Source of the DNA: an uncultured Pseudomonadales bacterium
GTDB taxonomy: Bacteria; Patescibacteriota; Microgenomatia; UBA1400; PJMF01
Assembly (NCBI GenBank): GCA_964457085.1
Contig: CAYWDM010000002.1
Location: 116,037 to 180,036 of the forward strand
Length of the DNA stretch: 64,000 bases
Direction of reading: 5' to 3'
Shown here: positions 1 through 64,000 of the stretch, one piece after another
Layout of the letters: the number at the start of each line of letters is the position of its first letter
How positions within the stretch are numbered: position 1 is the first letter of the stretch
The notes under the pieces: generated by a model
The model's database searches: none
What the model saw: only the letters and a program-made list of their open reading frames with translations
What the model was told of the DNA's origin: nothing
Position numbers and translations under genes: made by a program

Positions 1-725
1 TTGAATCAAGATCGGGTGCGTCAAAACCAAGCGACACAAAAATTGCACAGTCCTCAGAAAAACCAGTGGAGCGGAAGCGAACTCCAGATGAGAGAACTGA
101 GCTAATACTTGCAAGTCATCGGATCAAGGATTTACTCCCTGAGTTAGCACGAGTCCTACGGGAGATCAGTCAAGCAAATTGGGAGCAACTAGCTCCAATC
201 GTTGAGTTAATTGTGTTGTATCAACAAGGAAATCAACTACAAGATGATATCTTTGCTGAAGCAAATATTACTGAAGAATATGCAGCAAAATTATATATTA
301 GACTTGGTGAGTTTTTACTTCAGGGAACGCAGTCATCAAAATTAAAGGATGTGGTTCTCGGACTACGGTCTGAAGGACACAAGAACATATCGACATTACG
401 GCAGCATGCCTTAAAAAGTCAGAAAATGGATAGTACTGTGAAGATGAATTCTACGATAGTTTCTCAGATCCAGCGTTCTGTAGGAATACTGCGCAGATTA
501 ACTATGATTCAAGATGAGATGGAATTATACCAAGATCAACGCTCACTTGCAGCTTTGTTGGCAACTAACCAATCAAGCGAACCACCTGATTCTGCGTTAG
601 CCCAAATAGGTAGAGAAATGACAAATAAATTCAATGAAGTTGATGAAATAGTAACCACTCTTTCAGAGATATTACAGCAATTAATCGGTGCCAAAATTTT
701 GGCTACTAGAAAAGTGAGAGCATAG
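1..725 (+). CDS. Hypothetical protein, possibly 5'-partial. The frame is open to the window start; the track starts it at GTG 66.
   Basis: Long ORF with no in-frame stop back to position 3, helical/polar composition. No recognisable motif. Confidence 0.45.
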   Translation, partial: ESRSGASKPSDTKIAQSSEKPVERKRTPDERTELILASHRIKDLLPELARVLREISQANWEQLAPIVELIVLYQQGNQLQDDIFAEANITEEYAAKLYIRLGEFLLQGTQSSKLKDVVLGLRSEGHKNISTLRQHALKSQKMDSTVKMNSTIVSQIQRSVGILRRLTMIQDEMELYQDQRSLAALLATNQSSEPPDSALAQIGREMTNKFNEVDEIVTTLSEILQQLIGAKILATRKVRA

Positions 726-792
726 GTATCTCTTTGCACAGCTACTATTCAAATCTTGATTAAAATTACTTACAATCTGATATGATTGCTGC

Positions 793-1479
793 ATGTGGGT
801 CACATCAAAACTTAAATTATCTGTAATTGTTCCAATCTTCAATGAAGAGAAAACCGTGGTAAAGGTGTTGCAAAAGCTTCTTGCTTCGACCGAAGTTTTT
901 GAAGTGGTGGTGGTTGATGATGGCTCAACAGATGGTTCACTTAAAAAGATACAACAGCTCAAACACAAAAAACTTCGAGTTTTTTCAAAAGCTAATGGTG
1001 GCAAAGGTAGTGCGGTACGGTACGGTTTAGAAAAAGTTACTGGTGACTATGTGTTAATCCAAGATTCCGATTTGGAATACGATCCTGATGATATTCCAGT
1101 GTTGGTTGAGCCAGTGAAAAAAGGTAAAGCTGAGGTTATATATGGTTCAAGATTTTTAGGTTCACACTCGAATTTGCTGTTTTGGCATCGAGTTGGAAAT
1201 AGCTTTTTAAATTTCGTGGTCAATATCATGTATGACACTACACTGTCGGACATGGAAACTTGTTACAAATTATTGCCCACAGAATTATTCCGATCACTTG
1301 ACATTAAAGCGAATAAATTTGACATGGAACCTGAGATTACCTGCAAAATGCTGCGTAAAAAAGTCAAGATTTATGAAGTGCCCATTACCTATGTAGGGAG
1401 AGACTTCACTGAAGGCAAAAAAATTACTTGGCGCGATGGATTTGGAGCGCTGTGGATGATTTTTAAACTGAGATTTTAA
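793..1479 (+). CDS. Family-2 glycosyltransferase (DPM1/GtrB-like polyprenol-phosphate sugar synthase).
   Basis: N-terminal VIVPIFNEEKTV, the DDGSTDGS (DXD-like) motif, DSDLEYDPDD and a conserved GT-A core. Confidence 0.85.
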   Translation: MWVTSKLKLSVIVPIFNEEKTVVKVLQKLLASTEVFEVVVVDDGSTDGSLKKIQQLKHKKLRVFSKANGGKGSAVRYGLEKVTGDYVLIQDSDLEYDPDDIPVLVEPVKKGKAEVIYGSRFLGSHSNLLFWHRVGNSFLNFVVNIMYDTTLSDMETCYKLLPTELFRSLDIKANKFDMEPEITCKMLRKKVKIYEVPITYVGRDFTEGKKITWRDGFGALWMIFKLRF

Positions 1480-3839
1480 TGATGAAAACAGCTCGGTTCA
1501 CTCGCTGGTTGATGCAACATAGTTGGTTTTTTGGCATGGTGGCAGTGGCGATGGTAGTGATTTGTTTGCGTTTTTCCCCGGCAGTTTTTCAAGGCAAGAC
1601 TTTGGTATTTGGTGATAATTATTCATTGATGGTTCCAGGTAAAATTTTTACGGCTACCTGGCTCAAACAAGGTGTGCTGCCATTGTGGAATCCACTGATT
1701 TTTTCTGGTCTGCCGTGGTTGGCTGATATTAACCAATCAGTTCTGTATTTCACTACAGCTTTTTTTGTTTGGTTTCACCCAGCGGTGGCTTTGAATTTAA
1801 CAATTACTAGTCATTGGTTGATTGCTTTTGTTGGTGCGTATTTACTCGGAAGGTTTTGGACCAAACAACATTGGCTGGGAATGGTGGCGGGGAGTTTGTG
1901 GATGTTGTCGACTCAAGTCACAGGGAGTAGCAACAATTTTTCTACACTGCAGTCAATTGTTTGGTTGCCGTTAATTGCTTTTTTTGGTTTGCAACTACGA
2001 AGTCGCTGGTGGGCAATTGCTGGGTTTGCTTTGACAATTTTGGCTGAGTTTTTGGGTGGATATCCACAACATGTCTTGTACGCCATCATGGCTGCAGTAT
2101 GGCTGTCAATTATTTGGGAGTTTGGTCCCTCCGCACCTTGGCAGTCGCTTACCAAGCTACGCCCCGAGATTGAGCAGTGGGTGAAAATGTGGGCTGTGGC
2201 AGGGGTGATGACTGTGGGATTATCAGCAGTGGCATGGCTGCCATTTGTAGAAACACTACAGCAATCGACTCGAATGACACAAACCAGTGAACAAGCAGCT
2301 GTCGGTTCACTTGATCCGGTGATGTTGGTAGTGAAGCCACTATTGCCGTATGCGTTTGATAAGCCCACTGCCGGAATGAAGTGGGGGCCAGCTTGGAGTG
2401 GTCAGCCAAATGTGGTGTTTTACTTTACTTGGATTGGAATACTTGCTTTGGTGACTCGATTCATTTGGTTTCGAAAAAAAATAGATCATTGGTTTTTTTG
2501 GCCAATTGCAATAACACTGACGTTTTCACTGGGTAGCAACTTGCCTGGATTCGCACAGCTGCAACAAGCCCTCCCTTTTCTACGAATTGCGAGGTATCCC
2601 AGCATGGTGATGATTGCTACTCAGTTATGGTTGATTGCTTGGTTGCTTGAAGTGTGGAGTGACAAACAGATGATTAAAAAGCTGTGGCAACATAGCTGGC
2701 GATGGTTGGGAGTAGCTGGTATATTTGGCGGCGTTTTTTGGTTGTTATCGGTTTGGCAATTTGCCCCTATTTGGTCATTCGTCGATCAAGTTTTGCAGGG
2801 CAAATTGAGTCATAGTGTTTTTCATACTTTGGCACGTGATCAAGTTATTGCTACGGTAATTGGACAGAATATTTTTATGGCTGCTGGATTGAGTCTTTTG
2901 GCTGGTTGGTTGTTGTCACGACAACGGTGGGCATGGTTTTGGGCGGTGATGACTCTCGATTTACTGTATGCCACTCAAAGCATGCTGTTTTTTGCACCTG
3001 CAGAAATTTACAGCTATCCTGAAAATAAATTATTAGAGCAACTCCAAGCAACAAGTGGTTGGCAGCACCGATCGCTGACTCGTAACGTCAATATGCCCTA
3101 TAGCGACTATGGATCTTACTGGGAGGCGATGGTAGTACGATCACCATTTTCTGATTCATTCGTAACGCCAGTGGAGTTACAACAATTTGCACATTTGCAA
3201 CATTTGAGAAATGGAGCTACTCCTGATTGGAATTTGGCATCACAAACTCCGATGGTGCATGGATATACGACATTACTGCCTCGGGATTACGATCAACTAT
3301 GGAGAACCTCAGTAGAACCAAGAATTAACTTTATTGCACAGGTTGATCCAAGCAATGCTCTGTTAGCAGAGTGGGCGGTTAAATATTATCTGGTAGACAC
3401 TGCATACAAAGTTACCGAATCAGTAGCTCATTTGCCAATTGTGGCCACTGATCAACAATGGCAACTGCATGAAATTCCCAAAGCCCTGTCTCGAATTCGG
3501 TTTCTGGATGGCACGCCGGTAAAACTTGATGGTGCGATCGAGACTCCTAATTCCATCGAACTAACGTTTGTAAATGCTTCTAGTTCAGCTAGTCTCATCG
3601 TGGCCGATCGTTATGACTCTGCTTGGAAGGCAGAAGTTAACCAACAGCCAGTCGTGATTGCTAATTATCGGGGGATGCGTCAGATTGCAATTCAACCTGG
3701 GAAAAACCAGGTCAAGCTGCAGTACCAACCACACAGTATTTGGTGGGGACTGGGGATCACGTTGGCTACAGCAACTAGCTTTTTAGCAGTCACCACATTC
3801 GTCTGCTTAACAAACCGCAAACGGTTTGTTACAATCTAA
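1479..3839 (+). CDS. Large polytopic membrane protein, probably a GT-C/YfhO-like glycosyltransferase partner of the upstream GT2.
   Basis: 786 aa, more than 12 hydrophobic helices rich in W/F, a C-terminal soluble domain. Its start overlaps the GT2 stop (ATGATGA). Confidence 0.6.
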   Translation: MMKTARFTRWLMQHSWFFGMVAVAMVVICLRFSPAVFQGKTLVFGDNYSLMVPGKIFTATWLKQGVLPLWNPLIFSGLPWLADINQSVLYFTTAFFVWFHPAVALNLTITSHWLIAFVGAYLLGRFWTKQHWLGMVAGSLWMLSTQVTGSSNNFSTLQSIVWLPLIAFFGLQLRSRWWAIAGFALTILAEFLGGYPQHVLYAIMAAVWLSIIWEFGPSAPWQSLTKLRPEIEQWVKMWAVAGVMTVGLSAVAWLPFVETLQQSTRMTQTSEQAAVGSLDPVMLVVKPLLPYAFDKPTAGMKWGPAWSGQPNVVFYFTWIGILALVTRFIWFRKKIDHWFFWPIAITLTFSLGSNLPGFAQLQQALPFLRIARYPSMVMIATQLWLIAWLLEVWSDKQMIKKLWQHSWRWLGVAGIFGGVFWLLSVWQFAPIWSFVDQVLQGKLSHSVFHTLARDQVIATVIGQNIFMAAGLSLLAGWLLSRQRWAWFWAVMTLDLLYATQSMLFFAPAEIYSYPENKLLEQLQATSGWQHRSLTRNVNMPYSDYGSYWEAMVVRSPFSDSFVTPVELQQFAHLQHLRNGATPDWNLASQTPMVHGYTTLLPRDYDQLWRTSVEPRINFIAQVDPSNALLAEWAVKYYLVDTAYKVTESVAHLPIVATDQQWQLHEIPKALSRIRFLDGTPVKLDGAIETPNSIELTFVNASSSASLIVADRYDSAWKAEVNQQPVVIANYRGMRQIAIQPGKNQVKLQYQPHSIWWGLGITLATATSFLAVTTFVCLTNRKRFVTI

Positions 3840-3889
3840 CTCTCGAGTTACGAATCAATCTGTATCGGGTTATTATTTTTGAGCATTTT

Positions 3890-4756
3890 ATGCCAACAAA
3901 GCGCGATTTTTACGAAGTATTAGGCTTGTCAAAAACATCTAGCGAAAGCGAGATTAAGTCTGCGTATCGCAAGATGGCTTTGAAGTTTCATCCTGATCGT
4001 AATAAAGCCGCCGACGCTGAGACCAAATTTAAAGAGATTAATGAAGCGTATCAAGTGCTTTCTGATAAACAGAAACGCTCGACCTATGATCAATTTGGTC
4101 ACGCTGCATTTGATCCAGCTAGTGGTATGGGTGGTGCAGGTGGTGGAAATCCATTCAGCGGTGGTTTTGGCGGTGGTGGACCATTCACTTGGTCATATAG
4201 TAGCTCTGGTGCAAATCAGAACTCTGATTTTGGTGATCCTTTTGATATTTTTGAATCGATTTTTGGTGGCGGTGGTTTTGGTGGGGGCGGACAGCGACGA
4301 CCACGGTATGGTTTGCAATTAACTTTTATGGAGGCAGCCAAAGGTGTCACTAAAGAAGTCTCGATTGATGGCAAGAAGCAAGTGATTAAAGTGCCAGCCG
4401 GAGCTAATGATGGCACCAGACTGAAATTTGATGATTTTGATGTCACCATTGATGTGGCACCACACGATCGATTCAAACGTGATGGTTATGACGTTTTTGT
4501 TGATCAGGAAATTAGTTTTGCGGTAGCAGCACTTGGTGGTCAAATTGAGGTACCGACACTCGATGGCAAATTGAAGATGAAAGTGCGTGCTGGTACACCG
4601 TCGCACATGTTGGTAAGACTGCGAGATGAGGGAATTCAGCGTTTGCAGAGTCGTGGTAAAGGCGATTTATACGTGCGTTTAATTGTTAAAGTGCCCCAGT
4701 CTTTAAGTCGAGAGCAAAAGCAGCTGCTTGAGGAATTGAAAAAGCTGGAATCATAG
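3890..4756 (+). CDS. dnaJ: DnaJ-domain co-chaperone (CbpA/DnaJ-like) with a G/F-rich region and no zinc-finger CxxCxGxG repeats.
   Basis: J domain (DFYEVLGLSKTSSESEIKSAYRKMALKFHPDRNK) with the HPD motif, a long Gly/Phe region, and a C-terminal substrate-binding domain. Confidence 0.9.
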   Translation: MPTKRDFYEVLGLSKTSSESEIKSAYRKMALKFHPDRNKAADAETKFKEINEAYQVLSDKQKRSTYDQFGHAAFDPASGMGGAGGGNPFSGGFGGGGPFTWSYSSSGANQNSDFGDPFDIFESIFGGGGFGGGGQRRPRYGLQLTFMEAAKGVTKEVSIDGKKQVIKVPAGANDGTRLKFDDFDVTIDVAPHDRFKRDGYDVFVDQEISFAVAALGGQIEVPTLDGKLKMKVRAGTPSHMLVRLRDEGIQRLQSRGKGDLYVRLIVKVPQSLSREQKQLLEELKKLES

Positions 4757-4786
4757 CGTATAATTTAGTCTGGAATTTGATGTTGA

Positions 4787-4816
4787 AGGACTGGAGGCTG
4801 CTCAAGTCCTTTTTTT
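4787..4816 (+). terminator. Rho-independent terminator after dnaJ.
   Basis: AGGACU-loop-AGUCCU stem followed by a T7 run. It lies inside the track's N-terminal extension of nusA. Confidence 0.55.
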
Positions 4817-4848
4817 GTAAAAACAGCAAAAAAATAATAAGGAAATGT

Positions 4849-6117
4849 ATGTCACAGACAAGCTCAGTTGTACGAACAGAATTTGCGGCTGCTATTGCCC
4901 AAATCGCTACCGAACGTAAGATTGCTCCAGAAGCAATTTTTGAAGGTATTCGCCAGGCGTTGGTCTCGGCTTTTCGTAAACAAATCGGTGAGTTGGAAGA
5001 TGAATTTTATTACTACACTGTCTTGAATGAAGAGTCAGGTGAAGCTAATATTTTCAAAGCTCCAGTGTTAGAGCGAGATGAGGAAACTGAAGAAATCACC
5101 AAATGGGATGAGACTAAAGCTGTGGATGTAACTCCAGCAGGTTTTGGTCGTATTGCCGCTCAAACTGCCAAGCAAGTTATTTTGCAGAAGATTCGTCGCA
5201 GTGAAAAAGATCAGATCATTTCTGATTACCAAGACAAAATCGGTGATGTGATTACTGCACAAGTACTCCGCATGGATGGTCGAGCAGTGATTATGGATAT
5301 CGGTCGTGGTCATGGTTTCATGCCTCCAGAAGAGCAGATGCGTGGTGAGTTTTATCGCTTAAACCAACGCTTTGCAGTCTTGATCAAAGAAATTGGTGAA
5401 ACCGTTCGCGGCAAAGTAATCATCGTGTCTCGTGCCGACAAAAAATTAGTTGAAAAGTTGTTTGAACGTGAGGTTCCAGAAGTTGCTTCAGGTGCTGTCA
5501 CCATTACTAACATTGCTCGTGAAGCTGGTGTCCGCACTAAATTAACTGTCAAATCAACTCAAGATGGTGTTGATCCAGTTGGTTCATGTGTCGGTCAGCG
5601 TGGCGTTCGTGTCCAGAGAGTTATTGAAGAATTAAATAACGAGAAAGTCGATATCATTCCTCACTCTGATGACATGTCCAAATTGCTGCAAGGTGCTTTG
5701 GCTCCAGCAGAAAACCTCAAGATTGAGTTAAATCCAATGGCGTTCCAAGCTGTGGTAATTGCTCCAGATGATCAATTGTCATTGGCAATCGGTCGTGGTG
5801 GTCAAAATGTGCGTTTGGCAGCTAAATTAACCGGCTATCAAATCACCATCAAGTCAGCAGAAGGCACAGTTAAGTCACAAGTGACCGGTACTGAAGAGCA
5901 TGAAATCGATACTTTTGAAGGTATGGCTCCAGAGACTAGAACTTTCTTGATTGAGAACAAACTCACCACTCTTGGTGACTTGGCTCGATTCAAAGATAAA
6001 TGGTTCGGTGCTAAAGAATTGAGTATGGAGCAGAAAGAATTGCTCAGTGCTCGAGTAACTGCATTTGAAAAAGAAGAATTAGCTAATCCTCGCCGCATCA
6101 ATCCTTTAACTGCATAA
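4849..6117 (+). CDS. nusA: Transcription termination/antitermination factor NusA.
   Basis: N-terminal domain, S1 and two KH regions (GRGGQNVRLA). An AAGGAA RBS precedes the ATG at 4849. The track start at 4777 is probably too far upstream because it runs through the terminator hairpin. Confidence 0.9.
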   Translation: MSQTSSVVRTEFAAAIAQIATERKIAPEAIFEGIRQALVSAFRKQIGELEDEFYYYTVLNEESGEANIFKAPVLERDEETEEITKWDETKAVDVTPAGFGRIAAQTAKQVILQKIRRSEKDQIISDYQDKIGDVITAQVLRMDGRAVIMDIGRGHGFMPPEEQMRGEFYRLNQRFAVLIKEIGETVRGKVIIVSRADKKLVEKLFEREVPEVASGAVTITNIAREAGVRTKLTVKSTQDGVDPVGSCVGQRGVRVQRVIEELNNEKVDIIPHSDDMSKLLQGALAPAENLKIELNPMAFQAVVIAPDDQLSLAIGRGGQNVRLAAKLTGYQITIKSAEGTVKSQVTGTEEHEIDTFEGMAPETRTFLIENKLTTLGDLARFKDKWFGAKELSMEQKELLSARVTAFEKEELANPRRINPLTA

Positions 6118-6213
6118 GTTATAGGTAATTTGGCGAAATTAGGTTGAGTGCGAAAATCGAGCAATTGGTTTTTGTAATTAACCTACATACAAAAGAGTTT
6201 TATAAGGAAACAC

Positions 6214-7719
6214 ATGGCACGTACATCACGACCTCCAATTATCACCATCATGGGTCATGTCGACCATGGTAAAACCACGTTGTTGGATTTTATTCGCAAA
6301 AGTAAAATCACTGCCGGCGAAGCAGGTGGTATCACTCAGCATATCGGTGCCTATCAGATCGAGTTTAAAGGCAAATTGATGACCTTTATCGATACTCCAG
6401 GTCACGCAGCATTCAACAAAATGCGCCAGCGTGGTGCCAGGGCGACTGATTTTGTGATTTTGGTGGTAGCTGCCAATGATGGTGTGAAACCTCAAACCAT
6501 TGAATCAATTCGTTACATCAAAGAGAGTAATGTCTCGTTCATAGTGGCGGTTAATAAAACTGATCTTCCAGGCGTTTTAGTTGATCAAGTTAAGGGTCAA
6601 TTAGCTGAACAGGGTGTGGTGGTAACTGAGTTTGGTGGTGACATTGAAGCAGTCGAGATCTCTGCCAAATCTGGCAAGGGTGTCGATAAATTACTTGAAA
6701 CTATTCAATTAATGGCTGAGCTCAAAGAGTTACAGGCTGATCCAGATGCTCCTTTGGAAGCAGTGGTGATTGAGTCTACAATGGATGCTCGCAAAGGTTG
6801 TGTGGCTCGAGTAATTGTTAAAAGTGGCACCATGACTGTTCGTCAAGATATTTATGTCGGCGATATTAGTGGTCGAGTTCGCCAATTAACCAACGAAAAA
6901 GGGGTAATTTTAGATAAGGTTTTGCCTGGTTGCCCAGCTGAGATGATTGGTCTGGCTGCTCCCGCAGATGTTGGTGCGGTGATCAAAGAAGCTGGCCGAG
7001 ATTATTCCATTGATGATGAAGAAATTGCTGAGTTGGAAGCCGAGGCAGGATTTGCCAATCAAGGTACCAGTGCATCAAGATTGAAGAGTTTTAATGAAAT
7101 GGATGTCGACTTTTTGCTGGGCGATAAACAGCGCTTAAAGCTAATTGTTAAGGCTGATGTTCGCGGTACACTCGAGGCAATTTTACAGATTCTTGATCCT
7201 GAAAGTGTTGAATTATTATCAGCTGGTTTGGGTCAAATCACCGAACAAGATGTCGATATGGCTCATACCACTGATGCCTTAGTTATTGCGTTTGATGTTA
7301 AAGTCAGTAAACAAATCAAGATTTTGGCCAAAGGTCAGGGTGTCAAAATCAAAGAATACGACATCATCTATCAATTGATTGAAGATCTGCAAAAACAGAT
7401 GCTGCGATTGATGGAACCAACCATTGGTGAAGTTATCACTGGCGAGGCTGAAATTATCCAGATTTTCGAGATGCGAGGCGAACGAATTGCCGGCGTGCGA
7501 GTACGCACTGGTGAAATCAAAAAAAATGATTTGTTCCATCTGAAGCGTGGTGAGGTAATTACTGCAAATCCAGTGATTAAATCCATTAAGCATGGAAAAG
7601 AGGACATCTTGGTAATCAAGACCAAAAATGAAGCCGGTCTTACGTTTAAAAACAAAAAATTAGATTTTGTAGTGGGTGACCTGTTAATCGCATACAAAGA
7701 CGAAGACGCGATTGAATAG
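6214..7719 (+). CDS. infB: Translation initiation factor IF-2, short form lacking N-terminal domains.
   Basis: G1 motif GHVDHGKTTLLD, DTPGH, NKTD, and a C-terminal beta-barrel. 501 aa is typical of reduced genomes. Confidence 0.92.
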   Translation: MARTSRPPIITIMGHVDHGKTTLLDFIRKSKITAGEAGGITQHIGAYQIEFKGKLMTFIDTPGHAAFNKMRQRGARATDFVILVVAANDGVKPQTIESIRYIKESNVSFIVAVNKTDLPGVLVDQVKGQLAEQGVVVTEFGGDIEAVEISAKSGKGVDKLLETIQLMAELKELQADPDAPLEAVVIESTMDARKGCVARVIVKSGTMTVRQDIYVGDISGRVRQLTNEKGVILDKVLPGCPAEMIGLAAPADVGAVIKEAGRDYSIDDEEIAELEAEAGFANQGTSASRLKSFNEMDVDFLLGDKQRLKLIVKADVRGTLEAILQILDPESVELLSAGLGQITEQDVDMAHTTDALVIAFDVKVSKQIKILAKGQGVKIKEYDIIYQLIEDLQKQMLRLMEPTIGEVITGEAEIIQIFEMRGERIAGVRVRTGEIKKNDLFHLKRGEVITANPVIKSIKHGKEDILVIKTKNEAGLTFKNKKLDFVVGDLLIAYKDEDAIE

Positions 7720-7731
7720 TTAGCCGATTAT

Positions 7732-8013
7732 ATGCAGTTCACAATTTTAGTTAACGATTCCACTGCTCATGGTGCAGAATCAGAACAAGGTCATGCACAC
7801 ACGACAGAGTCAGAATTACCAAAACGTGCAGGTAGACTTGTCCAGATTTTAGACATTGCTTTTGGTTCAGCGATTTCGTTTAGTGCTGATGGTAATGTGG
7901 TAATTGCCAAGAGATTTGACGAAACTGATCTTGGCGGCAAGTTACTTGAAGCTGTTAAACACAAGCTTGATGACTATTGCCGTCTCAATGGATTGAAATA
8001 TACGACTGTTTAG
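7732..8013 (+). CDS. Small hypothetical protein directly downstream of infB, possibly DUF503/YlxP-like.
   Basis: 93 aa, 12 bp after the infB stop. The position matches ylxP in nusA-infB operons, but sequence similarity is weak. Confidence 0.35.
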   Translation: MQFTILVNDSTAHGAESEQGHAHTTESELPKRAGRLVQILDIAFGSAISFSADGNVVIAKRFDETDLGGKLLEAVKHKLDDYCRLNGLKYTTV

Positions 8014-8049
8014 TTGCTTGCTTTCCAAATTTACTGTAAATGAGTCGAT

Positions 8050-8077
8050 TTGATTTCTTCCGGTAACTCGGTATAAG
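8050..8077 (+). promoter_or_regulatory. Putative sigma70-like promoter (TTGATT-16-TATAAG) upstream of the 8113 ORF.
   Basis: Hexamer match and spacing seen in the sequence. Confidence 0.3.
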
Positions 8078-8112
8078 ATGTTGTTCTAGTACCTTATTTT
8101 TTTTGAAAGCAG

Positions 8113-9225
8113 ATGTATATGGCTGAACAAACAGAAAAACCAAAATTTGATTTAGAAAAAGCAATTGCGGAGATGTTGGCGGTCCCTGAATTTACCAAAC
8201 TTAAGCTTGATGTCTGGGCTAAAAAAATGGGAATTGAAGCTAGCTCAAGGGACTTACGAGCCAAGGTGATTGATTGGCTGGTGAATTATCCAGATCAAAA
8301 GCAAGCGGAACAATTGATGAGTAAAATTCATTTTATGGATTTTGCATTCATTTCTTCCCAAGTAATACCACGTTGGAACGAGGCAAAAAAATCTCAGCCA
8401 GAACAATCAAAGCTCACTCCCTCACAGGAAAAATTATTTAAATTAGTGGGTGCGACTGCAGCTACGGGTACCGCAATTGCTGTTTCAGAAATAGTTCGAC
8501 GACTAGACCAATTAATTAATGGTGGCGAACAAGTTTTTAGTGCTAACATCAACACGGCTGAGTTAGTCCAAGATTTAGAACAGAAACTGGATGGCAAAAA
8601 AATCACTATCCAACAGTCACTAGGTGGAAGAACTGGAGCTGGTGATACGCTAACTCTTATTGATGGACAAGACAAAGTGCTGTTGACCATAACGATCAAG
8701 AACTCAGCAGAAAATGCTCCATTAAACAAAACTTTATTTAGTGATGAAGAGCCTCGAAAAATGCCTAAAGTTGAGGTAATGGTCAGCAAATCAAATGGTG
8801 GAAATTTCTTTGAAAAAGGCGTTGACCTCTATGGAAGTGGCAAGCGGGCAATTCAGCAACTGCAAACTGGAGGTAGCGGAGTTGTTAATAGTATTCTGAA
8901 TGCAGCTGACGATGTGGGTGAAATGATTGGGTTAGTTGATTTGCCCAATCAAGTTTCTAATGTGATTGAAAAATTAGCAGAGCGAGAAGAACAGGAGTTT
9001 GATCGTGAGTCAGATGAGATTGCTACTCTTAATAATAATCAACTCGAGTTAGTACTTTCTGCTTTATTGTGTACAAGTTGTGGCGTGCCTCGACCTAAAG
9101 AAGCAAGTGCATTATGCGCACAATGTGGTGCTGCACTGGCAAATCGAGTAGAGGCCGATGTTGGTAAATACGGACAACAATTGGTTAAATTTAAGCAAAT
9201 GGGAATGGTTGACTCAGATAAATGA
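8113..9225 (+). CDS. Hypothetical protein with a C-terminal CxxC...CxxC zinc ribbon.
   Basis: 370 aa with CTSCGVPRPKEASALCAQCG at the C-terminus. No other recognisable motif. Confidence 0.5.
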   Translation: MYMAEQTEKPKFDLEKAIAEMLAVPEFTKLKLDVWAKKMGIEASSRDLRAKVIDWLVNYPDQKQAEQLMSKIHFMDFAFISSQVIPRWNEAKKSQPEQSKLTPSQEKLFKLVGATAATGTAIAVSEIVRRLDQLINGGEQVFSANINTAELVQDLEQKLDGKKITIQQSLGGRTGAGDTLTLIDGQDKVLLTITIKNSAENAPLNKTLFSDEEPRKMPKVEVMVSKSNGGNFFEKGVDLYGSGKRAIQQLQTGGSGVVNSILNAADDVGEMIGLVDLPNQVSNVIEKLAEREEQEFDRESDEIATLNNNQLELVLSALLCTSCGVPRPKEASALCAQCGAALANRVEADVGKYGQQLVKFKQMGMVDSDK

Positions 9226-9357
9226 TTTTTTGAGTCTGCGACAGTGAATAGAGTGTCGTCTGGTATAATACCTCCATTAATATGGTTACTTTGTTGATTG
9301 GTGCGGTTGGTTTGGTTTCTGACCGATTACGAATCAAGCAAGGGTGAAAGGATACCT

Positions 9358-9627
9358 ATGGCACTCGATAAAGCCAAAAAAGACCAAGTTATCAAAGACT
9401 TTCAAATTTTTGAAGGTGACACTGGATCTCCAGAGGTTCAGATTGCTTTGTTGACTATTTCTATCCAAGAGCTCACTGAGCACTTGAAGAAAAACAAGAA
9501 AGACAATCATTCTCGCCGTGGTTTGTTGAAGCAGGTTTCGAAACGCCGTCGCTTATTGAGCTTCTTGCTCAAGAGAAGTGAAGAGCGTTACCAAGCTGTA
9601 ATCAAGAAATTAGGTTTGAGTAAATAA
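9358..9627 (+). CDS. rpsO: 30S ribosomal protein S15.
   Basis: 89 aa (MALDKAKK...[14 protein letters not shown]...HSRRGLL), classic S15. An AAAGGA RBS precedes the ATG at 9358; the track start at 9298 is too long. Confidence 0.93.
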
Positions 9628-9672
9628 CTTGATCGTTTGCACCGAAAAGTGCATTGACTTGAAAATAAAAAA

Positions 9673-9697
9673 CCACCTCGAAAGGGGTGGTTTTTTG
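9673..9697 (+). terminator. Rho-independent terminator after rpsO.
   Basis: CCACCUC-GAAA-GGGGUGG (GNRA tetraloop) followed by U6. Confidence 0.8.
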
Positions 9698-9768
9698 GTT
9701 GTACAAATAACGAGAGTGATCTGAGGTGAATGATTGATTTTGATCAGTAATCTCTGTACAGTGATGGT

Positions 9769-10134
9769 ATGGGTGTAAATGCTACTATTTCTAATACCAC
9801 AAATGCCGTTCAGTCTGGCATAAATGACCTCCCACTTTCAGCTGCAGAACAAGCATTGAAAGATCGAATTGATCGTTATAACCAATTACCCGAAGTTAAA
9901 GGTGAAGAGTTGGTAGATCAGTACTTGGATCTACAGACCACATCGACAGTGATTAAATCAGCTGTGCAGATGGTACAGAGCGATGCTCATACAAATTTGA
10001 TTGATCAAGATACAAAACAGACCATGACTGCAGAAATTAAAACTGCGAGCCAACATCTCCTTGGTCAAGCTTCTGATTTTTTAACTGTGTGCAAAGAGTA
10101 TAAAGACCAAAATGGTACAAAGAGTACTTCATAA
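9769..10134 (+). CDS. Hypothetical protein, 121 aa, first gene of the accessory region.
   Basis: ORF ending 6 bp before the 1047-aa gene, so probably co-transcribed. Confidence 0.45.
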   Translation: MGVNATISNTTNAVQSGINDLPLSAAEQALKDRIDRYNQLPEVKGEELVDQYLDLQTTSTVIKSAVQMVQSDAHTNLIDQDTKQTMTAEIKTASQHLLGQASDFLTVCKEYKDQNGTKSTS

Positions 10135-10139
10135 GTAAT

Positions 10140-13100
10140 ATGCCAAATGAAAACATCCCCTTCCTAAAGGAAATCCAAAAAGGCTATTTGCCAAATGCAA
10201 AAAATGCAGAATCTGCAAATGCAGTTTTTGACTTAGTGGCAGATGAGGCTAAATCTGTAATGGAAATGGGTGAGCAGGCAGAGGTAGTTTCGAGTGCTGC
10301 ACGTCAAGCGATTAATGAAGTCTTAAAAGGAGAACAAGTCTGGACGACCGTTTTGGAATCGGTTCAAAAAAAGTTGATGGATGGCGTTGGCAATATGGAT
10401 TCCCTTCGTGAGCTCCGAGCTTTGCAGGTGTTTGTCAAAGAAAATTTACCGATACTTTCTCAGGGTAGATTAGAGAAAAGTGGTACTGGTGAGGGTGCAA
10501 GGCGAGAACGTGCTGAGATAGTGTTAGAAGTGCAAAACATGGTGGTGAGCTCTGTTGCGGAAAAATTGGCAGACACCAAACATTTACCGCCCAGAATTAC
10601 ATTTGTACAATCTTGGCAAACTGCGATTCCTGATTTAAAGCGGAGGCTAGGAGTTGCTGGCAAAACTGAACTCTCCAAGGAGATTGACAACTTATTGGAT
10701 GCAAGTACACCATCAGGCAATGACGCACTACTTCAAGTAAATAGGATGTTTTCGGAAGCGAAAATTACTGAATTTGTAGCTCGTTATGAGGTGAAATCAG
10801 AAGCTGATTCAGAATCTGCCACCACCATGTCTCCACAGGGCGAAGTGTATGCAGCATTTCTGCAACAACAGCTGGAATCTTTTGATGCCGGGCAGCATCA
10901 AATAATCAACACTCAAGTTACTCAATTAGAAGAACAATTTTTGAATGACATATTTGCTGGGATCTGGCAGAGAAATGGTAAACTTTCGAAAACGCTAGAT
11001 GAATTACCTGATGATCGTAGAGGTAACAGAGCTATCTCCGAGATAGTCAAGATGAGTGTGGAAGGTGGTAATCTGGGTGATTATTTATTAGCTTTGGGGC
11101 AGTTAAGTAATGAACAGCGAAGAATTGCTTTCCAAAACTCATATGATGCTTGGAATAAAGTTCCTAGAACCGCAGAGGAAAAGTCAGAAGCAGCAAAGAT
11201 ACTATTGGTGGCCTTTGATAGGGAGACAGACGGTGAAACCAATTACGCAGTTGAACAGCTGCAAAAGAGTGCTGGAAATCCTGATGTAGTGCAACTTCGG
11301 GCCGAGTCAAAAGCAGAACTGACGAAGGAAGCCATGGGTGAGCTTACATCCGATTTATTCACTATTGATCTGACAAATCCAAGTTACAGACTCTATGTGC
11401 CTGAGTTAGTCAGTAAGCTGATCGATAAGGGTGTAGATACTCGGAGGTTAGCCGCGGCTCAACTAGCGAAACAAGAAATATTCCAAACTACAATTACTGA
11501 TATTCTAGAAAAACACATGCCAAAAGATGTCACACAGGCACAACAGTTTATCGATGAGTCTAGATTTGCTTTAAAAAATGCACAGAAATTGGAATATTAT
11601 CGACAAGGAAAAGATGGCTTTGTGATTCGGAAGGACTTGGGTGAGCGTGACAATCAAGTGCTGGAGCGTCGTAAGCAACAAATGTTTTTAGTAGGCTTCG
11701 TACGCCATTTGTTAAATCAACCTCAACATGCACCAGAAGCAGTGACTGACATGCGGCAGTATTTTGCAGATGCCGAGAAGTTTGGAGTTACCGCCAAAAT
11801 CTTGATCGATATTCATAACTCTGTCTCTACCGCGATTGTGGCATTTAATAAGAAAATCGAGGCTACAAGTGTGGGAGCTTATCACAGAGAAAGTGCTGCA
11901 ATTGACTTTACCGACCACATGACACGGGTTATGAAAATCCCACCTCCACTTGGTGTTCATATGCTCACCATGACTGAAGCAAAAGGTCTAGAGAATTATG
12001 GCTGGGGCGGTGAGGATCGCCCAAGCACTGGTAATGTCGGAATATATACTGACAATGCTGAGGATTCGAGAGATCAGGTTATAGCTGGGTATGCAGTGAA
12101 AGATGTTCTAAAAAGAGCTCAGATGAAGGTTGATAAATCAGGGATTGTCCCGTTATTAAATACCGGAGCTGAGCTAGATTCTTTTGAGTCTAGACTGGCC
12201 AGACATGAGTCATTGCTCAAGCCAGGGTTTGGAGGAATGTATGAGGGCCAGCAATGGCACAATGTTGATAGATTTGACAATCTAATCAAAAATGATCCAT
12301 ATGTCGATCTACAAACAAAAGCAGCGGAGTCTTTAGTTGAGCCTGATGAGCAGGCATTAAAAGCAGCCATGGAGAAGTTGGCACTGACAGGTAAAAAAGG
12401 AGATGAGCTATCATCAGCCGTAGATTCTTGGGGATATCATTGTGAAAATGATTACTCAAGACTTGGTTTTGCAGAGAAAGGCCTAATTAGGTTGGGAGGT
12501 GGTAGTAGCACACTTGCGAGTGAGAAGCACAGGTATGAGCAAAGCGCCGAACAGTTAACTGGCGAGAAATTCAATTTACTTGAGAGTGCAGATCGGTTGC
12601 GTTTGAGAAATACTCTTGAAGCTAGGAAGAAAGCAGCGCAAAAGAAATTGGCTACAGAGATTGCTACGAAGATCAAGGGAATTAGTGCAAAAGTAGTTTC
12701 TGGTGAAAGCATGGCTGCTGAGTATGTAAAAATGATGCTTAAAGATCCAGAGATGCCTTCACTGGAGGTCGTTGATTACAGCCAAAATTATCGTACATTA
12801 AAGGTGATTGCAGCTGATGACATTAATACGGTGCAGACTGATCCTCGCCTTGAAGTTATATATCGTACTTTCCAGAAAGCGAGAGAGGCTTATGGGAAAA
12901 GAGTGTATTCAAAGGTGAATAACTTAGTGGCAAATCGTGCCTATGGTACAGAGACTCAAGCGATAGAGGATGCAGTTGGAGAGTTGAGATTAAAATTAGG
13001 ATATACGGAAGCTAGAGAATCTATGGGGTACAGTAGAGAGCCTTCGCCACCAAAAGTTGATTTAACTCCGATCAGTCGAGCTATCGAACCTGTTCTCAAA

Positions 13101-13283
13101 AAAGGCTATGCACTCAACACTCAAGCAATCAATTTGAATTCAATAAAATCAGAGCCATTCAAGCAAATGCCAGGTGGTTCAGAAGATTCTGAACAGGTAG
13201 TGCTCAAAAAGAAACAAGAGCTTGAACAGAGACAGCAGAAACTAGTGATGGCAGCAACGCCTTCACCTCAGCAGTCATCGTAA
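10140..13283 (+). CDS. Large hypothetical protein (1047 aa), helical and charged, no recognisable catalytic motif.
   Basis: Uninterrupted 3.1-kb ORF with consistent composition and no signal peptide. Confidence 0.6.
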   Translation: MPNENIPFLKEIQKGYLPNAKNAESANAVFDLVADEAKSVMEMGEQAEVVSSAARQAINEVLKGEQVWTTVLESVQKKLMDGVGNMDSLRELRALQVFVKENLPILSQGRLEKSGTGEGARRERAEIVLEVQNMVVSSVAEKLADTKHLPPRITFVQSWQTAIPDLKRRLGVAGKTELSKEIDNLLDASTPSGNDALLQVNRMFSEAKITEFVARYEVKSEADSESATTMSPQGEVYAAFLQQQLESFDAGQHQIINTQVTQLEEQFLNDIFAGIWQRNGKLSKTLDELPDDRRGNRAISEIVKMSVEGGNLGDYLLALGQLSNEQRRIAFQNSYDAWNKVPRTAEEKSEAAKILLVAFDRETDGETNYAVEQLQKSAGNPDVVQLRAESKAELTKEAMGELTSDLFTIDLTNPSYRLYVPELVSKLIDKGVDTRRLAAAQLAKQEIFQTTITDILEKHMPKDVTQAQQFIDESRFALKNAQKLEYYRQGKDGFVIRKDLGERDNQVLERRKQQMFLVGFVRHLLNQPQHAPEAVTDMRQYFADAEKFGVTAKILIDIHNSVSTAIVAFNKKIEATSVGAYHRESAAIDFTDHMTRVMKIPPPLGVHMLTMTEAKGLENYGWGGEDRPSTGNVGIYTDNAEDSRDQVIAGYAVKDVLKRAQMKVDKSGIVPLLNTGAELDSFESRLARHESLLKPGFGGMYEGQQWHNVDRFDNLIKNDPYVDLQTKAAESLVEPDEQALKAAMEKLALTGKKGDELSSAVDSWGYHCENDYSRLGFAEKGLIRLGGGSSTLASEKHRYEQSAEQLTGEKFNLLESADRLRLRNTLEARKKAAQKKLATEIATKIKGISAKVVSGESMAAEYVKMMLKDPEMPSLEVVDYSQNYRTLKVIAADDINTVQTDPRLEVIYRTFQKAREAYGKRVYSKVNNLVANRAYGTETQAIEDAVGELRLKLGYTEARESMGYSREPSPPKVDLTPISRAIEPVLKKGYALNTQAINLNSIKSEPFKQMPGGSEDSEQVVLKKKQELEQRQQKLVMAATPSPQQSS

Positions 13284-13348
13284 ATTGCTGATTTAGTTTT
13301 GCCGATTGCTGACATGTTAATTTCAGAAATGAAGAAGTGGTGACTTCA

Positions 13349-14092
13349 TTAACTATTTGGCTTGAAGTCTTTTGGAAAAGGATGAGCTGAGGGGTAGTTT
13401 TGTGTCCAACCACCACCATATTTTTTGTTGGCCAAGAGTATAGCTCGCTCTCCGGGATCAATCACGATTAGCTTGCCATCAGCAGTGCGTAGTAGCCCTT
13501 TAGCTACCAAACCCTGAAGGATTGAGTCAAAAATTTCTTCTGGTTTATTATTTACCTCGTTGGTGATTTTGTTGGTGTCTTTTTTAGAGATCACTACTGC
13601 TGCCCATAATCGTTGATATGGCCCATCAGTATCATCTTCGCTTTTGCCAAGAAATGAAAAGGCAAACACAAAATCTCCATGTTCCCAGCCACCTTTTTTT
13701 GAATCACAGGGAATTAGATCAAAGGCTGGTTTTCCCAGTAACCCATCTATTACAGTTTGACCGCGACTGTGTGATTGCTTGTCAAAACAGGTTTCATCAA
13801 ATTTGCGAACAGGTACAAAGATACCTATTGTTTTCATGCCACTCTCCACTGCTTGTTTAAATGACTGATCTGCAGTGATTGCAGCTTTTATCTTGCCAAG
13901 AATTTCAGTGAGACCAGGGCTCATTTCTTGAAGCGGTTTGATTTTGTCTCCGTGTAGAGTTTCGCCAGTTCTGCCAAGAAAAAGTGGTGGTGTTTCCTGT
14001 TCCTCAACGCCGAAAAAACCTTCTTTTCCTGGTCCATTTTTGCCAATTCCTGCTTTTCCAATTCCTGCTTTGCCTGCAAGTGCCTGTGCCAT
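13349..14092 (-). CDS. Module protein A1 (247 aa), paralogous to the 19230..19985 protein and divergently transcribed from giant gene B1.
   Basis: The C-terminal half aligns with A2 (WEHGDFVFAF...SKKDTNK... versus EHGWALFVMSGKDTNK...). N-terminal GKAGIGKAGIGK micro-repeat. Confidence 0.6.
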   Translation of the reverse strand: MAQALAGKAGIGKAGIGKNGPGKEGFFGVEEQETPPLFLGRTGETLHGDKIKPLQEMSPGLTEILGKIKAAITADQSFKQAVESGMKTIGIFVPVRKFDETCFDKQSHSRGQTVIDGLLGKPAFDLIPCDSKKGGWEHGDFVFAFSFLGKSEDDTDGPYQRLWAAVVISKKDTNKITNEVNNKPEEIFDSILQGLVAKGLLRTADGKLIVIDPGERAILLANKKYGGGWTQNYPSAHPFPKDFKPNS

Positions 14093-14154
14093 AGTTCTGT
14101 CTCCCAGATCATATTAGCACTAAAAGCCTATGTTTTGCATCATAAAAATCAGCT

Positions 14155-17100
14155 ATGATTATTTTGGAAATGATATTGGAAGCGACAACAGTGACCGGAG
14201 CTAGGCAACATGGATTTGACGATCTTGTTGTGGCTCCTGAGGATCCCGTATCAGTACTCAGAGATTTGAATTGTGGTGAGGTGAGAACAAAAGATACCTC
14301 ATACCTAAAAAGCCAAAATGAAGTTTCGGATATGGTTAAGGCCACAAAAGAACTAAAGTGGCCAGGTTTTTGGTACGAATTACTGCAGGGAGCTTGGGAT
14401 TATAACGACTGGAGTAAAGGTAGTCCTCAAATTACCATTACTTTTGCTGGTGGTGAATCAATTTCACTGGCTCAGTTTGTCAGTGAGTGTGCTGCAGCTG
14501 GTGGTTTAAAAAAACTCAAACGTGGTCGAATTCAAGAAGTGAGTGTCAGCAATAACATTCGCGGAGATACTGGACTGCGACCTGTAAATGTGGTGTTGAC
14601 TGATCACGATGAAAAGGACGGTAAAAAACCACTGGGAACACATGGGCGAGGACTAAAAATTGCCAGTACTTGTGTTTTTGCTGGCGAATTGGCTAAAGCG
14701 ATTTCATATGAGTCATGGGTGCCAGAAATGGGTATGTGGTACGGTGAGGCCGGCATGCATCGGGATGAAGATGACCCAAAAGCTCCAGAAAATTTTCAAA
14801 TTAAATACAAACGAAATAAGGAATTGCAGACAGATAGAACTGTAATTAGAGTAACAGAGCCTGCAGAGGATTTGGTAGAAGCACTAATTTCATTTCAAGA
14901 TTGGTTTTTACCAGTCAATGGCAACTACCGTTTCCAAAGGATGGAGGCACAATCTGCAGATATGGTGCCTAATCGAGCTACGATTTTTGCCAACAAAAAA
15001 CACGCTCAAGAACCCCACGATGCTGCGGTTACTCCTTCAGAGCTGAGGTGGACGTATGGGCAAAATAAACTGGATGAGGCCGATGGTGTGGAACCACCTA
15101 GAGTCGAGATTCTATCGCGGGAATTATTGCCAACTGCACCAAATCCTATTAATTTTGTGTTTATTGATGGTTTGAGGGTGGGAGTGCCGGGAGCTACATT
15201 TTGTCAAATCTATGCTTTTTGGGGCTGGGGCAAAGGGACTAGTCATGGATACAATCCTGGTCGATCAAATGACTCGCTTAAAATGACCGGTGATATTGAC
15301 GATTTGTTGGCAAAAACATTAACGCTTAACACTAATGCAGCAGTTTTTTTGGAAATCATGGTTGCGAATTTAAATGGCCACAAAACGTATGAGGGTACAG
15401 AAGTGTCATATCTAGATGCTCTCGCTGGAAATGCAGCATCAAAGTCAGCACTGACACATGCATGGGAAGAATTAAGGATGGCAACTAATTCACCTGCAGA
15501 TGTTTTGATTACAGACTCTAAAGACGATTATGATCGGGCAAAGCGTGAGCAAAAAGTCGCTTTATTTTTGCCAAAACGATGGACAGCAATTTTGTGTGAG
15601 ATTATTCCAGGTTTGACTACTGCAGGCACGGTTTTTTCTCAAGAATTTGAAGAGGTTCAAGCGAAAGAGAGAGCCACTAGGCAGGCTATGGAACTGCAAC
15701 AGCGTGAAATGGAGGCTCGGGTTGTGAGAGAGAAGGAAGAGGCAATTGAACAATATAGAAAGAGCCGAGGTATTGTTAAGGAGGCATCAAATACTGGTGA
15801 AGTCATTAAAATGGCAAGACCAGAAAACAAACAAATAACGTTGCAACTGGCTTTATTGCATCTGGTGCATGCGTTGGCTATGGATGGTGGCAGAGTTGTA
15901 TCAGGCGATCCAAAGAAATTAATTCTCGAGATGCGAGCTGGTGGTTTTGATCAGTTGCCCAATAATACCAATTCGCTTGATGTACTTGGTGAATTTCTCA
16001 AATTGTACCTGGTGGTGTTTGGTAGTGACGCAATCGCAGAGTTAAAAATCGTGAGACAAGAAAAGGGAGTGTATTTCAATTTTGCCAGAAGTAAAAAAGC
16101 TGATTCTTTTGGCAACTACACCATTGAGGTACAGCAGGGTGAACTGGAACTACCACATGACAGTTGGGTGCAGTTAGAGTTGTCATTACCAGACACAACT
16201 GATGATAACGCATCCACTGGCGAAGCACGCCAACCACTAACTAGTGTTGATGGAGAAGATCTAGATTGTGCTGGATACCATGATGTGCTGACTCAGGCGA
16301 TTCGCGCCATCAGTAATTTGGATGGAACAGTTGATAGAAATGTCTATATGGCGAGTGAATATTTTGCACTGTATCCAGCAGCTGAAGCCAGAATGCGACT
16401 CCGCATGGAGATCGAAAAAACACAGCTTGAAATGAAGCTGTTATTCGATGAACAAAATAAATTGCGAGTGAGGTCTGGACTCAAGCCGTTGCCATATCCA
16501 GATGAATTAAAAACAACACGACCTCGGAAGGTGGGGCTTGGTGCTGGTATGGGACTACCGCCTGCGGAAGCCGACCTAACTCCAGCAGAAGAAGAGGAAA
16601 AGACTAAACAAAATCGTGAACATTCTGCAGCTCGAAAGTTACGTCAAAAAATGTCCAACATCTTGACGGGCAATGAAATTTTAGATGATGTTCCAGTCGA
16701 CTCTGAGATTATTAGTATGATTCACCCAGATAGCGTTCCGGGATTGAGTGAAAAAGGCGATGTGGAACGTATGCAGATGGTGCTGGCTGAATTACCCATT
16801 GGTGAGCGGATGAGAGCAACATTGGCTGAAAAGATGCGTGAGATTCTCAATCGTGTGGCAGTGCCAGACTTCTCACTCAGTTCAGGAGAATGGTTGCATC
16901 TGCGCGGATATTTAATTGATCACATTAATCCCGCTCATTCAATCACAACTACAGATAATTATGATGCTCTACCAGCCCTACCATTCACTGAGATGCAGGC
17001 AAATCCCTGTCTCAGATTTAATAAGAAAATTATTGCAGGACTATATTCAATTCCATGCCCACCTGGATTTCATCCGGTGGCAGTCAGTCATCCTGGCGGT

Positions 17101-18747
17101 CCAAATATTGGTTTACATTTCTCTGGCAATTTAGAGAAAAATGTTTTTGCAATGAATCTTGAAAAAGACGTGCCTCCGGGACTGAGTTTTTATTTTGAGC
17201 CGACCAAAACAGTTGATCGTTCATTACCCGATCAGCGTGAATGTGAAGTCACAGCTGATGAATCTAGTTTGGCAGAGCACTGGTTTAATTTGATTACCTC
17301 AATTCGTGAGTCATCACTAACTGATAAGCAAAAAGTTGATGTCATTATTCGTGCTTGGGTCAAGGCTTTTAACTACAGCAAAGAACAAAAAGCATTTGAC
17401 GAATATACAGATAGTCGAGGAATTAAAAAGAAATTTACTACAGATATCATTAACAAATCGATTGGCAACTGTGGGTATGCAACCCAAGGTATTTTAGGGT
17501 TACTTACTTTAATTGGGATTCCGACCAGAGATGTGGCGGCATTTCTGCATGATGGCGGTGGCAATTTTTCGCGTCAAGGAAATTATCACGGTATGGTGCA
17601 AGTCTATATTGATAACCGTTGGGTGTTGATCGAACCGCAAAGCGGATATGTTCAGGAAGGGTATGAAACTGAAGAACTACCCACAACTGTTCGTACTGAA
17701 TTTGAAAATTTACTCGGTGAGATTCCCAGAAGGTACTTAGAGTCAGCTCGAACTGTTGCGGCACTGCCTGATGTAGTTGGAGAAGATGAGAACGAAATAC
17801 CAACCATGGCTACTGGGCTTCGTGAGAGCTTGCGGGCTTTACTGCCATTTAGCTTACCAACATTTTCAAATCCATTTGCACTACTTCGTGACCGATGGAC
17901 TGAATTCATGCAGCGACGTCGAGAATCAAGCGGACGTAATCAGCACGAGGCAACAGTAATAAATCCCGCTGAGTTGCTCCGCGACTTAGCACAGGCAACA
18001 AATGCACTACAGCTAACTGAAGGAAAATTACCAGAGGGAATAACTCAATCTGAACCATTTACTGGTGCAGATATGGGACAGCAATTTTTGATTGAGCTGA
18101 GCACACAAATTACAGAGATGATGGCTGATTCCCCAACAACCATTCTTAATCCAGATGCTCCAATTGCCGAAAGATTAGAAGTAATGGAAGAGCAGTTATT
18201 GCATTACACTCGTTTGTTGCAAACTGTGCGAACAGCACAAATGTATGAGATGGTAACCGATGATCAAGTTGAGGCGATAAAGAATACTGTTGATAGACTG
18301 GGTCAGTTTGTGGTGCAGCTGCGAAATGAACAATCTGAGTTTGAGGATGCACAGCTACGAAAAGAATTATTCAGGGCAAATTTGAAAAAATCATTATTGC
18401 GGCTGAGTGCAGTTACAGCCGGAGCAACCATTGGAGCATTGTTGGCTCCACATATGAATGAGATCTTGTCACTGGGAGCTACTCAATTAGCTGCAACCAA
18501 ACAGCTGGTGGAATCACTGGCATCATCAGGACCAAATCTTCCCTCACCATCTGAAATTGCAACCAGTACCCAAGATTTTGCTCAAGAACAACTCCGAAAA
18601 ATCGAGTCCGTACCACAAAAACCAATTACTGAAACAATGCGACAGTATTGGCTGCTCGCATTAGTGGCAACAATACTAGCTGGCACACATACAGGAGCAT
18701 ATATGTTGGGTAAGACGAAAGAATCACCCGCAGAAATAGAGGATTAA
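14155..18747 (+). CDS. Giant protein B1 (1530 aa) with a transglutaminase-like (papain-fold) Cys/His core near the C-terminus and C-terminal hydrophobic segments.
   Basis: Conserved with B2 over the N-terminus (KDTSYLKSQNEV...WPGFWYELLQGAWDYNDW; IRGDTGLRP; GTHGRGLKIAS; YAFWGWGKG...NPGRSNDSLK). Cys motif IGNCGYATQG, then YHGMVQVYIDNRWVLIEPQ, and a Glu/Lys/Arg coiled central region. Confidence 0.7.
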   Translation: MIILEMILEATTVTGARQHGFDDLVVAPEDPVSVLRDLNCGEVRTKDTSYLKSQNEVSDMVKATKELKWPGFWYELLQGAWDYNDWSKGSPQITITFAGGESISLAQFVSECAAAGGLKKLKRGRIQEVSVSNNIRGDTGLRPVNVVLTDHDEKDGKKPLGTHGRGLKIASTCVFAGELAKAISYESWVPEMGMWYGEAGMHRDEDDPKAPENFQIKYKRNKELQTDRTVIRVTEPAEDLVEALISFQDWFLPVNGNYRFQRMEAQSADMVPNRATIFANKKHAQEPHDAAVTPSELRWTYGQNKLDEADGVEPPRVEILSRELLPTAPNPINFVFIDGLRVGVPGATFCQIYAFWGWGKGTSHGYNPGRSNDSLKMTGDIDDLLAKTLTLNTNAAVFLEIMVANLNGHKTYEGTEVSYLDALAGNAASKSALTHAWEELRMATNSPADVLITDSKDDYDRAKREQKVALFLPKRWTAILCEIIPGLTTAGTVFSQEFEEVQAKERATRQAMELQQREMEARVVREKEEAIEQYRKSRGIVKEASNTGEVIKMARPENKQITLQLALLHLVHALAMDGGRVVSGDPKKLILEMRAGGFDQLPNNTNSLDVLGEFLKLYLVVFGSDAIAELKIVRQEKGVYFNFARSKKADSFGNYTIEVQQGELELPHDSWVQLELSLPDTTDDNASTGEARQPLTSVDGEDLDCAGYHDVLTQAIRAISNLDGTVDRNVYMASEYFALYPAAEARMRLRMEIEKTQLEMKLLFDEQNKLRVRSGLKPLPYPDELKTTRPRKVGLGAGMGLPPAEADLTPAEEEEKTKQNREHSAARKLRQKMSNILTGNEILDDVPVDSEIISMIHPDSVPGLSEKGDVERMQMVLAELPIGERMRATLAEKMREILNRVAVPDFSLSSGEWLHLRGYLIDHINPAHSITTTDNYDALPALPFTEMQANPCLRFNKKIIAGLYSIPCPPGFHPVAVSHPGGPNIGLHFSGNLEKNVFAMNLEKDVPPGLSFYFEPTKTVDRSLPDQRECEVTADESSLAEHWFNLITSIRESSLTDKQKVDVIIRAWVKAFNYSKEQKAFDEYTDSRGIKKKFTTDIINKSIGNCGYATQGILGLLTLIGIPTRDVAAFLHDGGGNFSRQGNYHGMVQVYIDNRWVLIEPQSGYVQEGYETEELPTTVRTEFENLLGEIPRRYLESARTVAALPDVVGEDENEIPTMATGLRESLRALLPFSLPTFSNPFALLRDRWTEFMQRRRESSGRNQHEATVINPAELLRDLAQATNALQLTEGKLPEGITQSEPFTGADMGQQFLIELSTQITEMMADSPTTILNPDAPIAERLEVMEEQLLHYTRLLQTVRTAQMYEMVTDDQVEAIKNTVDRLGQFVVQLRNEQSEFEDAQLRKELFRANLKKSLLRLSAVTAGATIGALLAPHMNEILSLGATQLAATKQLVESLASSGPNLPSPSEIATSTQDFAQEQLRKIESVPQKPITETMRQYWLLALVATILAGTHTGAYMLGKTKESPAEIED

Positions 18748-18748
18748 T

Positions 18749-19237
18749 ATGATTAAACCACCCCAAATTGCAGTGACTTCATCGATCGGTGAGTATGATT
18801 TGTTTGAGTTGATGAATCTCAGCAAAATGCCACAGTCTCAAAAAGATACTTATTTATTGGATGCTAATGCCCTGATTTGGCAGGGTTTTTTGATGGAAAA
18901 ATTACCACATTTATTAACTCAACAACAGTATCAACAACTGCAGCAACAACTAAATGATGGCAAAACTCTCGAGGAAATTTTAGCTTGGTTATTGGAGCTG
19001 GTGCCGAATTTTACATATTTGCTGGCAGAATTCACTCGTGATGCAAAAGCAACATTGGTTGAAAAACAGTTTCAGAGTGAGATCTTGAGCTTGGAAAAAA
19101 TGCTCTCAACAGAATTAACAGAACAAAATTACCAGAAGATAAAAATCAGTCTTTCAAATTACAAGACTGCACTGCGACTTGCAGTACAACAAGAATGGCG
19201 TCAGATTATTGAGTTATGGCAGGCGTCAATTATTTAA
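18749..19237 (+). CDS. Module protein C1 (162 aa), small acidic helical protein paralogous to C2.
   Basis: Its start overlaps the B1 stop (TAATATGA) and a GAGGA RBS is present. EYDLFELM...ILAWLLELVPN...AEFTRDAK aligns with C2. Confidence 0.6.
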   Translation: MIKPPQIAVTSSIGEYDLFELMNLSKMPQSQKDTYLLDANALIWQGFLMEKLPHLLTQQQYQQLQQQLNDGKTLEEILAWLLELVPNFTYLLAEFTRDAKATLVEKQFQSEILSLEKMLSTELTEQNYQKIKISLSNYKTALRLAVQQEWRQIIELWQASII

Positions 19238-19985
19238 CGGTTGTTGTTGAGGCATAATTTTTTGGATATCTGCCTTTAACATGGGTATTGGAAAGAATAA
19301 TCACATGCTCGCCCATATCAACTTCAGCTTGCTCACCAGTACTCAGTTGTAATGGTTCATCTTCTGAAAGCATTCCAAGATCAACTAAATGCTCAAATAC
19401 TGCGGATGGATCCTTCAGACAATCAGCGGCAAATTTATTAGTGTCTTTACCAGACATCACAAATAATGCCCAGCCATGTTCTTGTTTTGGTTGAGAGCTA
19501 TCTTCAGTATCATTTGTAGCGGCGATTGCAAAATGAATCACTACTGCGTGGTCTTTTGATCCCCAGTTACCTAGTTTAGATTTGATTGGCTCTTCGACTG
19601 GCTCTTCGACTGGTCTTGAAAACAATTTTTTTACAAAACTAAGTCTAGTTTTTTGACTGGTCTTCGTTGTTCGTGTTGAGCTGTCTAAAAACTGAATAGG
19701 AACCACCTGTAGCCAAGTTGTGTCGCCAGGTTTCATTTGTGACTCTGGAATGGGGTCACCTGCCAAAACGGCTTGAATGTCTTTTCTTTTGAGTACATTT
19801 TCAATTACAGGATCAAGAATTAGTTTCTCAATTTGAGAAGGTTCAAGACCTCTATCACTATGTTCTGGTTGTGGCAGTTTAATAAACTTAAATTTAAATT
19901 TTATTTGACCGTCATCGACTTCTTGTAAATCGGGTTTGCCATCAAGATTTGGTTTTGAGGGAGTAGATTCTGAGATTTGAGTCAT
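19230..19985 (-). CDS. Module protein A2 (251 aa), paralog of A1, divergent from B2.
   Basis: Alignable with A1 over the C-terminal 120 aa. Contains a PVEEPVEEP micro-repeat. The 3' end overlaps C1 convergently by 8 bp. Confidence 0.6.
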   Translation of the reverse strand: MTQISESTPSKPNLDGKPDLQEVDDGQIKFKFKFIKLPQPEHSDRGLEPSQIEKLILDPVIENVLKRKDIQAVLAGDPIPESQMKPGDTTWLQVVPIQFLDSSTRTTKTSQKTRLSFVKKLFSRPVEEPVEEPIKSKLGNWGSKDHAVVIHFAIAATNDTEDSSQPKQEHGWALFVMSGKDTNKFAADCLKDPSAVFEHLVDLGMLSEDEPLQLSTGEQAEVDMGEHVIILSNTHVKGRYPKNYASTTTVK

Positions 19986-20065
19986 GCTAATTCCTTTTTT
20001 ACTCTACTTCAGAATACCACGGAGTACTTGATCTGGACAGTAACTATCAGCTATTCTGGAGAAGT

Positions 20066-23000
20066 ATGACATTAATGGATGTCCTTGGTTTTGGTGGCGT
20101 CATGTTTCGTGGCTCAAAGAAGTCAGGTGTGGATGGTGTGCCCCCCATGATTCCAGTTGAGATGGGTGACCCGCAGGCAGAGCTACGCAATCTCGGCCCA
20201 GAATCAAAGGTTAAGGGTACTTCATATAACGATCAGCAGAACGAAGTACGAGAGATGATTGATGCTACCAAAGAAAAGCGTTGGCCAGGTTTTTGGTATG
20301 AATTACTGCAGGGTGCATATGAGTACAACGATTGGAATCGGGGATTACCACGGATTTTAGTATATTATGCCGGAGTGGCTGAACCAGTGAGCTTGACTCG
20401 GTTTGTCTCTGATCGTGGTCGATTTTTCCATCGCAAAGTTGAAAGAGTTGAAATCAAAAACTATATTCGAGGCGATACTGGACTACGACCGCATAATGTC
20501 GCCGCAACTCTTCATGAAGAAAAAGATAATCAAGTTGGTTTGAGTGCTCATGGACGTGGGATGAAAATTTCATCCACTGCAGCCGCAGGTCATTTGGCGA
20601 AAGGCATCACTTTTGAGTCATGCGTACCTGGTATTGGTGCTTGGTTTGGTCGTGGTGAGATTGCACGGGATGAGGAGGATCCACGACCTTCAGATACATT
20701 CCAACTGCGGTATAACAATAATCCTGCATTGAGAGCAAAAGAGACCATTTTTACCGTACTTGAACCAAATAGTGCTGCTTTGAAAGCCTTGTCTGATTTA
20801 CCCAAATGGTTTTTACCCACGAATCCCGCATATCCAAGCTATCGTCTTGATGCAGAGCCAACCGCAACACGACCCAATAAAACTACTATATATGCTAACC
20901 AAAAGTTTGTGGGAGCTGAGAATAGTCTCGCTTTCTCTGAAAGAGAATTAAATTTATTTGGAAATAGTGGATTAAAATCTGAAGCTAATGCAGTTGAACC
21001 TGCTCGGGTTGAAATATTACCGGATAACTTGACTGGAAAGCGACGGGGCAAAATCGACTACGTATATGTTGATGGATTGCGAGTGGCAGTTGAGGGTGCC
21101 CAGTTTGCTAATGTGTATGCCTTTTGGGGGTGGGGCAATGGTGATCATGGTTTTAATCCGCGTCGTTCCAATGATTCCTTGAAGTTGGCAAATGCAATGA
21201 ATTTTTTACTAGGTGCCACGTTGTGTCGTTGTCCAAATCCTGAGGTATTTTTATCCATTCTACGTTCAAATTTGAATGATAAGGCCACCTTTGAAGGGGG
21301 TACCGGCATTTTTGAAAGACATTGGTACGACCTTTCAAAAAGTATGACTGGTGAAGCAAAAGCTGCCATGAGTGCTGCTTGGGGTCAGTTGACTACCGAA
21401 ATTGGTGTCAAAGGCAGAGTGTATGTCACATCTGAAAAAGAATCAAAGCAACGAGCCAAGCGAGAGAAAAAACCAACCATTTTGATGCAGCAGAACTGTT
21501 TAGCAATGTTGATGGTATCGAGATCTGATCTAAGGACTGTTGAGTCGGTGTTTGAAGATGAGGCCAAGGATGCAGAGGCACGTGAGGCTCAATTGAAATG
21601 GGAGAAAGATAAATTAATTCGTGAAAAAGAAGAACTGAAAAAAGAGGCTAAAAATAGAGACGAATATCTAAAGTTAGAGGCGGCAAAGGAAGCCGAGGCT
21701 AACGCCAAAAAGCGAACTGGTATTAAAGAGTATGCCGAAAGTACTGGAGAATTTCTCCGAGTGGCAGCACCCGATGATCCATCAATTGCAGTTGAGATGG
21801 CAAAAATAAATTTAATTAATTTATTTATGCTCAACCAAGGCTCTTTTAAACTAGAAAAAATTGGCCTTTTTGCTAAAACCGGGAAATTGGTAATTGATTT
21901 GCAGATGCCTGAGCTGGTGACGCTGCCGAGAAATGTTAAAGACATGGGACCGGTTGGTGATTTTGTGTTAAATTTTTTAGCCGCTGGTTCCACGACTGCT
22001 ACAGCCGAGGTGAGGTATGTGCGCAATTCAGAGGGGGTCTATTTTCATTTAGGTCGGTCGATGATTGACGAAAGGATTGATAAGTTTGGTAACTTCAGGA
22101 TTTTTGTGAATCAGGGTTCACTAGACATGACCGACAAACATCTAGTGAGAATCACACTCGATTTAGGAGAAAATGATGAGACAAGATTTAACGGTGAAGT
22201 GGCAAAGATATTTGAGTCATTGCAAAAGGCTGATGGCACTCCTGATGTAGATCGGTATCTGGAAAGTCAGTATTACCATGATTTTCCACCAGGTGAAGAT
22301 AGGCTTAAAGAAAAACGCAAAATGGAAGCGGAGCTACAGCAATACGAAAAGCACTTAGCTGAAGAGAATAGACGTCGACGTCGTGTTGGCCTGCCGCCAT
22401 TACCGAGCAAATACAATGCCAAATCAAGATTTGGTGGGCATGACGAGTTTGAAGATGAACCTGCATCTGGAGGAAGAGCCAAACTCCCCGCACAACGTGA
22501 TCGCAAAACCTTAGATCGTATTAGACGTTCTGAAGAACGAGCGATCGGTGATTCTGGTATCGATATCCAAGATGCGATCTTATCGCTGATGCACCCAGAT
22601 GCCAGGCCAGGAATTACTACGCATGGCACTGAGAAGCGACGGCGCATGGTACAAGAATCACTGTCTGGAAACGAGCGGCTTAGAAATGAAGCTGCAGCTC
22701 GGGCTAGGGAGATTTTTAAGCGACAATTGATCCCAGATTGTTCGATGTCGTCTAGTGAGTTTAGTCGGGTGAGACCATACCTTATTGACCATATCGACGA
22801 TGAAAACTTTGGCACTGACGATTACGACATCTTGAGTGGTTTTGAGTTTGGCCAGTTGAGTAATTTGCCCAAATTGAGGTTCAATAAACCAATTGGTTCC
22901 GGACTAGGCTCACTCCCTTGCCCTCCTGGGTACAGGCCAGTTGGGTATTATCACCCAGAGGGCGAGATTAAAGGACTGCATTTTTCAGGAAATTTTGAAC

Positions 23001-24136
23001 GCAATGTTTTTGCCATCTCATTACCTCGTGGTATTGATAAAGGCCTAACGGTCTACTATCGAAAGTTGAAATCATTTGCTGATACCACAGAGCCGACGGA
23101 AGAAAATCGTCGTTGCAGAGTGAAGGTGGAAACATTAAATGGTCCATGGTCTGAGCTGTTGATTGCATTACGCGATAGTCCTTTAAATGAAAAACAAAAA
23201 GCCGACATTATCATTCGAGCTTGGTCTCAGCGGGGCTTTATCTATGATAAGTCAGAGGCAGGACATCGTAAGTACGACCCGTATGGCTCGATTGATAGCC
23301 CTGAGTTTATGAGTGCTATTCTTAATTTTGGAAATGGTACTTGTGGGCATGCGGAAAAAGGTTGGCAGGGTGCGGGGACTGCTTGTAACTTGGCGGTTCG
23401 AAAAGTTACCAGTTATCTTGCTGGTGCTAATGGCGGTTTCTCGATGCGTGAAAATTTACATGGCTTGATACAGGTCTACATTAAAGATAGGTGGGTATTG
23501 GTAGAGCCACAAGTCGGATATATAGATCCTGGATATGAGTTAGAAGAAATACCAGCTCCATATCGTGAGAAATTTACTCGTTTGATTGAGGCGATACCTA
23601 ACGCAAAAGTTACTTCCCCAGAGCGTTTATCAGCGTTGCCAGATGTGCTTTCTGAAAACACAGAAAATTACACCAGCATGATGGAAGAATTAAGAATGAA
23701 ATATGATGAATATTTTGGTGATGGAGAACAGCTCACGCTCAGTGACTTGATGGTAGCTGTGCGTTCCGGTTTTGTCCAATTTGACAAACGCAAACTAGCA
23801 CTCTCACTTGCTAAATATTCAGCTCTAACCTTAGCTGGGGCATTTGCAGTACATGAAATTACACCAATGATTCCGAAGTTAGCTGAAATGACATTACAGC
23901 TTTTGGACTCAATTCCTCCAGAAAAATTAAGAAATATAGCAATTGGAACCATAGTGTCCATAGTCGCAATATCATATTTAGGTACCGGGAAGATTGGATT
24001 TGAGATCGGAAAATATATTGAAAGTCGTCGGTTAAGTTTAGCTTTTGCTTCCGATGAAACAGCAGCACTTCCAGATAGTTCAAGTGATGGTGGTGAAGAG
24101 AGCCCTTTGCCTGCGATACTACCAGTAGTAGACTAG
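20066..24136 (+). CDS. Giant protein B2 (1356 aa), paralog of B1 with a transglutaminase-like Cys/His core and C-terminal transmembrane-like helices.
   Basis: Shares the motifs WPGFWYELLQGAYEYNDW, IRGDTGLRPHNV, SAHGRGMKISS, YAFWGWGNGDHGFNPRRSNDSLK, GNGTCGHAEKGW and LHGLIQVYIKDRWVLVEPQ with B1. Confidence 0.7.
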   Translation: MTLMDVLGFGGVMFRGSKKSGVDGVPPMIPVEMGDPQAELRNLGPESKVKGTSYNDQQNEVREMIDATKEKRWPGFWYELLQGAYEYNDWNRGLPRILVYYAGVAEPVSLTRFVSDRGRFFHRKVERVEIKNYIRGDTGLRPHNVAATLHEEKDNQVGLSAHGRGMKISSTAAAGHLAKGITFESCVPGIGAWFGRGEIARDEEDPRPSDTFQLRYNNNPALRAKETIFTVLEPNSAALKALSDLPKWFLPTNPAYPSYRLDAEPTATRPNKTTIYANQKFVGAENSLAFSERELNLFGNSGLKSEANAVEPARVEILPDNLTGKRRGKIDYVYVDGLRVAVEGAQFANVYAFWGWGNGDHGFNPRRSNDSLKLANAMNFLLGATLCRCPNPEVFLSILRSNLNDKATFEGGTGIFERHWYDLSKSMTGEAKAAMSAAWGQLTTEIGVKGRVYVTSEKESKQRAKREKKPTILMQQNCLAMLMVSRSDLRTVESVFEDEAKDAEAREAQLKWEKDKLIREKEELKKEAKNRDEYLKLEAAKEAEANAKKRTGIKEYAESTGEFLRVAAPDDPSIAVEMAKINLINLFMLNQGSFKLEKIGLFAKTGKLVIDLQMPELVTLPRNVKDMGPVGDFVLNFLAAGSTTATAEVRYVRNSEGVYFHLGRSMIDERIDKFGNFRIFVNQGSLDMTDKHLVRITLDLGENDETRFNGEVAKIFESLQKADGTPDVDRYLESQYYHDFPPGEDRLKEKRKMEAELQQYEKHLAEENRRRRRVGLPPLPSKYNAKSRFGGHDEFEDEPASGGRAKLPAQRDRKTLDRIRRSEERAIGDSGIDIQDAILSLMHPDARPGITTHGTEKRRRMVQESLSGNERLRNEAAARAREIFKRQLIPDCSMSSSEFSRVRPYLIDHIDDENFGTDDYDILSGFEFGQLSNLPKLRFNKPIGSGLGSLPCPPGYRPVGYYHPEGEIKGLHFSGNFERNVFAISLPRGIDKGLTVYYRKLKSFADTTEPTEENRRCRVKVETLNGPWSELLIALRDSPLNEKQKADIIIRAWSQRGFIYDKSEAGHRKYDPYGSIDSPEFMSAILNFGNGTCGHAEKGWQGAGTACNLAVRKVTSYLAGANGGFSMRENLHGLIQVYIKDRWVLVEPQVGYIDPGYELEEIPAPYREKFTRLIEAIPNAKVTSPERLSALPDVLSENTENYTSMMEELRMKYDEYFGDGEQLTLSDLMVAVRSGFVQFDKRKLALSLAKYSALTLAGAFAVHEITPMIPKLAEMTLQLLDSIPPEKLRNIAIGTIVSIVAISYLGTGKIGFEIGKYIESRRLSLAFASDETAALPDSSSDGGEESPLPAILPVVD

Positions 24137-24160
24137 ATATAAATAAATATACATAAACCT

Positions 24161-24709
24161 ATGGTTACTGAGATGGCTCCAACAAAATCAATAGACGATT
24201 ACTCAGTTTTTGATTTGATTGGTGTTGAGTTAACACCAGAAGAACAAGAAAGCTATATCTTGGAATTAAATGATGAGGTATGGACTCGGTTTATCGAACA
24301 ACGGTTACCGTTTTTATTGACCGAAACTCAGTTGGATGAGCTGCGTGACCAACTTACTGAGACAATTCCATTTGATCAGATATTAACATGGCTGCAGCAG
24401 CTAGCTCCAAACACTCCAGAATTAGTTGCAGAATATACCCGTGATGTTAAAACTGAAGCCATTGAGAAGAGTTTGCTCGCACAATTGGCTCAGTGTGAAA
24501 AAATTCTAGCTAATGAAATTTCTGAAGAACATCGACTGCAACAACAAGAGCGACATGAACGGCTGCAGGCTGCTATTGGCTACGCACAACAGCAACTGTG
24601 GGATGATGTCGATCGTGTCCTCAACAGCTCAGAACCATTTGTGATAGGTAGTGAGGGATATGCAATTAATAAAATCGATTCAGTTGAAGTAGATGAGGAA
24701 TCAAAATAA
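24161..24709 (+). CDS. Module protein C2 (182 aa), paralog of C1.
   Basis: DYSVFDLIGV...ILTWLQQLAPNTPELVAEYTRDVK aligns with C1; same position relative to B2. Confidence 0.6.
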   Translation: MVTEMAPTKSIDDYSVFDLIGVELTPEEQESYILELNDEVWTRFIEQRLPFLLTETQLDELRDQLTETIPFDQILTWLQQLAPNTPELVAEYTRDVKTEAIEKSLLAQLAQCEKILANEISEEHRLQQQERHERLQAAIGYAQQQLWDDVDRVLNSSEPFVIGSEGYAINKIDSVEVDEESK

Positions 24710-24712
24710 ATC

Positions 24713-25321
24713 ATGATTGAAAATAACCAAGCCACATCAGCAGTTGGAAGTAAAATCAATCTGGCAGATGTGCCAAAAATGCCAGAGAATAGTTCGCCAG
24801 GTATCAAAGCTGAAGTTGAAACACACCTGCAGGTGGCGGTTGATACCATTGAACATGCCTTAGCTGCATTACCAAATGCTACTCCACAAGAGATTAATGA
24901 CCAACTCAAAACGATTCAAGGACTTCGTGACCAAGTCAATCAAAAAAACCAGTCCTGGCAACAACGATTAGAAGCAATTCGGGCATTGAATCAACAAATC
25001 AATGCTTTCAAGGCAGGAGCAAGAGAGGCAGCGGATGTACGACCACCAGCAGGGACACTACGAATTAATAGTGCTTCCATGAGGGCTCTTCTTGGTACGC
25101 TTGGCGTTTCATCTTTACCTGCTTTCGATCACGATGTTTTAAGTGCGACCTCAACTATAGGTGTTAATTTAAATCAAGCTGAAGTCGAATCACTTCGAAA
25201 AGAGCGAGATGCTCTCGGTGATGTACCATTAGAGCATACAGGTGCAATGGATTGGATCATTGCCAAACTCGATGAAGCCGCTGAGGCAGTTCGTGCAGCT
25301 GCGAGATTAACTGCAACATAA
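24713..25321 (+). CDS. Hypothetical protein (202 aa).
   Basis: ORF 4 bp after C2, polar/helical. No recognisable motif. Confidence 0.45.
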   Translation: MIENNQATSAVGSKINLADVPKMPENSSPGIKAEVETHLQVAVDTIEHALAALPNATPQEINDQLKTIQGLRDQVNQKNQSWQQRLEAIRALNQQINAFKAGAREAADVRPPAGTLRINSASMRALLGTLGVSSLPAFDHDVLSATSTIGVNLNQAEVESLRKERDALGDVPLEHTGAMDWIIAKLDEAAEAVRAAARLTAT

Positions 25322-25349
25322 TTTGATATCTTAAAAGATAAGGATATAT

Positions 25350-25940
25350 ATGTCTGAAATAAATGGCGTTAAAGAACTCGAATCAAGATTGAGTGAAAGT
25401 GCAAAGCGGAATTTAGATGTACAGCGAAGTGTGTATGAGCACCAAGATGCTGAATCATTACGGGAGAGTATTCAAACATTTAATGCCCAAAACGGATCGC
25501 CTGAAAGTACTTTTGCTTGGCTGAAGCAGCGAGCAGACAATCATCCTAGCGATGTTGGTCATCATGTTGCCCCATTCGATGGTGAGAAATGGGATACGTA
25601 TGCCGCCATGATGTTGGCAGGTCTTGAGGTGGTAGCGACAAATCCTGAGTTGGCAGAGATCGCTCAGCCAGAGCATTTTTTACAGGTGTTGCAGCTCATT
25701 AGCGACCACGTCAAAAATTCAGGATTAAAAATCGGCGAGAAGCTTAAGCTTTTTGGTTCTCCAGCTCAATTAAAAATTGATTGTGCCACATTTTTAGAGA
25801 TGGGAAAAATACTGATAGCTAACCAGAGTAAACTGGAGCCAGAATCAGCCCCAGTATCCGCCCCAGTATCCGCAATTAGCCATCTGGATTTGGATGATGG
25901 CCCTCTGGGTCAACATGGTCAAGGTGTAAAGGTTTCCTAG
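25350..25940 (+). CDS. Hypothetical protein (196 aa).
   Basis: ORF with a short SAPVSAPVSA repeat near the C-terminus. No recognisable motif. Confidence 0.45.
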   Translation: MSEINGVKELESRLSESAKRNLDVQRSVYEHQDAESLRESIQTFNAQNGSPESTFAWLKQRADNHPSDVGHHVAPFDGEKWDTYAAMMLAGLEVVATNPELAEIAQPEHFLQVLQLISDHVKNSGLKIGEKLKLFGSPAQLKIDCATFLEMGKILIANQSKLEPESAPVSAPVSAISHLDLDDGPLGQHGQGVKVS

Positions 25941-26233
25941 TAGTCTTTTTGTTATTTTGGTTACTTCTTATCGAATAGTAGACATTACTACAGCTATTGC
26001 TGTTGTGGCTCTGTTATAATTACCCAGTAAGTAATTTGGCTCGTCAGAGGATGAGTCTAGTTTAATTTTGGAAAACGGTTGAGAATTCAAGAGAGATGAT
26101 GAGGATGGGTGATAACTCCAGTTGGCATTCAAATAGCACAACTCGGACACTTTCATTGCTTGTCTTTTCTCCAGAATGCTCACGTTTTCCCCTAAGTTGT
26201 CAGTGATCTGGCAGCAACACAGAAAGGACTGTT

Positions 26234-28813
26234 ATGTCATATCCGACATACGGTAACACACTCCACCAAGATATTGCGGTGGGTGATAAGGTAGTACATA
26301 TTGAAATTGGCAAGTTCAGCCAACAGGCTGCTGCGGCAGTTTTGGCCACTTGTGGCGAGACCATGGTGCTCTGCACTGTTGGTTTGGGTCGTGAGACTGA
26401 ACTCGGATATTTTCCATTGTCAGTTGAGTTCGTTGAGAAACTCTATGCCGGTGGCATTATCAAGGGTTCTCGCTGGGTGAAGCGTGAGGGTCGACCAACT
26501 GATGAGTCTATTCTCAAAGGTCGAGTCGTTGATCGCACCATGCGACCATTGTTCCCAGATGGTTTAAAGAATGAAGTCCAGATCATTAACACTGTCTTTT
26601 CATATGACGGTGAAAATGATGCTGATATGGTAGGCATGATTGCAGCTTCGGTTGCATTGCAGATCAGTGAGATTCCTTTCGCAGGACCAATTTCTGGTAT
26701 GCGTATTGGCTATCGCAAAGCTGACGGCCAATTCTTGTTTAACCCAACTCAAACCGAGCGCAAAACTAGTGATCTAGACTTGATCGTTTCAGGTTCTGAC
26801 ACTAAAGTAGTGATGGTTGAGGCAGGTGCTAACGAAGTTGCTGAATCAGTGATTATCGAAGCCATCAGTAAAGCTCAAGAAATCTTAGGTGGCGTTTGTG
26901 CAACAATCACCAAGATTACTGAGCAAATTGGTAAGCCAAAATTTGCAGTCAAGACTTTGCCAGCAGAAGACGTGGCTCGCAACGACGCTTGGAAAGCAGC
27001 AATTCTCAAGAACTTCAAAAAAGAGATTCACGACATGACCATGAAGTTGGGTGTTTTGGAGCCAACTGGTGTCGAGGCATTTGTGCCTACAGTGACTGCT
27101 AAACTCAATGAGGGTTTAGATGCTGAAGCTGAGGGTGTGGTTTTAATCACCGACAAGCAAGCTAAGGGTTTTGTGTTTGATTTAATGCAAAAAGAAACTC
27201 GTCGTATGGTGATTGAGGACGGTGTTCGTCCCGATGGTCGCAAAGCCGATGAAATTCGCCCAATCTGGTGTGAAGTTGATGTTTTTGCACGCACTCACGG
27301 TAGTGCCATGTTCAAACGTGGTGCCACTCAAGCAGTTAGTGTTGTGACTTTAGGTAGTCCATCACTTGGTCAATATGTTGAAGATTTGGATGGCGAGTCG
27401 GTGCACCACTATATGCACCACTACAACATGCCTCCTTTCGCCTCTGGCGAAGCTGGTCGCATCGGTTCACCCAAACGTCGAGAAATTGGTCATGGTGCCC
27501 TAGCTGAGCGTGCCATCATGCCAATGTTGCCAACACAGGAAGAGTTCCCATACACCATTCGCGTGGTTAGTGAGATCTTGAGTTCCAATGGTTCAACTTC
27601 TCAAGCTTCAATCTGTGGTTCTACCATGTCATTAATGGCTGCAGGTGTGCCTTTGAAGAAACCAGTGGCAGGTATTGCTATGGGTTTGATGAGTGAGGGC
27701 GACAAAAACGTAGTGCTTTCCGATATCCAAGGTCTGGAAGATCACGATGGTGATATGGACTTTAAAGTGGCTGGTACCAAAGATGGTATTACCGCTTTGC
27801 AGATGGATATTAAGCTCACCGGTTTGAATTCAAAGATTCTCACCGAGGCTTTAGAGCAAGCACGCATCGGTCGCTTACACATCATGGACAAGATGTTAGC
27901 TTGTATTCCTGAGCCAAGAAAACAACTCAGTATCTACGCTCCAAAGATTCAACAGATCACCATTCCAGTTGGAAAGATTGGTGAGTTAATCGGACCAGGT
28001 GGCAAGATGATCAAGAGTATCATCGAGAAATCAGGTGCTGACATCGATGTTGATGAGGACGAAGAGCGTGGCTTGGGTATCGTTAACATCTCTTCACCAG
28101 ATCAAGAAAAGATTGATGTTGCAGTCAAAATGATTGAAGGCATTACTCGAGAAATCTTGGTTGGAGATGAGTTCGACGGTCCAGTTGTTCGAATTGAAGC
28201 ATACGGCTGTTTTGTAAACATCACTCCAGCAAAAGACGGTTTGGTACATGTCAGTGCTATGGCAACTGAATATGTCTCTGATCCAGAGTCTATCGTGAAG
28301 ATGGGCCAAGTGGTTCATGTTCGCGTCAGTGAGATCCAAGATGACGGCAAGATCAAACTCTCAATGTTAACCAAAGAACAAGAAGACGCTGCCAAACAAA
28401 GTGGCGGTAGTCGAGGTGGTTTCGGTGGTGACAGAGGTGGTGATCGCGGAGGTCGCTCAGGCGGCTTCAGTGGTGGACGCTCTGGTGGTTTCGATCGCGG
28501 TGGTGATCGAGGCGGCCGTGGAGGAGATCGTGGTAGTCGAGGTGGTTTCGGTGGTGACAGAGGTGGTGATCGCGGAGGTCGCTCAGGCGGCTTCAGTGGT
28601 GGACGCTCTGGTGGTTTCGATCGCGGTGGTGATCGAGGCGGCCGCAGTGACTTTGGAGGCAGTCGGGGTGGAGATCAGCTAAATCGCGATGCAAGTCGTG
28701 ATTCGAGTCGAGATGTTCAGCCCATCGTCAATGAAAATGCACCTGCAAAATCAGACACCACACGAGATCAGATGAACAACTTAAGTGACATTTTTCAAAG
28801 TAATTTGACCTAA
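26234..28813 (+). CDS. pnp: Polynucleotide phosphorylase with an unusual roughly 145-aa RGG/RGD-rich low-complexity C-terminal extension.
   Basis: Two RNase PH domains, KH (GKIGELIGPGGKMIK), S1 (VVRIEAYGCFVNI), then the GG(F/S)(D)RGG repeats. Confidence 0.93.
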   Translation: MSYPTYGNTLHQDIAVGDKVVHIEIGKFSQQAAAAVLATCGETMVLCTVGLGRETELGYFPLSVEFVEKLYAGGIIKGSRWVKREGRPTDESILKGRVVDRTMRPLFPDGLKNEVQIINTVFSYDGENDADMVGMIAASVALQISEIPFAGPISGMRIGYRKADGQFLFNPTQTERKTSDLDLIVSGSDTKVVMVEAGANEVAESVIIEAISKAQEILGGVCATITKITEQIGKPKFAVKTLPAEDVARNDAWKAAILKNFKKEIHDMTMKLGVLEPTGVEAFVPTVTAKLNEGLDAEAEGVVLITDKQAKGFVFDLMQKETRRMVIEDGVRPDGRKADEIRPIWCEVDVFARTHGSAMFKRGATQAVSVVTLGSPSLGQYVEDLDGESVHHYMHHYNMPPFASGEAGRIGSPKRREIGHGALAERAIMPMLPTQEEFPYTIRVVSEILSSNGSTSQASICGSTMSLMAAGVPLKKPVAGIAMGLMSEGDKNVVLSDIQGLEDHDGDMDFKVAGTKDGITALQMDIKLTGLNSKILTEALEQARIGRLHIMDKMLACIPEPRKQLSIYAPKIQQITIPVGKIGELIGPGGKMIKSIIEKSGADIDVDEDEERGLGIVNISSPDQEKIDVAVKMIEGITREILVGDEFDGPVVRIEAYGCFVNITPAKDGLVHVSAMATEYVSDPESIVKMGQVVHVRVSEIQDDGKIKLSMLTKEQEDAAKQSGGSRGGFGGDRGGDRGGRSGGFSGGRSGGFDRGGDRGGRGGDRGSRGGFGGDRGGDRGGRSGGFSGGRSGGFDRGGDRGGRSDFGGSRGGDQLNRDASRDSSRDVQPIVNENAPAKSDTTRDQMNNLSDIFQSNLT
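28411..28662 (+). repeat. Tandem direct repeat: 126-bp period, about 2.1 copies, 108 bp identical, encoding the RGG tail of PNPase.
   Basis: Sequence 28411-28518 is identical to 28537-28644; a third partial unit starts at 28663. Confidence 0.9.
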
Positions 28814-28832
28814 TGTTTTCTTGAATAGTTTG

Positions 28833-28861
28833 AATTAGAAAAGCCCTCGGCGAAAGCCGAG
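28833..28861 (+). terminator. Rho-independent terminator after pnp.
   Basis: GCCCUCGGC-GAAA-GCCGAGGGC followed by UUUGUGG. Confidence 0.8.
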
Positions 28862-29014
28862 GGCTTTGTGGTTCATACAGGATCCAAGCTTGACTGGTGA
28901 CCAGGAGCCCGTAACTCATTAGTACTGATTCCAAGCAGTAATTTGCGTTATAGTTATTGTGTTAGCGCAAACTCAGCGTCTATTTATTTGGTGTCATCTT
29001 ATTTAATTTGAGCT

Positions 29015-29872
29015 ATGCATATTTCATCTTTATCTTCAGCAAACAGAATGTTCCATTTGCTTGCCCTAGATGGCTCAGCTCGCATGATTGATCGATTTGA
29101 GCTGCCGATGGTTGATCCCGAAACAGATGAAGCAATTAGTAAGATTTTGACTGCAATACAGCAGTTGATCTCACCAAGCAGCTCTGGAGTAGTGATTGAT
29201 CCCATGTATGGTTTTCATTTATCACAGCTTAAGCCTGCTGATGTGGGCATCGCATACCGTTTAGAAAAATTAGCAGCAGAGGTTGATCCATTGGCATTGC
29301 CGATTTTAATTGGTAACTGGGGGATAAGTGCAATTCGACACAACTATGGGGTGGCAAAGCTCGAGTTGTATTATCACCCCAAAGAAGAATGTGCTTTGGA
29401 GAAAAAACAATTAATTGCGGAGTTGTTTGATTACTGTAAACATGAAGGCATCTCGCTATTGCTCAAATTAGTTGTCTACACACCTGCAGATGAGACTTTT
29501 ACGGTGGCGAGCTTCCAGGAAGCACAGTTGGAGGCAGCTCGAGAATTGTCTCCCAGTTGTTCATTGCTAGCATTGCAATTTCCCCAAGATGCATTAGCGT
29601 GTGCCACACTAACCGCTGAGCTTGATGTGCCATGGATCTTAATTGGTGACGACATTGAATATGAGAGTTTTAAAGATATTTTGCGAACTTCCCTCGATAA
29701 TGGTGCAAAAGGATATCTAATAGACGAGGTTTTATGGCGAGAAATGTACCAAATGCGCCAAGAAGATGGTTTTCCTGATTGGACAGCGGTCACGAAGTTT
29801 TTGCAGACCACAGTCAGAGATCGGAGTATCGAATTGGCGAGAATTGTAAATGAGAGTGATGCGGATAATTGA
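29015..29872 (+). CDS. TIM-barrel aldolase-like protein (tagatose/fructose bisphosphate aldolase LacD-like); tentative.
   Basis: N-terminal FHLLALDGSAR resembles the LacD ALAFDQRGAL motif; alternating beta/alpha pattern over 285 aa. Confidence 0.35.
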   Translation: MHISSLSSANRMFHLLALDGSARMIDRFELPMVDPETDEAISKILTAIQQLISPSSSGVVIDPMYGFHLSQLKPADVGIAYRLEKLAAEVDPLALPILIGNWGISAIRHNYGVAKLELYYHPKEECALEKKQLIAELFDYCKHEGISLLLKLVVYTPADETFTVASFQEAQLEAARELSPSCSLLALQFPQDALACATLTAELDVPWILIGDDIEYESFKDILRTSLDNGAKGYLIDEVLWREMYQMRQEDGFPDWTAVTKFLQTTVRDRSIELARIVNESDADN

Positions 29873-30158
29873 GCGGATTATTGCTAAAAGAGTATGTGGT
29901 TACTCTTACAATTTGTCATTCCCACAGCTTATTAATTCGAGTGCATTGTAAAATATATTCGATTACGTAAAAATGTGTGAGATTAGCTTGATCTCTGGAT
30001 TTTTTTAATTTCATAAACTACAACACTGATTAAATTAGTGTTATTTATCAGTGTATCGAGAAATCGAGTGACTGGACAAGCAAAAACTGTGTGATTTGTC
30101 ACTGATTGTGTTGATAGGTGAGCATATAATTAAAGCATCAAATCCTAGAAAGGTACGT

Positions 30159-30770
30159 ATGTCGTTTACTTTATCTCCACTTCCTTACAACTATGCCGCC
30201 CTTGAGCCGCACTTTGATGAGCAAACCATGCGTGTCCATCACGACAAGCATCATCAAACCTATTTGGATAAACTAAATGAGGTGGTAGCCACTGAACCAG
30301 CACTGGTTGATATTGATGCTGAGCAGCTGATTGTCGAATTAAATTCTCTGGTTCCAGAACCGATTCGTCAAAAAATTAAAAATTTTGGTGGGGGATATAT
30401 AAATCACACTTTTTTCTTTGAGTCGTTTGCTCCAAACGCAGGTGGTGAGCCAGTTGGAGAGCTTGTCGAAGCAATTGAGCGTGATTTCGGCAATTTTGCT
30501 TCGTTCAAAGAACAATTTACCGCTGCTGCAACCACACTATTTGGTTCTGGGTGGGCATGGTTAGTTGTTGATCAAGATAAACTACGAATAATTACTACTA
30601 CCAATCAAGACTCACCCTTAACTCTTGGCTTGAAACCACTGCTTGGGATTGACGTTTGGGAGCATGCATATTATTTGAAGTATCAGAATAAGCGTCCAGA
30701 TTATATTGCCGCATTTTGGCAGGTTGTTGACTGGTCAGTGGTTTCGAAGCGATACACTCAAGCAAAATAA
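30159..30770 (+). CDS. sodA: Fe/Mn superoxide dismutase.
   Basis: LPYNYAALEPHFDEQTMRVHHDKHHQTY and the C-terminal DVWEHAYYL motif. An AAAGG RBS precedes the ATG at 30159. Confidence 0.93.
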   Translation: MSFTLSPLPYNYAALEPHFDEQTMRVHHDKHHQTYLDKLNEVVATEPALVDIDAEQLIVELNSLVPEPIRQKIKNFGGGYINHTFFFESFAPNAGGEPVGELVEAIERDFGNFASFKEQFTAAATTLFGSGWAWLVVDQDKLRIITTTNQDSPLTLGLKPLLGIDVWEHAYYLKYQNKRPDYIAAFWQVVDWSVVSKRYTQAK

Positions 30771-30782
30771 CTGACTTTCTTC

Positions 30783-31439
30783 GTGTTTTATTTCACTGTG
30801 TTTCAGGTGTATAAATCTGATAGAGTGAGGTTTGTTATTTACTCGGATTTATATATGTTGCAAGTTATTCTTGATGTCGAAACTAAGAAAACCTTTGAAG
30901 AAGTTGGAGGATATTTTCCTGACCGACTGGGCATTTCGTTCGTTGGCGTTTGTGTCAGGCAAAATTTTGGTGAAGCTGGTGAGTTTCAATCATATTTTGA
31001 GCGTGATTTGCCAAAGTTGTTTCCATTGTTAGAACGTGCAGATGTGGTGGTCGGTTTTAATATTGATGGGTTCGACATGCCCACTTTCACGAATTATTAC
31101 AGTGGTGACATCACTAAGATTCCAACCTTAGACGTAATGTCTAGAATTAAAGATAGCGTAGGGCATCGAATTGGTTTGGATGCAGTTGCTAAAGAGACAT
31201 TGGGCCAGGGTAAAACAGGTGATGGCTTGGATGCGATTAAATACTATAAGAATCAAGATTGGGAAAAACTTGAAAAATACTGTTTACAGGATGTGAAAGT
31301 TACCAGAGATGTTTTTGATTATGGGTATAAAAATGGCAAAGTGCTGTTTCGCAATAAATGGAATCGGTTGATTGACTGCCCAGTTGATTTTTCAATCAAA
31401 CCACAAAAAGATTCTGGGGTGCAAATGGCTTTATTGTAA
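30783..31439 (+). CDS. DEDD-family 3'-5' exonuclease-like protein (RNase H-like fold).
   Basis: ILDVET (Exo I), FNIDGFDMP (Exo II), and YCLQDVKVTRDVFDYG (Exo III YxxxD). The true start may be the ATG near 30855. Confidence 0.5.
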   Translation: MFYFTVFQVYKSDRVRFVIYSDLYMLQVILDVETKKTFEEVGGYFPDRLGISFVGVCVRQNFGEAGEFQSYFERDLPKLFPLLERADVVVGFNIDGFDMPTFTNYYSGDITKIPTLDVMSRIKDSVGHRIGLDAVAKETLGQGKTGDGLDAIKYYKNQDWEKLEKYCLQDVKVTRDVFDYGYKNGKVLFRNKWNRLIDCPVDFSIKPQKDSGVQMALL

Positions 31440-31466
31440 CTGCACGATTCCTAAAATTTTTAATAC

Positions 31467-32015
31467 ATGACCATTCAACAAAATACTCTGAATAAACCGC
31501 TGGTATGTTTTACGGCAGGTGGCTTGGTAATTCACCAGAAAAAAGTACTGTTGGTGAAGCATAAAAAACTGGGAATTTGGCTGGCCCCAGGTGGTCACTT
31601 GGAGGAAAATGAGTTACCACATCAGGCTGCGATTCGGGAAGTGTCCGAGGAGACAGGTATCATGGCTGCAATTACTAGCACTGTGTCCTTGCCATTTTCA
31701 AATGACTCAGAATACCAACCCACGCCACTGCTGGTTAATTTGCACTGGGTAGTGCAGGAAAATTATCAAGCTCGAATTCAGTCTATTGATCCGAGCAAGC
31801 CACACATCACGGAAAAGTGGAAACGTGGCTGTGAAAAACACTTAGTATGGATATATTTGATGAAGCCGGCAAGTGACTCAATCGATCTGAAAATTGATTT
31901 AAATGAGTCTACAGAAATTGGTTGGTTTGAGTCATCACAAATTGCGACACTTCAGACGACTGAAGATATTAAATCGGAGATTCAATTCGCTTTGCGATTT
32001 GTAGAAAAGAGTTGA
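31467..32015 (+). CDS. NUDIX hydrolase.
   Basis: Nudix box GGHLEENELPHQAAIREVSEETGI. Confidence 0.8.
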   Translation: MTIQQNTLNKPLVCFTAGGLVIHQKKVLLVKHKKLGIWLAPGGHLEENELPHQAAIREVSEETGIMAAITSTVSLPFSNDSEYQPTPLLVNLHWVVQENYQARIQSIDPSKPHITEKWKRGCEKHLVWIYLMKPASDSIDLKIDLNESTEIGWFESSQIATLQTTEDIKSEIQFALRFVEKS

Positions 32016-32053
32016 TTAACTAATTTTTTGTTGGAGTTGTAATCCTGGGTATC

Positions 32054-32590
32054 ATGATTGATGATATGGATATGCAAGAAGCACTCACTGTTCCACATCA
32101 ATTGACGTCACACACCAAGTTGCTACATAAGGTAGCTATTATTTGGCAGGGCAAAGTTTTACTGCTAAAACGATCTGTTCAAGCACTTTCTCGACCAAGT
32201 TGCTGGGATTTGCCAGGTGGGAATTCTGAGTGGCCAAGTGCCATTGCTGAGCCAACTGAGAATCTGTATCAATTAGATATTGCGCGTGAGATTTTGGAAG
32301 AAACTGGCATACAAGTTACTCCGAATGTTTTTGATACCCAGGCATTAGTTTTGTTTTATAGCTTTTTTGAACCAAAACGAGAAATTTACAGCATTATTTG
32401 TGGTTGGAGCTGCTCAAGTGATAAAATCGTGAGCTCTCTTGCAGCTGACCTACAGACGTCTGTGGTACTATCTGCCGAACACCAAGAATTTGTTTGGGCA
32501 ACTATCGATGAGTTGTCTCAATATGATTTTGGAGGTGTATCTGGAGATTTTGTACTTGAGATTGCCAAGAAAGCTTTAGAGCATACATAA
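32054..32590 (+). CDS. NUDIX hydrolase (second, diverged).
   Basis: LPGGNSEW...AREILEETGIQ, a Nudix-like box. Confidence 0.65.
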   Translation: MIDDMDMQEALTVPHQLTSHTKLLHKVAIIWQGKVLLLKRSVQALSRPSCWDLPGGNSEWPSAIAEPTENLYQLDIAREILEETGIQVTPNVFDTQALVLFYSFFEPKREIYSIICGWSCSSDKIVSSLAADLQTSVVLSAEHQEFVWATIDELSQYDFGGVSGDFVLEIAKKALEHT

Positions 32591-32596
32591 AAATAT

Positions 32597-33373
32597 ATGT
32601 CAAAAATAGAGCAATTATTATCTGTTGCTAACTTAGTGGTAACTATTGGAGATAAGCCAATTCTCAATGGTTTGGATTTGCAGATCAACAAAGGTGAATT
32701 CCACGTCTTGCTCGGACAAAATGGTTCAGGCAAATCTACATTTGCCAGCATTCTAGCTGGTGATCCTAGCTATGAGATTCAGAAAAATCCTAGTACAGTT
32801 TTGGAGTTTTCTGGACAATCATTATTGGAAGTCAGTGCTGATGAGCGGGCACGAAATGGTTTATTTATGGCTTTTCAACAACCTGTGGAAGTTCCTGGGG
32901 TTAAGGTACTCAATTTTTTGTGGGAGGCGTATAAAACTCGTTTTCCTGAAAAAACCGCCAGAAAATGGGTGACAATTGTGAATTTCCGAGATGCACTGCA
33001 AGTCTTAACAGAGGAACTGGGAATAAAATCTGAACTAATCATGCGCGGCTTGAATGAAGGTTTTAGCGGTGGAGAGAAAAAACGATTAGAAGTTGCACAG
33101 ATGATGATGCTGACTCCAACCTTGGCTATTTTAGATGAAATTGATTCCGGACTTGATGTCGATGCACTCAAACTTGTAGCCAGTGGAGTGCAGAAAGTTC
33201 GAAAACAACACAACACTGCTGTCTTGATGATTACACATCATCAACGAATTTTGCAGTATTTTAAGCCTGACAAAGTGCACGTGATGAACCAAGGAAGAAT
33301 AGTTGTCAGTGGTGGATATGAACTTGTGGAGCAAATTGAAAAAAATGGCTATGCCAGTGTCATCAAAGGATAG
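32597..33373 (+). CDS. sufC: Fe-S cluster assembly ATPase SufC.
   Basis: Walker A GQNGSGKST, ABC signature FSGGEKKR, Walker B ILDEIDSG. Confidence 0.9.
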   Translation: MSKIEQLLSVANLVVTIGDKPILNGLDLQINKGEFHVLLGQNGSGKSTFASILAGDPSYEIQKNPSTVLEFSGQSLLEVSADERARNGLFMAFQQPVEVPGVKVLNFLWEAYKTRFPEKTARKWVTIVNFRDALQVLTEELGIKSELIMRGLNEGFSGGEKKRLEVAQMMMLTPTLAILDEIDSGLDVDALKLVASGVQKVRKQHNTAVLMITHHQRILQYFKPDKVHVMNQGRIVVSGGYELVEQIEKNGYASVIKG

Positions 33374-33378
33374 TTTTA

Positions 33379-34827
33379 GTGTCACGATTTATTTCCAAAC
33401 CTAAGCTTAATGAAGAGACTACAATTAAAAGTGGCGACGATTTAATTGCAACTGAGTACGAGCATGGCTTTTCATATCCTACCGATGGTTATTCATTTAT
33501 CTCTAAACCAGGACTGAGTGAAAAAACAGTTTCAGAAATTTCGCATCTCAAGATTGAACCTGCTTGGATGAGCGACTATCGTTTGAAAGCATACCAACAG
33601 TTTTTGGCCAAGCCCATGCCGGCTTGGGGAGCAGATCTGAGTGAAATCGATTTTCAAACTATTCGGTATTATTTGCGTCCAACTGATGATGTGGCTGGAT
33701 CTTGGGATGATGTTCCTGCTGACGTCAAATTAACTTTTGAGAAGTTGGGAATTCCAGAAGCAGAACGCCAGGTTTTAGCAGGAGTTAAAGCTCAATATGA
33801 TAGCGAAGTGGTATACGGTTCGTTGCAAAAAGTGTGGCAACAGGATGGTGTCATTTTCCTCTCTATGGATGAAGCACTGCAGCAACATCCTGATTTAGTG
33901 AAGCAATATTTTGGTACTGTCATCAACAGTGATGACAATAAATTTGCAGCATTAAACAGTGCAGTATGGAGTGGTGGATCATTTGTGTATGTCCCTGCTG
34001 GAGTGCATGTCAAAATGCCACTGCAAACGTATTTCCGTATTAATTCAAAAAATGCTGGTCAATTTGAACGTACTCTAATTATTGTCGAGGAAGGTGCAAG
34101 TGTGCACTATGTTGAGGGTTGTACCGCTCCTAATTTTTCAGCCACATCACTTCATAGTGCAGTAGTTGAAATCATTATTAAAAAAGGTGCCCGGTGTCAG
34201 TACACCACTATCCAAAATTGGTATAAAAATATTTATAACTTAGTGACTAAACGTGCTTGGGTTGATAGTGAGGGCGAGATGATTTGGACCGATTGTAATA
34301 TCGGTTCAAAAGTTACCATGAAATATCCAGGCTTTGTGTTGGCAGGTAAGGGTGCTCGAGGTCAGGTGTTGTCCATGGCTTTAGCAGGTGCAGGTCAACA
34401 TCAAGATACTGGTGCTAAAGCAATTCATTTGGCACCGCATACTAGTTCCACAATCATCGCTAAATCAATAAGTAAAGCAGGTGGCCGCACCAGCTATCGT
34501 GGTATGGTGAACATTGGTCCGTATGCGACTCAAAGTAAAAATACTGTGGTTTGTGATGCATTAATTTTAGATGCACAGTCGCGATCAGATACTTATCCTG
34601 TAGATCGGATTTTTAATCATGATGTTGAAATCCAGCATGAAGCTACGGTTTCTAAAATTGGTGATGATCAACTTTTTTATTTAATGAGTCGTGGTATTTC
34701 CGAAGAAGATGCTCGAAAAATGATTGTTAATGGTTTTATGGCAGATTTGGTTCAAAAACTACCTTTAGAATATGCAGTCGAAATGAATCGGTTGATTGAT
34801 TTTGAAATGGAAGGCAGCGTGGGCTAA
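33379..34827 (+). CDS. sufB: Fe-S cluster assembly protein SufB.
   Basis: 482 aa with a SufB/SufD beta-helix C-terminal region, between sufC and sufD. Non-ATG (GTG) start. Confidence 0.85.
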   Translation: MSRFISKPKLNEETTIKSGDDLIATEYEHGFSYPTDGYSFISKPGLSEKTVSEISHLKIEPAWMSDYRLKAYQQFLAKPMPAWGADLSEIDFQTIRYYLRPTDDVAGSWDDVPADVKLTFEKLGIPEAERQVLAGVKAQYDSEVVYGSLQKVWQQDGVIFLSMDEALQQHPDLVKQYFGTVINSDDNKFAALNSAVWSGGSFVYVPAGVHVKMPLQTYFRINSKNAGQFERTLIIVEEGASVHYVEGCTAPNFSATSLHSAVVEIIIKKGARCQYTTIQNWYKNIYNLVTKRAWVDSEGEMIWTDCNIGSKVTMKYPGFVLAGKGARGQVLSMALAGAGQHQDTGAKAIHLAPHTSSTIIAKSISKAGGRTSYRGMVNIGPYATQSKNTVVCDALILDAQSRSDTYPVDRIFNHDVEIQHEATVSKIGDDQLFYLMSRGISEEDARKMIVNGFMADLVQKLPLEYAVEMNRLIDFEMEGSVG

Positions 34828-35324
34828 TGTCATTGAAACTATTCAAGCATTCCATTGAGAGTCACCAGGAAACTGAGATTGTTCTGGATCAACCAGGTCG
34901 TTATGAAGTGCGGCTAGTGGGTGAGTACGCCAGCGTGAAGGTTAGTGGCAGATTCCAATTAGTTGGCACAGATGCCGAACAATATCAGGTCATTTTGTAT
35001 CATCAAGCTCCGCACACGACTGCCAACACTTCACTACTGGGTACTGTTGATGACCGAGCATTTCTACGTATCCAAGGCAAAATTATTATCGAGGAAAATT
35101 GCCACGATTCCCAATCATTTTTAACCGAACGAATTTTGTTATTATCAGCGACTGCAAAAGCTGAAGTGGTTCCTGATTTAGAAATTCTCAATCATGAAGT
35201 TAAGTGCTCTCATGCTGCAAGTTTAAGTAGAATTCCTGATGCTCAGATTTTTTACCTGCAAAGTCGTGGCATTACAGCAAACAAAGCTAAACAATTAATT
35301 GCAGCAGGTTTCTTGTTACAATAG
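34827..35324 (+). CDS. sufD: Short SufD-like protein (SufBD beta-helix core only, 165 aa).
   Basis: Position after sufB with an overlapping start/stop; the C-terminal FYLQSRGI motif is shared with SufB (FYLMSRGI). Confidence 0.7.
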   Translation: MSLKLFKHSIESHQETEIVLDQPGRYEVRLVGEYASVKVSGRFQLVGTDAEQYQVILYHQAPHTTANTSLLGTVDDRAFLRIQGKIIIEENCHDSQSFLTERILLLSATAKAEVVPDLEILNHEVKCSHAASLSRIPDAQIFYLQSRGITANKAKQLIAAGFLLQ

Positions 35325-35332
35325 CAATAACT

Positions 35333-36595
35333 ATGACTGAGCTCACCGCAAATTCTTGGAATGTGACTAAGGATTTCCCTTTTATTAATCACCCAGAGAA
35401 TAAAGACTTAATATATTTTGATAGTGCTGCCACCAGTCAAAAACCGGGCAGCGTCATCGATGCTATCTCAACTTATTACCAATTTGGAGTGGCAAACGTG
35501 CATCGTGGTGTTCACCGTTTATCAGATCGAAGCACACAACTTTGGGAACAGAGTTGTCAACAAGTTGCACAGTTTCTAGGAGCAGATGCAAACGAGTTAA
35601 TTATTACTCGCAATGCCACTGAAGCACTCAATGGAGTGGCCTATGGGTGGGGTGAACAACATGTTGTGGCTGGGGATGTTCTGTTGGTGTCAGGACTAGA
35701 ACATCATGCAAATTTAGTACCATGGCAGGAATTGGCAAAACGAAAAAATGCGGTTTTGAAAATCATTGAAGTTGATCAAAATGGTCAGATTGATATAACC
35801 AAGGTGGAACAAATGTTGAAGGATTTACCAGTGAAGCTAATCGCTGTTGGTCATGTTTCAAACGTACTTGGCAGTGTTTTACCAATTAAAGAAATTGCCA
35901 CACTCATAAAAAAATATAATCATAAAAATGCTCGATTGACTCGTCTAGCAGTCGATGGTGCACAGGCTGTGCCACATATTGCTGTTAGTTTTAAGGAACT
36001 TGGTGCAGATTTTTATGCGTTCAGTGGCCACAAACTCTATGGCCCAATGGGAATTGGAGGATTATTGGTGAAGAAAGAGTTATTGGAGAGTAATGAGATG
36101 CTACCATGGCTATTTGGTGGCGGCATGATTGATTGGGTTACATCAGAAAGTGCTGCTTTTGCAAATAACCCCAATGATCGATTCACGGCAGGTACTCCTG
36201 ATGTTGCCTCAGCCATAGGTTTGGCAGCAGCAACAAAATATCTGAGTGACCTGGGAATGGCAAGAGTTGCAGACCATGAGCAAGAACTGGTGCATGCTGC
36301 CTACCAGCTACTTTCAAAAAACCCAGAAATCTCAGTGATTGGCCCAAATCCAGATACATATCAACGAATTGGTTCTGTGGCTTTTACTCACACCTATGCA
36401 CATGCACACGACATTGCTCAAGTATTTAATAGTTTTGGAATAGCAGTTAGGTCTGGGCATCATTGTGCCATGCCACTACACATTCAATTTAATTGGCAAG
36501 CTACCACAAGAATTAGTTTTGGAGTTTACAATACTAGTGCACAGGTGAGTCGTTTGCAAATTGCAATTGATAAAATAAACACCATGTTTCGTTGA
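35333..36595 (+). CDS. sufS: Cysteine desulfurase SufS (class V aminotransferase).
   Basis: PLP-lysine region SGHKLYGPMGIGGL; catalytic Cys region HHCAMP. Confidence 0.9.
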   Translation: MTELTANSWNVTKDFPFINHPENKDLIYFDSAATSQKPGSVIDAISTYYQFGVANVHRGVHRLSDRSTQLWEQSCQQVAQFLGADANELIITRNATEALNGVAYGWGEQHVVAGDVLLVSGLEHHANLVPWQELAKRKNAVLKIIEVDQNGQIDITKVEQMLKDLPVKLIAVGHVSNVLGSVLPIKEIATLIKKYNHKNARLTRLAVDGAQAVPHIAVSFKELGADFYAFSGHKLYGPMGIGGLLVKKELLESNEMLPWLFGGGMIDWVTSESAAFANNPNDRFTAGTPDVASAIGLAAATKYLSDLGMARVADHEQELVHAAYQLLSKNPEISVIGPNPDTYQRIGSVAFTHTYAHAHDIAQVFNSFGIAVRSGHHCAMPLHIQFNWQATTRISFGVYNTSAQVSRLQIAIDKINTMFR

Positions 36596-36960
36596 TGTCT
36601 GATATCTACGCCGAATTGTTACTTGAATCCGCAAAGCATCCCGAGCATTATAAATTGCTCGATGATTTTACCGCCACTGCTGAAGGATTTAATGCATCCT
36701 GTGGAGATAAAATTCAGGTGACTCTTAAAGTAACAAATGAAATAATTACTGATGTTGGTTGGATCGGTCAGGGCTGTGTAATCAGTAGAGCTCATATGAG
36801 CGTGTTGTCAGAACTGATGATTGGAAAAAAAATTTCCGAAATTTTAAAAATGGAAAAAAAAGATTTATTGCAGTTTTTTGGATTTGATGAAACCTTATCA
36901 CCGGGACGTGATAAATGTTTATTGATTGGTTTGAATACGGTTAAGTTAGCATTGAAATAA
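36592..36960 (+). CDS. sufU: SufU/IscU-like sulfur acceptor scaffold.
   Basis: Conserved cysteines (CGDKIQV, GQGCVIS); overlaps the sufS stop. Confidence 0.8.
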   Translation: MMSDIYAELLLESAKHPEHYKLLDDFTATAEGFNASCGDKIQVTLKVTNEIITDVGWIGQGCVISRAHMSVLSELMIGKKISEILKMEKKDLLQFFGFDETLSPGRDKCLLIGLNTVKLALK

Positions 36961-36982
36961 TAATTTATTTTTTTACATCGCT

Positions 36983-37540
36983 ATGTATTTTTTTGTTGGA
37001 TCAAACAATCCAGTTAAATTACAAGCCGCCAAAATGGCAGGCATTTCCAGTTGGCCTGATTTACAGGTTTCCGGATATTCAGTTCCTAGTGGTGTTTCTG
37101 ACCAACCACGAACTGACAGTGAGACTAAGACTGGTGCAGCTAATAGAGCAGCAGCTGCATTGATTGCTGGTCGCAGGGCTAATAGTTCGACTAAGATTGA
37201 AGCATTGGGATTGGGACTAGAAGGTGGGGTATTTGTTCAGGATGGTGAGTTATGGTCTACAGTTTGGGTGGCTGTAACGGATGGCACAGAGACGTATTTT
37301 GCGAACGGAGCACGTTTCAAAATTCCTGACGCAATCGCACAGCCAATAGTTGCTGGAGAAGAAATGGGTATTGTTGTCGGTAAACTATTACAGAATCCAT
37401 TAATAAAACAGCAGCAAGGTATGATCGGAGTGGTCACAAAAAACTTTGTCGATCGCACAGAGGAATATGCGGCTCTGACAAAACTTGCAGTTGGTTTGTG
37501 GTATGGTAGAGACTGGGAATCTGTACAGCTTCGTAAGTGA
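36983..37540 (+). CDS. Non-canonical purine NTPase-like protein (YjjX/Ham1-Maf superfamily); tentative.
   Basis: N-terminal FVGSNNPVKLQAAK resembles the YjjX GSxNPxK motif. Confidence 0.45.
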   Translation: MYFFVGSNNPVKLQAAKMAGISSWPDLQVSGYSVPSGVSDQPRTDSETKTGAANRAAAALIAGRRANSSTKIEALGLGLEGGVFVQDGELWSTVWVAVTDGTETYFANGARFKIPDAIAQPIVAGEEMGIVVGKLLQNPLIKQQQGMIGVVTKNFVDRTEEYAALTKLAVGLWYGRDWESVQLRK

Positions 37541-38259
37541 CAAAAAACAATATGACTCAAAAACCTCAGCAATTTATCTGCAGATTGCAGGAAAAGAAGA
37601 TCTTGAATGAGCGATTTGTTCAGTATAATTTTGAACTAGTTCAGCCAAATGCAATTCATTTTTTAGCCGGTCAGCATGTATCGGTCCAAGTTAGTGAGGG
37701 AGGAGATCAGCGTGCTTACACAATTGTGAGTACTCCAGAAATTACACATGGGTTTGAGTTACTTGTTGAACACATTCCAGGTGGAATTGGTTCGCTCTAT
37801 TTCCAACAATTACAACTTGGCGATCAAATAAAAATCTTAGAACCTACTGGCCAGTTTACGCTTGATTTTGCTGAACCAGAGTTTGCGTTTGTGGCTACAG
37901 GTTCTGGAATAGCTCCATTTAGAAGCATGATTTTGCAATTATTACAGCAACAGCGATTCAGTAAACCAATCACATTGTATTGGGGCATGAAGACTGTAGC
38001 AGATATGGTTTGGGAAACTGAATTTCAAGAATTAATGACTGCATTTCCCAACTTTAAATTCCACCCAACACTCTCTCAAAGTCCGACAGAGTGGCCACTT
38101 TGTAGGGGGAGAGTAACTGATTGCCTTTCAATTCACGAAATTTCAACTGCAGCAGGATATTATTTGTGTGGCGGTACACCAATGATTCTAGATGTCAAAG
38201 AATTACTGAAAAAACGGGGAGTGAATAACGATAACATTCACTACGAAAAATTCTTTTAG
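37537..38259 (+). CDS. FAD/NAD(P)-binding oxidoreductase of the ferredoxin-NADP reductase family.
   Basis: RAYTIVS (RxYS FAD motif), GSGIAPFRSM (NAD-binding) and C-terminal YLCGGTPM. Confidence 0.75.
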   Translation: MTKNNMTQKPQQFICRLQEKKILNERFVQYNFELVQPNAIHFLAGQHVSVQVSEGGDQRAYTIVSTPEITHGFELLVEHIPGGIGSLYFQQLQLGDQIKILEPTGQFTLDFAEPEFAFVATGSGIAPFRSMILQLLQQQRFSKPITLYWGMKTVADMVWETEFQELMTAFPNFKFHPTLSQSPTEWPLCRGRVTDCLSIHEISTAAGYYLCGGTPMILDVKELLKKRGVNNDNIHYEKFF

Positions 38260-38281
38260 TTACAAGAAAATTCCAAATAAA

Positions 38282-39394
38282 TTAAATAGAGGCAGTCAGT
38301 AGTAAATTTGTTTCAAATGAACGTAGCTGAGTGGTGTTGTCTCGCGATTGAGTGAGAGCAATCTCCACTAGTCTATCAATCAACTGCGGATATGATGTAC
38401 CACTGGGTTCCCACAGATAGAAACTCATGCTTCCTGGAATTGTATTTAGTTCAGTTAGAAAAATTTCACTAGTTGTTTGATTGACAAAGAAATCGATTCG
38501 CACCACACCTGTGCAATCAAAAATCTTGAAAACATGTAGAGCAACTTCATGCAGTTTTGCTAGAGTAGAGCTACTGATTGGTGCTGGGATACGTCTAGTA
38601 GCACTAGCCATGCCAGATTTTTTGCCACCACCTCGTTGATATTTATCGACAAAACTCAAGAACTCATCGGCTTTAATTGGCTGCTCAGCTACTGAAGCTT
38701 CAGCATGAGTTTGGTCACCAAGTACTGAGATATTAATCTCAATGCAGTCTTTTACTTCAGCTTCCACAATAACTCGGTCATCAAACTGAAGTGCAAACTC
38801 AATTGCTGCATCAAGATCTAATTGTTGGCTGACTCGCTTAATACCAATACTTGATCCAGAGTTAGCAGGCTTCACGAAAACTGGTAGCCCGAGTCGACCC
38901 AATTTAGTAGTTATCTCTGATTTTTTACTCAGCCAATCATGTTTCGTGAGCCATTCAAAATCAGTTTGTCCGATATGTTCTGCAGCTAAGATTTGTCTGG
39001 TAACAATTTTATCAAAACCTATAGCAGATGATAGGACGCCAGGTCCCTGATAAGGAATGCCGGCAAGTTCCAACACTCCTTGAATTGGGCCACTCTCACC
39101 ATTTGTACCATGGAAGCAGAGCAATGCCACATCAAGCTGTTTTGTGTCAGGATGATTTAGATCTAATATAAATGGAGTTAGTCCGGTAGGTTTAAATAGA
39201 TCAGCTGTACGGAAATAGGCCAGTGTTGCTACTTGATCTCCAATCCACCATTTTCCAGTTTTATCAATGTAAATTGGTGTGGGTTCATACTTGGCGGGGT
39301 CAACTTTTTTAAGTAACTGTAGACCGGTGATGATTGAAACCTCGTGTTCTACCGACACACCTCCAAACAAGACGCCAAGTTTAAGTTTTGTCAT
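38282..39394 (-). CDS. ddl: D-alanine--D-alanine ligase.
   Basis: MTKLKLGVLFGGVSVEHEVSIITG N-terminus, ATP-grasp motifs. Confidence 0.9.
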   Translation of the reverse strand: MTKLKLGVLFGGVSVEHEVSIITGLQLLKKVDPAKYEPTPIYIDKTGKWWIGDQVATLAYFRTADLFKPTGLTPFILDLNHPDTKQLDVALLCFHGTNGESGPIQGVLELAGIPYQGPGVLSSAIGFDKIVTRQILAAEHIGQTDFEWLTKHDWLSKKSEITTKLGRLGLPVFVKPANSGSSIGIKRVSQQLDLDAAIEFALQFDDRVIVEAEVKDCIEINISVLGDQTHAEASVAEQPIKADEFLSFVDKYQRGGGKKSGMASATRRIPAPISSSTLAKLHEVALHVFKIFDCTGVVRIDFFVNQTTSEIFLTELNTIPGSMSFYLWEPSGTSYPQLIDRLVEIALTQSRDNTTQLRSFETNLLLTASI

Positions 39395-39404
39395 AATTTA
39401 ATTC

Positions 39405-40733
39405 CTAGTTGTATACCTCAGGGAGGTTATTCTCAAATAATACCACTGATTGTGGTTGATAGAGATGTCCGAGTGCTTGGGATGTCTCGAGCTGCGAACT
39501 TGCTTCGATGATTTGTTCTGGCTTACCTCCTGCAGACAAAAATCCTCTAATAATTGCCTTGCTACCGGATGAGGTAATGATGCCTAGATAATCAACAACC
39601 TGAGCTAATTGACGACCAAATTGCTCATGTAGTTGTTCAGAAGCAGACCCAAGTTCTGCAAATCCTGGTGTAATTACTATTCTTCTAGCAGCTGGCAAAC
39701 CTTGCAGTAATTCCAAACTGAAGACTGCTGAGTCGGGGTTAGAGTTATATCCATTATCTAGAAAGAGAATGTTGTTTGCGGAAAATGTTGGTTGATGTCG
39801 ATGCGGCACATATGGTGTACTGCCGAGTTGTCTGATGGCATTTTCTTGATCCAAACCGAGTGCTTGTGCTAGCCACAGTGCTGGCAAGCTATTCACCAAT
39901 TGATGTACGCCAAATAATGGTGTGAATACTTGAGTGGAAACAGTATTCTTTGTCAATTTCACATGGCCCTCTGTGCCTGCCCAACTTACCTTTCCATGAC
40001 TGACCACATAATCACTTGCCGGTAAATTACCGTAGGTGAGAGGAGCTGTCGCTAAACCGGTTGGAAGAAAAGGCACCAGTGACTCATGAATTAGAACTTT
40101 TGCTGGATTAAACTCAAAATGAGTGGCCAGTTCCAAGATAGTTGTGGCAATTGTCGAGAGTTCCTGCATTCTTTCAAGATGCTGCCGACCAGCAGGACAA
40201 ACTACACCCAAATCTGGCTCGATAAATCGAGTTAAGGTGGCAATGTCACCAGGGTAATACTCACCCAGCTCAACCAAAAAAACTTTTTCTTTGCCGGTGA
40301 GGTTTTTTAAAATAAATTGCGAGATTCCCAGTAAGGTATTGATGCTTTTTGGTGTAGCCAAGGTAGCGGTCTGAGCGTTAAGTAAGTGCTGGGCAATTTT
40401 TTTAGTCGAAGTTTTGCCGTAACTGCCGGAAAAGGCAATAATTTTTAGACCTCTTTTTTTGAGCCAGAGCAATTTAATTTTTGCAGCAAACAACCAAGCT
40501 GATTTGGTTACCCAATCCGCCGGGCTGAGGAGCCAACTAGCAGTCAAGATTTGCTGGTGAGCAGGTAGCCAAAAAAACAGACGGCTCATTTGATCGATTA
40601 GGCGTAGTTTGGTGGTCCATTTTTTTGGTGAGATGAGGTCATTTTCTTGATGGTGATCGCGCCACCAGCGATTGAAATAAATATCGTCGTATTCGCTTTG
40701 TTGCAGAATGGCTAAAATTGTTTGACGATGCAT
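39405..40733 (-). CDS. murF: UDP-MurNAc-tripeptide--D-Ala-D-Ala ligase (Mur ligase family).
   Basis: P-loop GSYGKTSTK; placed immediately upstream of ddl. Confidence 0.8.
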   Translation of the reverse strand: MHRQTILAILQQSEYDDIYFNRWWRDHHQENDLISPKKWTTKLRLIDQMSRLFFWLPAHQQILTASWLLSPADWVTKSAWLFAAKIKLLWLKKRGLKIIAFSGSYGKTSTKKIAQHLLNAQTATLATPKSINTLLGISQFILKNLTGKEKVFLVELGEYYPGDIATLTRFIEPDLGVVCPAGRQHLERMQELSTIATTILELATHFEFNPAKVLIHESLVPFLPTGLATAPLTYGNLPASDYVVSHGKVSWAGTEGHVKLTKNTVSTQVFTPLFGVHQLVNSLPALWLAQALGLDQENAIRQLGSTPYVPHRHQPTFSANNILFLDNGYNSNPDSAVFSLELLQGLPAARRIVITPGFAELGSASEQLHEQFGRQLAQVVDYLGIITSSGSKAIIRGFLSAGGKPEQIIEASSQLETSQALGHLYQPQSVVLFENNLPEVYN

Positions 40734-40734
40734 G

Positions 40735-41505
40735 CTAGATACTGGCTTCTAAAATTGCTGTAAGTGTTTCTCTTGGTTGATCATGAAAAGGACAGTGTCC
40801 TGCTGCAGTGATTATACAAAGTTTTGAGTTGGCTATCAGTGTTGCAAACTGTTTTCCTGCACTGAGAGGAGTTGTTGTATCTTGCTCTCCCCAAATAATG
40901 GTGGTCGGTAACGTGATTCTTTTCAACTGGGGCTCAATGTTTTCTCTAACAATTTCTCGTAATATCGCTTGTTGAGCTGAATTAGCATTTTGGTAGTCAG
41001 TGGCCACTCCAACTTTTCTAAGAATCTCAGGTGTTAACTGGTGCTTATACACATCTTTTATTTTTCTGGGAATTAATTTGGAGATAGTCTGAACTAATTG
41101 TTCTTTTCGAGTGAGTGGGAGGGGTAATCCGGCACTATCGATCAGAATCAAACCTTGTTGCAATTCTGTATTTTTTGTTGTGGCAATGACTGCAATTTTG
41201 CCGCCGAATGAATGTCCAAGTAGTAGGTATGGGCGATTTGGAATGATTTGCTGAATTAAATCCTCTAGCCAAAGAGTGTATTCATTACTATTCCAAGCTT
41301 TACCGGCTGCAGAGGGTGTAGGGTTGGCTGATTCGCCAAAGCCAGGAAGATCAGGGAGCAATACAGAGAAATGGTCGGCAAGTCCTGGAATGAGGTTGGC
41401 AAAGGTCTCGTGTGTGTGTCCCCAGCCGTGTAGCATCACCAACACAATAGGATTGTTTCCAATCAGTTGGTAGTGAGTACTAGTGTTATGAGCGACGCAC
41501 TGCAT
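40735..41505 (-). CDS. Alpha/beta-fold hydrolase.
   Basis: HGWGH and the GHSFGG nucleophile elbow. Confidence 0.8.
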   Translation of the reverse strand: MQCVAHNTSTHYQLIGNNPIVLVMLHGWGHTHETFANLIPGLADHFSVLLPDLPGFGESANPTPSAAGKAWNSNEYTLWLEDLIQQIIPNRPYLLLGHSFGGKIAVIATTKNTELQQGLILIDSAGLPLPLTRKEQLVQTISKLIPRKIKDVYKHQLTPEILRKVGVATDYQNANSAQQAILREIVRENIEPQLKRITLPTTIIWGEQDTTTPLSAGKQFATLIANSKLCIITAAGHCPFHDQPRETLTAILEASI

Positions 41506-41717
41506 GGTAAAAATTGTGTCGTTGCTGATTATACTTGGTGGCCATAATTCAGAACAGCTGGGTTATTATTTTGTGTTTTTCTCAAGATACACATTGGTTC
41601 CCCTTGACATCACTAGCTTTTTGGCGAGAATGTGAGATAGTTAGATTGGGTTTGAAACAAATTCAGTCAACATACGTGCAAAGTTAATTTAAAATAAGCC
41701 TGGTGGAGAGGCAAAGC

Positions 41718-42233
41718 ATGAAAAAATTATATCCGTATATTTTCCCGGCAATCGCATTGGCATTTCTCGTATTCTTAACATATCGCTGGTACGCACTACG
41801 CACACAGCGTGACGGTTTAGTAACTCCTTTCGAGGAAGGTGTGATTGTTGAAAACCTCAGCACAGATGATGCACAAAAGATTCTAAAAGGGATGGGCGAT
41901 CTCAAAACTGTTGAACTGACTAGTGAGAAATCAGACACAAAAACACCAGTAATCGGTCAAGTCAGATATGAAGTTAAAAATAGTAAGGTAAACTTTAGTG
42001 TTCAAGCTGATTTACCAAAATTAAAGACTGGTTCATATCAAGTTTGGCTGAAAGAGGTTGGCACAGAAGCTAAAAAGAAGGCTTTTGTACTTGAATTTGG
42101 TAAGGGAGGTTACATGGGAACTGCATCTGTTGCAGAATCATCACTGCCATTTGAAGTAGTCGTGACCAATCAGAGTGCAGATAGTGCAGTCATGGGCGAA
42201 GTGATCTTAAGCGGTCGTATCAATAAAAATTGA
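41718..42233 (+). CDS. Hypothetical membrane-anchored protein.
   Basis: N-terminal transmembrane helix; a GGAGAGG RBS precedes the ATG at 41718, inside the track's longer ORF. Confidence 0.5.
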   Translation: MKKLYPYIFPAIALAFLVFLTYRWYALRTQRDGLVTPFEEGVIVENLSTDDAQKILKGMGDLKTVELTSEKSDTKTPVIGQVRYEVKNSKVNFSVQADLPKLKTGSYQVWLKEVGTEAKKKAFVLEFGKGGYMGTASVAESSLPFEVVVTNQSADSAVMGEVILSGRINKN

Positions 42234-42352
42234 TGTATCGCAATAGCACTTCATTCGTATCTGGAGTAACAATTACTCCTTGATATACGAATCGAGTATG
42301 TTACGCTGTATACAGTAGTAATCCCCGAGTAAATCGGGAAAAGGAGAAGAAT

Positions 42353-42556
42353 ATGGCAGATACCTATAGCTACACAAACGCCAAGGGTCAGGCATATTAC
42401 TTGCACACACGTGAGGTCACTCTCAAAAATGGTCGTGTGCAACGTATTTACTTTTTTGCTCGCGACATTCGCAGTGGCTCTTTGAGTGCTGTGCCCGCAG
42501 GCTACAAAGTAATTGAGACCAAGCGTACTGGCATGCCAGTACTCAAAAAAGCCTAA
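42353..42556 (+). CDS. Small conserved-looking hypothetical protein (67 aa).
   Basis: A GGAGAAGA RBS precedes the ATG; followed by a strong terminator. Confidence 0.5.
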   Translation: MADTYSYTNAKGQAYYLHTREVTLKNGRVQRIYFFARDIRSGSLSAVPAGYKVIETKRTGMPVLKKA

Positions 42557-42590
42557 TATTGGCTTTAGCTACACTAAAATTGTAACGAAG

Positions 42591-42615
42591 ACCCCAGTTT
42601 AGACTGGGGTTTTTG
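42591..42615. terminator. Bidirectional rho-independent terminator between convergent genes.
   Basis: ACCCCAGU-UUAG-ACUGGGGU followed by a U run. Confidence 0.75.
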
Positions 42616-42672
42616 GTTATTTTGCCAAAGTATGGTGAGTGGATTCAGCCAACTGAACAGACCACAATAGTC

Positions 42673-44499
42673 TTATTGGAAATCAACTGTTTTGTATTGT
42701 AAGTGATCTGGTGAGAGTTCAAATATTTTACTGTTAAATTGATTATGATAATCCCAGTTTTCGATTAGTTTCTCATTTAGACAAGCTCCTCTTTCGACAA
42801 AAACCCTTGAAACTAAGTTGCGATTGATGTGGCTAAAGTTGCAGATTGAATGGTAATCCTCACCAAATGGCAAAACTAGATCGAAATTGTTTGAATAAAC
42901 GGCATGTGTGTAAATTTTTTTGTGTAGAGTTTCATCAACAATAAGGCTAGCAAAATGTATGTTTCGATGAATAAGTACTGAGCTATCTACGTGCGAGACA
43001 ATCCACTGATAACTATCAGATTTGGACAGTTTGCCATTAGATATTCTCAGCCAATTATAGTTTTCTGACCAAGATGTTGTAAGAAATATAATTGTTAGTA
43101 TCATCAGTGCGACTCTAAAGATCTTTTCACTTACTTTATTATCTTGGCTTACTAGCTGAAGACCTACCCATAAAAATGAAATTGAACCGAATGATAAAAA
43201 TTTGTGTGAAAAATATCTCCAGGTTAGGAAGAAAGTACCAGTAATTATTATTAATTGTGTTAGAGTCAGCAAATAGATTGCTTGGTGCTTTTGTCGATAT
43301 TCCTTATTCATACTGTTTTTGACTAGAACTCCAAACAATGTTATGAATAACAATAGGGTTGGTATGACCTTCCAGGAGTTGTCATTAATTATTTTTTCCC
43401 AATATACTGAGTCTAGGTATGCTGGATTAAAATCATTGGGAATGGCACCTATAATTTGAGAGATTCTCTGAGCAGTCAGTGTATATTTGTTTTGACCGTA
43501 GATTGCGACTTCTTTTTCAATACTGGTGATATTAGGGTAATAAAATCCCAAAAGAAGAATCGTTACGAATATAAGTTGCTGCAATGTTAGCCAAGATTTT
43601 CGTTTAAATAACCTATATGCGTAATAAATCAAAAACGGTGCTAATAGTACTAGCGAATAGTAATATACGAGTCCTGTAATAAAAACTAACAAAGGCAGAA
43701 GAATCAACTTTGTGTCAAATGAGGGTAAAAATAATAATAGCATGACGAGAAATAATGATATCTCTTGCGATATAGAATCCATGCCAACAATAACGTGTAA
43801 CAATGGGTAACTGAAGCAAGCAATAATTGGTAGCCATGACCATTTTATTTTTGGCAAAAACTGTGTTGCTAGAGTGAGTGCAAGCAACAATGCATATGTA
43901 AAGAAGAATTTATGAATGCTGACAAAATGTGGCTGTGTCAGCATTACATCTTCAAACCCGTGTAAAAAAATTAACAAATAATGAGCACCGAGCGGATATC
44001 TATAATTCTCTGTAACTCGTCTGAGCGTCCCAAAAAAATGATCGTTTAAGTTGGAAGGACGTTCACTCAATGAAAAATCATTTATATATCGAGCTATTCT
44101 TTCATGGTTGTGATAATCACCATTCCCACCAAATGAAATAATTGTATTGTTGCTAATCTCGGCAAAACAAATAAAGAAAAACATGCTGACATATATAAGT
44201 AGATGTAACCAAATTTGTTTGGTGATTATTGGCTTGAGGTAAATGAGGCAAATTGCACCGAGTATTGACAATACTATATAAAATTCTGTTGTAAGAATTG
44301 TATTTAAGCTCACGAAATAACTCAGAGGATAAATCAGTAATAGGACTGCAATCCACCCAACGGAAGAAAAAAGTATGATGTCATTGATTGAAGCTTTTTC
44401 TATTTTTTTTCTTACGATTAGGGAATATCCACAAAAAGAAATTGAGCCCAAGAAAAGTATTAAAACAGTGAAGATGAAAAAACTAACTAAATAAAACAT
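42673..44499 (-). CDS. Polytopic membrane glycosyltransferase-like protein (GT-C-like, 608 aa) in an AT-rich islet.
   Basis: At least 12 hydrophobic helices plus a C-terminal soluble domain; markedly lower GC than the flanks; paired with a GT2. Confidence 0.6.
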   Translation of the reverse strand: MFYLVSFFIFTVLILFLGSISFCGYSLIVRKKIEKASINDIILFSSVGWIAVLLLIYPLSYFVSLNTILTTEFYIVLSILGAICLIYLKPIITKQIWLHLLIYVSMFFFICFAEISNNTIISFGGNGDYHNHERIARYINDFSLSERPSNLNDHFFGTLRRVTENYRYPLGAHYLLIFLHGFEDVMLTQPHFVSIHKFFFTYALLLALTLATQFLPKIKWSWLPIIACFSYPLLHVIVGMDSISQEISLFLVMLLLFLPSFDTKLILLPLLVFITGLVYYYSLVLLAPFLIYYAYRLFKRKSWLTLQQLIFVTILLLGFYYPNITSIEKEVAIYGQNKYTLTAQRISQIIGAIPNDFNPAYLDSVYWEKIINDNSWKVIPTLLLFITLFGVLVKNSMNKEYRQKHQAIYLLTLTQLIIITGTFFLTWRYFSHKFLSFGSISFLWVGLQLVSQDNKVSEKIFRVALMILTIIFLTTSWSENYNWLRISNGKLSKSDSYQWIVSHVDSSVLIHRNIHFASLIVDETLHKKIYTHAVYSNNFDLVLPFGEDYHSICNFSHINRNLVSRVFVERGACLNEKLIENWDYHNQFNSKIFELSPDHLQYKTVDFQ

Positions 44500-44505
44500 A
44501 ATAAG

Positions 44506-45210
44506 TTATTCACGACTAAATCTTGATTTTAAAATATAGGCCATTATTTTAAGTCCATCGAATGGACTGCAGCCATTTTTGGGCATACTTTCAGGTAACG
44601 AAATAATTGGCATTTCAATTAAATTAATATTTTTTTTGCATATTTTTACTAATATTTCTGCCTCTAAGTTATAACCAGATGAGTTTAAGTCCAATTTTTG
44701 AAAACTCTGCTTGGTAAACGCTTTTAGACCACAAAGAGGGTCTCTAAAAAATCTGCCATTCAAGAGAAAAAATTCGACGATAATGCAGATTTTTCCGAGT
44801 ATTTTTGAACTTGGCTCTGACGAATTGCCATACCGACTACCTGTGATAATTGCATCACTGTTGGAGTCAAGTATCTGATTGAAGCTGTGCAGACAGGAAA
44901 CTTGGTGTTGACCATCAGCATCAAACAAAATTAATTTACTTGCGTGCAAATTTTTAATTGCGTGTTGGCATCCAATTTTAATGGCTTGACTTTTGCCCAG
45001 ATTTTTATTGAGTTTAATAACATGAGGGGTGAATCTTGAGGCAATTTTTGCAGTCTGATCTGTAGAACCGTCATCAACAACCAAACAGTTAATGTGTAGT
45101 TTCTTTATTGCAACCAATAGTGGTTTAATTCGTGGGGCTTCGTTGTATGCAGGTATCACAACAACGAGTGTGCCAGTGGTTGTATAGTGTTTCTTTTCAT
45201 TCATGGGCAA
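44506..45210 (-). CDS. Family-2 glycosyltransferase.
   Basis: VVIPAYNEAPRI, VVDDGSTDQT, LFDADGQH. Confidence 0.85.
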   Translation of the reverse strand: MPMNEKKHYTTTGTLVVVIPAYNEAPRIKPLLVAIKKLHINCLVVDDGSTDQTAKIASRFTPHVIKLNKNLGKSQAIKIGCQHAIKNLHASKLILFDADGQHQVSCLHSFNQILDSNSDAIITGSRYGNSSEPSSKILGKICIIVEFFLLNGRFFRDPLCGLKAFTKQSFQKLDLNSSGYNLEAEILVKICKKNINLIEMPIISLPESMPKNGCSPFDGLKIMAYILKSRFSRE

Positions 45211-45396
45211 CGTAGCACAGATTGAGGCTTACTTGAACTTGTCGAATCATGTTACTTCTATATCAATATATTACATGGATGCTATATTTTTTTTACTCAA
45301 AATACAAGGGTACCTGATTGATATTCCAAGTTTTTGAGTTTGGGATATTTATGTAGCCTTACGTTTTAATGTGTTTTTTTCCGTTACAATACCAAT

Positions 45397-45768
45397 ATGA
45401 CAACATCCCTAGCAAAACAATCAAAAATTAGTACGCCTCCAACACTATTATCGCCGACCAAGCAAAGAATCATAGAACGTTTAAAAACTATCTTGGATCC
45501 TGAAATCGATGTTGATATTGTTAGTTTAGGTTTGATTTATGACGCAATGGTTACTACTGATAAAAAAGTGTTTGTGCGAATGACCCTAACCTCTCCAGGC
45601 TGTCCATTGGCAGGCTCGATTGAATCATTAATCAGAATCTCAATGAATGATTTGGTAGCTGATACCGACGGAGATGTGATACTTGAAATAACCTTTGATC
45701 CTCCATGGACACCTGATATGATGAGTGAGGAAGTTCGACTTGAGTACGGAATTCCATTGGTGAATTAA
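45397..45768 (+). CDS. DUF59/MIP18-family Fe-S assembly protein (SufT-like).
   Basis: IDVDIVSLGLIYD...LTSPGCPLAGSI motif. Confidence 0.75.
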   Translation: MTTSLAKQSKISTPPTLLSPTKQRIIERLKTILDPEIDVDIVSLGLIYDAMVTTDKKVFVRMTLTSPGCPLAGSIESLIRISMNDLVADTDGDVILEITFDPPWTPDMMSEEVRLEYGIPLVN

Positions 45769-45769
45769 T

Positions 45770-46243
45770 ATGAAATTATTATTTGGTGCCGATCACGGTG
45801 GTTTTGAACTGAAAGAACAACTCAAAGGTTGGGCAATTTTACAGGGTTATCAGATTGAAGATTTTGGAGCGATAGAGTTGGTACCTGGCGATGATTACAC
45901 TCCATATGCGATTGCAGTAGCGAGATCAGTTGCGAGCCAATCAACGGATTACAGTCAGCAACATGTTTTTGGAGTCTTGTGTTGCCGATCTGGAGGGGGC
46001 GTGACTATTGCCGCTAACAGAATTGCTGGAGTTAGAGCAGTTGACGTCGACAATGAAGTTGAGGCTCAGCATGCTCGAAATGATAACGCTGCTAATATCA
46101 TCACACTTAGTGGAGATTGGCTGTCAATTGCAGCAGCTCAGAAATTACTAGCAGTGTTTTGCACCACACCATTTAGCGGTGCAGAGCGACATGTGAGGCG
46201 GCTGCGAGAGATTGACGCAATTACTGACACTACAGCTGAGTAA
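45770..46243 (+). CDS. rpiB: Ribose-5-phosphate isomerase B.
   Basis: MKLLFGADHGGFELKEQL; RpiB/LacAB family. Confidence 0.85.
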   Translation: MKLLFGADHGGFELKEQLKGWAILQGYQIEDFGAIELVPGDDYTPYAIAVARSVASQSTDYSQQHVFGVLCCRSGGGVTIAANRIAGVRAVDVDNEVEAQHARNDNAANIITLSGDWLSIAAAQKLLAVFCTTPFSGAERHVRRLREIDAITDTTAE

Positions 46244-46265
46244 TTAAGTAGTAACTATTTTATTT

Positions 46266-46949
46266 ATGCAAATAATTCCCACAATTCTGCAATCGGACTT
46301 AGAAATGGTAAAAAAACAGGTGGCTCTATCACAGCAACTACCAGGTGTTGAGTTAATTCAGATCGATGTGCAAGATGGACAATTTACTTCAGAGCGAACG
46401 GTTAGTATCAGTGATTTGACAGAGATTGAATACGGTAATTTGCAGCTCGATGTGCACTTAATGGTTGACGAACCAATGGACTTTCTCTGGGAGTTAATTG
46501 AGTTGAATGAATGGTTACCTATACATAGTGTCACTGCACAGATAGAGCACATGAGTTATCAGGCTGATTTTATCGACGAAGTCGCAGGACATAATTGGGA
46601 GGTTGGCTTTTCACTTGAATTGTATACACCGTTTGAATCTATCGACCAGGAATCATTGGCTAGATTGGATAGCGTACAACTGTTGGCTATTCAGGCTGGC
46701 AGTCAAGGACAACCACTAAATGACTTGGTATATGGGCGTTTGTTGGAACTACAAAAAGTGTTATCTCAGTGCAAATCAGTTGACGGTCTTGATCGCAAAC
46801 CAATAGAGATTTGGGTGGATGGTGGAGTAAAGCCAGAAAATATTACCAAGTTGCAACAACATGGTGTTACTGCAGTAACTGTTGGTAGTTACCTGTGGAA
46901 ATCAACTGATAGCATCGAGGCATATCGTCAACTGCAGGCATTACTCTAA
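46266..46949 (+). CDS. rpe: Ribulose-phosphate 3-epimerase.
   Basis: IIPTILQSDL, IQIDVQDGQF, DVHLMV motifs. Confidence 0.8.
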   Translation: MQIIPTILQSDLEMVKKQVALSQQLPGVELIQIDVQDGQFTSERTVSISDLTEIEYGNLQLDVHLMVDEPMDFLWELIELNEWLPIHSVTAQIEHMSYQADFIDEVAGHNWEVGFSLELYTPFESIDQESLARLDSVQLLAIQAGSQGQPLNDLVYGRLLELQKVLSQCKSVDGLDRKPIEIWVDGGVKPENITKLQQHGVTAVTVGSYLWKSTDSIEAYRQLQALL

Positions 46950-47032
46950 TTACTATTTGTGTCTATCTAATTAGATTTGTGTTCAATTCATTGTTCCTAA
47001 GTTTTCCGCATATTGCTACTATGTAGTCACCT

Positions 47033-47665
47033 ATGCGTACCCAAATCAGCATTCCTCACATTAAACAGCAAAGCACTATTCGTGATATTGCAATCTTCGG
47101 AGGTGCTGATGTTGATGAGCTACATCCTCTGTATCAGGAAGTTTTCAAAGTTGCACGTTATTTGGCATATCACGGTAAGGTAATTATCGATGGTGGTGGT
47201 CCAGGAGTGATGAACGCAGCTACTCAGGGGGCAGAGTCAGTTGGTGGCCAGACTTTAGGTGTCACTTTTTATCCCAAGGACATGCCAAATTTCGAGGGCA
47301 GATTTGGTGAAAATAAAGTTGATAAGGAGATCCGTACTTCTAACTACATCGAGAGAATGTTTACCTTAATGTATCACGCAGATGCTTTTGTGATTTTTCA
47401 AGGTGGCACTGGCACTCTGAGTGAATGGGCAACAGCTTGGTTATTGGCTCATCTCTATTATGGGAACCACAAGCCAATTATTTTATATGGTGAATTTTGG
47501 CATGAGGTGATGCGGGTGATTAATGACAATTTTCTGATTGGTGAGTCAGAAAGAATGGTATACAAGATTGCCAACGATCAAGACCAGCTGATTGCAGCCT
47601 TAAGTGATTTTGAGGCTGAACTCGAAACTCGTTGTCAGTTGCCCAAGCGCCAAACAAACGAGTAG
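47033..47665 (+). CDS. LOG-family protein (TIGR00730 Rossmann-fold nucleotide-binding protein).
   Basis: GGGPGVMNA and FQGGTGTLSEW motifs. Confidence 0.8.
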   Translation: MRTQISIPHIKQQSTIRDIAIFGGADVDELHPLYQEVFKVARYLAYHGKVIIDGGGPGVMNAATQGAESVGGQTLGVTFYPKDMPNFEGRFGENKVDKEIRTSNYIERMFTLMYHADAFVIFQGGTGTLSEWATAWLLAHLYYGNHKPIILYGEFWHEVMRVINDNFLIGESERMVYKIANDQDQLIAALSDFEAELETRCQLPKRQTNE

Positions 47666-47715
47666 AATGACTTTGGCAACTTATTCACAGTATTAATTGG
47701 TTGCGGTATCTGCCT

Positions 47716-48642
47716 ATGTTTCATGTCATTTCAATTGGCTCTGCGTTAGTTGATATTTTTATCCACTCACAAAAGTTTGAGACTCAGTCAAATGCTGAAG
47801 GAAAATTGCTCTGTCAGATGCAAGGAGCAAAAGTCGACATTGAAGGTTTTAGAGTGTACACAGGTGGTGGTGCTAGTAATACTGCAGTAGGTTTCAGTCG
47901 ATTGGGTCTATCAAGTGCGGCACTTTGCGAAACTGGTCGAGATGAATTTGCCAGAATTGTTGTTTCAGATTTAGAAAAAGAAAATGTTTCCACTCAATTA
48001 GTAATCTCAGAGAAAAAGGAACAGACGGGTGGTTCAGTTATTTTGGTTGGGGCAAAAGGAAGCCGTACTGCATTAGTACACCGAGGTGCAGCTTCAATGT
48101 TGGATTCATTTGATATTCCGCCATATTGGATTTCACAGACACGTTGGGTGCATTTATCGAGTATCGGGGGCAGGCTGGAAACACTTGAACGTATCTTTAA
48201 GTTGGTTAAAAAAGTTGGAGATGTTGGTTTGTCTTGGAATCCGGGACAAGGTGAGTTGGCATTATTGAAAGAAGGTTCTCTAGCGGTTGAGTCCATCACT
48301 TGTACTGTTTTATTTTTAAACAAAGAAGAGTGGCGTCAGATTAGTGCACAACACGCTCAATTGCTTGAGCATATTCCACAAATCATTATCACCGACGGCA
48401 AAAATGGTGGTGATGCATACATTAATGGCAAACATAGTTGGCGATATTTGGCACTACCTGTTGAGTCAGTCGATGACACAGGAGCAGGTGATGCCTTTGC
48501 AGTGGGCTATGTTGCTGCACATTTGTCTGGCAAAAAACCTCAAGAGTCTATTGAATGGGCAGTAAAGAATGCCAGCTCTGTAGTCAGATTTTATGGTGCC
48601 AAACCTGGTTTACTCGATAAAAAACGAATAGAAAGTAACTAA
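47716..48642 (+). CDS. PfkB-family carbohydrate kinase (ribokinase-like).
   Basis: N-terminal ISIGSALVDIF and the C-terminal DTGAGDAF anion-hole motif. Confidence 0.8.
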   Translation: MFHVISIGSALVDIFIHSQKFETQSNAEGKLLCQMQGAKVDIEGFRVYTGGGASNTAVGFSRLGLSSAALCETGRDEFARIVVSDLEKENVSTQLVISEKKEQTGGSVILVGAKGSRTALVHRGAASMLDSFDIPPYWISQTRWVHLSSIGGRLETLERIFKLVKKVGDVGLSWNPGQGELALLKEGSLAVESITCTVLFLNKEEWRQISAQHAQLLEHIPQIIITDGKNGGDAYINGKHSWRYLALPVESVDDTGAGDAFAVGYVAAHLSGKKPQESIEWAVKNASSVVRFYGAKPGLLDKKRIESN

Positions 48643-48696
48643 TCATAAAGTAGAGGTTTGATAATTTCCCAAAAACTCTCTATCATGAGACTAACC

Positions 48697-49263
48697 ATGA
48701 AACGAATCATTTTTTTACTCGTATTTTTTTTGTTGGCATTTAGCCTCACAGCTTCATCTGCTTTGGCTGCAACTTTAAAACTAACTAGAATTGGAGCCTC
48801 CTCGACAGAGGGTCAGACTTTTCGAACTTGGTACTACCAGGGTTTAAATCCATTACTACAGGGAACCACAACCCCTGAAGCTCAAGTGAGCATCACGTTA
48901 AACAGTGCTAATAATAAAGTCACTGCTGATGAGACCGGTGATTGGAGTTTTCAACCAACCACACTCATTGCTGGTCAACATGATGTAACTATTGGATCTG
49001 ACGGTCAACAAATTGCATTTACACTCACCATCGATGACGGAACTGCCTCTAGTAGTGCGAGTACTAGTTCTACCACTACTACATCGAGTAGTAGCTCTGA
49101 ATCTGCAACAACTGAGAGTGGTGTAGGTGGAGTGGCGACTGATTCTGGTGAACTACCAGTAACCGGTGCTGTAAGTCAAACATTCTTCTTAGTATTGGCA
49201 GGTTTTTCAATCATGGGTTTGGGCATGGCCATTAAGGCAGTGCATCATGCTGAGGTTAGTTAA
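48697..49263 (+). CDS. Secreted Ser/Thr-rich protein with an LPxTG sortase sorting signal.
   Basis: Signal peptide MKRIIFLLVFFLLAFSLTASSALA; low-complexity S/T linker; C-terminal LPVTG plus a hydrophobic stretch and a charged tail. Start ambiguous (48658, 48685 or 48697). Confidence 0.75.
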   Translation: MKRIIFLLVFFLLAFSLTASSALAATLKLTRIGASSTEGQTFRTWYYQGLNPLLQGTTTPEAQVSITLNSANNKVTADETGDWSFQPTTLIAGQHDVTIGSDGQQIAFTLTIDDGTASSSASTSSTTTTSSSSSESATTESGVGGVATDSGELPVTGAVSQTFFLVLAGFSIMGLGMAIKAVHHAEVS

Positions 49264-49287
49264 TTTAGTAAAAATGGTTTTTGAGGT

Positions 49288-50346
49288 ATGTCCGATTTTC
49301 GTCAAGTTCTCCAACAAGAAATTGATGAGCTGAAGCAAAAAGCTGCAGCTGCTGTTTTGCCGGAACCAATGCGGGTGAAGGTGAACAAGGAAATAGTTGC
49401 GCTGGAGCGAAGTGTGGAGCTGGGAAGTTATGACGAAAAGTACGAAAAAGTCTCAAGATATGTTGATTGGGTACTGAAAATTCCTTGGCAGAATGAAAGT
49501 AAAGACACTTTAGACATTACCCAAACTCGTCAGATTTTTGACGAACATCATTATGGTTTAGAGGAGGTGAAGGATCGTTTTTTGGAGTATGTGTCAGTGC
49601 TGAAACTTCGTGCCAAACAAGATCCAGAAGCTTCATTTCGAGCTCCAATTTTACTATTGGTTGGTTTGGTGGGTACCGGTAAAACAACTTTTGCTTATTC
49701 ACTAGCTGAGGCATTAGGACGTCAAATTGTTCGTATTCCATTTGGTGGTATGGGTTCTGCTCGTGAACTGCGTGGTAACTCAAGACTGCTACTCGGATCA
49801 GAGCCAGGTCGAGTGATTAAAGGTGTTTGTGAGGCTGGAGTTAGAAATCCAGTGATCTTGCTTGATGAGATTGACCGCTCTGCAGAAGAAGCAAACATGG
49901 ATATCATGGGTGTTTTGGTCGAGTTGCTCGATCCAGCCCAGAACAACTCATTCGTTGATACCTACATCGATTTTCCAATTGATCTGAGTCATGCGATATT
50001 TATTGCTACCGCCAACAATACAGTTAAGATTGCTACAGCTGTGATGGATCGTATGGAAAAAATCACCATGCCTTCATATTCTGATGAAGAAAAAATCGTG
50101 ATTGCCAAGAAATATGTCTTGCCGGGGTTGTTGAAAGATGCTGGTCTTAAACCAGAGCAGTTTATTATCGAGGAGGATGTTTGGGCAAAAGTGGTTCGGC
50201 CACTCGGATTTGATATGGGTATCCGTACTCTGCAAAGAACGCTCCATGGTGCAGTACGAAAAGCAGTACGAATTATTGTTGAACGTGGATTTACTGAGAT
50301 TGTGATTACAGTTGATAATTCGAAGATTTTCTTACCGCAGTATTAA
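49288..50346 (+). CDS. Lon-like AAA+ ATPase module lacking both the N-terminal LAN domain and the C-terminal Ser-Lys protease domain.
   Basis: YVDWVLKIPWQNESKD, EDHYGLEEVKDRFLEY, Walker A GLVGTGKTT, Walker B ILLDEIDR, LLDPAQNNSF and FIATAN are all Lon signatures. The ORF ends after the AAA lid (352 aa). Confidence 0.75.
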   Translation: MSDFRQVLQQEIDELKQKAAAAVLPEPMRVKVNKEIVALERSVELGSYDEKYEKVSRYVDWVLKIPWQNESKDTLDITQTRQIFDEHHYGLEEVKDRFLEYVSVLKLRAKQDPEASFRAPILLLVGLVGTGKTTFAYSLAEALGRQIVRIPFGGMGSARELRGNSRLLLGSEPGRVIKGVCEAGVRNPVILLDEIDRSAEEANMDIMGVLVELLDPAQNNSFVDTYIDFPIDLSHAIFIATANNTVKIATAVMDRMEKITMPSYSDEEKIVIAKKYVLPGLLKDAGLKPEQFIIEEDVWAKVVRPLGFDMGIRTLQRTLHGAVRKAVRIIVERGFTEIVITVDNSKIFLPQY

Positions 50347-50394
50347 TTCTTTAAGCAGCAATTGTGGCGTCGCTACTTTACAGGCGAAGCATAA

Positions 50395-50919
50395 TTGCTC
50401 ACAATAACACTAACTATGACAGAATTAGAAAAAGTAACAAAAGTATCAGAACTCCATGAAAGACTTGGGTATCTAGGTGCAAAAACAGCAGAGTTTTTTG
50501 CGAAAATGCATAGTCTATGGGCAGAAGGCAGAGGTAGCCAATTACTGCAGACTCAGTTTGTGGATATGGCTGCTGGTCAGCAAGATATGATTGCTGTAGA
50601 TTCAGATGTTTCAGAATCAACTGTTGTAGAACCAGCAACTATTGAGTCATCAGATCTCAGACCAGCTCCAGCAGAAAGTCATGTAGTAGAATCAGCTCCA
50701 AAAATGACTTCCAGAGTACTTTTAGCCACTCTTCGTAGAAAAATTGCAGCTGGACTACCGATACTTGGTGCTGAATCGGTAGTGGCTACTTCCAACAAAA
50801 AAGAATTAGATTTAGATGACGCAGAAGACAAACATCCAATCAGGGATTTTCTAGCGAATTTTAAAACTCAAATTTCTCAAGGTTTATCACCTCTACTGTT
50901 AACTCCAGTACGAGCCTAG
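50395..50919 (+). CDS. Hypothetical protein (174 aa).
   Basis: ORF between Lon-like and UDG. No Lon protease motif. Confidence 0.45.
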   Translation: MLTITLTMTELEKVTKVSELHERLGYLGAKTAEFFAKMHSLWAEGRGSQLLQTQFVDMAAGQQDMIAVDSDVSESTVVEPATIESSDLRPAPAESHVVESAPKMTSRVLLATLRRKIAAGLPILGAESVVATSNKKELDLDDAEDKHPIRDFLANFKTQISQGLSPLLLTPVRA

Positions 50920-50920
50920 G

Positions 50921-51550
50921 ATGAGTCAGACTCAGTTACAACAACTCCAAACTTCACTTGAAGAGGCTGCCGCTGAAGGAAAATTGCCCCTAGCAATGAA
51001 ACTTGAAGATATTGTCATGGGCGAGGGTCCAGCTACGGCTAGTATCATGCTGATCGGCGAAGCACCGGGATATCATGAATCAGTACAGCGTCGCCCATTT
51101 GTAGGTGTTTCTGGCCAGCTACTTCGAAAAACATTGCTGGCGGTTGGGCTAAAACCAGAATTGGTATATATCAGTAATATTGTTAAGGTTCGACCACCAG
51201 ATAATCGAGACCCATCAGATATTGAAATTGAGGCCTTTAAGCCTTTTCTAGATCGAGAAATTGAGATTCTGGCACCTAAGTTAATAATTACGCTTGGTCG
51301 ATTTAGTATGGCTAAGTTTTTGCCAGATGTCCGAATCTCAGCAGTACATGGTAAATTGCATAAGATTGAGTGGAATGGTGAAAAACTATTTGTTTTGCCA
51401 ATGTATCATCCTGCAGCTGCACTGCGTTCGGGAGCGATGAAAGCAGCTTTTTTGGCTGACTTTGAAAAAATACCAAAAATAGTAGTTTGGATAGATGAAC
51501 AGTCACAGTTGGCTAATGACGTTGCTTCTGTAAAGGCAGCACTTTTCTAG
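50921..51550 (+). CDS. Uracil-DNA glycosylase, family 4.
   Basis: LIGEAPGYHE...RPFVGVSGQLL motif. Confidence 0.85.
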   Translation: MSQTQLQQLQTSLEEAAAEGKLPLAMKLEDIVMGEGPATASIMLIGEAPGYHESVQRRPFVGVSGQLLRKTLLAVGLKPELVYISNIVKVRPPDNRDPSDIEIEAFKPFLDREIEILAPKLIITLGRFSMAKFLPDVRISAVHGKLHKIEWNGEKLFVLPMYHPAAALRSGAMKAAFLADFEKIPKIVVWIDEQSQLANDVASVKAALF

Positions 51551-51568
51551 ACATGTTAAGATAATTGT

Positions 51569-52327
51569 ATGGTGATGTTCCTCGTGTTAATTCCGATGTT
51601 GGTGGTGATTAGTTCAATTCTCATCTATCAATTCAATGGTCGAAAAGAATTTGTTAAGTTTGATTTAGTGCAGTTTTTATATGCTTTCTTTTTTGTGCCA
51701 GTGATGTTTATTTGGTTAAAAAGTTTATTGTTTTATCTACTTCGCAGAGAATTAGATCTGCATCTCTCAGTAACTGACATTTTTGCAGCAGACACCGCTT
51801 TTTCGGTAATGTTCTTATTTTTATATGCATTTATTGTGATTCACTCACTGACGAAAAGCTTTGAATTAAAGCGAGAACATGATCCACTGTATGACTTGAT
51901 GAAAGATTCGGAATATTTTCATCTTTGGATTTCGCACATCGTGTTTAATTTTGGCATGACTTTGATTGTGAGTGTGCTGTCCGTCACAAATTTATTTATA
52001 CCTATCACTACTACAATTAATCACCCATTTTTTTACATGCTACTTAGTTTTGGTTTGATTTTTGGAATTGCATTATTCGTTTTTACCTGGCTGTCTAATT
52101 TTTCAGCCAACTTCGTGCGAGTAATGAAGATTTTTTATGGTGTGATCTTTACCATACACGTAGGTTTATATATTACAATTTACCCAGGATTTGATAATCG
52201 ATATGGTATATTCTGGGTGACGGTTACAGCACTGAGCTCATTCATGTTTTGTTCATTATTTTTTGAACGGTTTGAAAGGCCAATGAACTGGATTCAACGA
52301 TTACATTACAAATTCTTTAAATCCTGA
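51569..52327 (+). CDS. Hypothetical polytopic membrane protein.
   Basis: Six to seven hydrophobic helices. Confidence 0.5.
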   Translation: MVMFLVLIPMLVVISSILIYQFNGRKEFVKFDLVQFLYAFFFVPVMFIWLKSLLFYLLRRELDLHLSVTDIFAADTAFSVMFLFLYAFIVIHSLTKSFELKREHDPLYDLMKDSEYFHLWISHIVFNFGMTLIVSVLSVTNLFIPITTTINHPFFYMLLSFGLIFGIALFVFTWLSNFSANFVRVMKIFYGVIFTIHVGLYITIYPGFDNRYGIFWVTVTALSSFMFCSLFFERFERPMNWIQRLHYKFFKS

Positions 52328-52337
52328 AGGAGAAAAT

Positions 52338-53999
52338 ATGTCAGATTTACGCTTAATTCCACTTGGTGGCATGGGTAACGTTACCCAAAATATGTATGTA
52401 TATGAATATGAGGATGAGATGCTGCTCGTCGATTGTGGTATCGGATTTCCCGATGTCTACATGCCTGGAGTTGATGTTTTAATTCCCGATATTTCATACA
52501 TTCTTAAACAAGTGCAACTTGGCAAGACAATAGTTGGTATGGTGTTGAGTCATGGTCATGATGACCATATCGGTGCATTACCATATCTCTTGCCAGAGAT
52601 GCCTTCATTTCCAATCTATGGTTCGCCATTAACTGCTGGGTTTGCAAAACAACGTATCTCGGACAAGTTAGATTCTAAGGAAATTACTGTTTTAACTGAT
52701 AGAGTTCCAGTAAAAATCGGCAAATTCTTCCGAGTTACCACATTAGCCATGACTCACTCGGTGCCTGACACCAAACACTTGGTGATCGAGACTCCAGTTG
52801 GATTGGTGTATCACGGTTCAGATTTTAAACTCGACACTAACCCGGTTGACGGTGTTTTGCCTGATTATGCTGCTATAGAACAAGTTGGATCAAAGTCAGT
52901 GATGCTGATGTTAATTGATAGCTTACGTTCAGAACGCAGCGAGTGGGGTAAGTCAGAGTCGACCGTTGGTCCAGTGTTAGAGGATTTAATGTCTCAGACC
53001 AAAGGAAAATATGTGGTGACATTAATGAGTTCACATATTCATCGCATCCAGCAAGTTATTCGTGCCGCTGAAAAACTGGGTCGCAAAATCGTCTTGGTTG
53101 GTCGCTCAGTCGAGCAAAATGTTAAGGTTTCAGTTGAACTTGGCAAACTAAAAGTAGATAGAGAAACACTCGTAGATAAGAAATACATTGCTGATTACTC
53201 AGATAACAAACTTTGCATTATCATTGCCGGTAGTCAGGGACAAGAAGGTTCTTCACTAGTGCGAGCTGTATATGGTGAGCATCGTGAGGTGCAGCTCGGC
53301 AGCTCAGACACAGTGGTCTTTTCAGCCGACGTTATTCCTGGAAATGAGGTGCCGTATTACCGTGCTATTGATGAGTTGTCTCGAAATGGAATTCAAGTAA
53401 TTTATCCAGATATTAATAAAGAAGTACATCAATCAGGTCACGCTGCAGCTCCAGAGCAACAAAAGTTGCTAGGTATGGTGAGGCCAAAGTTTGTAATGCC
53501 AATTGGTGGTGCTGATCGACATCGAGCTCGTTTCACTCAAGTAGTGGCAAAGCCAATTGGATACACAGATGATCGCATTTTAATTCCAAAACCAGGTGAG
53601 GTTTTGAGTTTTAACAATGGTGAATTCCATGTGGCTGAAACACTAGTGCTCAATCCAAGTGTGGTTGATGGACTGGGAATTGGAGACGTGGGCCCAGTAG
53701 TTCTGTCCGATCGCTTGTCACTTGCTCAAGCGGGAATGATTGTGATTATTATTCCCAAAAAAGCTGGTCAGTTGGATCTCAAACAAATTGAGGTGGTTTC
53801 TCGAGGTTTTGTGTTCATGAAACAAGCAGATGAAGTGGTGAAGTTTATTAAAACTCAGACCGCAGAAATTGCCATCAAAGAACAAAACTCAAAAGAAGCA
53901 GATCTTAAAAAACTGATTGAGAGAAGACTTGCTCGCAAACTCTATAAAATCATTAAACGTGAGCCATTGATTGACGTGACCATATTGAACGTTGATTAG
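52338..53999 (+). CDS. rnj: Ribonuclease J (metallo-beta-lactamase/beta-CASP).
   Basis: HGHDDHIG motif; beta-CASP and C-terminal domain; 553 aa. Confidence 0.88.
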   Translation: MSDLRLIPLGGMGNVTQNMYVYEYEDEMLLVDCGIGFPDVYMPGVDVLIPDISYILKQVQLGKTIVGMVLSHGHDDHIGALPYLLPEMPSFPIYGSPLTAGFAKQRISDKLDSKEITVLTDRVPVKIGKFFRVTTLAMTHSVPDTKHLVIETPVGLVYHGSDFKLDTNPVDGVLPDYAAIEQVGSKSVMLMLIDSLRSERSEWGKSESTVGPVLEDLMSQTKGKYVVTLMSSHIHRIQQVIRAAEKLGRKIVLVGRSVEQNVKVSVELGKLKVDRETLVDKKYIADYSDNKLCIIIAGSQGQEGSSLVRAVYGEHREVQLGSSDTVVFSADVIPGNEVPYYRAIDELSRNGIQVIYPDINKEVHQSGHAAAPEQQKLLGMVRPKFVMPIGGADRHRARFTQVVAKPIGYTDDRILIPKPGEVLSFNNGEFHVAETLVLNPSVVDGLGIGDVGPVVLSDRLSLAQAGMIVIIIPKKAGQLDLKQIEVVSRGFVFMKQADEVVKFIKTQTAEIAIKEQNSKEADLKKLIERRLARKLYKIIKREPLIDVTILNVD

Positions 54000-54070
54000 A
54001 CAAGTGGTTTGTAAACCAGCTTTTTGCGAGATGTGGTAAAGACACACCTCGACGTGTTACTATAAATGCA

Positions 54071-54310
54071 ATGTTTTATTTTATTGCATTAGTTATTTTG
54101 CAAACGATCTTGTTTATTGAGTTGGGATTACTGTTTTTACGGGTACTGGGACGTCGGAAAACAAAGTATGGCGGGCTCGGCAAATCTTGTGCTTCCCTCC
54201 AATGTTTTTTTGCATGGTTGTCTCGGTTAATTGGCTATTTGTTTATTACTTTGGCAGCATATGTATTGTCGATGGGGATTTTGCAAGCATTGGCTGTGTA
54301 CAATATTTAA
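54071..54310 (+). CDS. Small membrane protein (79 aa).
   Basis: Two hydrophobic helices; weak support. Confidence 0.3.
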   Translation: MFYFIALVILQTILFIELGLLFLRVLGRRKTKYGGLGKSCASLQCFFAWLSRLIGYLFITLAAYVLSMGILQALAVYNI

Positions 54311-54382
54311 TTTTTATTGACAGTAGCACAATATCATTATATCCTATAATAATTAGAATTCAGTGACGCGGGCACGCGTATT

Positions 54383-56566
54383 ATGCCCAGAAGAAAGAAG
54401 TTAAAACCCCTACATCTCGATGTCAAACCTGAGACAATTTCCTCAATTGCCGCAGTTGTTTTAGTGATGGTTGGTCTATTAGTGATGGTTTCGTTCACTG
54501 GGCAAGGTCAGTTGCTGTCTGCCATCAATCAATTCTTGGGTTTTAAATTTGGTTTTTCGACACTTTTTTTGCCATTTATTTTTATTTCTTCAGGCTTAGT
54601 ACTATTTCGCACCAAATGGAAATTCACTAAGCCACACGTCTTGCTCGGAACCATTTTATTGGGTTTAGCCACTATGGGGTTATTCCAAACTGGACAGATT
54701 GGCGAAGAAACGTTTGTTAACTTGGCTGCACTCATCAGTGTGGCTGGCACGTATGTGTTATTTAGTGCCATCGCAATCACTGGTTGGTTGATTTTGACTC
54801 AACTTTCTTTAGCAGAATTACTCGAGCTTTTTGAAAAGATGGGAAATAAAGTTCCCACTAAATTACCCACGACTACAGAAGATTTATTTGTCAGTGCTGG
54901 GGCCACCGAGAAAAAGTCTGGATTTTCCTTGCCAAAATTGAGTCTAGGTTTTGGCTCGCTTAAATCTGGTGACACTAAAGATGAGCCTACTGTTGAAGAG
55001 GAAAAAACAGAAAAAACCGTGGCAGACAAAAAGATAAATCAACTAAAAAAACTACCAGTGGGCACTTCTCTTGATGGTACTGCGATCGAAACTTCGTCAC
55101 ACTCACCAGCTATTTGGGAGTATCCGCCACTATCATTGCTTTCTAATAAAGGTGGTGGTCAAGCAGATCGTGGTGATATCCGCAGCAACGCTCAGATTAT
55201 TGAAAACACCTTAGACTCATTTGGACTTAAAGCAAAGGTAGTAGAGGTGAACAAAGGTCCGGCAATTACGCAATATGCTTTGGAGATTGCTCGCGGTACC
55301 AAACTTTCAAAAATTACTGGATTGTCAAATGACTTAGCACTGGCGTTGGCCGCAACTACTGGTCAGGTTCGTATTGAGGCTCCAATCGCTGGTAAAAATT
55401 TAGTTGGTGTCGAAGTGCCCAACCATTCATCTCAATATGTAACTTTGCGAGAGATGTTGGCGAGTAAAGCTATGAAAGATGCACATTCGAAGTTGGCAGT
55501 CTCATTGGGAATTGGTGTTTCTGGCGAACACGTGATGGCGGATATCGCCAAGATGCCACACCTACTGATTGCAGGTTCAACTGGGTCAGGTAAATCGGTT
55601 TGTGTGAATGCATTTCTGTGTTCAATTTTATTTAGAGCCAGTCCTGATGAGGTTAAACTCATTTTGGTCGATCCAAAACGAGTGGAGTTGACTGGATATA
55701 ACGACATCCCTCACTTATTAACTCCAGTGATCACTGAGCCAGGAAAAGTGGTGTCTGCTCTTAAGTGGGCAGCCAACTTGATGGACAAACGGTACAAACA
55801 ACTCCAAGAAGTTGGAGTTAAAAATATCTCTGATTACAACGAACTTGCTGGATTGGTGGCGATGCCAAACATCGTGATTGTGATTGATGAATTGGCCGAT
55901 ATTATGTTGTTCGCTCCAAGTGAGGTTGAAGAAAACATTACTCGGTTGGCACAAATGGCTCGTGCAGTCGGCATCCATTTGGTGTTGGCAACACAGCGGC
56001 CGTCGGTAGATGTTATCACTGGTTTAATCAAAGCTAACATCCCAACTCGCATTGCATTCAATGTGTCCTCGGTGACTGATTCTCGGGTTATTTTGGATAA
56101 TCCTGGTGCTGAGAAACTACTCGGTCGAGGTGACATGCTGTATTTGCCTCCAGATAGGGCTAAGCCATTGCGTGTTCAGGGTACTTTTGTAACCGATGCT
56201 GAAATCAAGAATCTAATTAGTTTCTTGAAGACTCAGGGATACCGACCTCAATATGAAGATGAGGTGGTTAACAAATACAAGGCAACCATGTCAAAGGGAA
56301 GTGGTGGCGGCAGTAGTATGGGCGGTGAGAATGGTGAAAATCGAGATGAGTTATTTGCAGAAGCAGCTCGTTTATTCTCGAGTTATGACAAGGCCTCGTC
56401 ATCATTGATTCAGCGACGGATGTCTGTGGGTTATGCCCGTGCAGCTCGGATTCTTGATCAACTCTATGAAGCAGGTTTTGTCGGTCCAGCAGATGGCAGC
56501 AAACCTCGTGAAGTTAATGGCACTAAAATCATGGAGTATCTCGCCAATCACATGCCGGAAGAGTAA
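54383..56566 (+). CDS. ftsK: DNA translocase FtsK/SpoIIIE.
   Basis: N-terminal transmembrane helices, Walker A GSTGSGKS, LVLATQRPSVDVI, and a C-terminal gamma winged-helix domain. Confidence 0.92.
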   Translation: MPRRKKLKPLHLDVKPETISSIAAVVLVMVGLLVMVSFTGQGQLLSAINQFLGFKFGFSTLFLPFIFISSGLVLFRTKWKFTKPHVLLGTILLGLATMGLFQTGQIGEETFVNLAALISVAGTYVLFSAIAITGWLILTQLSLAELLELFEKMGNKVPTKLPTTTEDLFVSAGATEKKSGFSLPKLSLGFGSLKSGDTKDEPTVEEEKTEKTVADKKINQLKKLPVGTSLDGTAIETSSHSPAIWEYPPLSLLSNKGGGQADRGDIRSNAQIIENTLDSFGLKAKVVEVNKGPAITQYALEIARGTKLSKITGLSNDLALALAATTGQVRIEAPIAGKNLVGVEVPNHSSQYVTLREMLASKAMKDAHSKLAVSLGIGVSGEHVMADIAKMPHLLIAGSTGSGKSVCVNAFLCSILFRASPDEVKLILVDPKRVELTGYNDIPHLLTPVITEPGKVVSALKWAANLMDKRYKQLQEVGVKNISDYNELAGLVAMPNIVIVIDELADIMLFAPSEVEENITRLAQMARAVGIHLVLATQRPSVDVITGLIKANIPTRIAFNVSSVTDSRVILDNPGAEKLLGRGDMLYLPPDRAKPLRVQGTFVTDAEIKNLISFLKTQGYRPQYEDEVVNKYKATMSKGSGGGSSMGGENGENRDELFAEAARLFSSYDKASSSLIQRRMSVGYARAARILDQLYEAGFVGPADGSKPREVNGTKIMEYLANHMPEE

Positions 56567-56576
56567 GCAGCAGAAG

Positions 56577-57608
56577 CTACTGAGTTGCGGTATTTTCAGG
56601 TAAGAAGGTAATTGTGTCACTGTAGTTAGTACAGCTGTTTTTTTCGATGGTACAGACTCGGAAATAATAGGTATTATTTTTATCAGGCAATGCCCAGTCA
56701 TAGCTTGTCTTACCGCCAGTAATGTTTCGAAAACCGGTGGCAGTTTTTTGGTCAAGTGGCTTTGCACTACTTCGCAGCAGACGATAGGCGACTTTTTTTG
56801 ATGCGGAATCGCTATTTGGGTTGATCCAAATAAACGTAATTTTAGGAGTAGTTTTACCAATAGTTAGCAATAGTGGTTTGGTCGCAGTTTGTGTAGCGGC
56901 TGTTGTCGCGATTGGTGCAGTGGGAGGTGGGAGCATTGTCAGTGAGATTCGACTCTCTTCGGGTGTTGGCAGAGTGACGCTTGTTGTAGCTGTTGTTGTG
57001 AGGTTATCAGCTGGAATGATCACTTCGCTCTCAACGATAGCCGAATTGGTGAAGCTGTATGTTTCTCCCGAGCCAATAAGAATAGGAGTTTCATCCTCTG
57101 TGGTTTCATCAGAGTAAGTGAGCTCTACAGTTTTGTCATACACAGTGACTGACTGATTTGACAGAGTATTGCTGATTTTGAAAGTAGCACTAGTGATAGT
57201 GACTTCGTTGCTGCCAACTTCAATTTTTAATGGGTTTTGTTGTGAGCCCAAATATCTTCCTGATATCGAACCACTCAGCAGTTCCCAGGTTGAGGCACCA
57301 TTCGAGACCCCTTCGTATATTAATTGTGAGTCTGATTGCAAGCCAATTTGACTCACCGTGTTGAGCCAAAGTGAACCACTACTATCCTCACCAATTCGCA
57401 GCTGGGTATTGGGAGCGATGTGCTGGTTATCAATAGCAGGCAGCCAATCTTGATTCCCGATTTGGTATTCCACATTGCCACGAATATGAGTCAATTGACT
57501 ACTATGTGCAACTTGGGCAATTTTACTGAAAAAATGCACCAACCACACACTGAAGAATGTCAGGATAACCAAAGTTACCAGTGTCACAATTACGAGTGAG
57601 CGACGCAT
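56577..57608 (-). CDS. Hypothetical membrane-anchored Thr-rich extracellular protein.
   Basis: N-terminal transmembrane helix, a T/A-rich linker, and a C-terminal domain. Confidence 0.5.
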   Translation of the reverse strand: MRRSLVIVTLVTLVILTFFSVWLVHFFSKIAQVAHSSQLTHIRGNVEYQIGNQDWLPAIDNQHIAPNTQLRIGEDSSGSLWLNTVSQIGLQSDSQLIYEGVSNGASTWELLSGSISGRYLGSQQNPLKIEVGSNEVTITSATFKISNTLSNQSVTVYDKTVELTYSDETTEDETPILIGSGETYSFTNSAIVESEVIIPADNLTTTATTSVTLPTPEESRISLTMLPPPTAPIATTAATQTATKPLLLTIGKTTPKITFIWINPNSDSASKKVAYRLLRSSAKPLDQKTATGFRNITGGKTSYDWALPDKNNTYYFRVCTIEKNSCTNYSDTITFLPENTATQ

Positions 57609-57676
57609 TGAACCATTGTAGCAAGTGAAAGCTGACTATGAGGATGGGCAGAATGTTAGTGCAAAAGTTTACGATT

Positions 57677-58027
57677 CTACGCTTGTTTCAACATGCGTTT
57701 TAGCGTCAGAGCAAGGGTTGCAAGTCGCATCTTTTTTGTTTGTTTAGTTTCTTTGTTATATGAGTAAATTTCGCCAGAAAATTCGAAATAAGACATTCCA
57801 TTAGCAGTTGTTTGTGCGATCCTATCAGCTTCTTCAATCACCCTTTCCAACGTTGCTCCGGAAACGGGCTCTATTGGTTGTTCTGGGGTTAGACCATCTC
57901 CTTCTTTTCGCACGAACCATTGATCAGTTAGACCAAGTTTTATTAGCAACTCTTGTTTAGCTTCGTCAGTCATTTCTGGTGCAGCGGGAGGATTTGTTGC
58001 CCTTGTGGGACTTTCTTCGATTATCAT
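57677..58027 (-). CDS. Hypothetical small protein (116 aa).
   Basis: ORF only. Confidence 0.4.
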   Translation of the reverse strand: MIIEESPTRATNPPAAPEMTDEAKQELLIKLGLTDQWFVRKEGDGLTPEQPIEPVSGATLERVIEEADRIAQTTANGMSYFEFSGEIYSYNKETKQTKKMRLATLALTLKRMLKQA

Positions 58028-58051
58028 ATCTATGACTATATCTCATATATC

Positions 58052-58076
58052 AAAAAAACGCCGCAGAAGCGACGTT
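58052..58076 (-). terminator. Rho-independent terminator following tmRNA (minus strand).
   Basis: ACGUCGC-UUCU-GCGGCGU followed by U7 on the minus-strand transcript. Confidence 0.7.
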
Positions 58077-58084
58077 TTTAAATG

Positions 58085-58516
58085 TGGAGATGAGGGGCAA
58101 TGAACCCCTGTCCGTAAACAAGATCAAGAGTGAGCACTACAGACATAGTCAATCTTTGGTATGAATTAACTGGTGGAAATGACAGACCATGCTAATTCAC
58201 CCATAGCAGATTTGCTTAGCCCACCTCAGGCTATGAACTGTGAGGGCTGACACACGAACTGGGTTTTCACTAGTCAATTTCCGCTCGTGAAAGAACTCTG
58301 ACTAATGTCCCTTACAAGTTGCAATTAAGCAACGGCGTAAGATGGAGCCATCAAACTGGCGACGGTGTCTACGGCTGAGCCGAAGAAACTTGCCACTTTG
58401 CTGGTTAGACTGCGAAATGAATTGGCAGTTATTGTTTTTGACTCTGTTTTACACCCGTGAGTCAAGGGTGGTCTGCACTTGCTAATGAGCTGTCACGTCG
58501 ATGCAATTACATCCCC
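58085..58516 (-). ncRNA. ssrA: Transfer-messenger RNA (tmRNA, SsrA).
   Basis: The 5' GGGGAUG pairs with the 3' CAUCUCC, giving a G3:U wobble as in tRNA-Ala, followed by discriminator A. T-arm AGGGG-UUCAUUG-CCCCU. The 5' AUCGACG resembles the tmRNA D-analog consensus. The in-frame ORF ends ...APSYAVA-UAA at 58325-58327. There is no protein ORF on either strand across roughly 560 bp. Confidence 0.8.
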
Positions 58517-58525
58517 GTGATCTGT

Positions 58526-58554
58526 AGTATAGCTTTTTTAGTATTTTTTCTCAA
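58526..58554 (-). promoter_or_regulatory. Sigma70-like promoter for ssrA (TTGAGA-17-TATACT, about 9 nt to G+1).
   Basis: Hexamers and spacing read on the minus strand immediately upstream of the tmRNA 5' end. Confidence 0.5.
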
Positions 58555-58587
58555 GTAGCTGGTTTTTTTTATTGTTGTTATTATTGC

Positions 58588-59214
58588 TTATGAACCGTGT
58601 GCGATCGCTAGTCCATAAACGCTATTTGCACCAGCCGCTTTGAGTGCTCGGGCACAAGCTATAAGTGTGGCCCCGGTGGTGAGTACATCATCAAGCAGAA
58701 TAATGTTTTGGTTGGCACACTCTGGAGTCGCAAGAAATGTGCCGGCTTGGTAATGTTCTAATCTTTCCGCTCGACTCAGTCCAGCTTGGGGAGAGGTTGG
58801 TTGAGCTCGAGTGAGCAGTGACAGATAAGGTATACATATTGATTTGCTGAGATGTTTGGTTATTAATTCTGCTTGATTGAAGCCACGTTGATTGAGTTTG
58901 CTTTTGTGCAGTGGCACCCAGGTAATTATGGAGGCAGTCCAATCGGGAAAGGAAGCAAATGCGAGGTTTGCAAGAATCTCGGCAATTGCAGTCACACCTT
59001 GGTATTTTAAGGCACGAATTAGCGACTTAATTGGTCTGTTGTAAATAAATATAGCTGCTGATTCATCTAGCGCAGGGTCTGTCGGTAAATGCTGTAGCAA
59101 AGGAATACCTGGTTCAATTAATTCTTGGCAATTCTTGCAGAATAACTTGCCAATTCGACCACAATTCACACAGAAAGATGGATAGAACAGTTTAAGGAAA
59201 AATGAGAGATTCAC
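58588..59214 (-). CDS. comF: ComF-family phosphoribosyltransferase (competence protein ComFC-like).
   Basis: N-terminal Cys4 finger (CVNCG...CKNCQ); PRTase motif IILLDDVLTTGATL. Confidence 0.8.
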   Translation of the reverse strand: MNLSFFLKLFYPSFCVNCGRIGKLFCKNCQELIEPGIPLLQHLPTDPALDESAAIFIYNRPIKSLIRALKYQGVTAIAEILANLAFASFPDWTASIITWVPLHKSKLNQRGFNQAELITKHLSKSICIPYLSLLTRAQPTSPQAGLSRAERLEHYQAGTFLATPECANQNIILLDDVLTTGATLIACARALKAAGANSVYGLAIAHGS

Positions 59215-59255
59215 CTGACTAAAATATCAGAGGAAGATTAACCTAGTATGAAATT

Positions 59256-59332
59256 TGGTGGACAATACAGGACTCGAACCTGTGACCTCACGAATGTGAA
59301 TCGTGCGCTCTAACCAGCTGAGCTAATTGTCC
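59256..59332 (-). tRNA. tRNA-Val (anticodon CAC), CCA encoded.
   Basis: Manual fold: acceptor GGACAAU/AUUGUCC, D-arm GCUC-AGCUGGUUA-GAGC, anticodon stem CACGA/UCGUG with loop UUCACAU, T-arm ACAGG-UUCGAGU-CCUGU. Confidence 0.85.
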
Positions 59333-59471
59333 AAACAGATTTACAGCGAACAGAGTCAAGTTCGCTGGTAATAGTCGGTATTATATCGGTGAGCAGCATT
59401 CTTGATAAGAGGGATTCACCAGATGTCGATATCTGACCCATGATACAATTATTCTCGAGAAGGAAAATACT

Positions 59472-59903
59472 ATGACAATCAAACAGACTTTAATGGAAGA
59501 CATGAAAACAGCGATGAGAGCTCATGATTCGGTCAAGCTCAATACTATTCGTATGTTGATTTCTGATGTTAAAAACTTTGAAATCGATAATGGTGAGCAA
59601 GATGACGCTGGTGTGCAGAAAATTGCTGCCAAGTTAATCAAACAATGGCAAGATGCCATGACTGATTTTGTCAAAGCGGCTCGTGAAGACTTAATTGCCG
59701 AAACACAAGCTAAAATTGACATCATGACCGCCTATTTACCTCAGCAGTTGAGTGATGACCAGCTCAAGGCAGTGGTTGATGAAGTGTTGGCAGCGGCTCC
59801 AGTTAAGTCAATGGGCCCAGTAACTGGTATGGTGATGAAACGAGTGGCTGGTCAGGCAGATGGATCTCGAGTTTCAGCAATGGTCAAAGCAGCTTTAAGT
59901 TAA
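59472..59903 (+). CDS. yqeY: GatB/YqeY-domain protein.
   Basis: N-terminal LMEDMKTAMRAHDSVKLNTIRMLISDV is typical of YqeY. Confidence 0.75.
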   Translation: MTIKQTLMEDMKTAMRAHDSVKLNTIRMLISDVKNFEIDNGEQDDAGVQKIAAKLIKQWQDAMTDFVKAAREDLIAETQAKIDIMTAYLPQQLSDDQLKAVVDEVLAAAPVKSMGPVTGMVMKRVAGQADGSRVSAMVKAALS

Positions 59904-59955
59904 CTGTCAGTTTATTGTCGGCAATCAACAGTAGCATTACTTTTAAATACACATT

Positions 59956-60603
59956 GTGAAGACTAAAACATTGGGGGAAATACTCAAAGATGCACGTATC
60001 AGTGCAGGTGTGGGACTCGATGAGCTTGAGTCATTGACTCGTATCAAATTGGTAAGTTTGCAAGCATTAGAGCGAGATGATTTCAGTCAATTACCCTCAG
60101 CAGTTTTCGTTAAAGGATATATCTGCAGCATTGCTCGAGCACTGGATGTAGATTCTAGACCGCTTTTGGCAATACTGCGTCGTGATTTCAAGTCAAGTGC
60201 GAAGGGGCATCTTCAAGCTCGAGAATTTTTGGTACCGATGGCAAACACTCAATTTGCACCAAGACCAATACGTTTTGTGGTTTTAGCCACATTCTGTATG
60301 GGTCTAGTATTGGCGCTATATGTGAGTTGGCAATGGTTTTTGCTCAATCAACCCCCGTCGGTATTATTGGTTAGTCCAACCGAACTGAGTGAAGTGGGGA
60401 GTGAGGTGAGCGTGACTGGTCGAACCAAACCTGAAGTGAGTGTGCTGATAAATGGGCAACCTGCCAACCTTAAGCCAGATGGATTATTTATTGGTGAAGT
60501 GTATTTTCCCAAAGATGGAATTGCCAATATTGTCGTGGAGGTTAAGGATCGCCGTGGTAAAAAAACCACTATTGAGCGACAGGTTTTGGTAAAAAGTAAT
60601 TGA
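59956..60603 (+). CDS. RodZ-like HTH (XRE) membrane protein.
   Basis: N-terminal HTH (LGEILKDARISAGVGLDELESLTRIKLVSLQALE), a single transmembrane helix and a C-terminal domain. GTG start. Confidence 0.65.
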   Translation: MKTKTLGEILKDARISAGVGLDELESLTRIKLVSLQALERDDFSQLPSAVFVKGYICSIARALDVDSRPLLAILRRDFKSSAKGHLQAREFLVPMANTQFAPRPIRFVVLATFCMGLVLALYVSWQWFLLNQPPSVLLVSPTELSEVGSEVSVTGRTKPEVSVLINGQPANLKPDGLFIGEVYFPKDGIANIVVEVKDRRGKKTTIERQVLVKSN

Positions 60604-60619
60604 TGTAGAATAGACTCAT

Positions 60620-60898
60620 ATGCAAGAAGCTCTCCCCATCTTATTCGCGATCGTTTTAATTGTGGTCACCATTGTCCTGTCGGTTGTCGGCGTTCAGTTG
60701 GTGTTGACTCTACTTGAGCTGAAGAGAACTTTGACTCGGGTAAATCAACTGCTTGATCAAGCTGAAGATAAATTTGAAAATGTACTTTCACCACTTCGAA
60801 ATTTGGGCGGTATTGCTAGTGGGTTACAGACTGGTTTTCGAGTTTTTGAGTCATTCATTGGCTGGTTGAATCGAGCTAAAGATGATCGAGATGATTAG
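60620..60898 (+). CDS. Small membrane protein (DUF948-like).
   Basis: N-terminal transmembrane helix then a helical tail. Confidence 0.45.
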   Translation: MQEALPILFAIVLIVVTIVLSVVGVQLVLTLLELKRTLTRVNQLLDQAEDKFENVLSPLRNLGGIASGLQTGFRVFESFIGWLNRAKDDRDD

Positions 60899-60905
60899 TT
60901 AACAG

Positions 60906-61292
60906 TTGAGTACTTTTTTTATGTCGCAAGATACTCCTGCCAACACACCGACTGAACATACAAAATCTGGTGTGTCTACTTTTGTAGGTGGATTTACCGT
61001 TGGAGTGTTGTTTGGTGTGGCTGGATATTATCTGTTCGGTACTAAGCAGGGCAAGGCTGTGAGAAATCTACTTACAGAGGAGTGGCAACTTGCGGAGCGA
61101 TCAGCACATCTTCCAGTTGGTGAAGCTCATGTGAGCAAGCATTGGCAAAGTGCTTTTTCAAGATTAGCCAAGGAATTGGGGTTTAATCGTCGTCGACAGG
61201 CTTCGGTCTCAGGAAAAGTTGTCCGACAATCGGCTTTTATCAAGAAAAACCGTCCACATAAAAAGCCAAGCGGTAAGTTTAGCGGAATTTAA
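60906..61292 (+). CDS. Small membrane-associated protein (YtxH-like).
   Basis: Hydrophobic GGFTVGVLFGVAGYYLFG segment then a basic tail. Confidence 0.4.
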   Translation: MSTFFMSQDTPANTPTEHTKSGVSTFVGGFTVGVLFGVAGYYLFGTKQGKAVRNLLTEEWQLAERSAHLPVGEAHVSKHWQSAFSRLAKELGFNRRRQASVSGKVVRQSAFIKKNRPHKKPSGKFSGI

Positions 61293-61359
61293 TTCGATCG
61301 TAATTTTAAGTTGTAATTTACTCGACTGTTCTCCATAGAACATCGGGTATAATTGCTCC

Positions 61360-63300
61360 ATGTTAACTCCCAATCAACTGCGACAACTGTACTTTGATTT
61401 TTTCGCGGGAAAATTAGCAGCAGCCCAGTCTTCGATTCCTATGGCAGCACATGCGATTGTGCCTTCATCACCGTTAGTTCCAGAAAACGATCCCACAACT
61501 TTGTTTACTGGTTCTGGCATGCAACCAATGATGCCGTATTTGCTCGGAGAAAAGCATCCAAAAGGACAACGAATTTGCGATTCTCAAAAATGTTTTCGTG
61601 CAGAAGACATTGAAGAGGTTGGTGATAACAGACATACCACTTTTTTCGAAATGTTAGGCAACTGGTCTCTGGGAGATTACTTTAAAAAAGAACAACTCAC
61701 ATGGTTTTATTATTTTCTAACTGAGCTAGTTGGACTGAAACCAGAAAAACTATATGTCACTGTGTTTGGCGGAAATGCTGAACTTAAAGTTGACCGCGAT
61801 GATGAGTCAGTGGCAATTTGGCAGGAGATATTTGCTGCCGCTGGCATTGAGGCCAAAGCGATTGAAAATGCTAAAGCAAAAGGTATGCAGGGTGGTCGAA
61901 TTTTCTTCTATGACGAGAAGAAAAACTGGTGGTCACGTGCGGGTGTTCCAGCGAATATGCCAGTTGGTGAGCCGGGTGGTCCAGATAGCGAAATGTTTTA
62001 TGACTTTGGTAGTGAGTTACAGCTGCATGAAAACTCCGAATTTAAAAATGAACCCTGTCATGTAAATTGTGATTGTGGTCGTTTCTTGGAGATCGGCAAC
62101 TCGGTGTTCATGAAATATCACAAAACTGCGACTGGTTTTGAGGAATTAGCACAACAAAATGTCGATTTCGGTGGTGGGTTTGAGCGAATTCTGGCTGCCT
62201 CACAAAATGAGCGTGATGTTTTTAACACCGCTATTTTTGCTCCTTTAATGGCAGTAATCAGTCAAACTAGTGGTCAAGAATATGCTACTTCTTCGCAGAA
62301 AGCTTCATTTCGAGTGATTGCTGACCATGTGCGAGCAGCAGTGATGCTGGTAGCTGATGGAGTTTTCCCCGGAAACAAAGAGCAAGGTTATGTGGTCAGA
62401 AGATTAATTCGTCGAGCGGTTCGTCATGGCAAAATGCTGGGCATTGAGCAAAGTTTTATGGCCAGTTTAGTCAGGCCATTGATCGAGCTATACAAGGAAG
62501 CATATCCAGTATTGGGCGAGCGTAGTGAGATAATTGAACAAGCGTTAACTCAAGAAGAGGCTAAATTTTTGAGAACAATTGCTAAAGGTCTCAAAGAATT
62601 TGATAAAGCACCACCAGTAGTGACGACAGAAGGTGCGACAGACGGCAAACAATATTTGAGTGGCGACTTGTCATTCAAACTCTACGAAACTTTTGGTTTT
62701 CCGCTTGAACTAACAATCGAAGAGGCAAAACTGCGTGGATTTGTAGTTCCTGAGGATATTTCAGCGACTTTTACGGTCGCAAAAACAGCCCATCAAGATA
62801 TTTCGCGAACTGCCACAGCTGGCAAATTCAAAGGTGGTTTGCAAGATCAATCAGTGGTGACCACCAAATATCACACCGCCACACATTTGCTACATGCCGC
62901 GCTACGACAAGTTCTGGGTAAACATGTATCTCAAAAAGGTTCCAACATTACAGTTGAAAGACTTCGGTTTGATTTTTCTCATCCAGATGCATTGACTCCG
63001 ATGCAGCTCAAAGAAATTGAAATACAAATCAATGAGTGGATTGTGGCTGACCTACCCATGACTAAGGCGATGATGGCTAAACAAGCTGCTTTAGATTCTG
63101 GAGCCATGGCTTTCTTTGTGGAGAAGTACCCAGATGAAGTTAGTGTCTACACAATTGGCAAATCAGGAGAGGCTTGGGTTTCTCGAGAACTCTGTGGTGG
63201 TCCTCATGTGGCACACACTGGAGAAATTGGGGCCATTAAAATCGTCAAAGAAAAAGCCATTTCTGCCGGAATTCGCAGAATATACGCTGAGTTGACTTAG
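61360..63300 (+). CDS. alaS: Alanyl-tRNA synthetase, short form lacking the C-Ala domain.
   Basis: The class II catalytic core and the editing-domain HxxxH/CxxxH motifs (HTATHLLHAAL...CGGPHV) are present; the ORF ends at 646 aa. Confidence 0.9.
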   Translation: MLTPNQLRQLYFDFFAGKLAAAQSSIPMAAHAIVPSSPLVPENDPTTLFTGSGMQPMMPYLLGEKHPKGQRICDSQKCFRAEDIEEVGDNRHTTFFEMLGNWSLGDYFKKEQLTWFYYFLTELVGLKPEKLYVTVFGGNAELKVDRDDESVAIWQEIFAAAGIEAKAIENAKAKGMQGGRIFFYDEKKNWWSRAGVPANMPVGEPGGPDSEMFYDFGSELQLHENSEFKNEPCHVNCDCGRFLEIGNSVFMKYHKTATGFEELAQQNVDFGGGFERILAASQNERDVFNTAIFAPLMAVISQTSGQEYATSSQKASFRVIADHVRAAVMLVADGVFPGNKEQGYVVRRLIRRAVRHGKMLGIEQSFMASLVRPLIELYKEAYPVLGERSEIIEQALTQEEAKFLRTIAKGLKEFDKAPPVVTTEGATDGKQYLSGDLSFKLYETFGFPLELTIEEAKLRGFVVPEDISATFTVAKTAHQDISRTATAGKFKGGLQDQSVVTTKYHTATHLLHAALRQVLGKHVSQKGSNITVERLRFDFSHPDALTPMQLKEIEIQINEWIVADLPMTKAMMAKQAALDSGAMAFFVEKYPDEVSVYTIGKSGEAWVSRELCGGPHVAHTGEIGAIKIVKEKAISAGIRRIYAELT

Positions 63301-63551
63301 TTTTACTACTCGATGTAGCTGACCATTTTTACCTTGACATTAGTCCTATAATAATTTATAATTGGACTGTGTGATGTTTTTTGTCAAATTTTGCATTTGA
63401 TTGAAAGACTCACATGAACTTTAACACTGCAATTACTTAATTTGACTCGTGGTAGGCACCCAGACTTTGTGATGAAGCATGAGTGCCTAATCATGAGTCA
63501 CCGTGCGACGGTGAACATGTTAGCAACTACCTTTCTTCTGGAGACAACTGA

Positions 63552-64000
63552 TGATCAACCGTTCGAACATCCTTACAATTACTCTGTCGTTATTGCTTGG
63601 TGCCGTCATTGGTGCTTTTGCAATGAATTATTTCGCACCTGCTCCCAAGCAAGTGTTTGTGAGCACCACATATCAAACCTGCGTTGGCGATATCGCCGCA
63701 AATCAGGCGATGGTGCCACCCTACAAGGGCTTTACTCTTGACCCCGGTGACAATACGGCCGTTTACTATGGCTCAAACTTGTCCAATGGCAAAATGTCCA
63801 TCACTCGGGTTGATTTGGTAACGGGTGAAAACAGTACTCCTTTTGGGGAGGGCTGGATCGAGGTCGAAAAGGTTAAGGTCGATGGCTATACCTTCACGGT
63901 GAATTCCGACCGCATGCTCGTGATCGTTGGTGAGAGTTGGTACAAAAGCATCGGCGTCTGGGATATCCACCAGTTCGGAGAATTTATTGATGGCAATTTC
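63552..64000 (+). CDS. Hypothetical membrane-anchored/secreted protein, 3'-partial (runs off the window).
   Basis: ATG at 63552 followed by transmembrane helix ILTITLSLLLGAVIGAFAM. The frame is open to the window end. Local GC is higher than the rest of the window. Confidence 0.5.

Follow-up and report, generated by a model that had tools for sequence, protein, structure and literature searches.

The tmRNA locus and its features

The 560 bp from 58028 to 58587 of the window (the whole 64-kb stretch of DNA analysed here) form a gap between open reading frames of at least 50 aa, and this gap holds a tmRNA (ssrA) gene on the minus strand. The Rfam model RF00023 matches 58516..58082 (-) over model positions 1-374 of 374, with a score of 82.5 bits (gathering score 47) and an E-value of 1.9e-30. 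The only other Rfam match in the whole window is a tRNA-Val at 59259-59332. Homologous loci were fetched through AlaS and searched by nhmmer with the window RNA, and seven of the syntenic loci obtained in this way were run through Rfam, where each scored 72-87 bits over the full model. The covariance model thereby bears out the original prediction, which had placed a tmRNA on the minus strand of this ORF-free gap and had suggested a covariance-model search as a check. The 5' strand of the acceptor stem comes at the beginning of the gene and its 3' strand at the end, a colinear, one-piece order without permutation. A search of the window for the 29-mer from the ssrA 3' end returned one occurrence, as compared with zero expected. 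The features of the locus are as follows, in the direction of transcription.

58549..58554, minus strand: -35 hexamer TTGAGA, 17 nt upstream of the -10 hexamer (promoter scan)
58526..58531, minus strand: -10 hexamer TATACT, separated from the mature 5' G by 9 nt (promoter scan)
58085..58516, minus strand: tmRNA (ssrA) gene, 432 nt from the 5' G to the discriminator A (full RF00023 model; nhmmer and Rfam homologues in syntenic loci)
58510..58516, minus strand: 5' strand of the acceptor stem, GGGGAUG, with G3 in a G:U pair
58113..58497, minus strand: long-range helix H2, RNA positions 20-46 with 373-404 (9 of 20 pairs changed on both sides)
58438..58470, minus strand: PK1, with stem 1 CACCC/GGGUG (RNA 47-51/61-65) and stem 2 UUGACUC/GAGUCAA (RNA 52-58/73-79) (compensatory changes in close relatives)
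58325..58426, minus strand: tag frame, with resume codon GCC (RNA 91), 33 codons and stop codon UAA (RNA 190-192) (Rfam, ARAGORN, conservation, translation)
58318..58333, minus strand: helix 5 hairpin GUUGC-UUAAUU-GCAAC with the stop codon inside its loop (read from the sequence)
58145..58307, minus strand: PK2-PK4 region, with stems at RNA 210-225/235-249, 270-276/292-298 and 334-340/363-369
58093..58109, minus strand: T-arm AGGGG-UUCAUUG-CCCCU, with a 5-bp stem and a 7-nt loop (RNA 408-424)
58086..58092, minus strand: 3' strand of the acceptor stem, CAUCUCC, with the discriminator A at 58085 (read from the sequence and the alignment)
58052..58079, minus strand: intrinsic terminator AAAAACGUCGC-UUCU-GCGGCGUUUUU followed by a U run (ViennaRNA)

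The tRNA-like domain was found as predicted: the two ends of the RNA form an acceptor stem of 7 bp with G:U as its third pair, a discriminator A follows, and the bases after it are CAU, so that the CCA is not encoded. All seven pairs including G3:U are invariant in 10 of 10 aligned sequences. The T-arm, likewise anticipated, directly precedes the 3' acceptor strand, and its stem covaries (AU to GC and GC to CG, in either direction), occurring in six variants among 44 sequences. The T-loop UUCAUUG is off consensus as compared with the usual UUCGAnU. Across the clade the loop reads N-U-C-A-Y-N-N, and 32 of the 44 sequences could form a 54:60 pair. Neither the window gene nor its clade has the usual GG in the D-loop analogue, which in the window gene is followed by AUCGACG, the stretch that had been expected to resemble UUCGACG. 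These off-consensus parts of the domain lie at 58093-58109 and 58500-58509 (-) in the window and at the same positions in the homologous loci (L006-L135). The T-loop and the D-loop analogue thus depart from strongly conserved Rfam consensus positions, which are not family-defining. The tRNA-Val, located 740 bp from ssrA, has canonical loops.

A MAFFT alignment of ten sequences (455 columns) was folded with RNAalifold, and the 70 pairs predicted from it reproduce the acceptor stem, H2, stem 1 of PK1, stems of the PK2-PK4 region and the T-arm. In this alignment 91.7% of the pairing cells are paired, as compared with 76% in shuffles and 40-46% when the partners are slid by 1-3 columns. Changes on both sides are seen in 39 of the 70 pairs, and none of 500 shuffles reaches any of the five measures used. 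The fold is therefore backed by compensatory changes across syntenic homologues. H2, which connects the tRNA-like domain to the pseudoknot ring, and the ring itself (alignment helices 2, 3 and 6-9) are 73-97% paired, all with both-sided changes; PK2 and PK3 are represented by one stem each. The helices of the PK2-PK4 region have 6-7 pairs each with both-sided changes, and according to Rfam the PK4 hairpin is GUGAAUUAGC.../...GUUAAUUCAU.

For PK1 the compensatory changes can be read directly, among close relatives only, since automatic PK1 searches failed on most of the distant sequences. Stem 1 changes from CACCC/GGGUG to CGCCG/UGGCG and CAUCG/CGAUG, with 4 of 5 pairs changed on both sides, and stem 2 from UUGACUC/GAGUCAA to UUGGUUC/GAACCAA and UUGAUUC/GAAUCAA; the observed pairing is reached by 0 of 100 shuffles. 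Helix 5 has likewise changed on both sides in relatives (UUCGC/GCGGA in L081, AUUGC/GCAGU in L084). A small additional hairpin, CUGC...GCAG (RNA 89-92/104-107; 58410-58428 (-)), would form around the resume codon. Of the 10 aligned sequences 8 retain it, two of them with a GC/CG swap at one pair, and it may be a by-product of conserved codons.

The gene is flanked by signals for its own transcription, both of which had been predicted. The promoter TTGAGA-17-TATACT (58554..58526, 10 of 12 matches) is the sole such site that the scan returned between 57700 and 58900, and a TATAAT-like box lies about 7-16 nt from the 5' end in 8 of 8 relatives inspected. On the other side, the 3' flank folds in ViennaRNA to an 11-bp hairpin (-14.5 kcal/mol) followed by U7. 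A consensus terminator scan of the region reported nothing, and the hairpin was seen only by folding the flank. Three relatives (L084, L085, L086) have a different hairpin and U run at the same place.

Tag reading frame and detection by gene finders

Translation of 58426..58325 (-) yields the tag ANSFRSLTSKVASFFGSAVDTVASLMAPSYAVA and then a stop codon, confirming the predicted internal frame that ends in MAPSYAVA-UAA. Including the alanine carried by the tmRNA the predicted tag has 34 residues, A-ANSFRSLTSKVASFFGSAVDTVASLMAPSYAVA, and one of its predicted internal tryptic peptides is VASFFGSAVDTVASLMAPSYAVA. As to where the ribosome resumes, two codons had been offered. GCC at RNA 91 stands: it is aligned with the Rfam resume position after AAUAACU, it is the position called by ARAGORN after deletions (see below), and the frame that it opens is conserved among homologues. 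GCA at RNA 124 is in frame but 11 codons downstream and not needed, and was rejected. In the Rfam alignment the tag frame contains a 69-nt insertion relative to the consensus, and a model helix after the insertion is deleted; most of the extra length of the gene is due to this insertion.

The frame was followed through a larger set of tmRNAs. A metagenome scan with the 3'-end pattern of the clade returned 45 further loci, which together with the syntenic copies comprise 46 distinct tmRNAs of 381-455 nt. Read from the aligned resume codon, each of the 46 has an open frame of 23-42 codons (median 31), which in nearly all cases ends in TAA. The tags share an N-terminal motif (A/V/G)(N/D/E/K)xx(R/I)SK, e.g. 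ANxxRSK, and a C-terminal AP..YA.A. Between same-length pairs the frame differs at codon positions 1, 2 and 3 by 158, 117 and 235 changes (3 > 1 > 2), and 138 of 388 differing codons are synonymous, counts that are descriptive in that the pairs are not phylogenetically independent. Judged from these sequences, the codon-position bias and the synonymous changes are the pattern of a translated sequence. The helical hydrophobic moment of the tags exceeds that of shuffles (mean z 1.7; z above 1.64 in 26 of 40 tags), a result suggestive of an amphipathic helix in the central part of the clade tags.

Long tags are a property of the whole clade. The C-terminus still looks like that of an ordinary YALAA-type tag. 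Known tags range from 8 to 35 residues according to a review (PMC8012679); the window tag is near the top of this range and several relatives are above it. A 'Candidatus Peribacteria' locus fetched through AlaS (L046:1951-2354 (-)) has, near alaS, a tmRNA whose tag is 26 residues long, AKSSKLVSYAEGLAAGISLRLAPVAA, and long tags may be common in Patescibacteria beyond this clade. Our literature searches found no paper describing Patescibacteria/CPR tmRNA tags; such sequences may already be listed in the tmRNA Website or the Rfam full alignment.

ARAGORN, also suggested for verification in the original prediction, reported no tmRNA at default settings, neither in the whole window nor in the sub-region. 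The cause is a length limit of the program and not a defect of the gene. Removing one codon from the tag produced a normal call, and removing 3 nt downstream of the tag produced a call with resume position 91 and the full 33-residue tag. A 3-nt deletion ahead of the resume codon, in the PK1 loop, left the gene undetected. Since detection is restored only by deletions from the resume codon onward, the miss reflects a length limit on that part of the gene. With the limit lifted, ARAGORN reports the same gene, resume position 91 and the same tag as Rfam and translation. The off-consensus T-loop was also considered as the cause and rejected, for seven T-loop substitutions, an added CCA and a repaired D-loop were all without effect. 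At default settings ARAGORN detected none of the 11 syntenic copies, and of the 45 metagenome loci (L091-L135) it detected only 8; Rfam detected 7 of 7 loci tested. The length limit explains the miss of the window gene; relatives with shorter genes were also missed by ARAGORN.

The insertion in the tag region, the deleted model helix, the off-consensus T- and D-loops and the silence of ARAGORN at default settings are features that a decaying relic could also present, i.e. an ssrA pseudogene that has kept its tRNA-like ends but no longer works and whose long tag is an accidental frame created by the insertion. We consider such a relic very improbable. The long frame has been kept, with coding-type substitutions, in 46 widely divergent homologues, all helices have been kept through compensatory changes, the helix 5 hairpin with its stop codon is present and covaries, and promoter and terminator are intact. 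The off-consensus loops are common to the whole clade and are therefore conserved rather than decaying.

The silence of ARAGORN is also all that would speak for a chance resemblance, in which a structured RNA of another kind, or a small protein gene, merely looks like a tmRNA. With an E-value of 1.9e-30 over a 374-position model the probability of this explanation is practically negligible. A small protein gene is further contradicted by the lack of a start codon or ribosome-binding site ahead of the tag frame, and by RNA covariation that extends beyond it. The preferred reading, a standard one-piece tmRNA, draws its family membership from the covariance model, its fold from covariation and its reading frame from conservation, and the transcription signals and conserved synteny have been shown as well.

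Homologous loci and chromosomal neighborhood

According to Pfam, ssrA is adjoined by genes for a ComF-like phosphoribosyltransferase (58588-59214, minus strand), YqeY, a RodZ-like HTH protein, AlaS and FtsK; farther away lie PNPase, RNase J, IF-2, NusA and Suf proteins. By AlaS, the nearest named relatives are Patescibacteria (CPR), namely Pacebacteria, Woesebacteria and 'Patescibacteria group', and the best species-representative genome for AlaS is a 'Candidatus Paceibacterota' MAG (73% identity). The locus lies in a housekeeping part of a CPR chromosome. GC skew is positive throughout the window. The plus strand carries nearly all of the long ORFs, and ssrA, the comF-like gene and tRNA-Val form a small minus-strand block.

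Full-length homologues occupy the same position beside the comF-like gene in L084, L085, L081, L082, L086, L006, L008, L007, L031 and L032. Synteny extends to the comF-like gene, tRNA-Val, yqeY, alaS and ftsK near ssrA.

The DNA just beyond the 3' end of ssrA varies between relatives. Two relatives, L081 and L082 (1-1410 of each), are 99.95% identical from position 987 and diverge exactly at the 3' end of ssrA (...CCUCAUCUCCACA|). On the other side of this point L081 carries a 531-aa serine recombinase (Pfam Resolvase), whose final ~27 codons overlap the ssrA 3' end in antisense orientation; from sequence comparison, this looks like a mobile element integrated at ssrA. In the window, a 116-aa ORF (57677-58027 (-)) directly follows the ssrA terminator. 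It has no Pfam match and no tblastn match in any fetched locus, so that the window, too, has variable DNA immediately past ssrA. The next gene (343 aa, 56577-57608) is conserved beside ssrA in L084 and L085.

Variable DNA past the 3' end, the recombinase abutting ssrA in L081 and the adjoining ORF without homologues in relatives' loci would all suit an extra tmRNA copy brought in on an integrated mobile element or prophage, rather than the cell's own ssrA. This explanation is nevertheless extremely improbable. The gene occupies the same place (next to the comF-like gene and near ftsK and alaS) in relatives whose AlaS proteins are only about 55-88% identical to that of the window, and its neighbors are housekeeping genes. 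No integrase was found nearby, and no repeat of the ssrA 3' end (att) was found in the window with up to 3 mismatches allowed. Moreover, variable downstream DNA is to be expected if ssrA is the target of integration and not its cargo. We regard 58516..58085 (-) as almost certainly the chromosomal ssrA of a Patescibacteria (CPR) bacterium, a standard one-piece tmRNA.

Predicted trans-translation and comparison with known tmRNAs

The window gene is an ordinary ribosome-rescue RNA, a further member of a known family and expected in every bacterium; tmRNA is present in essentially all bacteria (PMC4131195). All findings fit ordinary trans-translation as it has been described (PMC8012679, PMC4131195). 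According to that scheme the RNA would be transcribed from the sigma-70-type promoter up to the intrinsic terminator, its ends would be trimmed and the CCA added enzymatically, and alanyl-tRNA synthetase would charge it with alanine through G3:U. Together with SmpB and EF-Tu it would bind to a ribosome that has stalled on a broken mRNA, entering at the vacant A site. The nascent chain would then move to the alanine, and the ribosome would resume at GCC (RNA 91), read 33 codons and stop at UAA. The released protein would carry the 34-residue tag at its C-terminus, the hydrophobic end YAVA marking it for an ATP-dependent protease. From the features of the gene we infer expression, processing and CCA addition, charging, SmpB-dependent ribosome entry and proteolysis of the tagged product.

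No smpB was found in the 64-kb window by Pfam on ten ORFs of 123-185 aa or by tblastn with E. coli and B. subtilis SmpB, and its absence from 64 kb says little for the whole genome. At one of the homologous loci (L101:3481-4296) the tmRNA, which has the same type of 3' end and the shortest tag of the set (23 codons), is directly preceded by smpB; the SmpB match there is 41% identical to E. coli SmpB (tblastn).

The value of the window gene lies mainly in its correct annotation. Pipelines that rely on ARAGORN will under-report ssrA in Patescibacteria, which could wrongly suggest a loss of trans-translation in reduced genomes. Beyond this annotation blind spot the added value is modest and consists of the clade-wide long tag and loop variants. 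The conserved tags of the clade, at or above the upper end of the 8-35 range, provide a natural test case for the co-evolution of tags with a reduced protease set.

A more far-reaching interpretation of the same sequences would be that this Patescibacteria clade evolved a distinct tmRNA variant, with a three-part long degron and a remodelled tRNA elbow, and not merely a longer one. We find this doubtful. The tag alignment points to a degron of three parts, which would be the A/V-N/D-x-x-R/I-S-K motif, a central amphipathic helix and the AP..YA.A end. By analogy with Mycoplasma, such a long degron could hand tagged proteins over to another protease or adaptor (Lon, membrane-bound FtsH). The apparent remodelling of the elbow (T-loop N-U-C-A-Y, possible 54:60 pair, no GG) could reflect co-evolution with the SmpB or the ribosome of the lineage.

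The Mycoplasma tag has 27 residues and has been called unusually long; in M. pneumoniae, an organism without ClpXP, it is recognised mainly by Lon (PMC8403727). The window gene resembles Mycoplasma tmRNA in coming from a reduced-genome bacterium and in its unusually long tag, rich in hydrophobic and aromatic residues. The two tags have no sequence similarity, however, and the window tag, with Ala-Asn at its start and YAVA at its end, is like ordinary ClpX-type tags. A Lon-directed long tag in the window lineage, parallel to that of Mycoplasma, may be put forward as a hypothesis.

With the two-piece (circularly permuted) tmRNAs of Alphaproteobacteria, some Cyanobacteria and Betaproteobacteria the window gene shares the function in trans-translation. 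In contrast to these, it is colinear and matches the one-piece model from end to end.

The closest counterpart in architecture is the one-piece SsrA of E. coli. E. coli tmRNA is 363 nt long, as compared with 432 nt for the window gene, and its tag has 10 codons as compared with 33; unlike E. coli SsrA the window gene has no encoded CCA, its T-loop reads UUCAUUG and its D-loop analogue lacks GG. Both have a tRNA-Ala-like domain with G3:U and a discriminator A, H2, and PK1 just before the resume codon. In both, an A-rich stretch (AAUAACU in the window gene) precedes a GCN resume codon, the UAA stop lies in the helix 5 loop, three pseudoknot regions follow downstream, and the tag closes with a hydrophobic YALAA-like end, SYAVA in the window gene.
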